In this document: in pieces, positions 1-32,208 of the stretch
How positions within the stretch are numbered: position 1 is the first letter of the stretch
Layout: the number at the start of each line of letters is the position of its first letter
Origin: Erysipelotrichaceae bacterium
GTDB lineage: Bacteria; Bacillota_I; Bacilli_A; RFN20; CAG-449
DNA: 32,208 nt
Assembly (NCBI GenBank): GCA_022772105.1
Contig: JALFBO010000004.1
Coordinates: 1 to 32,208, forward strand
Direction: 5' to 3'
Notes under the pieces: model-generated
Told to the model about the DNA's origin: nothing
What the model saw: only the letters and a program-made list of their open reading frames with translations
Database searches by the model: none
Made by a program: the position numbers and the translations under genes

Positions 1-1
1 T

Positions 2-340
2 ATGGCTTACAATATAAAAGAGATTACAAGAGAAAAAATAAATGAATTATTAATAAAAGGATATTTAACATTTGAAGTTGTTTATCAAATAAACGATGAA
101 GTGAAAGAAAAAAGAGATATCATGTGTAAAGAAGATGATATCATTTTCTCTAATGGAACTACGATTATTTCTTTAAGTGAGATTTTGCCTGATTCCATTA
201 AAATAGAGATATTTAATCAAGAATTTTACTCAGAAGAAGAGATAGATGATAAAATATCTTCTCATTCAATGTTTGACATTTTACCAAATGGCAATAATAT
301 AAAAATATCATTTAGATATCGGAAAGCAAAAATAAATTAA
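2..340 (+). CDS. Hypothetical protein (112 aa; may be 5'-truncated at the window edge)
   Basis: ORF track; no recognisable motif; upstream context not visible. Confidence 0.55.
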   Translation: MAYNIKEITREKINELLIKGYLTFEVVYQINDEVKEKRDIMCKEDDIIFSNGTTIISLSEILPDSIKIEIFNQEFYSEEEIDDKISSHSMFDILPNGNNIKISFRYRKAKIN

Positions 341-356
341 AAAGCAACAAGATGAG

Positions 357-1280
357 CTATTCATCAAGTTGCTTCTTTTTATCTTTCTTTTTGAATTTAA
401 AGATTTTTTTCTTTTCTTCTTTTTTATTACCAAGCAGTTCATCAATTTCGTTGATTTCTTGTCTTGTTATTTCCGAGGTTGGTTCGCCTAAAAATTCATC
501 TTGAGGTTGATCTAAATTTTGCTCATGAATCAAACGAATTAAATTATCTAATTCTTCATCGCTATATTCTGGCATAAAGGCTTGTTTTGAGTAAATATGA
601 TATGTTTCTTGTCCTACTTGCGATATTAGAAGAAGACATATATTCTTAGTGATTAATGATATGGCAGGATTATAAACTAATTTTTTAAACCAAGTTCCAG
701 GATTTAACGCATTAATAATGGTATGACCCACTTCTACAACTTTATTTAATTTATATTTTTTGGTGGTTTTTACAACAATATTATTTTCCACATTTTGTTT
801 TAGATTTAAAAGTTTAAGAATAGTGGAAAGTTTTAATTTTTTAAACATATTAATCTTAACTTTACTTAGAATGAGTTCTAATTTATCCATGATGTAACGA
901 TCTAAGAGAATGAGTTCTTCGATGGAGAGTTCAGCAAGAGGCTTTTTAGAGTCAGGATAAAAATGAGAAGCGATTTTATTCATCATCTGTATATTGACAT
1001 TTTTGATTGTTTCCCACGATATTCCGTTTTCCTCTTTGCGAAGTTCAATAAATCTATCTTGTGCTTCCTTTATATCTGATTCGACAATTTGTTTCATTTC
1101 TTCGGAAGATATTTTATTGATTTCTCTTCCGACAATAATTGCTTCGTCATCAATCTTTTTTAAGGTGGAAAGAACATAAACTAGCGTTAGAAGAACAACG
1201 CCACAGCATATACCAAAAAGAAAAGTAAAAATACTTGCCCAATTTATTACAAATTTGAATTCAACTACGTAATAGTTCAT
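357..1280 (-). CDS. Hypothetical membrane-anchored protein with an N-terminal TM helix and charged C-terminal tail
   Basis: 307-aa ORF; hydrophobic segment WASIFTFLFGICCGVVLLTLVYVL; AGGAAGGA RBS upstream on the minus strand. Confidence 0.75.
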   Translation of the reverse strand: MNYYVVEFKFVINWASIFTFLFGICCGVVLLTLVYVLSTLKKIDDEAIIVGREINKISSEEMKQIVESDIKEAQDRFIELRKEENGISWETIKNVNIQMMNKIASHFYPDSKKPLAELSIEELILLDRYIMDKLELILSKVKINMFKKLKLSTILKLLNLKQNVENNIVVKTTKKYKLNKVVEVGHTIINALNPGTWFKKLVYNPAISLITKNICLLLISQVGQETYHIYSKQAFMPEYSDEELDNLIRLIHEQNLDQPQDEFLGEPTSEITRQEINEIDELLGNKKEEKKKIFKFKKKDKKKQLDE

Positions 1281-1457
1281 ATTTTTATCCTTCCTAATAC
1301 GAGTATTATATCACTTTAACGCAATCTAATAAAGAATTTGCAAAATTATGCAATCTCTATTTATGAAAAAAAATTATATATTTATGAAAAAGATTAGTAT
1401 TTTAATAATAATAATGTTAATATTACATACGTAAAAATTGAAAGGAAGTAATCTATT

Positions 1458-3176
1458 ATGAAAGCAAGTAAAATGTTAATTGCTACAATGAAAGAAACTC
1501 CTACAGAGGCTCAAATATCGTCTCATATTCTTTTATTGCGTGCAGGCATGATTAGAAAATTAGTTGCAGGAGTATATAATTACTTACCGCTTGGACTTCG
1601 TGTATTAAATAAAGTGGAAAATATTATAAGAGAAGAAATGGATAAAGCAGGGGCTTTAGAAATTTTATCTTCAGCAATGCAACCAAAAGAATTATGGGTT
1701 GAATCTGGAAGATGGCAAAAATATGGTCCAGAATTAATGAGATTTAAAGATCGTAAAGATAATGAGTTTTGCTTAGGACCTACACATGAAGAAATTTTCA
1801 CAGACCTTGTAAGGAATGAAGTTAAATCAAAAAAGAATTTACCATTAAACATTTATCAAATTCAAACTAAGTATCGTGATGAGGTTCGTCCTCGCTTTGG
1901 CCTTATGAGAGGCAGAGAATTTATTATGAAAGATGCTTATTCATTTGATACTTCTGTAGAAGGATTAGATGCATCGTATAAGAATATGTATGATACCTAT
2001 TGTCGTATATTTGATAGATTGCATTTAAATTATAAAATAGTTCTTGCCGATACAGGAGCTATTGGAGGTACAGGTTCTCATCAATTTATGGCTATCTCTG
2101 ATGTTGGGGAATCTGATATTATTTATTGTTCATGCGGTTATGCTGCGGACCAAGAAAAAGCTTCATCTTTATGTGATACTTACAAGAACGATGAAGAAAT
2201 GAAGGAAAAAGAAGAAGTTCTAACTCCAAATCAAAAGAGTATTGAAGAAGTGTCTACCTTCCTAAATTGTTCACCAAAAGATGTATTAAAATCAATTGTA
2301 TATATTGATATGTCTCGCGAAGATAAAAATGTTCCTGTTATGGTTATTGTAAGAGGAGATAGAAGCATAAATGAAATTAAAGTAGTTAACGCATTAAATA
2401 TTGCTGAGCATGAACTTCGTTTAGCAACTGAAAAAGAAATATTAGAAATAGGTTCAGTTGAAGGATTTGTTGGTCCTATCGGCGTAAAAGATGTTGTTAT
2501 CCTTGTTGATGAAGAAGCTTCTAAGATGAAAAATGTTGTCGTAGGTGGTTCTAAGAAAGATACTCATATAAGAAATGTTAATTACGGAAGAGATTTTGAA
2601 GGACAAATTGGACAATTTAGAAATGCTGAAGAAGGTGATATTTGTCCTGTATGTGGTAAAAAATTATCTTTAGAGAGAGGAATTGAAGTAGGACAAATCT
2701 TTAAATTAGGTACTAAATATTCTGCACCTATGCACTGTGAATTCCAAGATGATGATGGAAAGGTAAAACCTATGGTGATGGGATGTTATGGAATTGGTGT
2801 TACAAGAACCATGTCATCAATTATTGAACAATATCATGACGAATATGGTATCAAATGGCCACTTAACGTTGCTCCTTATCATGCGGTGGTAGTTCCAGTA
2901 TCTTATCAAGATGAATGCCAAAAAGAAGCTGCAGAAAATATTTATAAACAATTAATGAACAATAAGGTTGAAGTTGTTCTTGATGATAGAAATGCAAAAC
3001 CAGGATTTAAATTCAAAGATTGGGAGTTAATTGGTATACCTTACATGATTATTGTTGGAAGAAGAGCAAACGAAGGCATTTGCGAACTTAAGAATCGTCA
3101 GACTTTACAAAAGCAAGAATTGACTTTTGAACAAGCGGTGAAAGTTATTGTAGATGAAGTTAAATCTCTTAGTTAA
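1458..3176 (+). CDS. proS: Proline--tRNA ligase, bacterial type with insertion (editing) domain
   Basis: Motifs LGPTHEE, QIQTKYRDEVRPRFGLMRGREFIMKDAYSF, GIEVGQIFKLG, MGCYGIGVTR; C-terminal anticodon-binding domain; AAAGGAAG RBS. Confidence 0.98.
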   Translation: MKASKMLIATMKETPTEAQISSHILLLRAGMIRKLVAGVYNYLPLGLRVLNKVENIIREEMDKAGALEILSSAMQPKELWVESGRWQKYGPELMRFKDRKDNEFCLGPTHEEIFTDLVRNEVKSKKNLPLNIYQIQTKYRDEVRPRFGLMRGREFIMKDAYSFDTSVEGLDASYKNMYDTYCRIFDRLHLNYKIVLADTGAIGGTGSHQFMAISDVGESDIIYCSCGYAADQEKASSLCDTYKNDEEMKEKEEVLTPNQKSIEEVSTFLNCSPKDVLKSIVYIDMSREDKNVPVMVIVRGDRSINEIKVVNALNIAEHELRLATEKEILEIGSVEGFVGPIGVKDVVILVDEEASKMKNVVVGGSKKDTHIRNVNYGRDFEGQIGQFRNAEEGDICPVCGKKLSLERGIEVGQIFKLGTKYSAPMHCEFQDDDGKVKPMVMGCYGIGVTRTMSSIIEQYHDEYGIKWPLNVAPYHAVVVPVSYQDECQKEAAENIYKQLMNNKVEVVLDDRNAKPGFKFKDWELIGIPYMIIVGRRANEGICELKNRQTLQKQELTFEQAVKVIVDEVKSLS

Positions 3177-3302
3177 TTTGCTTAGATTTTTAAGATAAAG
3201 GGCTTTGACTAATAATTTATGTAATAAATTAAAATTTAAAGTAGATTTTTAGTTAAGATTTTTGTATTATTAAAAAAGGTATCGTGTGAAGAAGGTGAAT
3301 TG

Positions 3303-4235
3303 ATGGAGAAATTTGTCGAAATGACCTTTATATTCTTTATTGGTTCATTATCGGGTTGGACATTAGAATTATTCTTTAGAAGATTTGTTTCTCAAAAAAG
3401 ATGGGTTAATCCTGGATTTCTAAACGGTCCATATCTTCCTTTATATGGATTTGGCTTATTAGGTCTATATCTTGTTTGTCGAATCGATTTATCCAGGTTT
3501 AATTTAGTATCTACCTGGGAAGTGTTTATTAAGATGATGATTATTCTTGTCTTAATGACTTTAATTGAATATATCGCTGGTTTAATTTTTATTAAAGGTA
3601 TGAAAATTAAATTATGGGATTATTCATCGCAATGGGGAAATGTTCAAGGAATTATTTGTCCTTTATTTTCTCTAATGTGGGGTGTGATAGGACTTATTTA
3701 CTATCTGTTTATTGACCCACGAATTGTTGATGGCGTTATTTGGCTATCAAAAAACTTGGCTTTCTCATTTGTGATTGGCGTATTATGTGGCATCTTTCTT
3801 ATCGATGTTTGCAAATCATTTAATATCGCTAGTAAAATCAGAAAAGTAGCAGTTAAGGAACATGCGATTATCGCTTTTGAAAAATTTAAAGTAATCGTAC
3901 AAGAAAGAGAAAAGAAGCTTGCCAAAAAAGTTTCCTTCTTTGTACCTTTTAAATCAAGCGAATCAATCAACGATATTTTAACTGATTACATCAAAAATGG
4001 TAAAACTAAATTTGTAGATTTAATTACTATCACAGAGGAAGAAGCTGATAAACTCTCTATTGTAGGGTTTGTATGTTCTTGTTTAGGTTTAAACTTTGTT
4101 TCTTTACTGATATGTATTGGTGGAAGTAAATCTACTAAAAACAAGAAACTATGGATAAGTGGAATTATTATTTCTACTATTGAGATTATTGTCATTGTTG
4201 TATTATTATTTTTATATGGATTTAAATTAATTTAG
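3303..4235 (+). CDS. Putative ABC transporter permease (CmpB/TMEM229-like) with extra C-terminal TM hairpin
   Basis: Motifs GWTLE, NPGFLNGPYLPLYGFG, LWDYS..GNVQGIICPLFSLMWG; ATG at 3303 (TTG 3300 in track) after GAAGGTG. Confidence 0.8.
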   Translation: MEKFVEMTFIFFIGSLSGWTLELFFRRFVSQKRWVNPGFLNGPYLPLYGFGLLGLYLVCRIDLSRFNLVSTWEVFIKMMIILVLMTLIEYIAGLIFIKGMKIKLWDYSSQWGNVQGIICPLFSLMWGVIGLIYYLFIDPRIVDGVIWLSKNLAFSFVIGVLCGIFLIDVCKSFNIASKIRKVAVKEHAIIAFEKFKVIVQEREKKLAKKVSFFVPFKSSESINDILTDYIKNGKTKFVDLITITEEEADKLSIVGFVCSCLGLNFVSLLICIGGSKSTKNKKLWISGIIISTIEIIVIVVLLFLYGFKLI

Positions 4236-4251
4236 AAAGGAAGTGGAGTAA

Positions 4252-5151
4252 ATGTTAAATTTTATTTATGTAAATAAATTTATAGCTAAATATTTTCAAT
4301 CTTCAGAAAATATTGATTACGAGCATCCTTCTAAAAATATAAACCCTGATTCTCCAAATTATCGTGTTATGCTTGAAGCTATTGATTATATCGATAATAT
4401 GGAAAGAGAATTAGTTAATGTTGTATCTAGTGATAAAACAAAATTATTTGCAAGATACTTTAATAATGATTCGGATAAAACAGTTATTTTATTCCATGAT
4501 GTAAATCATGATCCAATTACTCAATTCTGCTGTCATATCAATTATTTCTTCAATGAAGGTTACAATGTTTTAGTCCCATATATGAGAGGACATTTCTTAT
4601 CTAAAGCTAAATATCATTCTTATGGATATTTAGAAAGTAATGATGTTGCTTCTTGGGTTGAATGGACTAATAAACGTGTAGGAACAAACGGATCGATCTT
4701 TTTGGTTGGTATTGGAGTGGGAGCAAACGCTATTTGTATGTACAGTGCTATGGATGTTCCATCTAATGTAAAGAGATTACTTTTAGATTCACCATTCTTA
4801 TCTTTAAAAGATTTTGTTGATGAGATTATTGAAAGCGACAATATTAAGGATGAAGATGGAATGAAGCTTGACATATATAAATCAATAGAAAAGAATCTTG
4901 GTTTCAATATTGTAAAATCAACATGTATCATTCCTATTAAAAAGTGTAAACTACCAGTTTACTTTTCTTGTTTAGAAAGAGAGGGAAGTAAAGTATCCAT
5001 CTATACGCAAACTCTTGCTGCATTCTGTCCAACAACAGTTGATACATTAATACTACCATGTTCAGAATTTGATTCTGATCAAACATATTTTGCAAATCGT
5101 GTTGCATATAATAAATTCTTAAAGAAGTTTGTTAGTGAAAAGGGTAAGTAA
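4252..5151 (+). CDS. Alpha/beta-hydrolase-fold protein, apparently lacking the catalytic serine
   Basis: KTVILFH, GYNVLVPYMRGHFLS, SYGYLESNDV..WV, LLLDSPF; nucleophile elbow reads GIGVG rather than GxSxG. Confidence 0.75.
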   Translation: MLNFIYVNKFIAKYFQSSENIDYEHPSKNINPDSPNYRVMLEAIDYIDNMERELVNVVSSDKTKLFARYFNNDSDKTVILFHDVNHDPITQFCCHINYFFNEGYNVLVPYMRGHFLSKAKYHSYGYLESNDVASWVEWTNKRVGTNGSIFLVGIGVGANAICMYSAMDVPSNVKRLLLDSPFLSLKDFVDEIIESDNIKDEDGMKLDIYKSIEKNLGFNIVKSTCIIPIKKCKLPVYFSCLEREGSKVSIYTQTLAAFCPTTVDTLILPCSEFDSDQTYFANRVAYNKFLKKFVSEKGK

Positions 5152-5626
5152 TCATTTAATCCCTCCATTAATTAATAACGCTTCGAAAATACTTATATTA
5201 GGCTCTTTTCCAAGCGTTAAGTCTATGGAAAAGGGTTTTTATTATATGCATTCACAGAATCGATTCTATCAAGTATTAGATGCGATATTTGACGAAAATA
5301 TGTATCAAGGATCTATTGAATTAAAAAAAGAGACTTTGTTGCAGCTAAGGATTGCTTTGTACGATTCAATTGAATCATGTTCATTAAGTGGATCTAGTGA
5401 TGCCTCTATAAAAGATGTTGTTCCTGCCGCTATTAAGGAACTTATTAAAGGTTCTTCTATTAAACACATTTTTCTAAACGGAAAAAAATCTTATGATATT
5501 TTTATTAAATATCATAGTGAACTAAAAGATATAGCTACTTATCTTCCTTCTACTAGTGCAGCGAATGCTAGATATAGTTTAAAAATGCTAGTAGATGAAT
5601 GGAAAGTGATTAAAGATTATTTATAG
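5129..5626 (+). CDS. DNA-deoxyinosine glycosylase (uracil-DNA glycosylase superfamily)
   Basis: ILILGSFPSVKS, GFYYMHSQNRF, IFLNGKKS, LPSTSAANAR; start may be GTG 5135; overlaps upstream ORF. Confidence 0.88.
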   Translation: MLVKRVSNHLIPPLINNASKILILGSFPSVKSMEKGFYYMHSQNRFYQVLDAIFDENMYQGSIELKKETLLQLRIALYDSIESCSLSGSSDASIKDVVPAAIKELIKGSSIKHIFLNGKKSYDIFIKYHSELKDIATYLPSTSAANARYSLKMLVDEWKVIKDYL

Positions 5627-5640
5627 AAAGAGGAGAGAAA

Positions 5641-6210
5641 ATGAAAAAAGATCTTATTAAAAAATTAGTTCTTCCTTTATCTTATGTGATAATGGGTATA
5701 TTATTTTGTATTTTTAAATCAGTTGTATCAGAATGGATATGTCGAGTAATTGGTATAATAATTACTCTATACGGAAGTATAAATCTAGTGCAAGATTTGA
5801 AAAATAAGAATGCAAATCTATATTTAACAGGAGATGTGGTAACGATTGGCTTTGGTGCCTTAATTATCGTATTATCATTTGTTATTGTAACAGTGATAAA
5901 CATCTTATTAGGTGTTGTATTTATCATTTATGGATGCTATAAAATAGCCTTTGGTCAAATGGTAGGAAAAATTTCTAAATCAACCCTAATAATTGCATTA
6001 ATTGATGGAGCTTTATACCTAGTTATTGGTATTTTATTGATTATTAATTCCGATTCTATTTATATTATTTTGGGTGTTATCTTAATGGTTGCAGGAATTA
6101 TTGATCTAATTCAAATAATGAGCGCTAAAGGTCCATTTAATGAAAGTAAAACATCTTCAAAAGATGTTCTTGATGTAGAAGTTAAAGTGATAGATGATGA
6201 GGAGAAATAA
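5641..6210 (+). CDS. HdeD/DUF308-like multi-pass membrane protein
   Basis: About six hydrophobic helices in repeated G-containing pairs; GAGGAG RBS. Confidence 0.7.
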   Translation: MKKDLIKKLVLPLSYVIMGILFCIFKSVVSEWICRVIGIIITLYGSINLVQDLKNKNANLYLTGDVVTIGFGALIIVLSFVIVTVINILLGVVFIIYGCYKIAFGQMVGKISKSTLIIALIDGALYLVIGILLIINSDSIYIILGVILMVAGIIDLIQIMSAKGPFNESKTSSKDVLDVEVKVIDDEEK

Positions 6211-6225
6211 CACTCTCCTTTTTTT
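6200..6225 (+). terminator. Weak rho-independent terminator candidate
   Basis: AGGAG-N10-CTCCT followed by a T run, overlapping the stop codon. Confidence 0.45.
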
Positions 6226-6254
6226 ATTTACAAAAATTTTATTTTTAAAATGGA

Positions 6255-6283
6255 TTGAAACCATATTTTTATAATGTTATTAT
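6255..6283 (+). promoter_or_regulatory. Sigma-A promoter candidate for the hybrid kinase
   Basis: TTGAAA-17 nt-TATTAT with TGn extension. Confidence 0.55.
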
Positions 6284-6352
6284 ATACTTAGTTGTGGGGT
6301 AAATATTGTAATTAACCTTGATTATAATGCGATTCAAAAGGGGGTATTTATT

Positions 6353-7678
6353 TTGAAAAATAAAATTATATACGGAACAGTTAATGTTTTATTACTTGCT
6401 TTGATTACAACTTGTTCTCTTGTTAACTTTAGCGGAAATTTTATTGTTGTTATATTAGGTGCTTTTCTTCTAGTGGGTTTTAATATATTATCTTTATTTT
6501 TAATGAAGAAAAATCTTGCTATCAAAGTTGAGAAAGCAGAAAAAGAAAATTTGCGTAAATCCGATTTCTTATTTGCTATGTCTCATAGTATTCGTACTCC
6601 AATGAACGCAGGTGTAGGCATGACCAAAATTGCACGTGATCATATTGAGGACAAAAATATCGTTAACGATTGTTTAAGAAAAATCGATTTATCTGGTAGA
6701 AACTTAGTAAGTTTAGTCAACGATATTATCGACTTTTCAAAGGTTGAAAAAGGAAAATATCAACTTTCAAATTCTGTGTTCTCAATTGAAGAACAATTAG
6801 AATATATTAAGATGATTCTTGGTAATGGCTTTGAAGAAAAAGGTATCAAAGTAACATTCGATACAACAAAAGCAAAATATGATTCTATATTTACAGACGA
6901 ATTAAGATTAAATCAAATTTTATTAACTATTATTAATAATGCTATTGATTACAATCGAAAAGATGGTTTAGTCAACGTAGTGGTTGAAGAGATAGAAATA
7001 CCAAATAGAGAAGATAAAGTAGATTTAGTATATAAGATTTCTGATACTGGTATCGGTATGAGCAAAGAATTTATTGCTAGAATATTCGATCCATATTCTC
7101 GTGAAGTAGATACACGTATCGATAGAGTTAATGGTTCAGGCCTTGGTTTAGCTATTAGCAAAAATTTAATCGACTTACTAGGAGGTACTATCGAAGTTAA
7201 ATCAGAAGTTGGCAAAGGTTCTGAGTTTACTGTCAAACTTGAAGTTGAAATCGGTGGTAATGTCATTCATAAAGAAGAAGAAAAAGATACAATTAAGTTT
7301 AAAAATATGCATATCCTAGCAGTGGAAGATAATGAACTTAATTATGAAATCTTAAGTAAGACTCTAGAACAATACGGTATCACTATGGATCATGCTGAAA
7401 ATGGTGAACAAGCAGTAGAAATTATGTCTAACGCAAAACCAAATCAATATAAACTGATTTTAATGGATATTGAAATGCCTAAGATGAATGGCTATGAAGC
7501 AACAAGAGCTATTAGAAAATTAGCAAATGCTAAAGTGGCTTCCACTCCAATTTATGCACTTACTGCTGATGCATTCTCAGAAGATATTAAAAAGGCTAAA
7601 GAAGCTGGAATGAACGGTCATATCTCTAAACCAGTAGATTTTAATAAAGTTATCGCAGTTATTAAAAAGAATAAGTAA
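6353..7678 (+). CDS. Hybrid sensor histidine kinase/receiver protein
   Basis: Two N-terminal TM helices; H-box MSHSIRTPMNA; N-box QILLTIINNAID; G1 DTGIGM; G2 GSGLGLAI; receiver VEDNELN...LMDIEMPKMNG...KP; TTG start. Confidence 0.93.
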   Translation: MKNKIIYGTVNVLLLALITTCSLVNFSGNFIVVILGAFLLVGFNILSLFLMKKNLAIKVEKAEKENLRKSDFLFAMSHSIRTPMNAGVGMTKIARDHIEDKNIVNDCLRKIDLSGRNLVSLVNDIIDFSKVEKGKYQLSNSVFSIEEQLEYIKMILGNGFEEKGIKVTFDTTKAKYDSIFTDELRLNQILLTIINNAIDYNRKDGLVNVVVEEIEIPNREDKVDLVYKISDTGIGMSKEFIARIFDPYSREVDTRIDRVNGSGLGLAISKNLIDLLGGTIEVKSEVGKGSEFTVKLEVEIGGNVIHKEEEKDTIKFKNMHILAVEDNELNYEILSKTLEQYGITMDHAENGEQAVEIMSNAKPNQYKLILMDIEMPKMNGYEATRAIRKLANAKVASTPIYALTADAFSEDIKKAKEAGMNGHISKPVDFNKVIAVIKKNK

Positions 7679-7682
7679 AAAT

Positions 7683-7720
7683 AAAATATCTCCTACAAAA
7701 TAAGTAAGAGATATTTTTTT
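7683..7720. terminator. Bidirectional terminator between convergent kinase and Hpt genes
   Basis: AAAATATCTC...GAGATATTTT inverted repeat flanked by A and T runs. Confidence 0.7.
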
Positions 7721-8072
7721 ATTGATTTATGTATTCTCTAATGGAAGAACATGTTAGTTCATATTGAGCAGTAGTCTCATCTACTAGATGTTGAGGAGCT
7801 GGACCTACACCTCCTCTTAAAGCTTCAGTAAGTTCCATTATTGGTTTAAGTAATCCATCTAAACATAGATTTAAACATAAACCTTTAAGGGTATGAGCAG
7901 CTCGGAAAGCTTCTTCATAGTTCTTATCATTAAGTGAACTAATTAATAAATTGTAAGATGGATCATCTAAAAATTTTCTAATAAAGCGGTCGACAATTTT
8001 ATCCATCATCAATCTTGATAATACTAGTTTATAGTCACCACCAAATTTATTGTAGCATTCTTCTAAAGTCAT
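7719..8072 (-). CDS. Stand-alone Hpt (histidine phosphotransfer) domain protein
   Basis: AFRAAHTLKGLCLNL motif; AAAGGGG RBS. Confidence 0.9.
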   Translation of the reverse strand: MTLEECYNKFGGDYKLVLSRLMMDKIVDRFIRKFLDDPSYNLLISSLNDKNYEEAFRAAHTLKGLCLNLCLDGLLKPIMELTEALRGGVGPAPQHLVDETTAQYELTCSSIREYINQ

Positions 8073-8093
8073 TTGAGTATCCCCTTTTTTATT

Positions 8094-8122
8094 ATTATAA
8101 TATTTGGTGAGGTAGATTTCAA
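8094..8122 (-). promoter_or_regulatory. Sigma-A promoter for the Hpt gene
   Basis: Minus strand TTGAAA-17 nt-TATAAT. Confidence 0.65.
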
Positions 8123-8133
8123 TAAATATCCTA

Positions 8134-8148
8134 CATTGATCAGTTTCC
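8134..8148 (+). repeat. Left target-site direct repeat of the IS30-family element
   Basis: CATTGATCAGTTTCC is identical at 9846-9860 (16 bp if the following T is included). Confidence 0.9.
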
Positions 8149-9845
8149 TGTTAATTTAACAACTAAATGCAACAAAGTAAATAATATAATCGTTGCGACT
8201 CGTTGCAATTACATTTTAAATTTGATTTATAATAAAATTGCCTTCTTCGAAAAGGAAGGAGTGTTGCATTATGAAGAAGGGATTAAAACAATTAAATACA
8301 ATTCAAAGAGCCAAATTACAAACATTATTAAAGGTCAAAAAATCATTACAAGAGATATCTGATGAATTAGGTGTTTCAAGACAAACTTTATATAGAGAAA
8401 TACTTAGAAATTCATATCATGTTTCGAAAGATACTTTGTATGTTAAATCTTCTTGCATTCATTATTTAGAATGCCTTAAAGGTCAATCAAGACTCAAATT
8501 TGCATGTCCTAATAATTGCATCAAATATGAACCTGGAAGGCAAGATTGTTTAAAGAAATATCCATTTACATGCAATAATTGTCGTAAGAAAGCTAAATGT
8601 ACTTTCTTACATTATTATTACGATCCAGAGAAGGCTTCTAATGAATATCATTTAAGACTTCAATGTGCAAATGATGGGCCTAAGACAAAAGAAGCAGATA
8701 TAAAGAAAATCGATAAAATAGTTTCTCCTTTAGTAAAAAAGGTCAATCAGTAGAAGCAATATTAATGAATCATCCAGAAATAAATGTATCAGCTTTAACT
8801 ATACGAAATTGGATTGCAAAAGGAATACTTAATTGTAAATTATCAGAACTAAGAATGACAGGAAGAAGAAAACCATCATCAAGTTATAATTATTCCAAAA
8901 AACATGATTATACTATTCTATCTTCAAAGAAGATAGGCCATAAATATACAGACTATCGTCTATATATGAGTGAGCATCCAAACGCACTTGTAATCCAATT
9001 AGATACGGTTATTGGTTGTATCGATGGTAAATACAGTGTTTTAACAATTCATATTGTTAATTATAGGTTTCAATTTGGAATTTTGTTAGAAGCTCATACT
9101 AAAGATGAAGTATTTAAGAAATTATCAGAATTATTCGCTTCTATGAAAGAAATTGAAACTGCTGATGGTATGCCTTTTTATTCAACTTTTACTGAAGTTA
9201 TTTTAACCGATAATGGGCCTGAATTTGATGCCTTGCTTAATTTTTGTGATCAAGATTCTAACATTCATGTTTTCTATTGTCATCCTCTTTCATCATTTGA
9301 AAAAGGGGCATGTGAAAGAAACCATGTTCTAGTTAGATATATCCAATACAAAGGATGGACGTTTGATGGAATGAATCAAGATGATATTCAAAAATTATTT
9401 TCCAATATTAATTCTTATCCAAGAAAATCATTAAATGGAAAAACTCCTTACCAATGTGTTGAAGAAGATACGCGTTTTGGTAAAGAGTTTCTGGATCTTA
9501 TTGGAATAAATAAGATTCCTTGTGATGATGTTATTTTAAATCCATCATTACTTAAGTCAATCAAGAAATAATTATATCCATTTTTATTTCTTAATTTAGT
9601 AGTCCGAAGAAGGCAAATAACCTATATACTCGTTGCATTTAGTTAAAAAAATTGTATTTTTAACTAATTCTTTTAAGTTGCGCTTCTTCAACTAATATTA
9701 TAATTCATACGACGAAATTTGAAACATATTTATTTTTTCATATTAATTTTTTATTTTTTTTCTTGTTTTTACACATAAAAATTGCTATTTCGAAAAAACT
9801 TCAATTATATTATTTACTTTGTTGCATTTAGTTGTTTAATTAACC
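8149..9845 (+). mobile_element. IS30-family insertion sequence (~1.7 kb)
   Basis: 41-bp terminal inverted repeats 8150-8190 and 9804-9844 (40/41 match), flanking 15-16-bp direct repeats, and a DDE transposase inside. Left boundary is 8149 or 8150. Confidence 0.92.
8271..9571 (+). CDS. IS30-family transposase split over two frames (-1 frameshift at 8735-8741; programmed shift, mutation or sequencing error)
   Basis: HTH (LQEISDELGVSRQTLYREILRN) and Cys-rich segment in ORF1. DDE motifs QLDTVIG, LTDNGPEF and EKGACERNH, plus INSYPRKSLNGKTP, in ORF2. A -1 shift at GTA AAA AAG gives continuous ...LVKKGQSVEAILMNHPE. ATG 8271 follows AAGGAAGGAG. Confidence 0.88.
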
Positions 9846-9860
9846 CATTGATCAGTTTCC
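9846..9860 (+). repeat. Right target-site direct repeat of the IS30-family element
   Basis: CATTGATCAGTTTCC, identical to 8134-8148. Confidence 0.9.
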
Positions 9861-9929
9861 TTTTATAATTATTTTTATCATTTTGAACAAAATTTATATT
9901 TTATGCATATAGTAGTATGAGGAAAATTT

Positions 9930-10775
9930 ATGATAGGACAAGTTATTAATGCCTTAGTGACTCCATTTAATGAAAATGGGGAAATTGACTATGAAGAAGT
10001 TAGAAGGTTACTTCAAATTGGAAAAGAGAATTGTAACGATGCTTTTGTCGTGGGTTCAACTACTGGAGAAGGTACATCACTTTCGTTAGAAGAAAAAAGA
10101 AATCTATATATCTTTTGTAAGGAAAATACGTCTTTAGAATGTATTTATGCTTTAAATTGTTTATCCTTAAAAAAGGCGAAAGAGGAATATGATAATATTA
10201 AAGATTTAAATATTTCTTATTTTTTAATAGTGACTCCTTTTTATGTGCTTCCTTCACAAGATGGTCTTTTACTTTATTACAAAGAACTTGCCAAATATTT
10301 ATCGCCAAGTAAAATTATTCTTTATAATGTTCCTAAAAGGACAGGTGTAAATCTATCTTTTTATACGATAAAAAAACTAATTAAAACTTGCCCAAATATC
10401 GTCGCCTTAAAGGAGTGTTCTACCGATAAAAATTTAATTCATCTACTAAAAAAGAACTTTCCTTCATTTTTAGTATTTATTGGAAACGATGATTATGTGT
10501 TTGAAGCACTTGAATCAGGTGCAGATGGGATTATTTCGGTTATATCGATAATTTATGGAAAAGAGATGCAAAGCATTATTAAAGATTATAAATATGGAAT
10601 TAAAGCCGAACTTCTTATCTCTTATATAAAATTTATTTCCAGTATTGTATTTGCTTCATCTAATCCATGTGGTATAAAACATCTTTTAGAAAGAAGAGGA
10701 GAAAAGAGCATGAATTTACGTATTCCTCTTGTTAAGATAACATCAAATGATGATTCGTTTAATATTTTGCTATAA
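9930..10775 (+). CDS. dapA: Dihydrodipicolinate synthase (DapA) family protein
   Basis: ALVTPF, GSTTGEG, VTPFY, LYNVPKRTG, Schiff-base lysine in VALKEC, GADGIISV, SNPCGIK; GAGGA RBS. Confidence 0.8.
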   Translation: MIGQVINALVTPFNENGEIDYEEVRRLLQIGKENCNDAFVVGSTTGEGTSLSLEEKRNLYIFCKENTSLECIYALNCLSLKKAKEEYDNIKDLNISYFLIVTPFYVLPSQDGLLLYYKELAKYLSPSKIILYNVPKRTGVNLSFYTIKKLIKTCPNIVALKECSTDKNLIHLLKKNFPSFLVFIGNDDYVFEALESGADGIISVISIIYGKEMQSIIKDYKYGIKAELLISYIKFISSIVFASSNPCGIKHLLERRGEKSMNLRIPLVKITSNDDSFNILL

Positions 10776-10790
10776 AAATCTTTTTTTTCT

Positions 10791-10818
10791 TTGAAATAAA
10801 TAATTATTATTATATAAT
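10791..10818 (+). promoter_or_regulatory. Sigma-A promoter upstream of the T-box leader
   Basis: TTGAAA-16 nt-TATAAT. Confidence 0.55.
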
Positions 10819-10828
10819 TATCACGTAA

Positions 10829-11030
10829 TCGATGAGAAAGTGAAGGTATTATTTTTTTCTTTAGAGAGAATCTGGTTGGTGAAAGGATTTGAAAAGATTG
10901 TACTAGGCTACTTTGGAGATTTATGAATTGTCATCGTTGACTGCGTTAAAGTTTGAATTAAGTGCATATCAATAGATATGAAACAGGATGGTACCGCGAT
11001 TTATTCGTTCCTGAAAAGGTACTTTTTTTT
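10829..11030 (+). promoter_or_regulatory. T-box riboswitch leader (Ala) of alaS
   Basis: Stem I AGAGA and GGTGAA motifs; GCT (Ala) specifier candidate at 10907-10909; GCGTTA stem II element; T-box AAACAGGATGGTACCGCG at 10981-10998; pairing partner TCGTTCCTG; hairpin plus T8 at 11023-11030. Confidence 0.88.
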
Positions 11031-11081
11031 ATGAAAAAAAGACAAAAAAATAGAAAGGAATATATACAAAAGGTGATATTT

Positions 11082-13691
11082 ATGAAAAAAATGACATCTA
11101 CAGAAATTAGAAACACATGGTTAAAATTTTTTGAATCAAAAGGCCACTATATCGAGCCAAGCGCATCATTAATTCCTCATAATGATCCTACTTTACTTTG
11201 GATCAACGCTGGCGTTGCTGCTTTAAAAAAATATTTTGATGGTTCTGAGATTCCTTCTCATACACGTATTACTAATGCGCAAAAAGCTTTAAGAACAAAT
11301 GATATTGAAAATGTTGGAAAAACTGCAAGACATCACACATTCTTTGAGATGCTTGGAAATTTTTCTATCGGCGATTATTTTAGAAATGAAGTTATCCCTT
11401 GGGCTGTTGAATTATTAACTGACGAAAAATGGTTTGGTTTTCCTAAAGAAAAACTCTATATGACTTACCACCCAAGTGATACTGCAAGTAGAGATTTATG
11501 GATTAAAAATGGTATTGATCCATCTCATTTAATTCCTCTAGAAGGTAACTTCTGGGAAATTGGTGAAGGACCATGCGGTCCAGATACAGAAATTTTCTTT
11601 GATAGAGGAGAAAAATATGATCCAGAAGGTCTTGGAAAAAAATTGTTAGAAAACGATATGGAAAATGATCGTTATATTGAAATTTGGAACATTGTCTTTA
11701 GTCAATATAATGCCGAAGAAGGAGTAGATAGAAAAGATTATAAAGAATTACCTTCTAAAAATATTGATACAGGGGCAGGACTTGAAAGATTCTGTTGTGT
11801 TATACAAGAAACAGAAACTAATTTTGAAACTGATTTATTCTTCCCTTATATTGAACAAACCGCAACTCTAGCTTCTTTCCCTTATGAAGGTGAATATAAG
11901 ATGGCATATCGCGTTATTGCTGATCACATTAGAACTTGTACGTTCGCTTTAGCGGATGGAGCAATGTTCTCTAATGAAGGAAGAGGTTATGTTCTAAGAA
12001 GAATTTTAAGAAGAGCGGTCCGTTATGGAAGAAAACTTGGAATTGAAAAACCATTCTTATTTGAACTTGTACCTACTGTTTGTGAAGTAATGAAAGGCTA
12101 TTATCCTTATCTTTATGAAAAGAAAGACCGCGTTATGAAAATGATTAAAGCAGAAGAAGAGAAATTTGCTTCTACTTTAGCACAAGGCGAAGCGATGTTA
12201 CGTAAAATATTAGGTTCTACATCAGGTGATTTAGAAGGTGTCGATGCATTTAAATTGTATGATACATTTGGTTTCCCAATTGAACTTACTTCAGAGATTT
12301 GCCTAGAAGAAGGAAGAAAAGTTGACCTAAAATCATTTGACGAAGAGATGAAGAAACAAAAAGAAAGAGCAAGAGCGGCTCGTGGTGATCTTCAATCAAT
12401 GAACAAACAATCTAAAGACTTAATGGACTTTTCTTTAAAATCTGAATTTATTTATGATGATAAAATCATTGAATCAACTGTAATTGGTTTATTTAAGAAC
12501 GGAGAAAAAGTAGATGTTATTGAAGATGAAGGAGAAGTAGTCTTTGATGTGACAAATTTCTATGCAACAAGTGGTGGTCAAGTTGCCGACACTGGCATTA
12601 TTGAAAATGACAATTGTTCTATGGAAGTAGTTGATGTTTCCAAAGCTCCACAAAAACAATTCCTCCATTCAGTAAAAGTACAATTTGGAAGTGTAAAAGT
12701 TGGTGATAAATTCACTTTAAAATTAGATTTAGAAAGAAGAAAGAAAATCAGATGCAATCACTCAGTTGTTCACCTTCTTCAAAAAGCTTTACAAGTAGTT
12801 TTAGGTGACCATGTCCATCAAGAAGGTTCATTTGTAAGTGATGATTTATGTAGATTTGACTTTACTCACTTTGAAAAGATGACTTTCACTCAACTATGCC
12901 AAGTTGAAAAATTAGTTAATGAATATATTAATCAAGGTGCAGAAGTTAGTACTTTAGTTCTTCCTCTTGAAGAAGCTAAAAAATTAGGAGCTATGGCATT
13001 ATTTGATGAAAAGTATGGCGATTTAGTACGTGTTGTCTGTATGGGTGATATTTCAAAAGAATTCTGTGGCGGCACGCACGTATCAAATACAAGAGAAATT
13101 GGATGCTTTACAATAGCTTATGAAGAATCAATCGCTGCTGGAGTGAGACGTATTGAAGGAAGAACTGCTCTTGCATCTTATGATATGCTCAAACAAAAAG
13201 AAGTTATTTTAAATTCTTTACAAAATTTAGTAAAAGCGTCATCTTATGGAGAAGTAGTGACACGTGTTTCTTCTTTACTTGAAGAAAATGCTTCTTTAAA
13301 GAAAGTTAATAATGATTTATCACAAAAAGTATCTTCTTATGAAGCTAAATTAATAAAAGACGAATTTGTTGTTGTTAATAACAAGCATATTCTCTTAAAG
13401 AAATTAAATAATTATTCAAAAGATATGTTTAATATCTTATTTGATTCTTTAAAAGTAGTATATGATGATGCAATTATCGTTTTGGCAAATTGTAGTGCAG
13501 ATAAAGTATCCTTTATTTGTTCTGTTTCACCTAAACTTACTTCTACATATAAAGCTGGAAATATTATAAAGAAAGTAACCTCTATTTGTGGAGGATCAGG
13601 TGGAGGACGTCCTGATGTTGCTCAAGGTGGAGGAAAAGATGTTTCTAAAGTCGGAGAAGCATTTGCATCTATTTTAAAGGATTTTGAGTGA
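11082..13691 (+). CDS. alaS: Alanine--tRNA ligase
   Basis: DPTLLWINAG, ARHHTFFEMLGNFSIGDYF, IDTGAGLER, editing motifs NHSVVHLL and EFCGGTH, C-terminal GGGRPDVAQGG. True start is ATG 11082 after AAAGGTG; the track start lies inside the T-box. Confidence 0.98.
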   Translation: MKKMTSTEIRNTWLKFFESKGHYIEPSASLIPHNDPTLLWINAGVAALKKYFDGSEIPSHTRITNAQKALRTNDIENVGKTARHHTFFEMLGNFSIGDYFRNEVIPWAVELLTDEKWFGFPKEKLYMTYHPSDTASRDLWIKNGIDPSHLIPLEGNFWEIGEGPCGPDTEIFFDRGEKYDPEGLGKKLLENDMENDRYIEIWNIVFSQYNAEEGVDRKDYKELPSKNIDTGAGLERFCCVIQETETNFETDLFFPYIEQTATLASFPYEGEYKMAYRVIADHIRTCTFALADGAMFSNEGRGYVLRRILRRAVRYGRKLGIEKPFLFELVPTVCEVMKGYYPYLYEKKDRVMKMIKAEEEKFASTLAQGEAMLRKILGSTSGDLEGVDAFKLYDTFGFPIELTSEICLEEGRKVDLKSFDEEMKKQKERARAARGDLQSMNKQSKDLMDFSLKSEFIYDDKIIESTVIGLFKNGEKVDVIEDEGEVVFDVTNFYATSGGQVADTGIIENDNCSMEVVDVSKAPQKQFLHSVKVQFGSVKVGDKFTLKLDLERRKKIRCNHSVVHLLQKALQVVLGDHVHQEGSFVSDDLCRFDFTHFEKMTFTQLCQVEKLVNEYINQGAEVSTLVLPLEEAKKLGAMALFDEKYGDLVRVVCMGDISKEFCGGTHVSNTREIGCFTIAYEESIAAGVRRIEGRTALASYDMLKQKEVILNSLQNLVKASSYGEVVTRVSSLLEENASLKKVNNDLSQKVSSYEAKLIKDEFVVVNNKHILLKKLNNYSKDMFNILFDSLKVVYDDAIIVLANCSADKVSFICSVSPKLTSTYKAGNIIKKVTSICGGSGGGRPDVAQGGGKDVSKVGEAFASILKDFE

Positions 13692-14116
13692 TGAGCGGAA
13701 AAGTTCTAGGCCTTGATTTAGGGGAGAAAACTCTTGGCATTGCCGAATCGGATATACTTGGAATCATTGCGCAAGGAGTGGAAAATTTCCGCTTTGAATC
13801 GTGCAATTTTTCTAAAGCTTTAGAAAGAGTAAAGTATTATGTAGAACGTGATGAAATTAAAGAAATAGCTTTAGGCTTACCACTTCACATGTCAGGAGAT
13901 GAATCAGATCACTCACTAATGTGTCGAGAATTTAAAGAAAAGATTGAAAGTGCTCTTCCTGATGTTAAAGTAGTTTTAATCGATGAAAGATGGACTACAA
14001 AACAAGCAACTAGATATTTATTAGAAGCAGATTTATCAAGAGCAAAAAGAAAAAAAGTCATTGACAAAATGGCGGCTGTTGTTATACTAGAAACATACCT
14101 AGCACAAAGGAGTTAA
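13691..14116 (+). CDS. ruvX: Holliday junction resolvase-like / pre-16S rRNA nuclease YqgF
   Basis: LGLDLGEKTLGIA, LGLPLHMSG, IDERWTT, IDKMAAVVILE; TGATG coupling with alaS; conserved position after alaS. Confidence 0.93.
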   Translation: MSGKVLGLDLGEKTLGIAESDILGIIAQGVENFRFESCNFSKALERVKYYVERDEIKEIALGLPLHMSGDESDHSLMCREFKEKIESALPDVKVVLIDERWTTKQATRYLLEADLSRAKRKKVIDKMAAVVILETYLAQRS

Positions 14117-14117
14117 T

Positions 14118-14384
14118 ATGGAAGAAAACGGAAGATTTATCTTTGAAGACGAAAATGGTGAAAAAAAGGAATTAGAAGTATATTTTACTTATCATAGCGA
14201 AGAATTTGATAAAGATTTTATCGTATTTATCGATCCTGATGATTCCTCAAATTTAATTGCATGTGAATATAATGAAGAGACACATGAAGTATTCGACATC
14301 GAAAATGATGAGGAATATGATGAACTTGATAAAGTAATAGAAGCTTATCAAAATGATAAGATTAAATTTGAAGTAGAAGAATAG
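14118..14384 (+). CDS. DUF1292 family acidic protein
   Basis: DENGE...YHSEEFDKDFIVF...IENDEEYDELDKVIE; usual position after ruvX; AAGGAG RBS. Confidence 0.85.
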   Translation: MEENGRFIFEDENGEKKELEVYFTYHSEEFDKDFIVFIDPDDSSNLIACEYNEETHEVFDIENDEEYDELDKVIEAYQNDKIKFEVEE

Positions 14385-14387
14385 CGG

Positions 14388-14428
14388 AAGAACTTGTAAT
14401 GTTACAAAACATTATAAGTTCTTTTTTT
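14388..14428 (+). terminator. Rho-independent terminator
   Basis: AAGAACTTGTAATGTT-ACAA-AACATTATAAGTTCTT plus T run. Confidence 0.85.
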
Positions 14429-14445
14429 ATAGGAGAGTAACTTTA

Positions 14446-14474
14446 TTGTAAAATATCTTTTATTTTTCTATAAT
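14446..14474 (+). promoter_or_regulatory. Sigma-A promoter candidate for holA
   Basis: TTGTAA-17 nt-TATAAT. Confidence 0.6.
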
Positions 14475-14488
14475 TAAATCTAGGAGGA

Positions 14489-15502
14489 ATGAGCATGATT
14501 TATTTAGTTTATGGCGAACAATATCCACTTATAAAGAAACGTATTAACAAGATTGTTAAAGAATGTTTTAATGGTGAAATTGATGACTTTTCTTATATTA
14601 AATTAAATGGAAGAGAAGTTAGTGTCCAAGATATTGTTTCTGAATGCGAATTTATTCCTCTTGGTAGTGATAGAAAAGTTGTATATGTTTATAACGCATA
14701 TTTTTTAGGGGCAATCAAAGAAAAAGTATCTATTGAAAGTGAACAAGATTATTCGCGCTTAGAAAAATTTTTAAAAGCATATTTTTCTTCTTCATCAAAT
14801 ATGGTAGATGTTATTTTTTCTTTAGAAAGTAAATCAATCAATAAAAAAAGTGCTATATACAAACTGCTTGAAAAAGAAGATAAACAAGCTCGTATTCTAT
14901 TTGAAGAAGGATTAACAAAGGATACTTTAAGTCAAAATGGAATTGCTTATTTTCAAAAAAAAGGTGTAAAAATTAGCCAAGAAGCACTTACCTTATTACT
15001 AAATAAATTAGGTGAAGACTGTTCTTCCTTTATTCAAGAAGCAGAAAAGTTATGTTTATATAAAAAGGAAATAGATGTAAATGATGTACATCTTTTAGTT
15101 CCTACGCCTTTAGAACAAAATGCATTTTTACTCGCGGATGATTTGATCAATAATAAGATTAATGAGGCTATTAAAATATATCGAGATTTGCTTGTATTAA
15201 AAGAAGAACCAGTCAAATTGATCAATCTATTAGCTAGTCAATTTACTACCTTTAGTCAAATTTGTTATCTATATAAAATAGAAAAGTTATCGCAAGAAGA
15301 AATAGCTTCAAAACTTGCAATTCACCCATATCGAGTAAAGTTAGCATGTCGCAATTTTGTACGTTTATCTTATGATAATTTATTAAATATAATTTCTTAT
15401 TTACAAAAATTAGATAATGATATCAAATCGATGAAAACCGATCCTTATATAGGACTTGAATTATTTTTTATTAATTTTGATGATATAAAAAAAGGAGTTT
15501 AA
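14489..15502 (+). CDS. holA: DNA polymerase III subunit delta
   Basis: IYLVYGEQYPLI, EAEKLCLY, NAFLLAD, EEPVKLINLLASQF, IHPYRVKLA; AGGAGG RBS. Confidence 0.9.
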   Translation: MSMIYLVYGEQYPLIKKRINKIVKECFNGEIDDFSYIKLNGREVSVQDIVSECEFIPLGSDRKVVYVYNAYFLGAIKEKVSIESEQDYSRLEKFLKAYFSSSSNMVDVIFSLESKSINKKSAIYKLLEKEDKQARILFEEGLTKDTLSQNGIAYFQKKGVKISQEALTLLLNKLGEDCSSFIQEAEKLCLYKKEIDVNDVHLLVPTPLEQNAFLLADDLINNKINEAIKIYRDLLVLKEEPVKLINLLASQFTTFSQICYLYKIEKLSQEEIASKLAIHPYRVKLACRNFVRLSYDNLLNIISYLQKLDNDIKSMKTDPYIGLELFFINFDDIKKGV

Positions 15503-15512
15503 GCTCCTTTTT
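15487..15512. terminator. Bidirectional terminator between holA and the ttcA-like gene
   Basis: AAAAAAGGAGTT-TA-AGCTCCTTTTTT. Confidence 0.75.
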
Positions 15513-16632
15513 ATAATGCGTTATGTTTTTTGACTATCTCTTTAATGTAGATATTATCTTTTTCCTCATAACCTTCACTAATAAATAATGTTTTATTTAT
15601 CGCTTTATTAATCATTATAGTTGCGGGTGTAGTATGAATAACTATTTCATTTTCAATATAATGAAGAATCTTAGCATCTATATTTTCATCTTTTGATTCA
15701 AAAGTGGTAATGGTAAAGTTTCTTTCATTTTGAATATATGAAATTGTCGCAAGAACTTCGTCTTTCTTTTTTACAAGGAAAATGTTTTCATCATCTTGAT
15801 ATAAGTATCTTTCTTTACGTAACTCCATCACATCAAAAAAATCTTTTGTGGTAATAACTTTTTTTATGTATATTCCATCTTTTGAAATTTGATTTTCTTT
15901 TTTTAAGAACCATAAATCAAAACTTTCTGAATTATTGAGCATATAGAGAAAATTATCTTTAGCTTGATCGTAAGAAGAATAAAGATTCAATGTTAACTTT
16001 TTAATATTCTCACGTTCTGTATTTTTATCATTGCCACATTGATTTTTAAAGGTAGGAATATTTTCTTTTTTTACTAAAGAAGCGATATCACTTTCTCGAG
16101 CATAAATAAGAGGTCGTATAAAGGTAAGATTAGTATTGGAAAGAAACATTTTAGGAGAGAAAGTGGCAACTCTTCCTCCGTATAATTCGTTCATTAGTAG
16201 CGTTTCAATCGCATCATCGCCATGATGAGCAAAGGCTACTTTATTACAATTTAATTGATGAGCCACCTTGTTTATCGATGCTTTTTTCATCCTAGAACAT
16301 ATAGAACAAGGAAGTAGACCTTTTGAGGAACGATGAACATTTAATATTTTGTATACATCTGTTGCGTCTTCAATATAAAGAGGGAAATTATTCTTCTTAC
16401 AATATTCTTGTAAAGGTTTAGTGTCGTTGCCTTCAAATCCTAAATCTAGAAAAATAGGGAAGAATTCAAATTTTTTATGAGGAAATTTTTGATAGATACT
16501 TAAAGCGTGAAGTAAGACCATGGAATCTTTTCCTCCTGATAAACCTAGAGCGATTCTATCTCCTTCTTGAATCATATTAAAATCTAAATCAGCTTTTCTA
16601 AGACAAGCAAGAATTTTTCTAAATGAACTCAT
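15511..16632 (-). CDS. ttcA: tRNA 2-thiocytidine biosynthesis TtcA-family PP-loop ATPase with ~125-aa C-terminal extension
   Basis: GLSGGKDS PP-loop, PCSICSRMKK, AFAHHGDDAIETLLMN, FIRPLIY. Confidence 0.8.
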   Translation of the reverse strand: MSSFRKILACLRKADLDFNMIQEGDRIALGLSGGKDSMVLLHALSIYQKFPHKKFEFFPIFLDLGFEGNDTKPLQEYCKKNNFPLYIEDATDVYKILNVHRSSKGLLPCSICSRMKKASINKVAHQLNCNKVAFAHHGDDAIETLLMNELYGGRVATFSPKMFLSNTNLTFIRPLIYARESDIASLVKKENIPTFKNQCGNDKNTERENIKKLTLNLYSSYDQAKDNFLYMLNNSESFDLWFLKKENQISKDGIYIKKVITTKDFFDVMELRKERYLYQDDENIFLVKKKDEVLATISYIQNERNFTITTFESKDENIDAKILHYIENEIVIHTTPATIMINKAINKTLFISEGYEEKDNIYIKEIVKKHNAL

Positions 16633-16698
16633 AAATACTATTTCCTTTTTCTTAAGTGAATATATTATAATATATTTGCTAGCAAGGTGGTATTAAAA

Positions 16699-17544
16699 AT
16701 GGATGGTATTTTACTTGTAAATAAACCTATAGGAAGCACTTCACGCGATGTTGTTAATGCACTTATGAAGAAATTTAATACAAAAAAGATGGGCCATACT
16801 GGAACACTTGATCCTTTTGCTTCTGGTGTATTATTAATAAGCGTCGGTAGAGGCACAAAAATATCAACGTATGTAGAAGGTTTAGATAAAGAGTATGTCG
16901 CAGAATTAACTCTTGGAAAGGATACTGATACTTTAGATTTAGAAGGAAATGTAATTGATGAAAAAGATGTTAAATTACCTCTAGACAAAGAAAAAATAGA
17001 ACAAGTTTTTGCAAATTTTAGAGGAGAGATTACTCAAATTCCTCCTATGTATTCAGCTTTAAAAGTAGGTGGAGAGGAACTTTACAAAAAAGCAAGAAGA
17101 GGAGAAATTGTCGAAAGAAAAGAACGTCAAGTAACGATACATTCTTTAAAATTACTTTCTCTTCATGAAAATAAAATAATATTTAAAGTTGTATGCTCTA
17201 AAGGAACTTACATTCGTACTTTAGGTAATGATATTGCTCATAGTTTAGGCGAATGTGGCCATTTGACAATGCTTACAAGAACTAGGGTTGGAAAATATAA
17301 AATTGAAGATGCTAAAAGTATTGAAGATATTCAAGAAAATGATGTATATTCACTTGAGGATGCTTTATCCTATATGAGTCAAATTATTGTATCAGGGGAT
17401 TTAGAAAAGAAAGTATTAAACGGAGTGGCGCTTAAACTTGTGGGTGAAGATTTATTGCTTATTAAGGACATTAACGGCAAAGCGCTTGCGCTATATAGAA
17501 AAGAAAGTGATGGAAAACATCATTGTTTACGAGGACTATTATGA
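16699..17544 (+). CDS. truB: tRNA pseudouridine(55) synthase
   Basis: MDGILLVNKP, GHTGTLDPFASG, QIPPMYSALKVGG, CSKGTYIRTL; ATG 16699 after AAGGTGG. Confidence 0.97.
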   Translation: MDGILLVNKPIGSTSRDVVNALMKKFNTKKMGHTGTLDPFASGVLLISVGRGTKISTYVEGLDKEYVAELTLGKDTDTLDLEGNVIDEKDVKLPLDKEKIEQVFANFRGEITQIPPMYSALKVGGEELYKKARRGEIVERKERQVTIHSLKLLSLHENKIIFKVVCSKGTYIRTLGNDIAHSLGECGHLTMLTRTRVGKYKIEDAKSIEDIQENDVYSLEDALSYMSQIIVSGDLEKKVLNGVALKLVGEDLLLIKDINGKALALYRKESDGKHHCLRGLL

Positions 17545-18449
17545 TAAAAGTTATTTATTTTGATATAAATAATCCTATTTCTTTGAAAGAGGATTTAAGT
17601 TTATGTCTTGGATATTTTGATGGTGTACATCTTGGACATATGAAATTAATTGAAGAAGCTAAAAAATCTCCTTTTAAAAAAGCGATGGTTACATTTTCTC
17701 TTAGCCCATATGACTTTCTTCATAATCAAAATAATAAAGTTATTACAACAGTTGATGATAAAAAAGAAATATTACAAAAGATTGGGTTTGATTATTTAAT
17801 CGTTTTAATAACTTCTAAAGAGCTATTATCTCTACGTAAAGACGAATTTATCAATCAAGTTTTAAGAAGGTTTAATCCCAAAAAGATCGTTTGTGGATTT
17901 GATTATTCCTTTGGCTATAAAGCCGAAGGTGATGTTTCTTATCTTAAGTCGATTCTGAATGATATTGAGATAATCACTATTGATGAATATTTAGTTAATG
18001 ACAAAAAGGCTTCATCAACACTAATTAAGGAATATATTGAAAATGGTAATTTAGATAAGGCTAATCAGATTCTTGGAAGACCTTATAAAATTAAAGGTAT
18101 CGTCAAAAAAGGTAATCAAATTGGAAGGACTCTTTCTTTTCCTACAGTCAATGTAAAAATCAGAAATGATTATGTAGTACCTTGTTTTGGTGTCTATGCT
18201 ACAAAGATTAAAGTAGAAGGTAAAGAATATATTGGTGTCACTAATGTTGGTATTCATCCAACTGTAGACAAATTGAATTGTCCAATCATTGAAACGCATA
18301 TTATATCATTTAATCAAGATATTTATTTTGAAGAAGTAGAAGTGGAGTTTTACTCATTTATTAGAAAAGAAAGAAAATTTGCTTCTTTAGAAGAACTAAA
18401 AAATCAAATTGCTTCCGATAAAGAAAAAATTATTGCTTATTTTCAATAA
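17541..18449 (+). CDS. ribF: Bifunctional riboflavin kinase/FAD synthetase
   Basis: GYFDGVHLGH, GFDYSFG, GRTLSFPTVN, NVGIHPT, IRKERKF; ATGA overlap with the truB stop. Confidence 0.96.
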   Translation: MIKVIYFDINNPISLKEDLSLCLGYFDGVHLGHMKLIEEAKKSPFKKAMVTFSLSPYDFLHNQNNKVITTVDDKKEILQKIGFDYLIVLITSKELLSLRKDEFINQVLRRFNPKKIVCGFDYSFGYKAEGDVSYLKSILNDIEIITIDEYLVNDKKASSTLIKEYIENGNLDKANQILGRPYKIKGIVKKGNQIGRTLSFPTVNVKIRNDYVVPCFGVYATKIKVEGKEYIGVTNVGIHPTVDKLNCPIIETHIISFNQDIYFEEVEVEFYSFIRKERKFASLEELKNQIASDKEKIIAYFQ

Positions 18450-18453
18450 ACGC

Positions 18454-18482
18454 TTGAAAATTGATGAATAATTCTATATGAT
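18454..18482 (+). promoter_or_regulatory. Sigma-A promoter for rpsO
   Basis: TTGAAA-17 nt-TATGAT. Confidence 0.65.
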
Positions 18483-18489
18483 AATAGAC

Positions 18490-18572
18490 GCGACTTATCC
18501 TTAGATAAGAGGATTACTCCATCCCTTTTCCAGGAATAAGTTAAGAAAAATGCTTAATAGGAGGATAAAAAA
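18490..18572 (+). promoter_or_regulatory. Structured rpsO 5' leader (candidate S15 autoregulatory RNA)
   Basis: Outer stem ACTTATCCT...AGGAATAAGT encloses inner stem AAGAGGAT...ATCCCTTT; lies between promoter and AGGAGG RBS. Confidence 0.55.
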
Positions 18573-18842
18573 ATGGCATTAACAAAAGAACAAAAAGCTG
18601 CGATAATCGCAAAATACGGTGAAAACGAAAAAGATACAGGTTCTACAAAAGTTCAAATCGCACTTTTAACAGAACAAATCAATGCTTTAACTGCTCACTT
18701 AAAAGAAAATAAACACGATGGTTCAGGCCGTAAGGGTTTATTCGTCTTAGTCGGTAAAAGAAGAGGATTATTAGATTACTTAGCAAGCAATGACTACGAA
18801 GCATATACTTCTTTAATCGCTGATCTAAAGATTAGAAAGTAG
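18573..18842 (+). CDS. rpsO: 30S ribosomal protein S15
   Basis: DTGSTKVQIALLT, HLKENKHD, LVGKRRGLLDYL. Confidence 0.98.
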   Translation: MALTKEQKAAIIAKYGENEKDTGSTKVQIALLTEQINALTAHLKENKHDGSGRKGLFVLVGKRRGLLDYLASNDYEAYTSLIADLKIRK

Positions 18843-18849
18843 CAATGTT

Positions 18850-18878
18850 AAAACAAATCGAAAGATTTGTTTTTTTTT
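18850..18878 (+). terminator. Rho-independent terminator
   Basis: AAAACAAATC-GAAA-GATTTGTTTT plus T run. Confidence 0.85.
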
Positions 18879-18887
18879 GACAACAAA

Positions 18888-18916
18888 TTGCATTGTTATA
18901 CATAATCGCTTATAAT
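18888..18916 (+). promoter_or_regulatory. Sigma-A promoter candidate
   Basis: TTGCAT-17 nt-TATAAT. Confidence 0.6.
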
Positions 18917-18950
18917 TATTCTAGAAATTTCAAGGGAAGGTGTTTAGATT

Positions 18951-19832
18951 ATGAAAGAAATTCATTTATCTGATAGACTTGGTCATGTTACATCGAAAAA
19001 GATTGGCTTTTCATGGTTACATTTCTTTTTTGGTCCTTTTTATTGCTTTGCAAGATTACATTTTATTCTAGGTATTATTGAACTACTTGTTATATATTAC
19101 TTTTTACCAATTCCAGGACTTGAATCCTTATCTGATGGTATTACTTCTTTAGTGGGATCAATGGTTAATGACTTAAGCCCATCATTTCAACAAAACTTAA
19201 ATCGTGTTCTTCTTGTTTTTAGAAGAGGTAATTATGCATTTGTTTCTGGATTTTTCCTCTTCTTTATTCATTTATTCCTTTCAAATTATGTGATGGGATT
19301 TTTCTTAAGAAGAGATTTAAGAAAAAAGCAATTAAGACCTGTTCAAGAACAAGATGCTCGTCTATTAATCAAATATATGGTTTGCGATGAAAAAATCTCT
19401 CTTGCTGAATCTTTTGATTTAAGACAATCTTCTTCTTTCAAATCAGCAGAAGAAAGTTGGTATGAAAATAACGCTAAAAGGATTAAGGGTGATAGAGCTA
19501 CTCGCTTTATGACACGATCTACAATTCTTTTCGCGGGAGATAAAGAAAATTTTGGTAAGAAAAAAGTGCCAGGAACACAAACTATTGAAATTGAATCCTG
19601 GAACGATAATTCATTTGGTGCATATAAAGAAAGCTTAAATAAAGAAACCAAACAAGATGACGAATTTTCTAACTTTACCGATTATAGTCAATTTATTCCA
19701 CAAGAACAAAAAGAAATCAAAGAGGAAGAACTTGTTCTTACAGAACCTGTAACAATGGAAATTAAATCAAGCGATTTAAACGAAGGATTCTTTTCCTCAA
19801 AAAAAGAAGATAAGGACGATTTTTCATTCTAG
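18951..19832 (+). CDS. Hypothetical membrane protein (DUF2628-like N-terminus, acidic C-terminal tail)
   Basis: KIGFSWLHFFFGPFY and further TM segments; has its own promoter, RBS and terminator. Confidence 0.7.
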   Translation: MKEIHLSDRLGHVTSKKIGFSWLHFFFGPFYCFARLHFILGIIELLVIYYFLPIPGLESLSDGITSLVGSMVNDLSPSFQQNLNRVLLVFRRGNYAFVSGFFLFFIHLFLSNYVMGFFLRRDLRKKQLRPVQEQDARLLIKYMVCDEKISLAESFDLRQSSSFKSAEESWYENNAKRIKGDRATRFMTRSTILFAGDKENFGKKKVPGTQTIEIESWNDNSFGAYKESLNKETKQDDEFSNFTDYSQFIPQEQKEIKEEELVLTEPVTMEIKSSDLNEGFFSSKKEDKDDFSF

Positions 19833-19838
19833 TTCATT

Positions 19839-19876
19839 AAGTAATTTCTAGTGAAAACTATGAGATTACTTTTTTT
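19839..19876 (+). terminator. Rho-independent terminator
   Basis: AAGTAATTTCTAGT-GAAA-ACTATGAGATTACTT plus T run. Confidence 0.75.
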
Positions 19877-20040
19877 ATTTCTTTAATGAAAGGAAATAAT
19901 AAGATATGAAAATAATAAAATTATTTGTTTCGATAAAAAGAAAATTTATTATATTGTTTTGTCAAAATAAAGTTAAAAATATATATTTTTATATTTGTTT
20001 GTGCTAAACTTTAATAGTTAAAAAGGAGATTAAATTTTAA

Positions 20041-22209
20041 ATGTCAAAGAAAATTTTTGAATTAGACTTTGCAGGAAGAAAATTGAGCGTTGAAACAGGC
20101 GAAATAGCTAAACAAGCCGATGGTGCAGTTTTAGTTCGCTTGAATGATACCGTGATTTTATCCACAGTATGTGCTTCTGATGAACCAAAAGATGGCGATT
20201 TTTTCCCTTTAACCGTAGGTTATGAAGAGAAACAATACGCAGTTGGTAAAATTCCAGGAAGCTTTTTAAGAAGAGAAGGACGTCCAGGTGAACATGCAAC
20301 TTTAACAGCACGTTTAATCGATCGTCCAATTAGACCTATGTTTTCTGATGGTTTTAGAAATGAGGTTCAAATCGTTAACACAGTTATGTCAGTAGATATG
20401 GACTGTACACCAGAAATGACCGCGATGTTTGGTTCTTCATTATGCTTAGGAATTTCTGATATTCCATTTGATGGTCCAATCGCTGGTGTTTATGTTGGTA
20501 GAGTCGATGGAAAATTCATCATCGATCCAACAGTTGAAGAAAAAGAAAAATCAGACTTGTTTTTAGCGGTTGCTGGTACAGAGAAAGATGTAAACATGAT
20601 TGAAGCAGGTGCTAACCAACTTTCAGAAGAAGTTATGTTAGACGCTATTATGTTCGGTCATGAAGCAATTAAAGAATTATGCCGTTTCCAAAAAGAAATT
20701 ATTAAAGAAATTGGTAAAGAAAAAAGACAAGTTAAACTTTATGAAGTATCTAAAGAAATCAATGATCATGTTCGTGAAGTAGCGCAAGAAAGATTAGTTA
20801 AAGCAGTATCAATTGTCGATAAACTTGAAAGATATAGTGCTATTGACAAGATTAATAACGAAGTCAGAGCTTTCTATGAAGAAAAAGAATATAAAGATCA
20901 AAAAGAAAAGAATGCAACTATGATGCAAGTTAATGATATTCTTGAACATATTGTTGCTGAAGAAGTAAGAAGATTAATTACTGAAGAGAAGATTAGACCA
21001 GATGGTAGAAAGGTAGACGAAATTCGTCCTCTTGATGCACAAGTTGATCTTTTACCAAGAGTACATGGTTCTGCAATGTTTACTCGTGGACAAACTCAAG
21101 TTATTTCCGTTTGTACATTAGGTCCTAAAACTGATGAACAAATTATCGATAACTTATCTCCAGAAGATTCTAAACGCTGGATGCATCATTATAATTTCCC
21201 ACCTTATTCAGTTGGTGAAATTGGAAGAATGGGATCTCCAGGAAGAAGAGAAATTGGTCATGGTGCTTTAGGTGAAAGAGCATTATCATATGTTATCCCT
21301 TCAGAAGAAGAATTCCCATACACAATTAGATGTGTCGCGGAAGTTGTTGAATCAAATGGTTCATCTTCACAAGCTTCTATCTGTGCTTCATGTATGGCCT
21401 TAATGGCAGCAGGTGTTCCTATTAAAGCACCAGTTGCAGGTATTGCTATGGGATTAATTTCATCAGGACCATTAGATGGAAATCATCCATATACAATTTT
21501 AACTGATATTCAAGGTATGGAAGACCACTATGGCGACATGGACTTCAAAGTTGCTGGTACTAAAGATGGTATCACCGCTTTACAAATGGATATTAAAGTT
21601 AAAGGTATTACTAAAGAAGTTCTTGCTGAAGCATTAGCACAAGCTCATAAAGCTAGAGAAGAAATTATGGCTTGCATGATGAAAGCAATTTCTAAACCAA
21701 GAGAAGATGTTGGAAAATATGCTCCAAAAGTTGGTCAAACAAATATACCTGTTGATAAGATTAAAGATGTTATTGGTTCTCAAGGTAAAGTTATTAATGA
21801 CATTATTGAAAAATGTGATGGCGTTAAGATTGATATCGATGACAATGGTCACGTTGTAATTTACCATATGGAAAGAGAACCAATTAATAAAGCTCTTGCT
21901 ATGATTGAAAATATCATTCGTGAAGCAAAGGTGGGCGAAATTTATGACGCTAAAGTCGTTCGTATTGAATCATTTGGTTGCTTTGTAAATCTATTTGGTG
22001 ATGTTGATGGCTTATGTCACGTATCTCGTCTTGCTTGGGAAAGAGTCAACCATCCAAAAGATGTGGTTAAATTAGGACAAACTTTAAAAGTTATTGTTAC
22101 TGATATTGATGAAAAGGGAAGAGTAAATGTTTCTCATAAGGAATTTGCTCCTAAACCAGTAAAAAAAGAAACTCCTAAAGTAGAAGAAAATAACGAAAAA
22201 GCTGAATAA
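20041..22209 (+). CDS. pnp: Polyribonucleotide nucleotidyltransferase (PNPase)
   Basis: [60 protein letters not shown]; KH and S1 domains. Confidence 0.99.
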
Positions 22210-22215
22210 AAAAAT

Positions 22216-22250
22216 AAATCTAGAATCAATCTTCGATTCTAGATTTTTTA
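22216..22250. terminator. Bidirectional terminator between pnp and the VanZ-like gene
   Basis: AAATCTAGAATC-N7-GATTCTAGATTT flanked by A and T runs. Confidence 0.8.
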
Positions 22251-23860
22251 TTTTGTTGGTTTTTAATATTATTTTTATGCTTTTTTGATAATATTTTAAT
22301 TAAGAATATAGTAAATACAATAATTATTCCAAGATTAAATCCTAGCATATCAATTCCAATATCGCTTAATGCACAAGTTCTTTCTGGTGTAAAATATTGA
22401 ATGATCTCACTTAGGCAAGCTAGATATAATCCGCTACACTCGGATAGGATTAAAGAGATATGAGTTTCCTTTTCATTTAAAGTTGAAATCAAGAATAAGG
22501 AAAGGAATAGGGCGTTAAGTGTAAACAACAGAAAGTGTCCGAAAGCTTTTCTAATTATTAAAGTAAAGGATTTGATTTCTTTGGCAAAATCTTTGTTGAT
22601 TACACTTATATATAATCTAAGAGAAAATGATTCATCTTCATCAGAACTAATTATATCAATATAACAAGATCCTTTTTGGAGAACAGAAATAGTGTTATTA
22701 TCATAAACTTTGATAATAGATGGATTTGAAGATGTTATACGCACATCCTTTAAAGTAGTGGATGAAAAATAGTCTAAATCAATATTGTAAGAACATTTGT
22801 TTTCAAGAAGAAATGTATCATCTTGTTGTTTAGCTTTAATACTAGCGTTAAAACCCAAATGATTTTTTACTTTTAAAGTGACGATAGACTCTAGAGAATC
22901 ATCATATAAAGAAATTGCTTTAATAGTAATTAAAGGAGCGCTTTTCTTTAAGATAGTAACTTTTCCTTCATTACTTATCTTACAAGAAGGATAATCAGTT
23001 TCGTATTTTACAAATTTAAAACTTGTATTGGATGGGTAATAAGATACATTTAAATCATATGTTTGGCCTACATAAATATCTTCATTAAGATTTATTTTTA
23101 ATGAGTCGATATCAATAAGAGAATCATCGGTTTTTTGCTCAACTTTTATATAATTAAAAACTTCCTTATTTGCATTAGAAAATGCGTATAGTTGATATGG
23201 TTCTGAAGAGTAATTTTTAATATGTAATATGTTGTTATCTATAAGTTCTAAAGATCCATTGTCATATACAAAAGTTGAATCATCTTTAATATAGTAAGAT
23301 ACTGTTTTATTCGTGGTGTTTTCAGGAAGGATAGTTGCATCTAAATAAATATATTCTCCTTCTTTTATTGTTAAGGTATTGTTAATAATAGATGAAGAAG
23401 AAATAGATAAAGAAGTTGGTAAAACATCTTCTACTTCTAAAAGGAACTCTTTTTCTAATAATATATTTTTTTCAGGAATAGAAAGCGAACTTTTTAATGT
23501 GACTTGTCCTTGTTTTAAACAGTTTACAAATCCTTTTTCGTCGATTGTTGCAATAGATGAATCAGAACTTTCAAAAGTCACATTTTTAAAAGTAGAATTT
23601 TCAGGAAGCACCTTATATTCTAAAAGGAATGAAGATGAAGTGAAAGATTTATTCACTTCTTTTACTTCTAAAGAAGTAGGGTAAACATTACGCGAGTAAA
23701 TGTTCTTGGTAGCATTGTATACGCTACTTATGATATTGCTTACAAAATTTGATTGTGAGGAAGAAGAACTTCCTGGAAGAGCAGCTTCGCTTAGTATAAT
23801 TATTGAAGTTAATAGAAAAAGAAGGAAATTAGTTCTTTGGAATATTTTCTTTTTATCCAT
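22226..23860 (-). CDS. VanZ-family membrane protein with inserted bacterial Ig-like (Big_2) domains
   Basis: N-terminal TM plus SSSQSNFV; Ig-like motifs VLPENSTFKNVTFESSDSSIATIDEKG, ILPENTTNKTVSY and ITSSNPSIIKV; VanZ C-terminal part IRKAFGHF, SEIIQYFTPERT, DIGIDMLG. Confidence 0.8.
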   Translation of the reverse strand: MDKKKIFQRTNFLLFLLTSIIILSEAALPGSSSSSQSNFVSNIISSVYNATKNIYSRNVYPTSLEVKEVNKSFTSSSFLLEYKVLPENSTFKNVTFESSDSSIATIDEKGFVNCLKQGQVTLKSSLSIPEKNILLEKEFLLEVEDVLPTSLSISSSSIINNTLTIKEGEYIYLDATILPENTTNKTVSYYIKDDSTFVYDNGSLELIDNNILHIKNYSSEPYQLYAFSNANKEVFNYIKVEQKTDDSLIDIDSLKINLNEDIYVGQTYDLNVSYYPSNTSFKFVKYETDYPSCKISNEGKVTILKKSAPLITIKAISLYDDSLESIVTLKVKNHLGFNASIKAKQQDDTFLLENKCSYNIDLDYFSSTTLKDVRITSSNPSIIKVYDNNTISVLQKGSCYIDIISSDEDESFSLRLYISVINKDFAKEIKSFTLIIRKAFGHFLLFTLNALFLSLFLISTLNEKETHISLILSECSGLYLACLSEIIQYFTPERTCALSDIGIDMLGFNLGIIIVFTIFLIKILSKKHKNNIKNQQNKKSRIED

Positions 23861-23885
23861 GAATAAATCCTCCTTTTATAATATA

Positions 23886-24950
23886 TTAGATAGATTGATC
23901 GTTATTTTTATCAACATTATCTTCAACTACTTTAATCTCATCTAATCTATCTTCTATTATATCCCTTTCTTCATCATACTCATCATCGATTTCACCAACT
24001 AATTCTTCAAGAATGTCCTCCATAGTGATTAGACCAACAATTTTACCAGTTTTTGACTTAACAAAAGCCATGTGTTGCTTTTCTTTTTGGAAAGTTTTGA
24101 GTTGACGAGAAATCTTGATGCTATTTTTTGTCCATAAAGGATTAACGATGATAGAATTTAGATCTTTTTCGTTGTTTAGTAACATTTCATAGAATTCTTT
24201 TTGATAAATGATTCCATATATTGAACTATATTTATTGTTCTTAGCAATAGGAATACGTGAATAATTATATGTTTCGAATACTTCTTGAATCGTTTCTAGA
24301 GAATCGCTATTTTTTACAAACACAATATCTCTACCTTTAGTCATAATATCTCCTACGAGCAAATCTCCATATTCGATAGTATTAAGAATTAAATTTTTTT
24401 CTATTCCATTAAGTATTCCTTCATCGTGGATTTCATCTACTAAGATTTCAAATTCTTCTTCAGTCATAGTAGGTTGGCTCTTAATACCAAATAACTTTCT
24501 AATGCCCTTGCTAAGTAAATCGAATAACCAAGCAAAAGGGAATAAAATATAATAACAAATTAAAAGTGGGTAAGCAAAAATCAACGCCATATTTTCAGCG
24601 AGTGACTTAGATATTGATTTTGGAAATATTTCACCAAAGATTAAAACAGCAAGTGTAACAATAACAGTTCCAAGTGTTGCTCCAATATTTGTATAGTAGT
24701 TTACAAATACAATTGTGGCAATCGTTGTGCCAACGATGTTAACGATATTATTACCAATCAAGATAGTGGTAATTAATCTATCGTAATTATCTCTTAATTT
24801 TAATGCAATGCGAGCACTACGCTTATTTTTTGCTAAATTTTTCATTCTAATAACAGACATTGATGTAAATGCTGTTTCAGATGCAGAAAAGAAAGCAGAT
24901 AGAAATAATAAAATGAATAAACAAATAATATAAATATAGGGGTCCGGCAT
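23886..24950 (-). CDS. HlyC/CorC (CNNM) family protein: DUF21 plus CBS pair, no obvious C-terminal CorC domain
   Basis: SAFFSASETA, TILIGNNIVNI, FGEIFPKS, YSRIPI, GLITMEDILEELVGEIDDEYD. Confidence 0.9.
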   Translation of the reverse strand: MPDPYIYIICLFILLFLSAFFSASETAFTSMSVIRMKNLAKNKRSARIALKLRDNYDRLITTILIGNNIVNIVGTTIATIVFVNYYTNIGATLGTVIVTLAVLIFGEIFPKSISKSLAENMALIFAYPLLICYYILFPFAWLFDLLSKGIRKLFGIKSQPTMTEEEFEILVDEIHDEGILNGIEKNLILNTIEYGDLLVGDIMTKGRDIVFVKNSDSLETIQEVFETYNYSRIPIAKNNKYSSIYGIIYQKEFYEMLLNNEKDLNSIIVNPLWTKNSIKISRQLKTFQKEKQHMAFVKSKTGKIVGLITMEDILEELVGEIDDEYDEERDIIEDRLDEIKVVEDNVDKNNDQSI

Positions 24951-25126
24951 GTATAATTTTTCTCCTTGTTACATTTAAATATAATAGCATAATGAAAAAA
25001 TATATTCAATGAGGAAGAATAATGTTAAAAGAAAACAACATTAATAAATAAATAAAACAAAAAAATCAATTTTAATTTAGATTTATTTATTTTTTTCTAT
25101 TATTTAGTGATAAAAATTATTCTATT

Positions 25127-25140
25127 TGTAAGCGCTTTTA
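25127..25140 (+). promoter_or_regulatory. LacI-family operator (cre-like) upstream of pullulanase
   Basis: TGTAAGCGCTTTTA differs from the cre consensus TGWNANCGNTNWCA at one position and abuts an extended -10 TGATAGAAT. Confidence 0.6.
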
Positions 25141-25180
25141 TGATAGAATATTTTTATAAGAAAGGGGAATAAAATTCATT

Positions 25181-27886
25181 ATGAAAAAAAATAATAAAAT
25201 TTTTGCGTGTTTGAGCGTAGCCGCTATGCTTGCCACAGTTACTTTTGTTTCATGCTCGCAAAATAAAACACCTGCAAATAAAGAACAAAATAACAATCAT
25301 ATTAATGAAAATGTTCAAGATGCAGTTTCTCAAAAAATGTTACGAATTCATTATCATAGGGATGATGGTGCGTATTCTGAATGGGATATTTGGTTATGGC
25401 CAGAAGGTGGTGCTGGAGATGCAGTTAAATTCACTAAAACCGATGACTACGGAGTTTACGCGGAAGTAGATCTTGAAAGTGGAGCTTATGCTGGTGCTAC
25501 TAAATTTGGTATTATCATTAGAAAGCCAGACTGGTCTGCAAAAGATGCTTCCGGAGCAGATCGTTTCTTCGAAATTCCTGCAGATGTAGGAGATCAAGGA
25601 TATGATATATATTTATATGGTGGTAAAGAAGATATTTATACAAGTCCAGATGAAGCACAATCTTCTGCATTAAATAATGCATATTTCCAAGATATAACTA
25701 CTGTAAAAGCTGATATCTTCTTAGGAAAAACAGAACATACATTAGTTGTTTCCGATATATCTTTATATGATGGGGATACAAAAATTGATATTTCCAATGT
25801 AGTAATAACTTCTGATTCTATTACATTTAAAGTACCTGAAGGAGCTATTTCTTACTCTGGTCAATACACATTAAAAGTCAAATTTGATGCTGGAGTTGCA
25901 TCTTGTAATGTTTCTTTAACTTCTTTATATGATGATAAGGAATTCTATGATGCTTACACATATTATGGTGATGACCTTGGTGTAACATTCAACAAAACAA
26001 GAACTGCTACTACATTTAAGATTTGGGCGCCAATTTCTAAATCTGTTATTTTAAATATTTATGAAAGTGGCACACCAAAATCATTATCAAATGCATTTGG
26101 AAGCGATGCGATTTATAAACGCATTGAATTAAAGAAAGAACAACAAGGTGTATGGGGTGCAACAATCAATGAAAACTTACACGGTAAGTATTACACATAC
26201 ACTGTTGATAATGGATACGCTGTTAATGAAGTAGTAGATCCATATGCAAAGAGCTGTGGTGTTAATGGCTTAAGAGGATGCATTGTTGATTTCAAAGCAA
26301 TCGATGAAGAAATTCATTGGAACGAAGTATCTCGCCCAAATAATATCACTAAACCAACTGATCAAATTATTTATGAAATGCATATTAATGATATGACTAA
26401 TAGTGAAACTGCTGGTACTAAAGATATGGAATTTGATGGAAAATCATATACAGCAAAGAAACTACGTGGTAAATATCTTGCTATGTCGCAAACAGGTACT
26501 ACTTATACTGATGGCACAACAACGGTTACAACCGGTTTAGATCACTTAAAAGAATTAGGTGTAAACACTGTTCAAATCCAACCAATTTATGATTTCTCTT
26601 CCGTAGAAGAATTTGGTTCTAGCAAAGGATATAACTGGGGCTATGATCCACTTAACTATAACTGTCTAGAAGGTTCATATTCAGTTAATCCAGAAGATGG
26701 TTTATCTAGAATTAAAGAATTTAAAGCAACAATGAAAGCATTCTGTGAAGCAGGAATCAATGTTAATATGGACGTTGTTTATAACCATACTGCATCAACA
26801 GAAAATACAAACTTTGAAAAGATTATTCCAGGTTACTATCATAGAATGACAGAAGCTGGTAAATATTCAAATGGTTCCGGATGTGGAAATGAAATGGCTT
26901 CTGAAAAACCAATGTATCGTAAATTCGTTGTTGATTCATGTAAGTTCTGGTGTGAAACATACAACATTTCTGGTTTCAGATTTGACTTAATGAAATTACT
27001 AGATACAGTTACATTACAACAAGTATATGAAGAATGCGCTAAAGTGTATCCACAAGTAACCGTTTATGGTGAACCTTGGACTGGTGGAACATCAACTGAC
27101 ACATATGTTGGTGTTGATCAAACTACAGTAATCGGTACTAAGGGTGTCGGTGCATTTAACGATCAAATTAGAAACTCAATTAGAGGTGGAAATGATCAAG
27201 GCGCTACTGGTTGGATTCATAATGGAACAACTGGTGTACAAAAGATTGTTGATGGTATTAAAGGTACATTCTACGGTGGATATATTAACGCTGAAAAAGT
27301 TGTTAACTATGTAGCATGTCATGATAACTATTGTATTAACGACCAAATTGAATATTCAAGTGATGGTTCAAATAAGAACAATAAGATCACTCAATCAGAT
27401 GCAATGATCACATTAGCGGAAGGTATTCCTTTCATCTACGAAGGTGATGAATTCTGTAGAACAAAGAATATCTACCATACTACTATTAAAGATGGTAAAG
27501 ATGAAGCAGGTCAAATTATTCATAATACATATAATGCACCACTTTATAACACAATTAACTGGGCAGATAAGATTACTAACTTAAAAGTTAATAATATTCA
27601 TAAAGATCTATTCAAGATTAGAAATGATTATGAAGGATTTAGATACGCTAAAAACAGTGAAATAGCTGAAAATGTTACTATTTTATCACAAGGTAAAGTT
27701 ATCGCTTATAAAGTTAAATCTGGCGATAAAGAATTAGTAGTCGTTCACTCACAAGCTGGTGGAGCTTATAATTTACCTGGCTCATATAAATTATTATTCA
27801 ATAATGTTGATGGCTTAGTTAATTCATCTACTAGTATTACTGATTACATGCTTCCTGTAAATGGAACTGCGGTATTTGTTAAATAA
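25181..27886 (+). CDS. pulA: Type I pullulanase (GH13) lipoprotein with CBM41-like and CBM48-like modules
   Basis: Lipobox FVSC; LRIHYHRDDGAYSEWDIWLW; FKIWAP; YNWGYDP; DVVYNH; GFRFDLM; YGEPW; YVACHDN. Confidence 0.93.
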   Translation: MKKNNKIFACLSVAAMLATVTFVSCSQNKTPANKEQNNNHINENVQDAVSQKMLRIHYHRDDGAYSEWDIWLWPEGGAGDAVKFTKTDDYGVYAEVDLESGAYAGATKFGIIIRKPDWSAKDASGADRFFEIPADVGDQGYDIYLYGGKEDIYTSPDEAQSSALNNAYFQDITTVKADIFLGKTEHTLVVSDISLYDGDTKIDISNVVITSDSITFKVPEGAISYSGQYTLKVKFDAGVASCNVSLTSLYDDKEFYDAYTYYGDDLGVTFNKTRTATTFKIWAPISKSVILNIYESGTPKSLSNAFGSDAIYKRIELKKEQQGVWGATINENLHGKYYTYTVDNGYAVNEVVDPYAKSCGVNGLRGCIVDFKAIDEEIHWNEVSRPNNITKPTDQIIYEMHINDMTNSETAGTKDMEFDGKSYTAKKLRGKYLAMSQTGTTYTDGTTTVTTGLDHLKELGVNTVQIQPIYDFSSVEEFGSSKGYNWGYDPLNYNCLEGSYSVNPEDGLSRIKEFKATMKAFCEAGINVNMDVVYNHTASTENTNFEKIIPGYYHRMTEAGKYSNGSGCGNEMASEKPMYRKFVVDSCKFWCETYNISGFRFDLMKLLDTVTLQQVYEECAKVYPQVTVYGEPWTGGTSTDTYVGVDQTTVIGTKGVGAFNDQIRNSIRGGNDQGATGWIHNGTTGVQKIVDGIKGTFYGGYINAEKVVNYVACHDNYCINDQIEYSSDGSNKNNKITQSDAMITLAEGIPFIYEGDEFCRTKNIYHTTIKDGKDEAGQIIHNTYNAPLYNTINWADKITNLKVNNIHKDLFKIRNDYEGFRYAKNSEIAENVTILSQGKVIAYKVKSGDKELVVVHSQAGGAYNLPGSYKLLFNNVDGLVNSSTSITDYMLPVNGTAVFVK

Positions 27887-27900
27887 GGGAGGAAAAGAAA

Positions 27901-28977
27901 ATGAAAAAGACTATAACATTATTACTTGCTTCCTTAGTAGCAACAACAGGCATTTTAGCAGGCTGTGGAAAGAAAAAAACCGATCCATCCACTTCAAGTT
28001 CAAATTCAACTACAAGTTTAACTTCAACTTCAACTAATGAAGTAACAAGTACAGTCACATCGCAAACAATAACATCAAATCCATCAACTACGATTCCACC
28101 TGAATCATTCGTAGAAGTTGGAGAATATACCATTACTTGGATTAATGGTATTGGATCATCTTATCAATTAGTAGATGGTGGGGTATTACCAGGAAAAGCA
28201 AATGGAAACGATAAAATTGAATTTAAATTAGCATTAGCTTATGGATTTGAAGTTGCTCCTAATGTAACAGCAAACGATGTAACATTAACTCCTGTAGATG
28301 GTGTTTACTCATTTGTTGTCACTGGAAATACAACAATCAAAGCAGCAGACTTAGATGTTAATTATGATGAAGTTATTGAATATTCTTCATATTATCTTCA
28401 ATTAGGTAGCCAAGAATTTGTAAATAAAGAAGAAAATAGATTTATTGTTGATAAATATCCAGTATATTCTAATGAACAATACTATTTTGAAGATATTGAT
28501 TTCAATATTGGTGATACATTCAAGGTTTATGATAGCGTAACATCAGCTGTATTAACAAACTATGAAAAAGTTGATGGAGTATTACCAACTGGCTCAGTAG
28601 CGGCTGATGGAACATTTACTTGTACTGAAAAAGGTACATATGCTATGTACATAAAAGTAACTGGTGGAGAAACTCTAGTATATGTAGAATGCTACAATGA
28701 ACGTGAAATTAAAATTACTGGAGTTGAAGCAGGCTATACATATTATGTTTGGTCATGGGGTGGCGAAAAAGCTAACACATGGTTACCAGGTGTATTAGAT
28801 GGAACAACATTTACATTTACTCTTCCAAAACGTGCTTCTGGCTTCTTAATTGCTCAATTTAATGATGGCTTAGCAATTGAAGATGCTTCTTGGGATGTTA
28901 AGATTAAACAATCAGAAGATATGGCTCCTGTTAAAGGTGTAAGCTCTTATCCAGTTGTTTGGAAAGTTGGAGCTTAA
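27901..28977 (+). CDS. Lipoprotein with Ser/Thr linker and putative starch-binding (SusE/F- or CBM26-like) modules
   Basis: Lipobox LAGC; S/T-rich linker; GDTFKV...GTYAMYIK; YYVWSWGG..W..W; 14 nt downstream of pulA with GGGAGG RBS. The binding function is inference. Confidence 0.7.
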   Translation: MKKTITLLLASLVATTGILAGCGKKKTDPSTSSSNSTTSLTSTSTNEVTSTVTSQTITSNPSTTIPPESFVEVGEYTITWINGIGSSYQLVDGGVLPGKANGNDKIEFKLALAYGFEVAPNVTANDVTLTPVDGVYSFVVTGNTTIKAADLDVNYDEVIEYSSYYLQLGSQEFVNKEENRFIVDKYPVYSNEQYYFEDIDFNIGDTFKVYDSVTSAVLTNYEKVDGVLPTGSVAADGTFTCTEKGTYAMYIKVTGGETLVYVECYNEREIKITGVEAGYTYYVWSWGGEKANTWLPGVLDGTTFTFTLPKRASGFLIAQFNDGLAIEDASWDVKIKQSEDMAPVKGVSSYPVVWKVGA

Positions 28978-28998
28978 TTAATTTCTTAAATTAATAGG

Positions 28999-29006
28999 TA
29001 TGTTTT
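28999..29006 (+). repeat. 8-bp target-site duplication, left
   Basis: TATGTTTT, repeated at 31746-31753 directly outside the other inverted repeat. Confidence 0.85.
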
Positions 29007-29080
29007 GGTTCTCTAAATAAAATTGGGGAAACTTTAGGAAAATGTCTCAAATTGATAAGGGACAGCCAAATAAAAATAAT

Positions 29081-29130
29081 CAAAAGAATGGGGGGAAGCT
29101 ACAATGGTAGCAACCCTCATTTTTCTTTTG
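29081..29130. terminator. Long hairpin near the cassette end, probable terminator
   Basis: CAAAAGAA-TGGGGGG-AA-GCTAC-AATG-GTAGC-AA-CCCTCA-TTT-TTCTTTTG. Confidence 0.65.
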
Positions 29131-29197
29131 TCTAAAAATAAATAATGCTCATGTATTATTTTAATATAAATTTGTTTTGTCATTCATACATACTAGA

Positions 29198-29226
29198 TTG
29201 ATAAAGCAAATTTAAAGGTGTAACAT
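29198..29226 (+). promoter_or_regulatory. Promoter candidate for LRR gene 1
   Basis: TTGATA-17 nt-TAACAT; equivalent TTGAAG-17-TAACAT at 30522-30550. Confidence 0.5.
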
Positions 29227-29291
29227 AATATTAGATAAAGAAATTGAGACATTTATCATATTTATTTTATTTATGAAAGGAATATAAGAAT

Positions 29292-30224
29292 ATGGGAAAT
29301 AAATTCTTAAGATTATTTTTAATAGTGATTTCATCTTTTGCTGCTTCTGTTGGACTGGCGTCATGTGGTAATACATATACTCCTAGTTATGATAATTTAT
29401 CTTTTACAGTCATTAGTGAAGAAGAAAAAATTTGTGAAGTAAACGGATATAAGAAGTATTATAACGATGAAAGAGATAATAATATTTACATTCCTAAAAT
29501 GTGGAATGACTACAAAGTAACATCAATTGGCGAATCTGCTTTCTTTGGTTGCGAATCTTTAAGTTCAATCATGATACCAAATAGTGTAACCTCAATTGGC
29601 GGCTCTGCTTTCAGGAAATGTACCTCTTTAAGTTCAATCTCAATTCCAAAAAGTGTAACCTCAATTGGATTCGGTGCTTTCCTTGATTGTACCTCCTTAA
29701 GTTCAATCGTGATACCAAATAGTGTAACCTCTCTTGGCGGTTATGTTTTCCATGACTGTGCCTCCTTAAGTTCAGTAAAAATAGGAAATGGTGTAACCTC
29801 AATTGGAGACGATACTTTTTATGGATGCAGCTCTTTAAGTTCAATCGTGATACCAGGTAGTGTAACCTCAATTGGCGAAAGTGCTTTCAATCTTTGTACC
29901 TCCTTAAGTTCAATCGTGATACCAGATAGTGTAATCTCAATAGACCGCGCTGCTTTCCAAAGATGTTCCTCTTTAAGTTCAGTAACAATAGGAAATGGTG
30001 TAACCTCTCTTGGCGAGCTTGCTTTCTCTTTTTGTCCATCCTTAAGTTCAATCGTGATACCAGATAGTGTAACCTCAATAGGCAGCTCTGTTTTCTATAG
30101 TAGTAAGTCCTTAAGTGATGTATACTATATTGGTTCAGAAGAACAATGGAATGCTATTAGTATTGATTCGACTAATGATGAATTAAATTCTGCTACTATC
30201 CACTATAACTATGTAGGTAAGTAA
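29292..30224 (+). CDS. BspA-type (LRR_5/TpLRR) leucine-rich repeat lipoprotein, 9 repeats
   Basis: Lipobox LASC; 23-aa repeats VTSIGxxAFxxCxSLSSIVIPDS; C-cap VYYIGSEEQW..I.....L.SATIHYN. Confidence 0.93.
   Translation: MGNKFLRLFLIVISSFAASVGLASCGNTYTPSYDNLSFTVISEEEKICEVNGYKKYYNDERDNNIYIPKMWNDYKVTSIGESAFFGCESLSSIMIPNSVTSIGGSAFRKCTSLSSISIPKSVTSIGFGAFLDCTSLSSIVIPNSVTSLGGYVFHDCASLSSVKIGNGVTSIGDDTFYGCSSLSSIVIPGSVTSIGESAFNLCTSLSSIVIPDSVISIDRAAFQRCSSLSSVTIGNGVTSLGELAFSFCPSLSSIVIPDSVTSIGSSVFYSSKSLSDVYYIGSEEQWNAISIDSTNDELNSATIHYNYVGK
29517..30116 (+). repeat. Nine tandem 69-bp coding repeats (last one partial)
   Basis: Units start at 29517, 29586, 29655, 29724, 29793, 29862, 29931, 30000 and 30069; framework GTAACCTCAATTGG...GCTTTC...TGT...TTAAGTTCAATCGTGATACCA. 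Confidence 0.95.
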
Positions 30225-30232
30225 CTAATCTT

Positions 30233-30289
30233 TTATAAAAAGATGTTATCATCTTCAATTCCAAGTAATTTTATTATAAAATTGTACAT
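30233..30289 (-). pseudogene. N-terminal remnant of a probable ISL3-family transposase
   Basis: AGAAAGGAG RBS then MYNFIIKLLGIEDDNIFL*, about 170 bp inside the IR at 30456; resembles the KLLxIxDxNI start of Firmicutes ISL3 transposases (recalled, not searched). Confidence 0.6.
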
Positions 30290-30615
30290 GTATATGACTC
30301 CTTTCTTTGCTTATTTTTAGACAACTTAATTATAAGAAAAGTCATATACTTTTTTAATGGAAAAAACAAAATAAAAACTTATCAAACAAGTGGGGGATTA
30401 TTTTGACCCCAAAAATTTGATAAGCGAAGCGTTCCCCAATTTCATTTAGAGAAACCTAAAAATAAATAATGTTCATGCATTATTTTAATATAAATTTATT
30501 TTGTCTTTCATACAAATTGGATTGAAGGAGCGAATATAAAGGTGTAACATAATATTAGTCAATGAAATTGAGACATTTATCATGCTTATTTTATTTATGA
30601 AAGGAATATAAGAAA

Positions 30616-31515
30616 ATGGTTAATAAATTATTAAGATTATTTTTAATAGTGATATCATCTTTTACTGCTTCTGTTGGAATGGCGTCATGTAGTGTAAATA
30701 ATATGTTTCATAGACATAAATATAATAAACAAGTAATAATAGATGAATATAAAGCAAGTGATGCAGATTGTGAACATGCTGGAACATATTATTACTCTTG
30801 TAGTTGTGGCAAACTTGGGACAGAAACATTTGAATATGGAGAACCATTAGGACATAATTGGTGTTATGAATATTTTCAAACATTAGAAGGAGAATTTTAT
30901 CAAATCGTAACTTGTTTTAGATGTGATGAAAAAGAAAAAAGAACCATTCAAAGTGTTAATAATTTATCATTTGCAGTCATTAGTGAAGAAGAAAAAACTT
31001 GTGAAGTAATCGGATATAGGAAGTATTATAACGATGAAAGAGATAATTATATTTGCATTCCTAAAATGTGGAATGACTACAAAGTAACCTCAATTGGCGA
31101 CTTTGCTTTCGAGTTGTGCTCCTCCTTAAGATCAATCGTGATACCAGATAGTGTAACCTCAATTGGAAAATGTGCTTTCGAGTGTTGCTCCTCCTTAAGA
31201 TCAATCGTGATACCAGATAGTGTAACCTCAATTGGCAACTCTGCTTTCTGGTGTTGTTCCTCCTTAAGTTCAATCGAGATACCAGATAGTGTAACTTCAA
31301 TTGGCAACTATGCTTTCTATTATTGTCGCTCCTTAAGATCAGTAACAATAGGAAATAGTGTAACCTCAATTGGCAGAGGTGCTTTCTATGAGTGTACCTC
31401 CTTAAGTGATGTGTACTATATTGGTTCAGAAGAACAATGGAATGATATCAGTATTGGTTCTAGTAATGATAGATTAAAATCTGCTACTATCCACTATAAC
31501 TATGTAGGTAAGTAA
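30616..31515 (+). CDS. BspA-type LRR lipoprotein, 5 repeats, with an extra Cys/His-rich N-terminal module
   Basis: Lipobox MASC; ADCEHAGTYYYSCSCG...PLGHNW...CFRC; same N-cap and C-cap as gene 1. Confidence 0.92.
   Translation: MVNKLLRLFLIVISSFTASVGMASCSVNNMFHRHKYNKQVIIDEYKASDADCEHAGTYYYSCSCGKLGTETFEYGEPLGHNWCYEYFQTLEGEFYQIVTCFRCDEKEKRTIQSVNNLSFAVISEEEKTCEVIGYRKYYNDERDNYICIPKMWNDYKVTSIGDFAFELCSSLRSIVIPDSVTSIGKCAFECCSSLRSIVIPDSVTSIGNSAFWCCSSLSSIEIPDSVTSIGNYAFYYCRSLRSVTIGNSVTSIGRGAFYECTSLSDVYYIGSEEQWNDISIGSSNDRLKSATIHYNYVGK
31084..31407 (+). repeat. Five tandem 69-bp coding repeats (last one partial)
   Basis: Units start at 31084, 31153, 31222, 31291 and 31360. Confidence 0.95.
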
Positions 31516-31580
31516 CTAATCTTTAATAAAAAGATGTTATTATCTTCAATTCCAAGTAATTGTATTATAATATTGTATAT
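31500..31580 (-). pseudogene. Second transposase N-terminal remnant with start codon changed to ATA
   Basis: Same RBS, then (I)YNIIIQLLGIEDNNIFLLKISYLPT*. Confidence 0.5.
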
Positions 31581-31745
31581 GTATATGACTCCTTTCTTTG
31601 CTTATTTTTAGACAACTTAATTATAAGAAAAGTCATATACTTTTTTAATGGAAAAAACAAAATTAAAAACTTATCAAACTAGGGGGATTATTTTGACCCC
31701 CAAAAATTTGATAAGTAAACGCTCCCTAATTTTATTTTAAGAACC

Positions 31746-31753
31746 TATGTTTT
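31746..31753 (+). repeat. 8-bp target-site duplication, right
   Basis: TATGTTTT directly after GAACC. Confidence 0.85.
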
Positions 31754-31818
31754 AAAAGGCGTGCCTATTTTTTTATTTTCGTTTTTGGTGTATTATAATA
31801 AAGAAAGGTGAAAAATAT

Positions 31819-32208
31819 ATGTTATATAAAATTTCTCAAGAAGTACAACAAGCATTAAAAGAAAATAAACCGGTAATTGCCCTAGAATCAACAATTATTT
31901 CTCATGGGATGCCTTATCCACAAAACGTGGAAACAGCATTAAAAGTGGAACAAATAATTAGAGATAATGGATGTATTCCTGCAACGATTGGAATTATTGA
32001 AGGAACTCCAATTATTGGAATGAGTAAAGATGAAATTGAATTATTTGGAAAAACTCCTGGTATTTTAAAAGCATCAAGAAGAGATCTCCCAGTTATTATG
32101 GCTAAAAAATTATGGGGAGCAACAACTGTGGCAACCACTATGATTCTTGCTTCTATCGCGGGAATAGAAGTCTTTGTTACAGGTGGAATTGGAGGAGTTC
32201 ATAAGGGA
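31819..32208 (+). CDS. psuG: Pseudouridine-5'-phosphate glycosidase (partial; runs off the window; not in the ORF track)
   Basis: Manual translation MLYKISQEVQQALKENKPVIALESTIISHGMPYPQN...SRRDLP...GATTVATTM...FVTGGIGGVHKG; AGAAAGGTG RBS. Confidence 0.95.
   Translation, partial: MLYKISQEVQQALKENKPVIALESTIISHGMPYPQNVETALKVEQIIRDNGCIPATIGIIEGTPIIGMSKDEIELFGKTPGILKASRRDLPVIMAKKLWGATTVATTMILASIAGIEVFVTGGIGGVHKG

Follow-up and report, generated by a model that had tools for sequence, protein, structure and literature searches.

Mobile insertion cassettes (MICs) consist of the ends of an insertion sequence (IS) and one or more passenger genes, with no transposase, and their mobilisation in trans by the cognate IS is described as established for IS231 and MIC231 (PMC6199540). 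The MIC231 elements, which go back to IS231 of the IS4 family and belong to Bacillus cereus sensu lato, are characterised in that account by two inverted repeats (IRs), one or more passenger coding sequences, IS-derived sequence beside the IRs, a size of 0.7-3 kb and dependence on a cognate transposase in trans (PMC6199540). The presence of several copies with different passengers is a trait of the MIC231 family that the definition of a MIC does not require. Most known MICs come from the B. cereus group and from resistance-gene contexts, and since they lack a transposase, annotation pipelines pass them over. In the ISL3 family, tabulated elements have GG-starting IRs and 8-bp direct repeats (DRs) (PMC6305408), and the accounts of the passenger-bearing members ISPst2 and ISPpu12 give a GG-starting IR of ~24 nt, an 8-bp DR and extra genes inside the IRs, namely regulators, permeases, a signal peptidase or a metal antiporter, next to a retained transposase that makes these elements autonomous (PMC6305408; PMC4133298).

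The window analysed here is a stretch of 32,208 nucleotides from an Erysipelotrichaceae bacterium (contig JALFBO010000004.1), and judged by its sequence the element that it holds is an ISL3-derived MIC, of a kind known since MIC231. Two IS-type IRs enclose coding sequences and no transposase gene, IS-derived sequence lies beside the IRs, and the size falls inside the range stated for the MIC231 family; dependence on a transposase in trans is suggested here by sequence features. Unlike in MIC231, the parent is of the ISL3 family, the cargo is a pair of adhesin-like leucine-rich repeat (LRR) lipoproteins, this cargo appears to have swapped out the transposase open reading frame (ORF) almost codon-exactly and in antisense, and two tandem units have one left end in common. 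The likeness to ISPst2 and ISPpu12 lies in the ends and the extra genes, whereas only 16-18 transposase codons are retained here. The sequence-only reading of this DNA had considered the pairing undescribed, yet IS ends with a passenger gene and no transposase are what the published account defines as a MIC (PMC6199540). In the literature covered, with most subscription journals and the ISfinder and TnCentral texts outside its scope, no description was found of an ISL3-derived MIC or of an IS cassette with BspA/LRR cargo. The parts of the element and its borders are as follows (strand given where there is one).

28999-29006: left copy of the target-site duplication (TSD) TATGTTTT, forming part of the terminator hairpin (stem and loop) of the gene upstream, as placed by comparison with the empty site in G008
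29007-29029: IRR, GGTTCTCTAAATAAAATTGGGGA, the end farther from where the transposase used to start (IR pairs I1 and I2); its terminus recurs in C133, C65, G006 and L030
29030-29166, minus: IS 3' region, which in the parent IS follows the stop codon of the transposase gene; 88% to C133 by BLASTN
29167-29291, plus: cargo 1 upstream region, with promoter-like hexamers at 29198-29226 and 29232-29259 and ribosome-binding site (RBS) AAAGGA; left boundary accurate to about +/-5 nt
29292-30224, plus: LRR1, apparent 310-aa lipoprotein with BspA-type LRRs (PF13306, E 3.8e-64; repeat family D1, period 69)
30233-30289, minus: stub 1, apparently the first 18 ISL3 transposase codons, MYNFIIKLLGIEDDNIFL (30289-30236), and TAA; codons 1-16 match the P0002 N-terminus at 14/16
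30290-30432, minus: IS 5' UTR of unit 1, with RBS AAAGGAG before the stub, promoter-like TTAAAA-17-TATAAT at 30357-30329 and a conserved long hairpin adjoining the IR
30433-30456: IRL-1, full-length internal right-type IR (pair I2, 22 nt, 95%), its terminus abutting TAAAAATA (30457-30464)
30457-30490, minus: unit 2, final 34 nt of the IS 3' region, corresponding to 29133-29166 (repeat D2, 29132-29369 against 30456-30693, 89%)
30491-30615, plus: cargo 2 upstream region, with a promoter-like site at 30556-30583 and an RBS; 89% to unit 1
30616-31515, plus: LRR2, apparent 299-aa lipoprotein (PF13306, E 2e-37)
31527-31580, minus: stub 2, start codon ATA, beginning IYNIIIQLLGIEDNNIFL; residues 2-16 match P0002 at 14/15; junction as in unit 1
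31581-31722, minus: IS 5' UTR of unit 2, with a promoter-like site at 31648-31620 and the hairpin; 92% to unit 1
31723-31745: IRL-2, outer right IR, 3 mismatches to IRR
31746-31753: right TSD copy TATGTTTT, followed by the remainder of the terminator hairpin and then psuG

Borders, target site and non-coding parts

The IRs that bound 29007-31745 are 23 nt long, and GGTTCTCTAAATAAAATTGGGGA pairs with TCCCTAATTTTATTTTAAGAACC at 20 of 23 positions by direct reading and by repeat search, the latter extending the outer pair I1 to 30 nt at 80% identity. The exact 8-bp repeat TATGTTTT on both sides would be matched by chance with a probability of ~5e-5 given the base composition of the window, which, together with the recurrence of the ends elsewhere, rules out a chance origin of the IRs and the TSD. 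These IRs and the direct repeat had been named in the sequence-only reading and both were confirmed, as were its outer boundaries, while the third full-length IR at 30433-30456 had been overlooked.

The empty site for which that reading had proposed to look is present in a congener, in which the pullulanase gene, a gene for an 81%-identical lipoprotein and psuG are found with a 126-bp spacer and no insert (G008:C29). The terminator of G008, AATAGGTATG...CATACCTATTTTTTT, is colinear with the window after deletion of the insert and one TATGTTTT, and in-silico removal of the insert restores the terminator hairpin of the upstream gene. An element with such ends was inserted by transposition into the terminator loop, duplicating TATGTTTT. 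The insert occupies ~2.7 kb of the chromosome of this pig-gut bacterium, between a pullulanase operon and psuG and amid genes for a tRNA synthetase and PNPase. Both outer junctions and the internal junction are spanned by Logan contigs in all three DNA runs (X1, X2 and X3, from three studies), the internal one by records 4, 14 and 23, respectively, which rules out an artefact of the metagenome-assembled genome (MAG); in X2, record 11 covers 28745-29237 and record 14 covers 30386-30614, each with 0 differences. The insert lies at the identical site in these three runs and in L031, the view of which stops short of unit 2, and the empty-site joint 29006->31754 is not listed in the runs, the contigs of which drop rare variants.

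The borders also bear on whether the LRR genes are native to the locus and were bracketed, on either side and in between, by independent IS fragments or miniature elements. Miniature copies of the IS do exist in this genome and one of them adjoins an LRR paralog, and LRR_5 genes are common in the family (24/31 genomes); however, an identical 8-bp repeat brackets the entire 2.7 kb, each IS-derived piece has just one IR, LRR genes and IS pieces are both absent from the G008 site, where the hairpin is continuous, and the IS-derived parts correspond exactly to the non-coding 5' and 3' portions of a single IS whose ORF has been swapped out, so that this explanation appears extremely improbable.

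Within the non-coding parts, the left IS 3' region (29030-29166) lacks a ~35-nt hairpin that C133, G006 and C124 have, and its homology with C124 and G006 begins at the TAA stop codon in an alignment made by eye. The hairpin of the IS 5' UTR is kept in 6/6 copies with covariation at 1 of 24 pairs (term 0.09), that is, with essentially none, hence it is unsupported as a structured RNA, and known RNA families gave 0 matches at E<=0.1 in 28800-32000. An own promoter and RBS had been attributed to each LRR gene; the RBSs stand, and the promoters are matches to a consensus that is not enriched over shuffled sequence (25 sites found against 17.7 +/- 4.8).

ISL3 parentage and the cognate transposase

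The stub behind the RBS AAAGGAG finds its counterpart in P0002, an intact ISL3 transposase of 442 aa from public metagenomes that starts MYNFIIQLLGIEDNNI, has precomputed PF14690 (zf-ISL3) and PF01610 (DDE_Tnp_ISL3) domains and represents a cluster of 68 member sequences. No further match to the stub was found in the genome, and the agreement with P0002 supports the view that the stub represents the genuine N-terminal end of an ISL3 transposase. The description of an 18-codon stub behind an RBS inside the right-hand IRs fits unit 1; in unit 2 the start codon is ATA and no stop follows codon 18.

The same genome harbours a broken P0002-like pseudogene on C124, which begins at the contig edge within the transposase gene, matches P0002 at 98% over residues 255-302 and at 86% over residues 365-442, matches PF01610 (E 2.8e-8), and runs on in its 3' flank into sequence homologous to 29107-29163 of the window. 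A 400-bp element in G006 (G006:C11) has both IRs around the last ~25 transposase codons. These two remnants, from which the same ends are deduced for P0002-type elements, support a tie between a P0002-type transposase and the cassette ends.

No transposase gene was found in the element, and contig C118 has no PF01610 match. The genome has five such matches, namely C94 (with an in-frame TGA), C80, two on C180 and the broken C124. The C80 and C94 transposases are 53-54% identical to P0002 and have IRs that differ from those of the cassette while resembling them, and the C180 transposases reach 32%. C80 encodes an intact transposase (52.9% identity to P0002), and its IR GGGTATATAAAATAAAAGTTGG matches the cassette IR at 17 of 22 positions with two 1-nt gaps, as aligned by eye. 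An intact cognate transposase was not found in this MAG (91% complete, 196 contigs), and a search of 401 genomes of the order yielded no P0002-type transposase, the best identity being 54%, nor was one above 54% identity found in 399 scored genomes of the class. Of the intact ISL3 transposase with the same ends that had been anticipated, the protein was recovered, as P0002, from public metagenomes, whereas the genome itself has only the C124 pseudogene.

The C94 ISL3 element carries the exact 8-bp TSD TAAAAAGT on both sides. Because of the match between stub and P0002, the C124 pseudogene, the G006:C11 element, the C94 TSD and the published ISL3 ends, the derivation without transposase that had been proposed from the GG-starting 23-nt IR, the 8-bp AT-rich TSD and the transposase remnant is upheld, and a transposase-less derivative of an ISL3-family IS is the supported assignment.

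The LRR lipoprotein cargo

Over 27000-32208 there are 19 ORFs of >=40 aa, and those within 29007-31745 are LRR1, LRR2 and short antisense frames inside them. That the two LRR lipoproteins are the only intact genes was borne out. Both match PF13306 (LRR_5, 'BspA type') above the cut-off of 27.7 bits, and as read from the translations both signal peptides end in a lipobox Cys at residue 25 (...ASVGLAS|C in LRR1, ...ASVGMAS|C in LRR2). LRR1 is built from 69-bp DNA repeat units; LRR2 has fewer LRR units and an additional Cys-rich N-terminal module (DCEH...CSCG). Both look like BspA-type LRR surface lipoproteins and are putatively adhesin-like. Matches to HupY/LrrG (NF047961), at 81.7 bits, are far under the cut-off of 1250. 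In the RNA run X15, contigs cover only the flanks (28606-29030 and 31883-32100), and these contig data are uninformative on LRR expression either way.

Variable surface lipoprotein families have constant ends and a repeat-rich middle. The LRR proteins likewise have a constant signal-peptide end and C-terminus around a modular, variable middle, and among 15 sequences compared between strains and metagenomes, which is the level at which they vary, their size ranges from 172 to 435 aa. Unlike in Vpma-type systems, known from surface variation in Mycoplasma (PMC12103780), a site-specific recombinase or an invertible promoter was not seen here, and the domain is a BspA-type LRR.

Tandem units, distribution and history

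A third, full-length IR (IRL-1) abuts the AT-rich 8-mer TAAAAATA, and the element therefore consists of two tandem units behind one left end, IRR-A-B-IRL | TAAAAATA-B'-IRL; the IR terminus at the inner joint is complete, and from unit 2 the IRR is missing together with the initial ~125 nt of the IS 3' region. In each unit the LRR gene replaces the transposase ORF in antisense from about codon 17 to the stop; the ...NIFL transposase/LRR junction is identical in both, as is the left junction, which lies at the stop codon, and this argues for one founding fusion. A random duplication breakpoint would fall on an IR terminus at about 1 in 1300 positions by our own estimate. The inner joint IRL-1|TAAAAATA points to a transposase-made event after the LRR fusion; since both units have one transposase/LRR junction and a full inner IR, a transposase would have acted in trans on the fused form.

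Alternatively, an intact ISL3 element may have inserted and made the TSD, with illegitimate recombination or gene conversion at this site later putting LRR genes in place of its transposase gene, in which case the LRR-bearing element would be a dead-end fossil that has never transposed. The genome does have a single cassette locus, the site is identical in L031 and in the three DNA runs, an intact cognate transposase turned up neither in the genome nor in those covered of the order and class, and the IRs have diverged and stub 2 has decayed. However, a full-length IRL-1 joined to TAAAAATA in a unit that has the LRR/stub junction needs a transposase after the fusion. At another locus, the LRR paralog on C65 (72% to LRR2, ~280 nt from the miniature copy) has the same first 34 nt past the stop codon, including stub-derived bases, and contigs of X3 join the stub and IRL end to other sequence at 30246/30251 (a contig-level observation). 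We regard decay in place as unlikely.

Other copies of the IS in this genome are the miniature, cargo-less elements on C133 (285 bp) and C65 (142 bp) and the broken copy on C124. Cargo-less relatives at other loci comprise C133, C65, G006:C11 and L030, which was seen as far as the IS end. The three miniature elements derived from the same IS (MITEs; C133, C65 and G006:C11) have IRs and subterminal sequences in common with the window element and likewise no transposase, but they are cargo-less and a tenth of the size of the window element, which has expressed-looking genes. Recognisable TSDs were not found at these three copies, and a candidate flank repeat beside the C133 and C65 copies proved to be a 34-nt similarity and was dropped. 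Multiple copies with different TSDs and different LRR cargo had been anticipated; the relatives at other loci agree with this in part, but the genome yielded no further LRR cassette bearing a TSD of its own.

Among 61 relatives, 15 had end matches at E<=0.001, those of about 100 nt or more being confined to G000 and G006 and those in the remaining 13, G026 included, being roughly 25-75 nt long in AT-rich sequence. Across 401 genomes of the order, with two candidates scored per genome, four had matches at E<=1e-5, namely G000, G006 and, with matches of 34-37 nt, G026 and G126; real end matches are therefore held by 2 of the 401 (G000 and G006). The 36-nt match in G026 falls shortly before the start of an unrelated ORF, which we take to be an IS256-type transposase. 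An exact 20-mer scan retrieved one stretch among genome contigs, apparently the G006 contig, and two metagenome contigs. A contig of X2 has the cargo 1 leader from 29182 on with different sequence before it, and in X3 another flank follows 30450, with a summed depth of 5-10x over 30238-30471. As the ends occur in 2/401 genomes of the order and LRR_5 paralogs in 24/31 of the family, the LRR family has not been expanded via this element, and the proposal that the element spread LRR genes through the genome, which has one cassette locus, is not sustained.

A still-active family, mobilised by a P0002-type IS that is unassembled in the MAG or by the related intact C80 element and spreading variable LRR genes between loci or strains, appears quite improbable. 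In its favour, IS copies are often missing from assemblies, and on C124 the transposase gene is cut off by the contig edge; the P0002 cluster is sizeable, C80 is intact and its IR similar, and contigs of X2 and X3 show different surroundings for the leader or the stub end. As a published precedent, a regulator from one ISL3 isoform reportedly acts on two different ISL3-like elements (a work cited in PMC4133298). Against this stand the one locus, the same site wherever sampled, the decayed IRs and stub, and the restriction of the ends to G000 and G006 within the order.

We return to the ISL3-derived MIC and consider it likely that a transposase-to-LRR swap, insertion and doubling in trans led to a cassette that is now probably fixed. 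At its founding, the ORF of a P0002-type transposase would have been replaced from about codon 17 to the stop by a promoter-bearing LRR lipoprotein gene in the opposite orientation, leaving both IRs, a ~165-nt 5' UTR and a ~160-nt 3' region intact. The cassette would then have hit the terminator between the pullulanase-associated lipoprotein gene and psuG, with duplication of TATGTTTT. Doubling may have occurred by insertion of a second cassette into the first at TAAAAATA and recombination between the repeated left parts, or by a one-ended attack on a sister copy, and by either route a transposase supplied in trans would have worked on a cassette already holding an LRR gene. The outer IRs differ at 3/23 positions, the units by 9-11%, and stub 2 has lost its ATG, which argues for an old, fixed insertion, and the element is probably no longer moving in its own genome. 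At present, recombining LRR arrays in the two surface lipoproteins may give rise to strain-level variants in size and modules.

A wider reading, to which we give little credence, is that ISL3 ends serve as a cassette system for surface-protein genes, in which a P0002-type transposase in trans moves LRR cassettes between genomes of pig-gut Bacilli and stacks them in tandem, one cassette inserting into another at a preferred subterminal AT-rich site, recombination between units generating the modular 172-435-aa repertoire. If true, the system would be the IS-built counterpart of a contingency locus, and a further layer of antisense control could come from the transposase promoter, which has been kept and faces the LRR gene.

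The locus provides a clean, junction-resolved MIC from an uncultured pig-gut Bacilli lineage, with an ISL3 parent and cargo of a host-interaction type, and its inner IR joint offers sequence-level evidence of trans action on a transposase-less element. Its practical value is modest, as a template for searching MAGs for IS ends with an N-terminal transposase stub and no ORF. For the organism, the element suggests that IS machinery can deliver adhesin-like lipoprotein genes into the core chromosome, and it marks a defined locus for strain-level variation of LRR surface proteins.

The element and its insertion site

The element at 29007-31745 has ISL3-type ends and a target-site duplication (TSD), and its transposase reading frame has been replaced by LRR lipoprotein genes, one in each of two units. 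The outer inverted repeats (IRs) are paired at 20 of 23 positions, and in the repeat search the pair extends to 30 nt at 80%. The chance of the 8-nt match between the flanks is ~5e-5 at the composition of the window (A 0.36, T 0.34).

Features of the element
28999-29006 and 31746-31753: target-site duplication TATGTTTT, directly outside both element ends
29007-29029: left terminal IR (IRR), GGTTCTCTAAATAAAATTGGGGA, read directly and found by repeat search
29292-30224: LRR1, 310 aa, PF13306 'BspA type' LRR (E 3.8e-64), lipobox Cys at residue 25
30289-30236, minus strand: stub 1, N-terminal transposase codons MYNFIIKLLGIEDDNIFL and stop, preceded by AAAGGAG
30433-30456: third, full-length IR of the right-hand type (IRL-1), repeat search, pair I2
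30616-31515: LRR2, 299 aa, PF13306 'BspA type' LRR (E 2e-37), lipobox Cys at residue 25
31723-31745: right terminal IR (IRL-2), imperfect complement of GGTTCTCTAAATAAAATTGGGGA

Direct reading confirmed the coordinates and sequences that the sequence-only reading had given for the IRs, the 8-bp repeat, the LRR genes and the stub. Its anatomy was right but missed the IR at 30433-30456, and its stub holds for unit 1 (30289-30236), whereas that of unit 2 has ATA instead of ATG. The promoter claimed for each LRR gene amounts to consensus matches that are not enriched (25 versus 17.7 +/- 4.8 in shuffled sequences). The left, inner and right junctions are all bridged by Logan contigs in 3/3 DNA runs from three studies (for example, records 11, 14 and 18 of run X2, with 0 other letters), which rules out an artefact of the MAG assembly; the feature is real and neatly resolved. 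Positions 1-27000 of the window are core chromosome, with genes for ProRS, AlaRS, holA, truB, ribF and PNPase as well as a hybrid histidine kinase, a CNNM/CBS protein and a Big_2/VanZ protein, and no other mobile-element genes were found in the window.

Upstream of the insert, a gene at 27901-28977, 3' of a pullulanase gene, encodes a 358-aa lipoprotein that matches no Pfam family at E<=0.01 and may serve as a partner that binds starch or pullulan. Its one clear ortholog (81% identity) in the 15 genomes searched from the genus is on contig C29 of the congener G008, while matches in eight other genomes of the genus reach at most 45%. G008 keeps the order pullulanase, lipoprotein, psuG with a 126-bp spacer that lacks the insert and holds the terminator hairpin AATAGGTATG-ACTCTTTAAAAGAG-CATACCTATTTTTTTT. 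In the window, the left flank ends ...AATAGGTATGTTTT and the right flank begins TATGTTTTAAAAGGCGTGCCTATTTTTTT, and taking out the insert with one TATGTTTT rebuilds the colinear terminator hairpin. Window and G008 form a classical filled-site/empty-site pair, one that separates two species and not two strains; the empty site anticipated for related strains is present in this congener.

Two units and their ISL3 parent

The region 27000-32208 contains 19 ORFs of >=40 aa, and those within the element are LRR1, LRR2 and short antisense frames inside them. Taken in the direction of the former transposase gene (the minus strand of the window), each unit consists of an IRL, a 5' UTR of ~165 nt in which a promoter-like TTAAAA-17-TATAAT and a conserved hairpin lie, an RBS, 16-18 transposase codons, an LRR gene in antisense with its own upstream region, and sequence from 3' of the parent transposase stop codon. 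Unit 1 runs through to the IRR at 29007, and unit 2 ends 34 nt past the stop-codon position, where TAAAAATA (30457-30464) meets the terminus of IRL-1. The non-coding parts of the units are 89-92% identical, and since both share exactly the same ...NIFL junction, one founding fusion appears to have been followed by a later doubling.

The 14-mer TTGTCTAAAAATAA lies at 29128-29141, ~120-135 nt inside the IRR, with exact inverted copies at 30311-30324 and 31602-31615, ~130-145 nt inside each IRL (pairs I16/I17). Its left copy contains the joint between the two units, and the 14-mer may be a subterminal site for transposase binding or a preferred target. Directly inside each IRL, at 30378-30424 and 31668-31716, is a long hairpin (CTTATCAAA..GGGG..CCCC..TTTGATAAG) that is kept, almost without covariation, in 6/6 copies (both units, the miniature copies C133, C65 and G006:C11, and the metagenome locus L030) and may protect the transposase gene from outside transcription. 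In a genome of another genus, a 36-nt stretch (G026:C106:576-611, L008) matches the RBS-proximal cassette 5' UTR at 95%, just upstream of the start of an unrelated ORF, a putative IS256/Mutator-type transposase gene; the match reflects either a leader motif common to both or chance in AT-rich DNA.

In this assembly of 1.44 Mb in 196 contigs (91% complete), PF01610 is matched five times, on contigs C80, C94, C180 and C124. C80 and C94 carry one ISL3 type with the IR GGGTATATAAAATAAAAGTTGG, the C94 copy (C94:5580-7460, L079) being flanked by an exact 8-bp TSD, TAAAAAGT; C180 carries a third type. The C80 transposase (L002) is intact, with a 543-codon open frame, while in that of C94 a TGA in frame takes the place of a Gly codon of C80 (..CKEC*FTFLEPN versus ..CKECGTTFLEPN), and both have a ~90-aa C-terminal extension absent from P0002, an intact ISL3 transposase from public metagenomes. 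The broken gene on C124 (C124:1-1762, L005) is a P0002-type pseudogene cut by the contig edge at its start, with residues 303-364 missing and a TAA in the frame, and its 3' flank (C124 359-416) matches window positions 29107-29163 in reverse. It is followed 3' by a hairpin and an IS3-family element whose two ORFs (517-885, 819-1736) overlap; this element seems to have cut off the right end of the P0002-type IS.

When longer relatives of the C124 remnant were sought in the protein collection, with the remnant read through and X placed at the stop, 19 proteins were found at E<=1e-5 among 22 candidates, the best being P0002 (442 aa, cluster of 68 sequences, PF14690+PF01610, N-terminus MYNFIIQLLGIEDNNITIDD). 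Residues 255-302 of P0002 match the C124 stretch at 98%, and the C-terminus ...PKSKDKIDQDKFPYVKKRK is common to P0002, C124 and the congener G006. For the first 16 residues of P0002, the two stubs (14/16 and 14/15) are the sole counterparts in the window, and the rest of the genome has none. In G006, a 400-bp element on C11 has both IRs around the last ~25 codons of a P0002-type transposase and its 3' region. Together, the stub match, C124 and G006:C11 indicate a P0002-type ISL3 as the source of the cassette ends, a link that is indirect, via the two remnants, and they put the left cargo boundary within ~5 nt of the transposase stop codon and the right one at codon 16-18. An intact transposase that starts like the stubs, as had been predicted, exists in metagenomes, and its ends would be those of the cassette; in this genome only the C124 pseudogene was found. 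The search for a cognate transposase gave nothing above 54% identity across 401 genomes of the order (15/401 at E<=1e-60), nor did 399 scored genomes of the class yield a P0002-type copy of >54% (only this genome at E<=1e-120), and plasmid ISL3 elements are ~30% identical (2543 records, all <60%).

The inner joint and probable movement of the LRR-bearing form

The TSD belongs to the outer IRs; unit 1 alone is flanked unequally (TATGTTTT / TAAAAATA) and unit 2 alone lacks a left IR. At the inner joint, a complete IR terminus directly adjoins an AT-rich 8-mer that belongs to the IS 3' region. This arrangement could have arisen if an incoming cassette landed at TAAAAATA within one already present and recombination between two direct copies of the IRR plus ~125 nt then removed one copy, or by one-ended strand transfer of an IRL into a sister copy. 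In either case, an element that had acquired its LRR gene beforehand must have been acted on in trans by a transposase; insertion and doubling would have been catalysed in trans by a P0002-type enzyme. A microhomology-mediated duplication would have to end exactly at the IR terminus, an estimated ~1-in-1300 coincidence.

Besides LRR1 and LRR2, the genome has a single close LRR paralog, on C65 (72% to LRR2 over 143 aa), which shares 34 nt past its stop codon with the cassette, into stub-derived bases, and lies ~280 nt from a 142-bp miniature IS copy. In run X3, summed depth over the IS 5' end is 5-10 times that of the flanks, and contigs join this end to other sequence at 30246/30251 and to another flank after 30450; in X2 the LRR leader (29167-29291) is, from 29182 onward, preceded by different sequence; these hints are at contig level and may stem from other organisms in the samples.

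Cargo variation and fate of the cassette

The element is best read as an ISL3-derived mobile insertion cassette (MIC), a kind already known. The ISL3 elements ISPst2 and ISPpu12 carry passengers and keep their transposase, whereas the present element has none, and no ISL3-derived MIC or IS cassette with BspA/LRR cargo was found in the full-text literature, a scope outside which most subscription journals lie.

Of 8000 candidates scored in a search with LRR1, 6429 proteins reached E<=1e-30. Fifteen were compared, namely LRR1, LRR2, the protein of the metagenome locus L031 and 12 relatives whose identity or coverage was high, picked from the 120 listed. Constant in 15/15 are the N-terminal 25 residues (76-100% identical to LRR1) and the C-terminal ~38 (SLSDVYYIGSEEQWN...HYNY.GK; 79-92%), while lengths range from 172 to 435 aa and the count of 23-residue LRR units differs. 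A Cys-rich module, DCEH...CSCG, occurs in 8/15 (LRR2 and 7/13 members other than LRR1 and LRR2) and the insert KEGNTVYDSR in 5/15. In LRR2 the module (H..YN.QV...DCEH..TYYYSCSCG...GH.; 30688-30960, residues ~27-115) lies between lipobox and LRRs and has no Pfam match at E<=0.01. L031 carries LRR1 with two extra units (356 aa), the relative P0032 combines an LRR2-type N-terminus with LRR1-type repeats, and an X3 contig joins 31302 back to 30092. Such modular variation, which is between strains and samples rather than within a clone, is what recombination among the 69-bp repeats (D1) and between tandem units would give. The lipoproteins are predicted to be surface-exposed binders. The upstream terminator is split by the insert and the LRR genes are co-oriented with the pullulanase genes, so that their expression may be raised by read-through. 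In each unit the predicted retained transposase promoter, at 30357-30329 or 31648-31620, faces the LRR 3' end and could yield antisense RNA.

The proposal that the cassette spreads a variable LRR family through the genome was not borne out: several LRR cassette copies with different TSDs were not found in this genome, which has one cassette locus, an old, fixed-looking insertion. Relatives of the ends at other loci do exist as cargo-less miniatures. L031 has the insert at the same site (97.75% identical over 13.8 kb), as do 3/3 DNA runs, and no empty-site joint was seen among the joints listed in the three runs at contig level. The outer IRs differ at three positions and the units at 9-11%, and stub 2 lacks a start codon. 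The cassette is probably now fixed, and it is improbable that the IS ends serve as a cassette-and-array builder for variable surface proteins. In the family, 24/31 genomes have LRR_5 paralogs (<=59% identity to LRR1 over matched stretches), as many as 28 matches in one genome, while real matches to the cassette ends occur in 2/401 genomes of the order (this one and G006), so that the expansion of LRR proteins in this lineage would be independent of the IS.

What the first reader, a model, noticed from the sequence alone, without database searches (positions are those of the whole stretch)
29517..31407. LRR modules with constant DNA framework and hypervariable codons (antibody/VLR-like repertoire)
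Seen: across 14 repeat units of 69 bp the framework codons are nearly invariant even at silent sites (GTA ACC TCA ATT GGC, GCT TTC, TTA AGT TCA). Five positions in GxxAFxxCx vary widely. The codon just before A-F ends in T in 14/14 units while using 9 different codons (TCT, GGT, TAT, GAT, AGT, GCT, CTT, TTT, TGT). The codon after the Cys position ends in C in 11/14. The two genes share N- and C-caps but have 9 versus 5 repeats, with no identical variable set. Established: variation at codon positions 1-2 with a fixed pyrimidine wobble is what DGR mutagenesis of AAY codons produces, and LRR module shuffling underlies lamprey VLRs. Inference: targeted diversification by repeat shuffling, gene conversion, strong diversifying selection or a remote DGR. 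No reverse transcriptase or template repeat is in this window.
Basis: partly seen in the sequence, partly recalled or inferred. Interest (0 to 1): 0.7.

Follow-up and report, generated by a model that had tools for sequence, protein, structure and literature searches.

The report
Hypervariable BspA-type LRR surface lipoproteins
Two neighbouring genes of a small gut bacterium encode surface-anchored leucine-rich-repeat proteins whose repeat units keep a near-constant DNA framework, while five exposed positions and the number and order of units change quickly between strains, a known way of evolving binding proteins and not a retroelement-driven one.

Summary
Fourteen 69-bp units in two tandem lipoprotein genes (29292-30224, 30616-31515) share a framework that is conserved even at silent sites. 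Codons 6, 7, 10, 11 and 13 of the unit are hypervariable. Codon 7 ends in T in 14/14 units and codon 13 in C in 11/14, far beyond codon usage. The proteins are BspA-type LRRs (Pfam LRR_5).

The DGR reading fails. The genome (91% complete) has no reverse transcriptase and no template copy. Framework adenines are as conserved as other bases. Three of the five variable codons also use purine wobbles.

A conspecific strain and other alleles show what does happen. Unit number changes (9 vs 11, 3 or 5; 5 vs about 14), units are deleted cleanly, the two paralogs form chimeras, and differences come in short clustered patches. Amino-acid changes concentrate at the five positions (omega about 7 within the genome, 2-3 between strains).

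My reading is concerted evolution plus diversifying selection, as in the Flavobacterium psychrophilum LRR locus and fungal NLR repeats. It is a new member of a known kind.

One unexplained extra: in 91 LRR_5 arrays from other organisms, hypervariable codons are strongly NNT, against both framework and flanking-gene codon usage.

The parts
29130..29291 (+). Conserved upstream region of gene 1 (putative promoter and 5' leader), duplicated before gene 2
   Evidence: Aligns with 30455-30615 at about 84% over 192 nt, with a near-identical core. The promoter scan is uninformative in this AT-rich DNA.
29292..30224 (+). Gene 1: BspA-type LRR lipoprotein, 310 aa
   Evidence: ORF. Pfam LRR_5 E 3.8e-64. 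PDB 4fs7 E 2.6e-61. AF2 model pLDDT 88.7.
29292..29366 (+). Signal peptide ending in lipobox L-A-S-C (gene 1)
   Evidence: Read from the translation. The lipobox pattern is recalled; no predictor was run.
29394..29516 (+). N-terminal cap shared with gene 2
   Evidence: 94% identical to 30961-31083.
29517..30137 (+). Nine 69-bp LRR units of gene 1; the last merges into the C-cap
   Evidence: In-register table; nhmmer hits; TRF period 69.
30117..30224 (+). C-terminal cap of gene 1
   Evidence: 92% identical to 31408-31515.
30225..30450 (+). Conserved 3' flank containing a dispersed intergenic element with a GC-rich hairpin
   Evidence: 95% identical to 31516-31745. Further copies lie on C133 and C65. 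No Rfam match reaches a gathering score.
30455..30615 (+). Conserved upstream region of gene 2
30616..31515 (+). Gene 2: BspA-type LRR lipoprotein, 299 aa
   Evidence: ORF. Pfam LRR_5 E 2e-37.
30691..30960 (+). Cys/His-rich insert between the lipobox and the N-cap, absent from gene 1
   Evidence: Translation. Also present in alleles P0097 and P0012, and replaced by another linker in P0043.
31084..31428 (+). Five 69-bp LRR units of gene 2
31516..31737 (+). Second copy of the conserved 3' flank element

Best explanation
The two genes are tandem paralogs of a strain-variable family of surface lipoproteins. Their binding domain is a BspA-type (TpLRR / Pfam LRR_5) solenoid of 23-residue coils.

The units are young copies of one another. 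Unit-level unequal recombination and short conversion-like exchanges, within a gene and between paralogs, keep them alike, so the framework stays the same even at silent sites.

Five positions per coil (6, 7, 10, 11, 13 in G-x-x-A-F-x-x-C-x) lie on the loop side between the two short strands. Diversifying selection on the protein replaces them much faster than silent sites change. Because selection acts on the amino acid, codon positions 1-2 vary while a wobble base whose tolerated changes are all silent (T of codon 7) stays as inherited.

Shown here: family membership, unit indels and chimeras between strains, clustered differences, and dN above dS at the five codons. Inferred: surface exposure of the five positions as one stripe, the binding or adhesion function, and selection rather than a mutational mechanism as the driver.
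For: Family: LRR_5 E 3.8e-64 and 2e-37. By sequence, PDB 4fs7, 4gt6, 6mlx (TpLRR) and 4cp6. The same entries top the fold search.

Young units: the framework uses rare codons consistently. Flanks of the two genes are 84-95% identical.

Excess amino-acid change within the genome: variable codons pN 0.634 against framework pS 0.245. Silent sites inside the cassette (codons 8, 9, 12) have pS 0.33, so cassettes are not older than the framework. Units g1_6 and g3_3 differ at 0/54 framework nt but 10/15 variable nt. A fixed-partition codon model gives omega 7.0 (variable) against 0.45 (framework), with 2dlnL 66 against omega=1.

Between strains: L037 is syntenic and 96.7% identical over 3828 nt. In 8 orthologous units, dN at variable codons is 0.151 against a baseline dS of 0.056 (Fisher p 0.005).

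Shuffling: unit counts are 9 vs 11 (L037), and 5 vs 13 regular units plus one long unit (L038). Allele P0106 has gene-1 units 1, 8 and 9 only, and P0010 has 5 units. P0097 lacks unit 2 of gene 2. P0012 joins the gene-2 N-terminus to gene-1 units 5-9, and P0079 is the converse type. Cassettes are shared across positions and paralogs.

Patchy exchange: 6 framework differences fall within 18 nt (28/20000 permutations reach this). Eight codons carry multi-nt changes against 2.48 expected (6/20000).

Family property: in 801 units of 119 homologs, entropy is 2.5-3.6 bits at the five positions and at most 1.9 bits elsewhere.

Structure: strands fall at unit positions 17-20 and 3-4, and the variable positions lie in the segment between them.
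Against: Against framework dS alone, the between-strain excess is not significant (dN 0.151 vs dS 0.082, p 0.17). The differences are clustered, so they are not independent events.

The variable/framework partition was chosen from the data, although it matches the family-wide profile. The codon model assumes one tree, while units recombine.

Some unit pairs have identical frameworks but near-saturated variable codons. In other organisms, arrays with framework four-fold diversity of 0.05 or less (7 of the 78 arrays with at least 6 units) still show diversity of 0.47-0.66 at positions 1-2 of the variable codons. Ordinary point mutation plus selection explains this only with very strong selection or frequent homogenisation.

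No ligand, expression or localisation data exist. The contig-level read data could not measure within-population polymorphism. Coordinates of the model were not available, so the 'one face' claim rests on solenoid geometry.
Confidence: 0.7

Rival explanations
1. Relaxed constraint only. The five x positions are simply unconstrained and drift neutrally, and the framework looks constant because the units duplicated recently. No positive selection is needed.
For: The same five positions are the free positions of the whole family. Against framework dS alone, the between-strain excess is not significant (p 0.17).
Against: Neutral sites cannot diverge faster than silent sites. Within the genome pN at variable codons is 0.634 against pS 0.245-0.35, and omega is 7.0. 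Unit pairs with 0-1 framework differences carry 5-10 differences in 15 variable nt. Other family-wide semi-free positions (3, 14, 16, 17) have not diverged in these arrays.
Confidence: 0.1
2. An unknown targeted diversification process, not a DGR, acts on the variable cassette. It could be programmed short-patch conversion from a cassette pool or a site-directed mutator. Selection would then only filter the products.
For: Frameworks can be identical while variable codons are near-saturated. Between strains, multi-nucleotide codon changes and clustered patches are in excess. The NNT wobble at hypervariable codons across 91 arrays of other organisms is not explained by codon usage.
Against: No candidate machinery or donor cassettes were seen in the window or the assembly. 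A position-blind mutator would also hit wobble bases, yet the wobble of codon 7 is invariant. Patches also cover framework codons, as ordinary conversion does. Known analogues (fungal NLR repeats, the F. psychrophilum LRR locus) are explained without such machinery.
Confidence: 0.08
3. Fast, reversible antigenic or phase variation: recombination between the expressed paralogs reshuffles units within a clonal population on short time scales, as in mycoplasma surface lipoprotein families.
For: The genes are tandem paralogs with conserved flanks. Chimeric and unit-deleted alleles exist in other samples. Metagenome contigs break up and join units in many ways across the arrays (contigs only).
Against: The time scale is unknown. 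Contigs cannot show within-clone switching, and paralogs can be mislaid on one another. No invertible promoter or homopolymer switch was seen in the conserved upstream regions.
Confidence: 0.08
4. A diversity-generating retroelement rewrites the variable codons from a template repeat with AAY codons.
For: Codon 7 is NNT in 19/19 units and codon 13 mostly NNC.
Against: No RVT_1 was found in the genome at E<=0.1 (91% complete). The two genus RTs examined are group II intron maturases (TIGR04416, 362 and 409 bits). One lies 0.9 kb from an LRR gene but has no TR-like repeat. Only the three gene loci match the unit profile. The 14 framework A sites are as conserved as the 40 non-A sites (0.897 in both). 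Codons 6, 10 and 11 carry purine wobbles. The fold is LRR, not C-type lectin or Ig.
Confidence: 0.01

Closest known systems
Flavobacterium psychrophilum tandem cell-surface LRR protein locus (Altae-Tran et al. 2020, PMC10392669; passages read)
   Same: Both have tandem genes for secreted, surface-anchored LRR proteins. Each protein has 2-14 internal units of about 22 residues with a few hypervariable positions. The number and length of proteins and the repeat sequences differ between strains while the flanks are conserved. Both show signs of recombination, and modelling places the hypervariable residues on one side.
   Different: That locus holds up to 19 genes plus many gene fragments, uses a type 9 secretion anchor, and sits in a Bacteroidota fish pathogen. 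Here there are two complete genes (plus a third elsewhere), lipoprotein anchoring, a small-genome gut member of Bacilli, and no fragment graveyard in the window.
Fungal NLR repeats with high internal conservation: Podospora het-d/het-e WD repeats (Paoletti et al. 2007, PMC1805685, abstract and outline read; Dyrka et al. 2014, PMC4986451, passages read)
   Same: Repeats are nearly identical at the DNA level. Concerted evolution exchanges units within and between paralogs. Repeat number is polymorphic. Positive diversifying selection acts on a handful of positions per repeat at the interaction surface.
   Different: Those are WD/ANK/TPR repeats in intracellular eukaryotic receptors, with RIP proposed as an added mutation source. 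Here the repeats are a bacterial extracellular LRR.
BspA / TpLRR family proteins (Tannerella forsythia BspA, T. pallidum TpLRR 6mlx, pneumococcal PcpA 4cp6; expanded families in Trichomonas and Ca. Mycoplasma girerdii, PMC4206474 passages read)
   Same: They share the repeat class and fold. They are surface-located and form expanded, length-variable families in host-associated microbes.
   Different: Their binding partners (TLR2, gp340 and others) are known only for a few members. Nothing is known for this subfamily.
Lamprey variable lymphocyte receptors
   Same: LRR modules with a constant framework and variable residues, and modular differences in unit number.
   Different: VLRs are assembled somatically from silent cassettes into an incomplete gene, and vary on the concave sheet (recalled). 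Here both genes are complete germline genes, no cassette arrays were found, and the variable residues lie outside the main strand at unit positions 17-20.
Diversity-generating retroelements
   Same: A fixed pyrimidine wobble with variable codon positions 1-2, seen here at one codon.
   Different: No RT, no template repeat, no adenine specificity, and a different fold.

Membership tests
BspA-type LRR (Pfam LRR_5, TpLRR class) | Match to the family profile above its curated cut-off | tested here: met
   PF13306 at 214.7 and 128.4 bits against a cut-off of 27.7.
BspA-type LRR (Pfam LRR_5, TpLRR class) | 23-residue unit with the L-x-x-L-x-L-P-x-x-L-x-x-I-x-x-x-A-F-x-x-C-x-x pattern (consensus recalled) | tested here: met
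   All 14 units have period 69 bp and read S-L-S-S-I-V-I-P-D-S-V-T-S-I-G-x-x-A-F-x-x-C-x.
BspA-type LRR (Pfam LRR_5, TpLRR class) | Fold like solved members | tested here: met
   By sequence: 4fs7 E 2.6e-61 and 6mlx E 8e-30. By model (pLDDT 88.7): the top Foldseek hits are 4gt6, 4fs7, 6mlx and 4cp6.
Bacterial lipoprotein | Signal peptide ending in a lipobox with Cys | tested here: inconclusive
   Both proteins begin with a hydrophobic leader ending L-A-S-C or M-A-S-C. No signal-peptide predictor was available.
Diversity-generating retroelement target | DGR-type reverse transcriptase in the genome | tested here: not met
   0 RVT_1 matches in G000, which is 91% complete. The two RTs examined in the genus are group II intron maturases.
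Diversity-generating retroelement target | Template repeat nearly identical to the variable region | tested here: not met
   The unit profile hits only the three gene loci (20 hits: 14 in the window, 6 on C65).
Diversity-generating retroelement target | Variation confined to template adenines | tested here: not met
   Framework A sites (14) and non-A sites (40) are equally conserved at 0.897. Variable codons change at all three positions in 4 of 5 codons.
VLR-like somatic assembly | Incomplete expressed gene flanked by silent LRR cassettes | tested here: not met
   Both genes are complete ORFs with their own conserved upstream regions. No further unit arrays exist in the assembly, though the assembly is fragmented into 196 contigs.
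Repeats with high internal conservation under concerted evolution and diversifying selection | Units alike at silent sites within and between paralogs | tested here: met
   Framework pS is 0.245, and several unit pairs differ at 0-2 of 54 framework nt across genes.
Repeats with high internal conservation under concerted evolution and diversifying selection | Repeat-number polymorphism and exchange between paralogs | tested here: met
   Unit counts of 9, 11, 5 or 3 for gene 1, and 5, 4 or about 14 for gene 2. Chimeras P0012 and P0079.
Repeats with high internal conservation under concerted evolution and diversifying selection | dN above dS at a few positions per repeat | tested here: met
   Omega 7.0 with 2dlnL 66. 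Between strains dN is 0.151 against dS 0.056. Caveats: the partition was chosen from the data, and units recombine.
Repeats with high internal conservation under concerted evolution and diversifying selection | Selected positions form the interaction surface | not testable with these tools
   Only the secondary structure of the model is returned. The variable positions lie between the strands at unit positions 3-4 and 17-20. That they form one stripe is inferred from solenoid geometry.

The most novel reading that the evidence does not exclude
The fixed wobble is not a local accident. Across BspA-type LRR arrays of many gut organisms, the four most variable codons are kept as NNT (and codon 13 as NNC), against the codon usage of the framework and of neighbouring genes. 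That would mean either selection for a stop-free, Tyr/Ser/Asn/Asp/Gly-rich 'library-like' codon neighbourhood (evolvability), or an undescribed diversification process acting on codon positions 1-2 of a short cassette in these surface proteins.
Probability: 0.12. Interest if true: 0.8.

Novelty: new member of a known kind. Interest (0 to 1): 0.42.

Why it matters
BspA-type LRR proteins are among the most expanded surface protein families of gut anaerobes, and almost none has a known ligand. This locus gives a clean, small example: two genes, three to fourteen units, and conserved flanks. The positions that carry specificity and the modes of change (unit indels, paralog chimeras, short patches, amino-acid replacement) can be read directly from strain comparisons. 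That points to where to mutate or swap when looking for ligands.

It also extends to bacterial LRR lipoproteins the 'highly conserved repeats plus few selected positions' mode described for fungal NLRs and for one Flavobacterium locus. The family-wide NNT wobble, if confirmed with proper gene calls, would be an unusually strong case of site-specific codon usage that needs explaining.

Tried and rejected
DGR: rejected. An RT 0.9 kb upstream of a 1613-aa LRR gene in a genus relative (L175) looked promising. It is a group II intron maturase beside an IS110 transposase, and no repeat links it to the LRR gene.

Codon bias as the cause of silent conservation: rejected.

'Old cassettes inside a homogenised framework': rejected. 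Silent sites inside the cassette (codons 8, 9, 12 and the wobble of 7) are no more diverged than those outside.

Public reads: 18 runs of 9 studies hold the stretch, all kept as contigs. In the four laid (X1, X3, X5, X6), the flanking gene is covered by long contigs with few differences. The arrays appear only as short pieces (about 150-480 nt) with many joints between units, and paralogs can be laid on one another. No measure of within-population polymorphism could be taken.

Rfam: nothing reached a gathering score in 28900-31900. The promoter and terminator scan was uninformative in AT-rich DNA.

Earlier notes of this scan: none for this genome.

Mutational-equilibrium explanation of the NNT wobble: does not fit as it stands. 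Four-fold codons at variable positions are T-rich but not A-rich (GGT 0.69 vs GGA 0.08). A non-equilibrium walk among NNY-coded residues could fit, but was not simulated.

A first optimisation of the codon model had not converged. One search replaces it.

Literature searches found no paper describing DGR targeting of LRR proteins or a wobble rule at hypervariable LRR codons. These searches cover only the held open-access library.
Full report
WHAT IS THERE. The window is a whole 32.2-kb contig of a 1.44-Mb, 30% GC, 91%-complete genome in 196 contigs. The closest database proteins are named only 'MAG: Bacilli bacterium'. Public runs holding the stretch are from pig gut, feces and wastewater.

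After a pullulanase-like lipoprotein and a 358-aa lipoprotein come two tandem genes on the + strand, 29292-30224 (310 aa) and 30616-31515 (299 aa). Both start with a hydrophobic leader ending in a lipobox-like L/M-A-S-C. Both share an N-cap (94% identical), a C-cap (92%), an upstream region (about 84%, with a higher core) and a 3' flank (95%). Gene 2 carries an extra Cys/His-rich insert after the lipobox.

Both are BspA-type LRR proteins: Pfam LRR_5 E 3.8e-64 and 2e-37. Sequence matches to solved structures include 4fs7 (2.6e-61), 4gt6, 4h09, 6mlx (TpLRR) and 4cp6 (PcpA). An AlphaFold model (pLDDT 88.7, pTM 0.82) has these same entries as its best fold matches. A third copy, cut by a contig end, lies on C65, and two distant LRR_5 genes lie on C5 and C31.

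THE OBSERVATION. Codon 7 ends in T in 14/14 units with 9 different codons, and codon 13 ends in C in 11/14. With the C65 copy the counts are 19/19 and 14/19.

Given the amino acids and the genome's codon usage (690 long ORFs), all-T has probability 2.5e-4 for 14 units and 2.5e-5 for 19. Eleven C were seen where 1.25 are expected.

The framework uses codons that are rare in this genome (ACC, GGC, TCC, GTG, ATC, TTC) in nearly every unit. Its silent conservation is therefore identity by descent.

One correction: only codon 7 has a fixed wobble. Codons 6, 10, 11 and 13 vary at the third base (diversity 0.46-0.63), with purines present.

NOT A DGR. The genome has no RVT_1 match at E<=0.1. The unit profile finds only the three gene loci, so there is no template copy. 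The 14 framework sites whose consensus is A are exactly as conserved as the 40 others (0.897), so there is no adenine-specific mutagenesis. Three of the five variable codons use purine wobbles.

Six of 15 genus genomes (G000 counted among the 15) have RVT_1. The two short RT ORFs I examined are group II intron maturases (TIGR04416, 362 and 409 bits). One of them lies 0.9 kb upstream of a large LRR gene, but it sits next to an IS110 transposase and no repeat links it to the LRR gene.

WHAT ACTUALLY VARIES. A metagenome scan returned two contigs of a conspecific strain. L037 is syntenic and 96.7% identical over 3828 nt that include the upstream genes. L038 carries the gene-2 ortholog followed by the same downstream gene. 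There, gene 1 has 11 units instead of 9, and gene 2 has 13 regular units plus one long unit instead of 5.

In the eight orthologous units of gene 1 there are 33 differences in 552 nt: 16 in the 120 nt of variable codons and 17 in the 432 framework nt. Nei-Gojobori dN at variable codons is 0.151. Against a baseline dS of 0.056 (flanking genes plus framework) the Fisher p is 0.005. Against framework dS alone (0.082) the p is 0.17.

The differences are clustered. Six framework differences fall within 18 nt (reached in 28 of 20000 permutations). Eight codons carry multi-nucleotide changes where 2.48 are expected (6 of 20000). This pattern fits short replaced patches rather than independent point mutations.

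Cassettes recur at other positions and in the other paralog. Alleles in the protein collection show clean unit deletions: P0106 has gene-1 units 1, 8 and 9 only, P0010 has 5 units, and P0097 is gene 2 without unit 2. They also show chimeras: P0012 joins the gene-2 N-terminus to gene-1 units 5-9, and P0079 is the converse type.

SELECTION OR MUTATION. Within the genome, variable codons have pN 0.634 against framework pS 0.245. Silent sites inside the cassette (codons 8, 9, 12) have pS 0.33, and the variable codons' own pS is 0.35. The cassettes are therefore not older than the framework. Only their amino-acid-changing sites have run ahead.

Units g1_6 and g3_3 differ at 0 of 54 framework nt but at 10 of 15 variable nt. 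A fixed-partition codon model on the 16 non-cap units gives omega 7.0 at the five codons and 0.45 elsewhere, with 2dlnL 66 against omega=1 (which replaces the unconverged). The caveats are a partition chosen from the data and a single tree despite recombination.

The invariant wobble of codon 7 fits selection on the protein. Position 7 carries S, G, Y, D, A, L, F, C, N and H, all of which NNT can encode. Every third-base change there is either silent or gives a residue class not seen at that position, so it changes only at the slow silent rate. A position-blind mutator would have hit it. This last step is inference.

STRUCTURE. The model puts the main strand at unit positions 17-20 and a two-residue strand at positions 3-4. 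Positions 6, 7, 10, 11 and 13 lie in the segment between them, and A8, F9 and C12 are the conserved core residues.

By solenoid geometry the five positions of successive coils should form one longitudinal stripe off the main sheet. I could not verify this because no coordinates are returned. [quoted passage not shown]

HOW ORDINARY IT IS. LRR_5 proteins are found in 39 of 41 genomes searched in this order, G000 included, and 7583 database proteins match at E<=1e-20. In 801 units from 119 homologs, the same five positions carry 2.5-3.6 bits of entropy and all others at most 1.9.

In 78 arrays of other organisms with at least 6 units, framework four-fold diversity is below 0.3 in 48. Diversity at positions 1-2 of the variable codons is about 0.54 whatever the framework value. 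So a constant DNA framework with saturated variable codons is the usual state of this family.

The closest described cases are two. One is the Flavobacterium psychrophilum tandem LRR locus (PMC10392669, passages). The other is the highly conserved repeats of fungal NLRs, with concerted evolution, repeat-number polymorphism and positive selection on four positions per repeat (PMC1805685 abstract and outline; PMC4986451 passages). I therefore file this as a new member of a known kind.

UNEXPLAINED REMAINDER. I examined 1060 ungapped units from 110 loci of other organisms. These include Clostridia, Bacteroidales, Treponema and a methanogen, and the units are 44.5% GC. The third base of codons 6, 7, 10 and 11 is T in 0.68, 0.75, 0.57 and 0.67 of units, and codon 13 is C in 0.50.

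For the same amino acid, the T-ending codon is far commoner at variable than at framework positions. GAT is 0.81 vs 0.50, AAT 0.80 vs 0.47, GGT 0.68 vs 0.29, GCT 0.59 vs 0.17, TTT 0.78 vs 0.33 and TGT 0.75 vs 0.24. Ser at position 7 is TCT (0.66), whereas framework Ser is AGC/AGT.

Per locus with at least 4 units, two-fold T/(T+C) is higher at variable than at framework codons in 87 of 91 loci, and higher than in flanking ORFs in 74 of 88. Four-fold T exceeds the flanks in 81 of 88. The means are 0.81 (variable), 0.37 (framework) and 0.55 (flanks). A few arrays are C-type instead (for example L100: T 0.08, pyrimidine 1.00).

The caveats are these. The loci were picked by similarity to this window's proteins. 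Related species are not independent. The flank codon usage comes from crude ORFs.

A plain mutational equilibrium does not fit, because four-fold codons are T-rich but not A-rich. A fast walk among NNY-coded residues (Y, S, N, D, G), with the wobble homogenised within arrays and C-to-T mutation pressure, might fit. I did not simulate it.

READS. Four runs from four studies, kept as contigs only, cover the flanking gene with long contigs and few differences. They break the arrays into short pieces with many unit-to-unit joints. Paralogs can be mislaid on one another, so within-population polymorphism was not measured.

VERDICT. DGR and VLR-like assembly are rejected. Repeat shuffling, short exchanges and diversifying selection on five positions of a BspA-type LRR surface lipoprotein family are supported (confidence 0.7). 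Interest is moderate, raised somewhat by the family-wide wobble rule.

Noticed in passing
L008-L168 (loci of other organisms); window units 29517-30137 and 31084-31428 as the local case: Family-wide codon anomaly. In 1060 LRR_5 units from 110 loci, the hypervariable codons 6, 7, 10 and 11 end in T (0.57-0.75), and codon 13 ends in C (0.50). This runs against the codon usage of framework codons (87 of 91 loci) and of flanking ORFs (74 of 88). Ser is TCT at position 7 but AGC/AGT in the framework. It is not explained by codon bias or by a plain mutational equilibrium.
   Followed up: partly
window 30225-30450 and 31516-31737; also G000 C133:11278-11432 and C65:1997-2077: A dispersed intergenic element of about 160-225 nt, with an inverted repeat around a G5...C5 hairpin, follows both LRR genes. 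It also follows an unrelated rubrerythrin-like gene on another contig. A related stretch lies upstream of gene 1 (about 29010-29110). No Rfam family matches.
   Followed up: partly
window 30691-30960 (gene 2 residues 26-115): A Cys/His-rich module sits between the lipobox and the N-cap of gene 2. It is absent from gene 1, kept in alleles P0097 and P0012, and replaced by a Ser/Thr-rich linker in P0043. Modular N-terminal swapping appears to occur as well.
   Followed up: no
L038:520-684: The conspecific strain's gene 2 holds one 'long' unit with an insert of about 32 residues after the cassette. The same long unit occurs in P0043, and its cassette equals that of window unit 2 of gene 2.
   Followed up: no
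window 30069-30137 (last unit of gene 1): This unit has Ser (AGT) where every other unit has the conserved Cys. Contigs of all four laid runs read T at 30102, which gives TGT, but they may derive from a paralog.
   Followed up: no
window 27991-28035: A 6/18-nt tandem repeat encodes a Ser/Thr-rich linker in the neighbouring 358-aa lipoprotein, which has no Pfam family. Together with the pullulanase-like lipoprotein upstream, the region is a run of surface proteins.
   Followed up: no
L175 (G002:C29) 465-3035: In a genus relative, an IS110 transposase and a group II intron maturase lie directly upstream of a 1613-aa LRR_5 protein. This looks like a chance neighbourhood rather than a retroelement-target pair.
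   Followed up: yes
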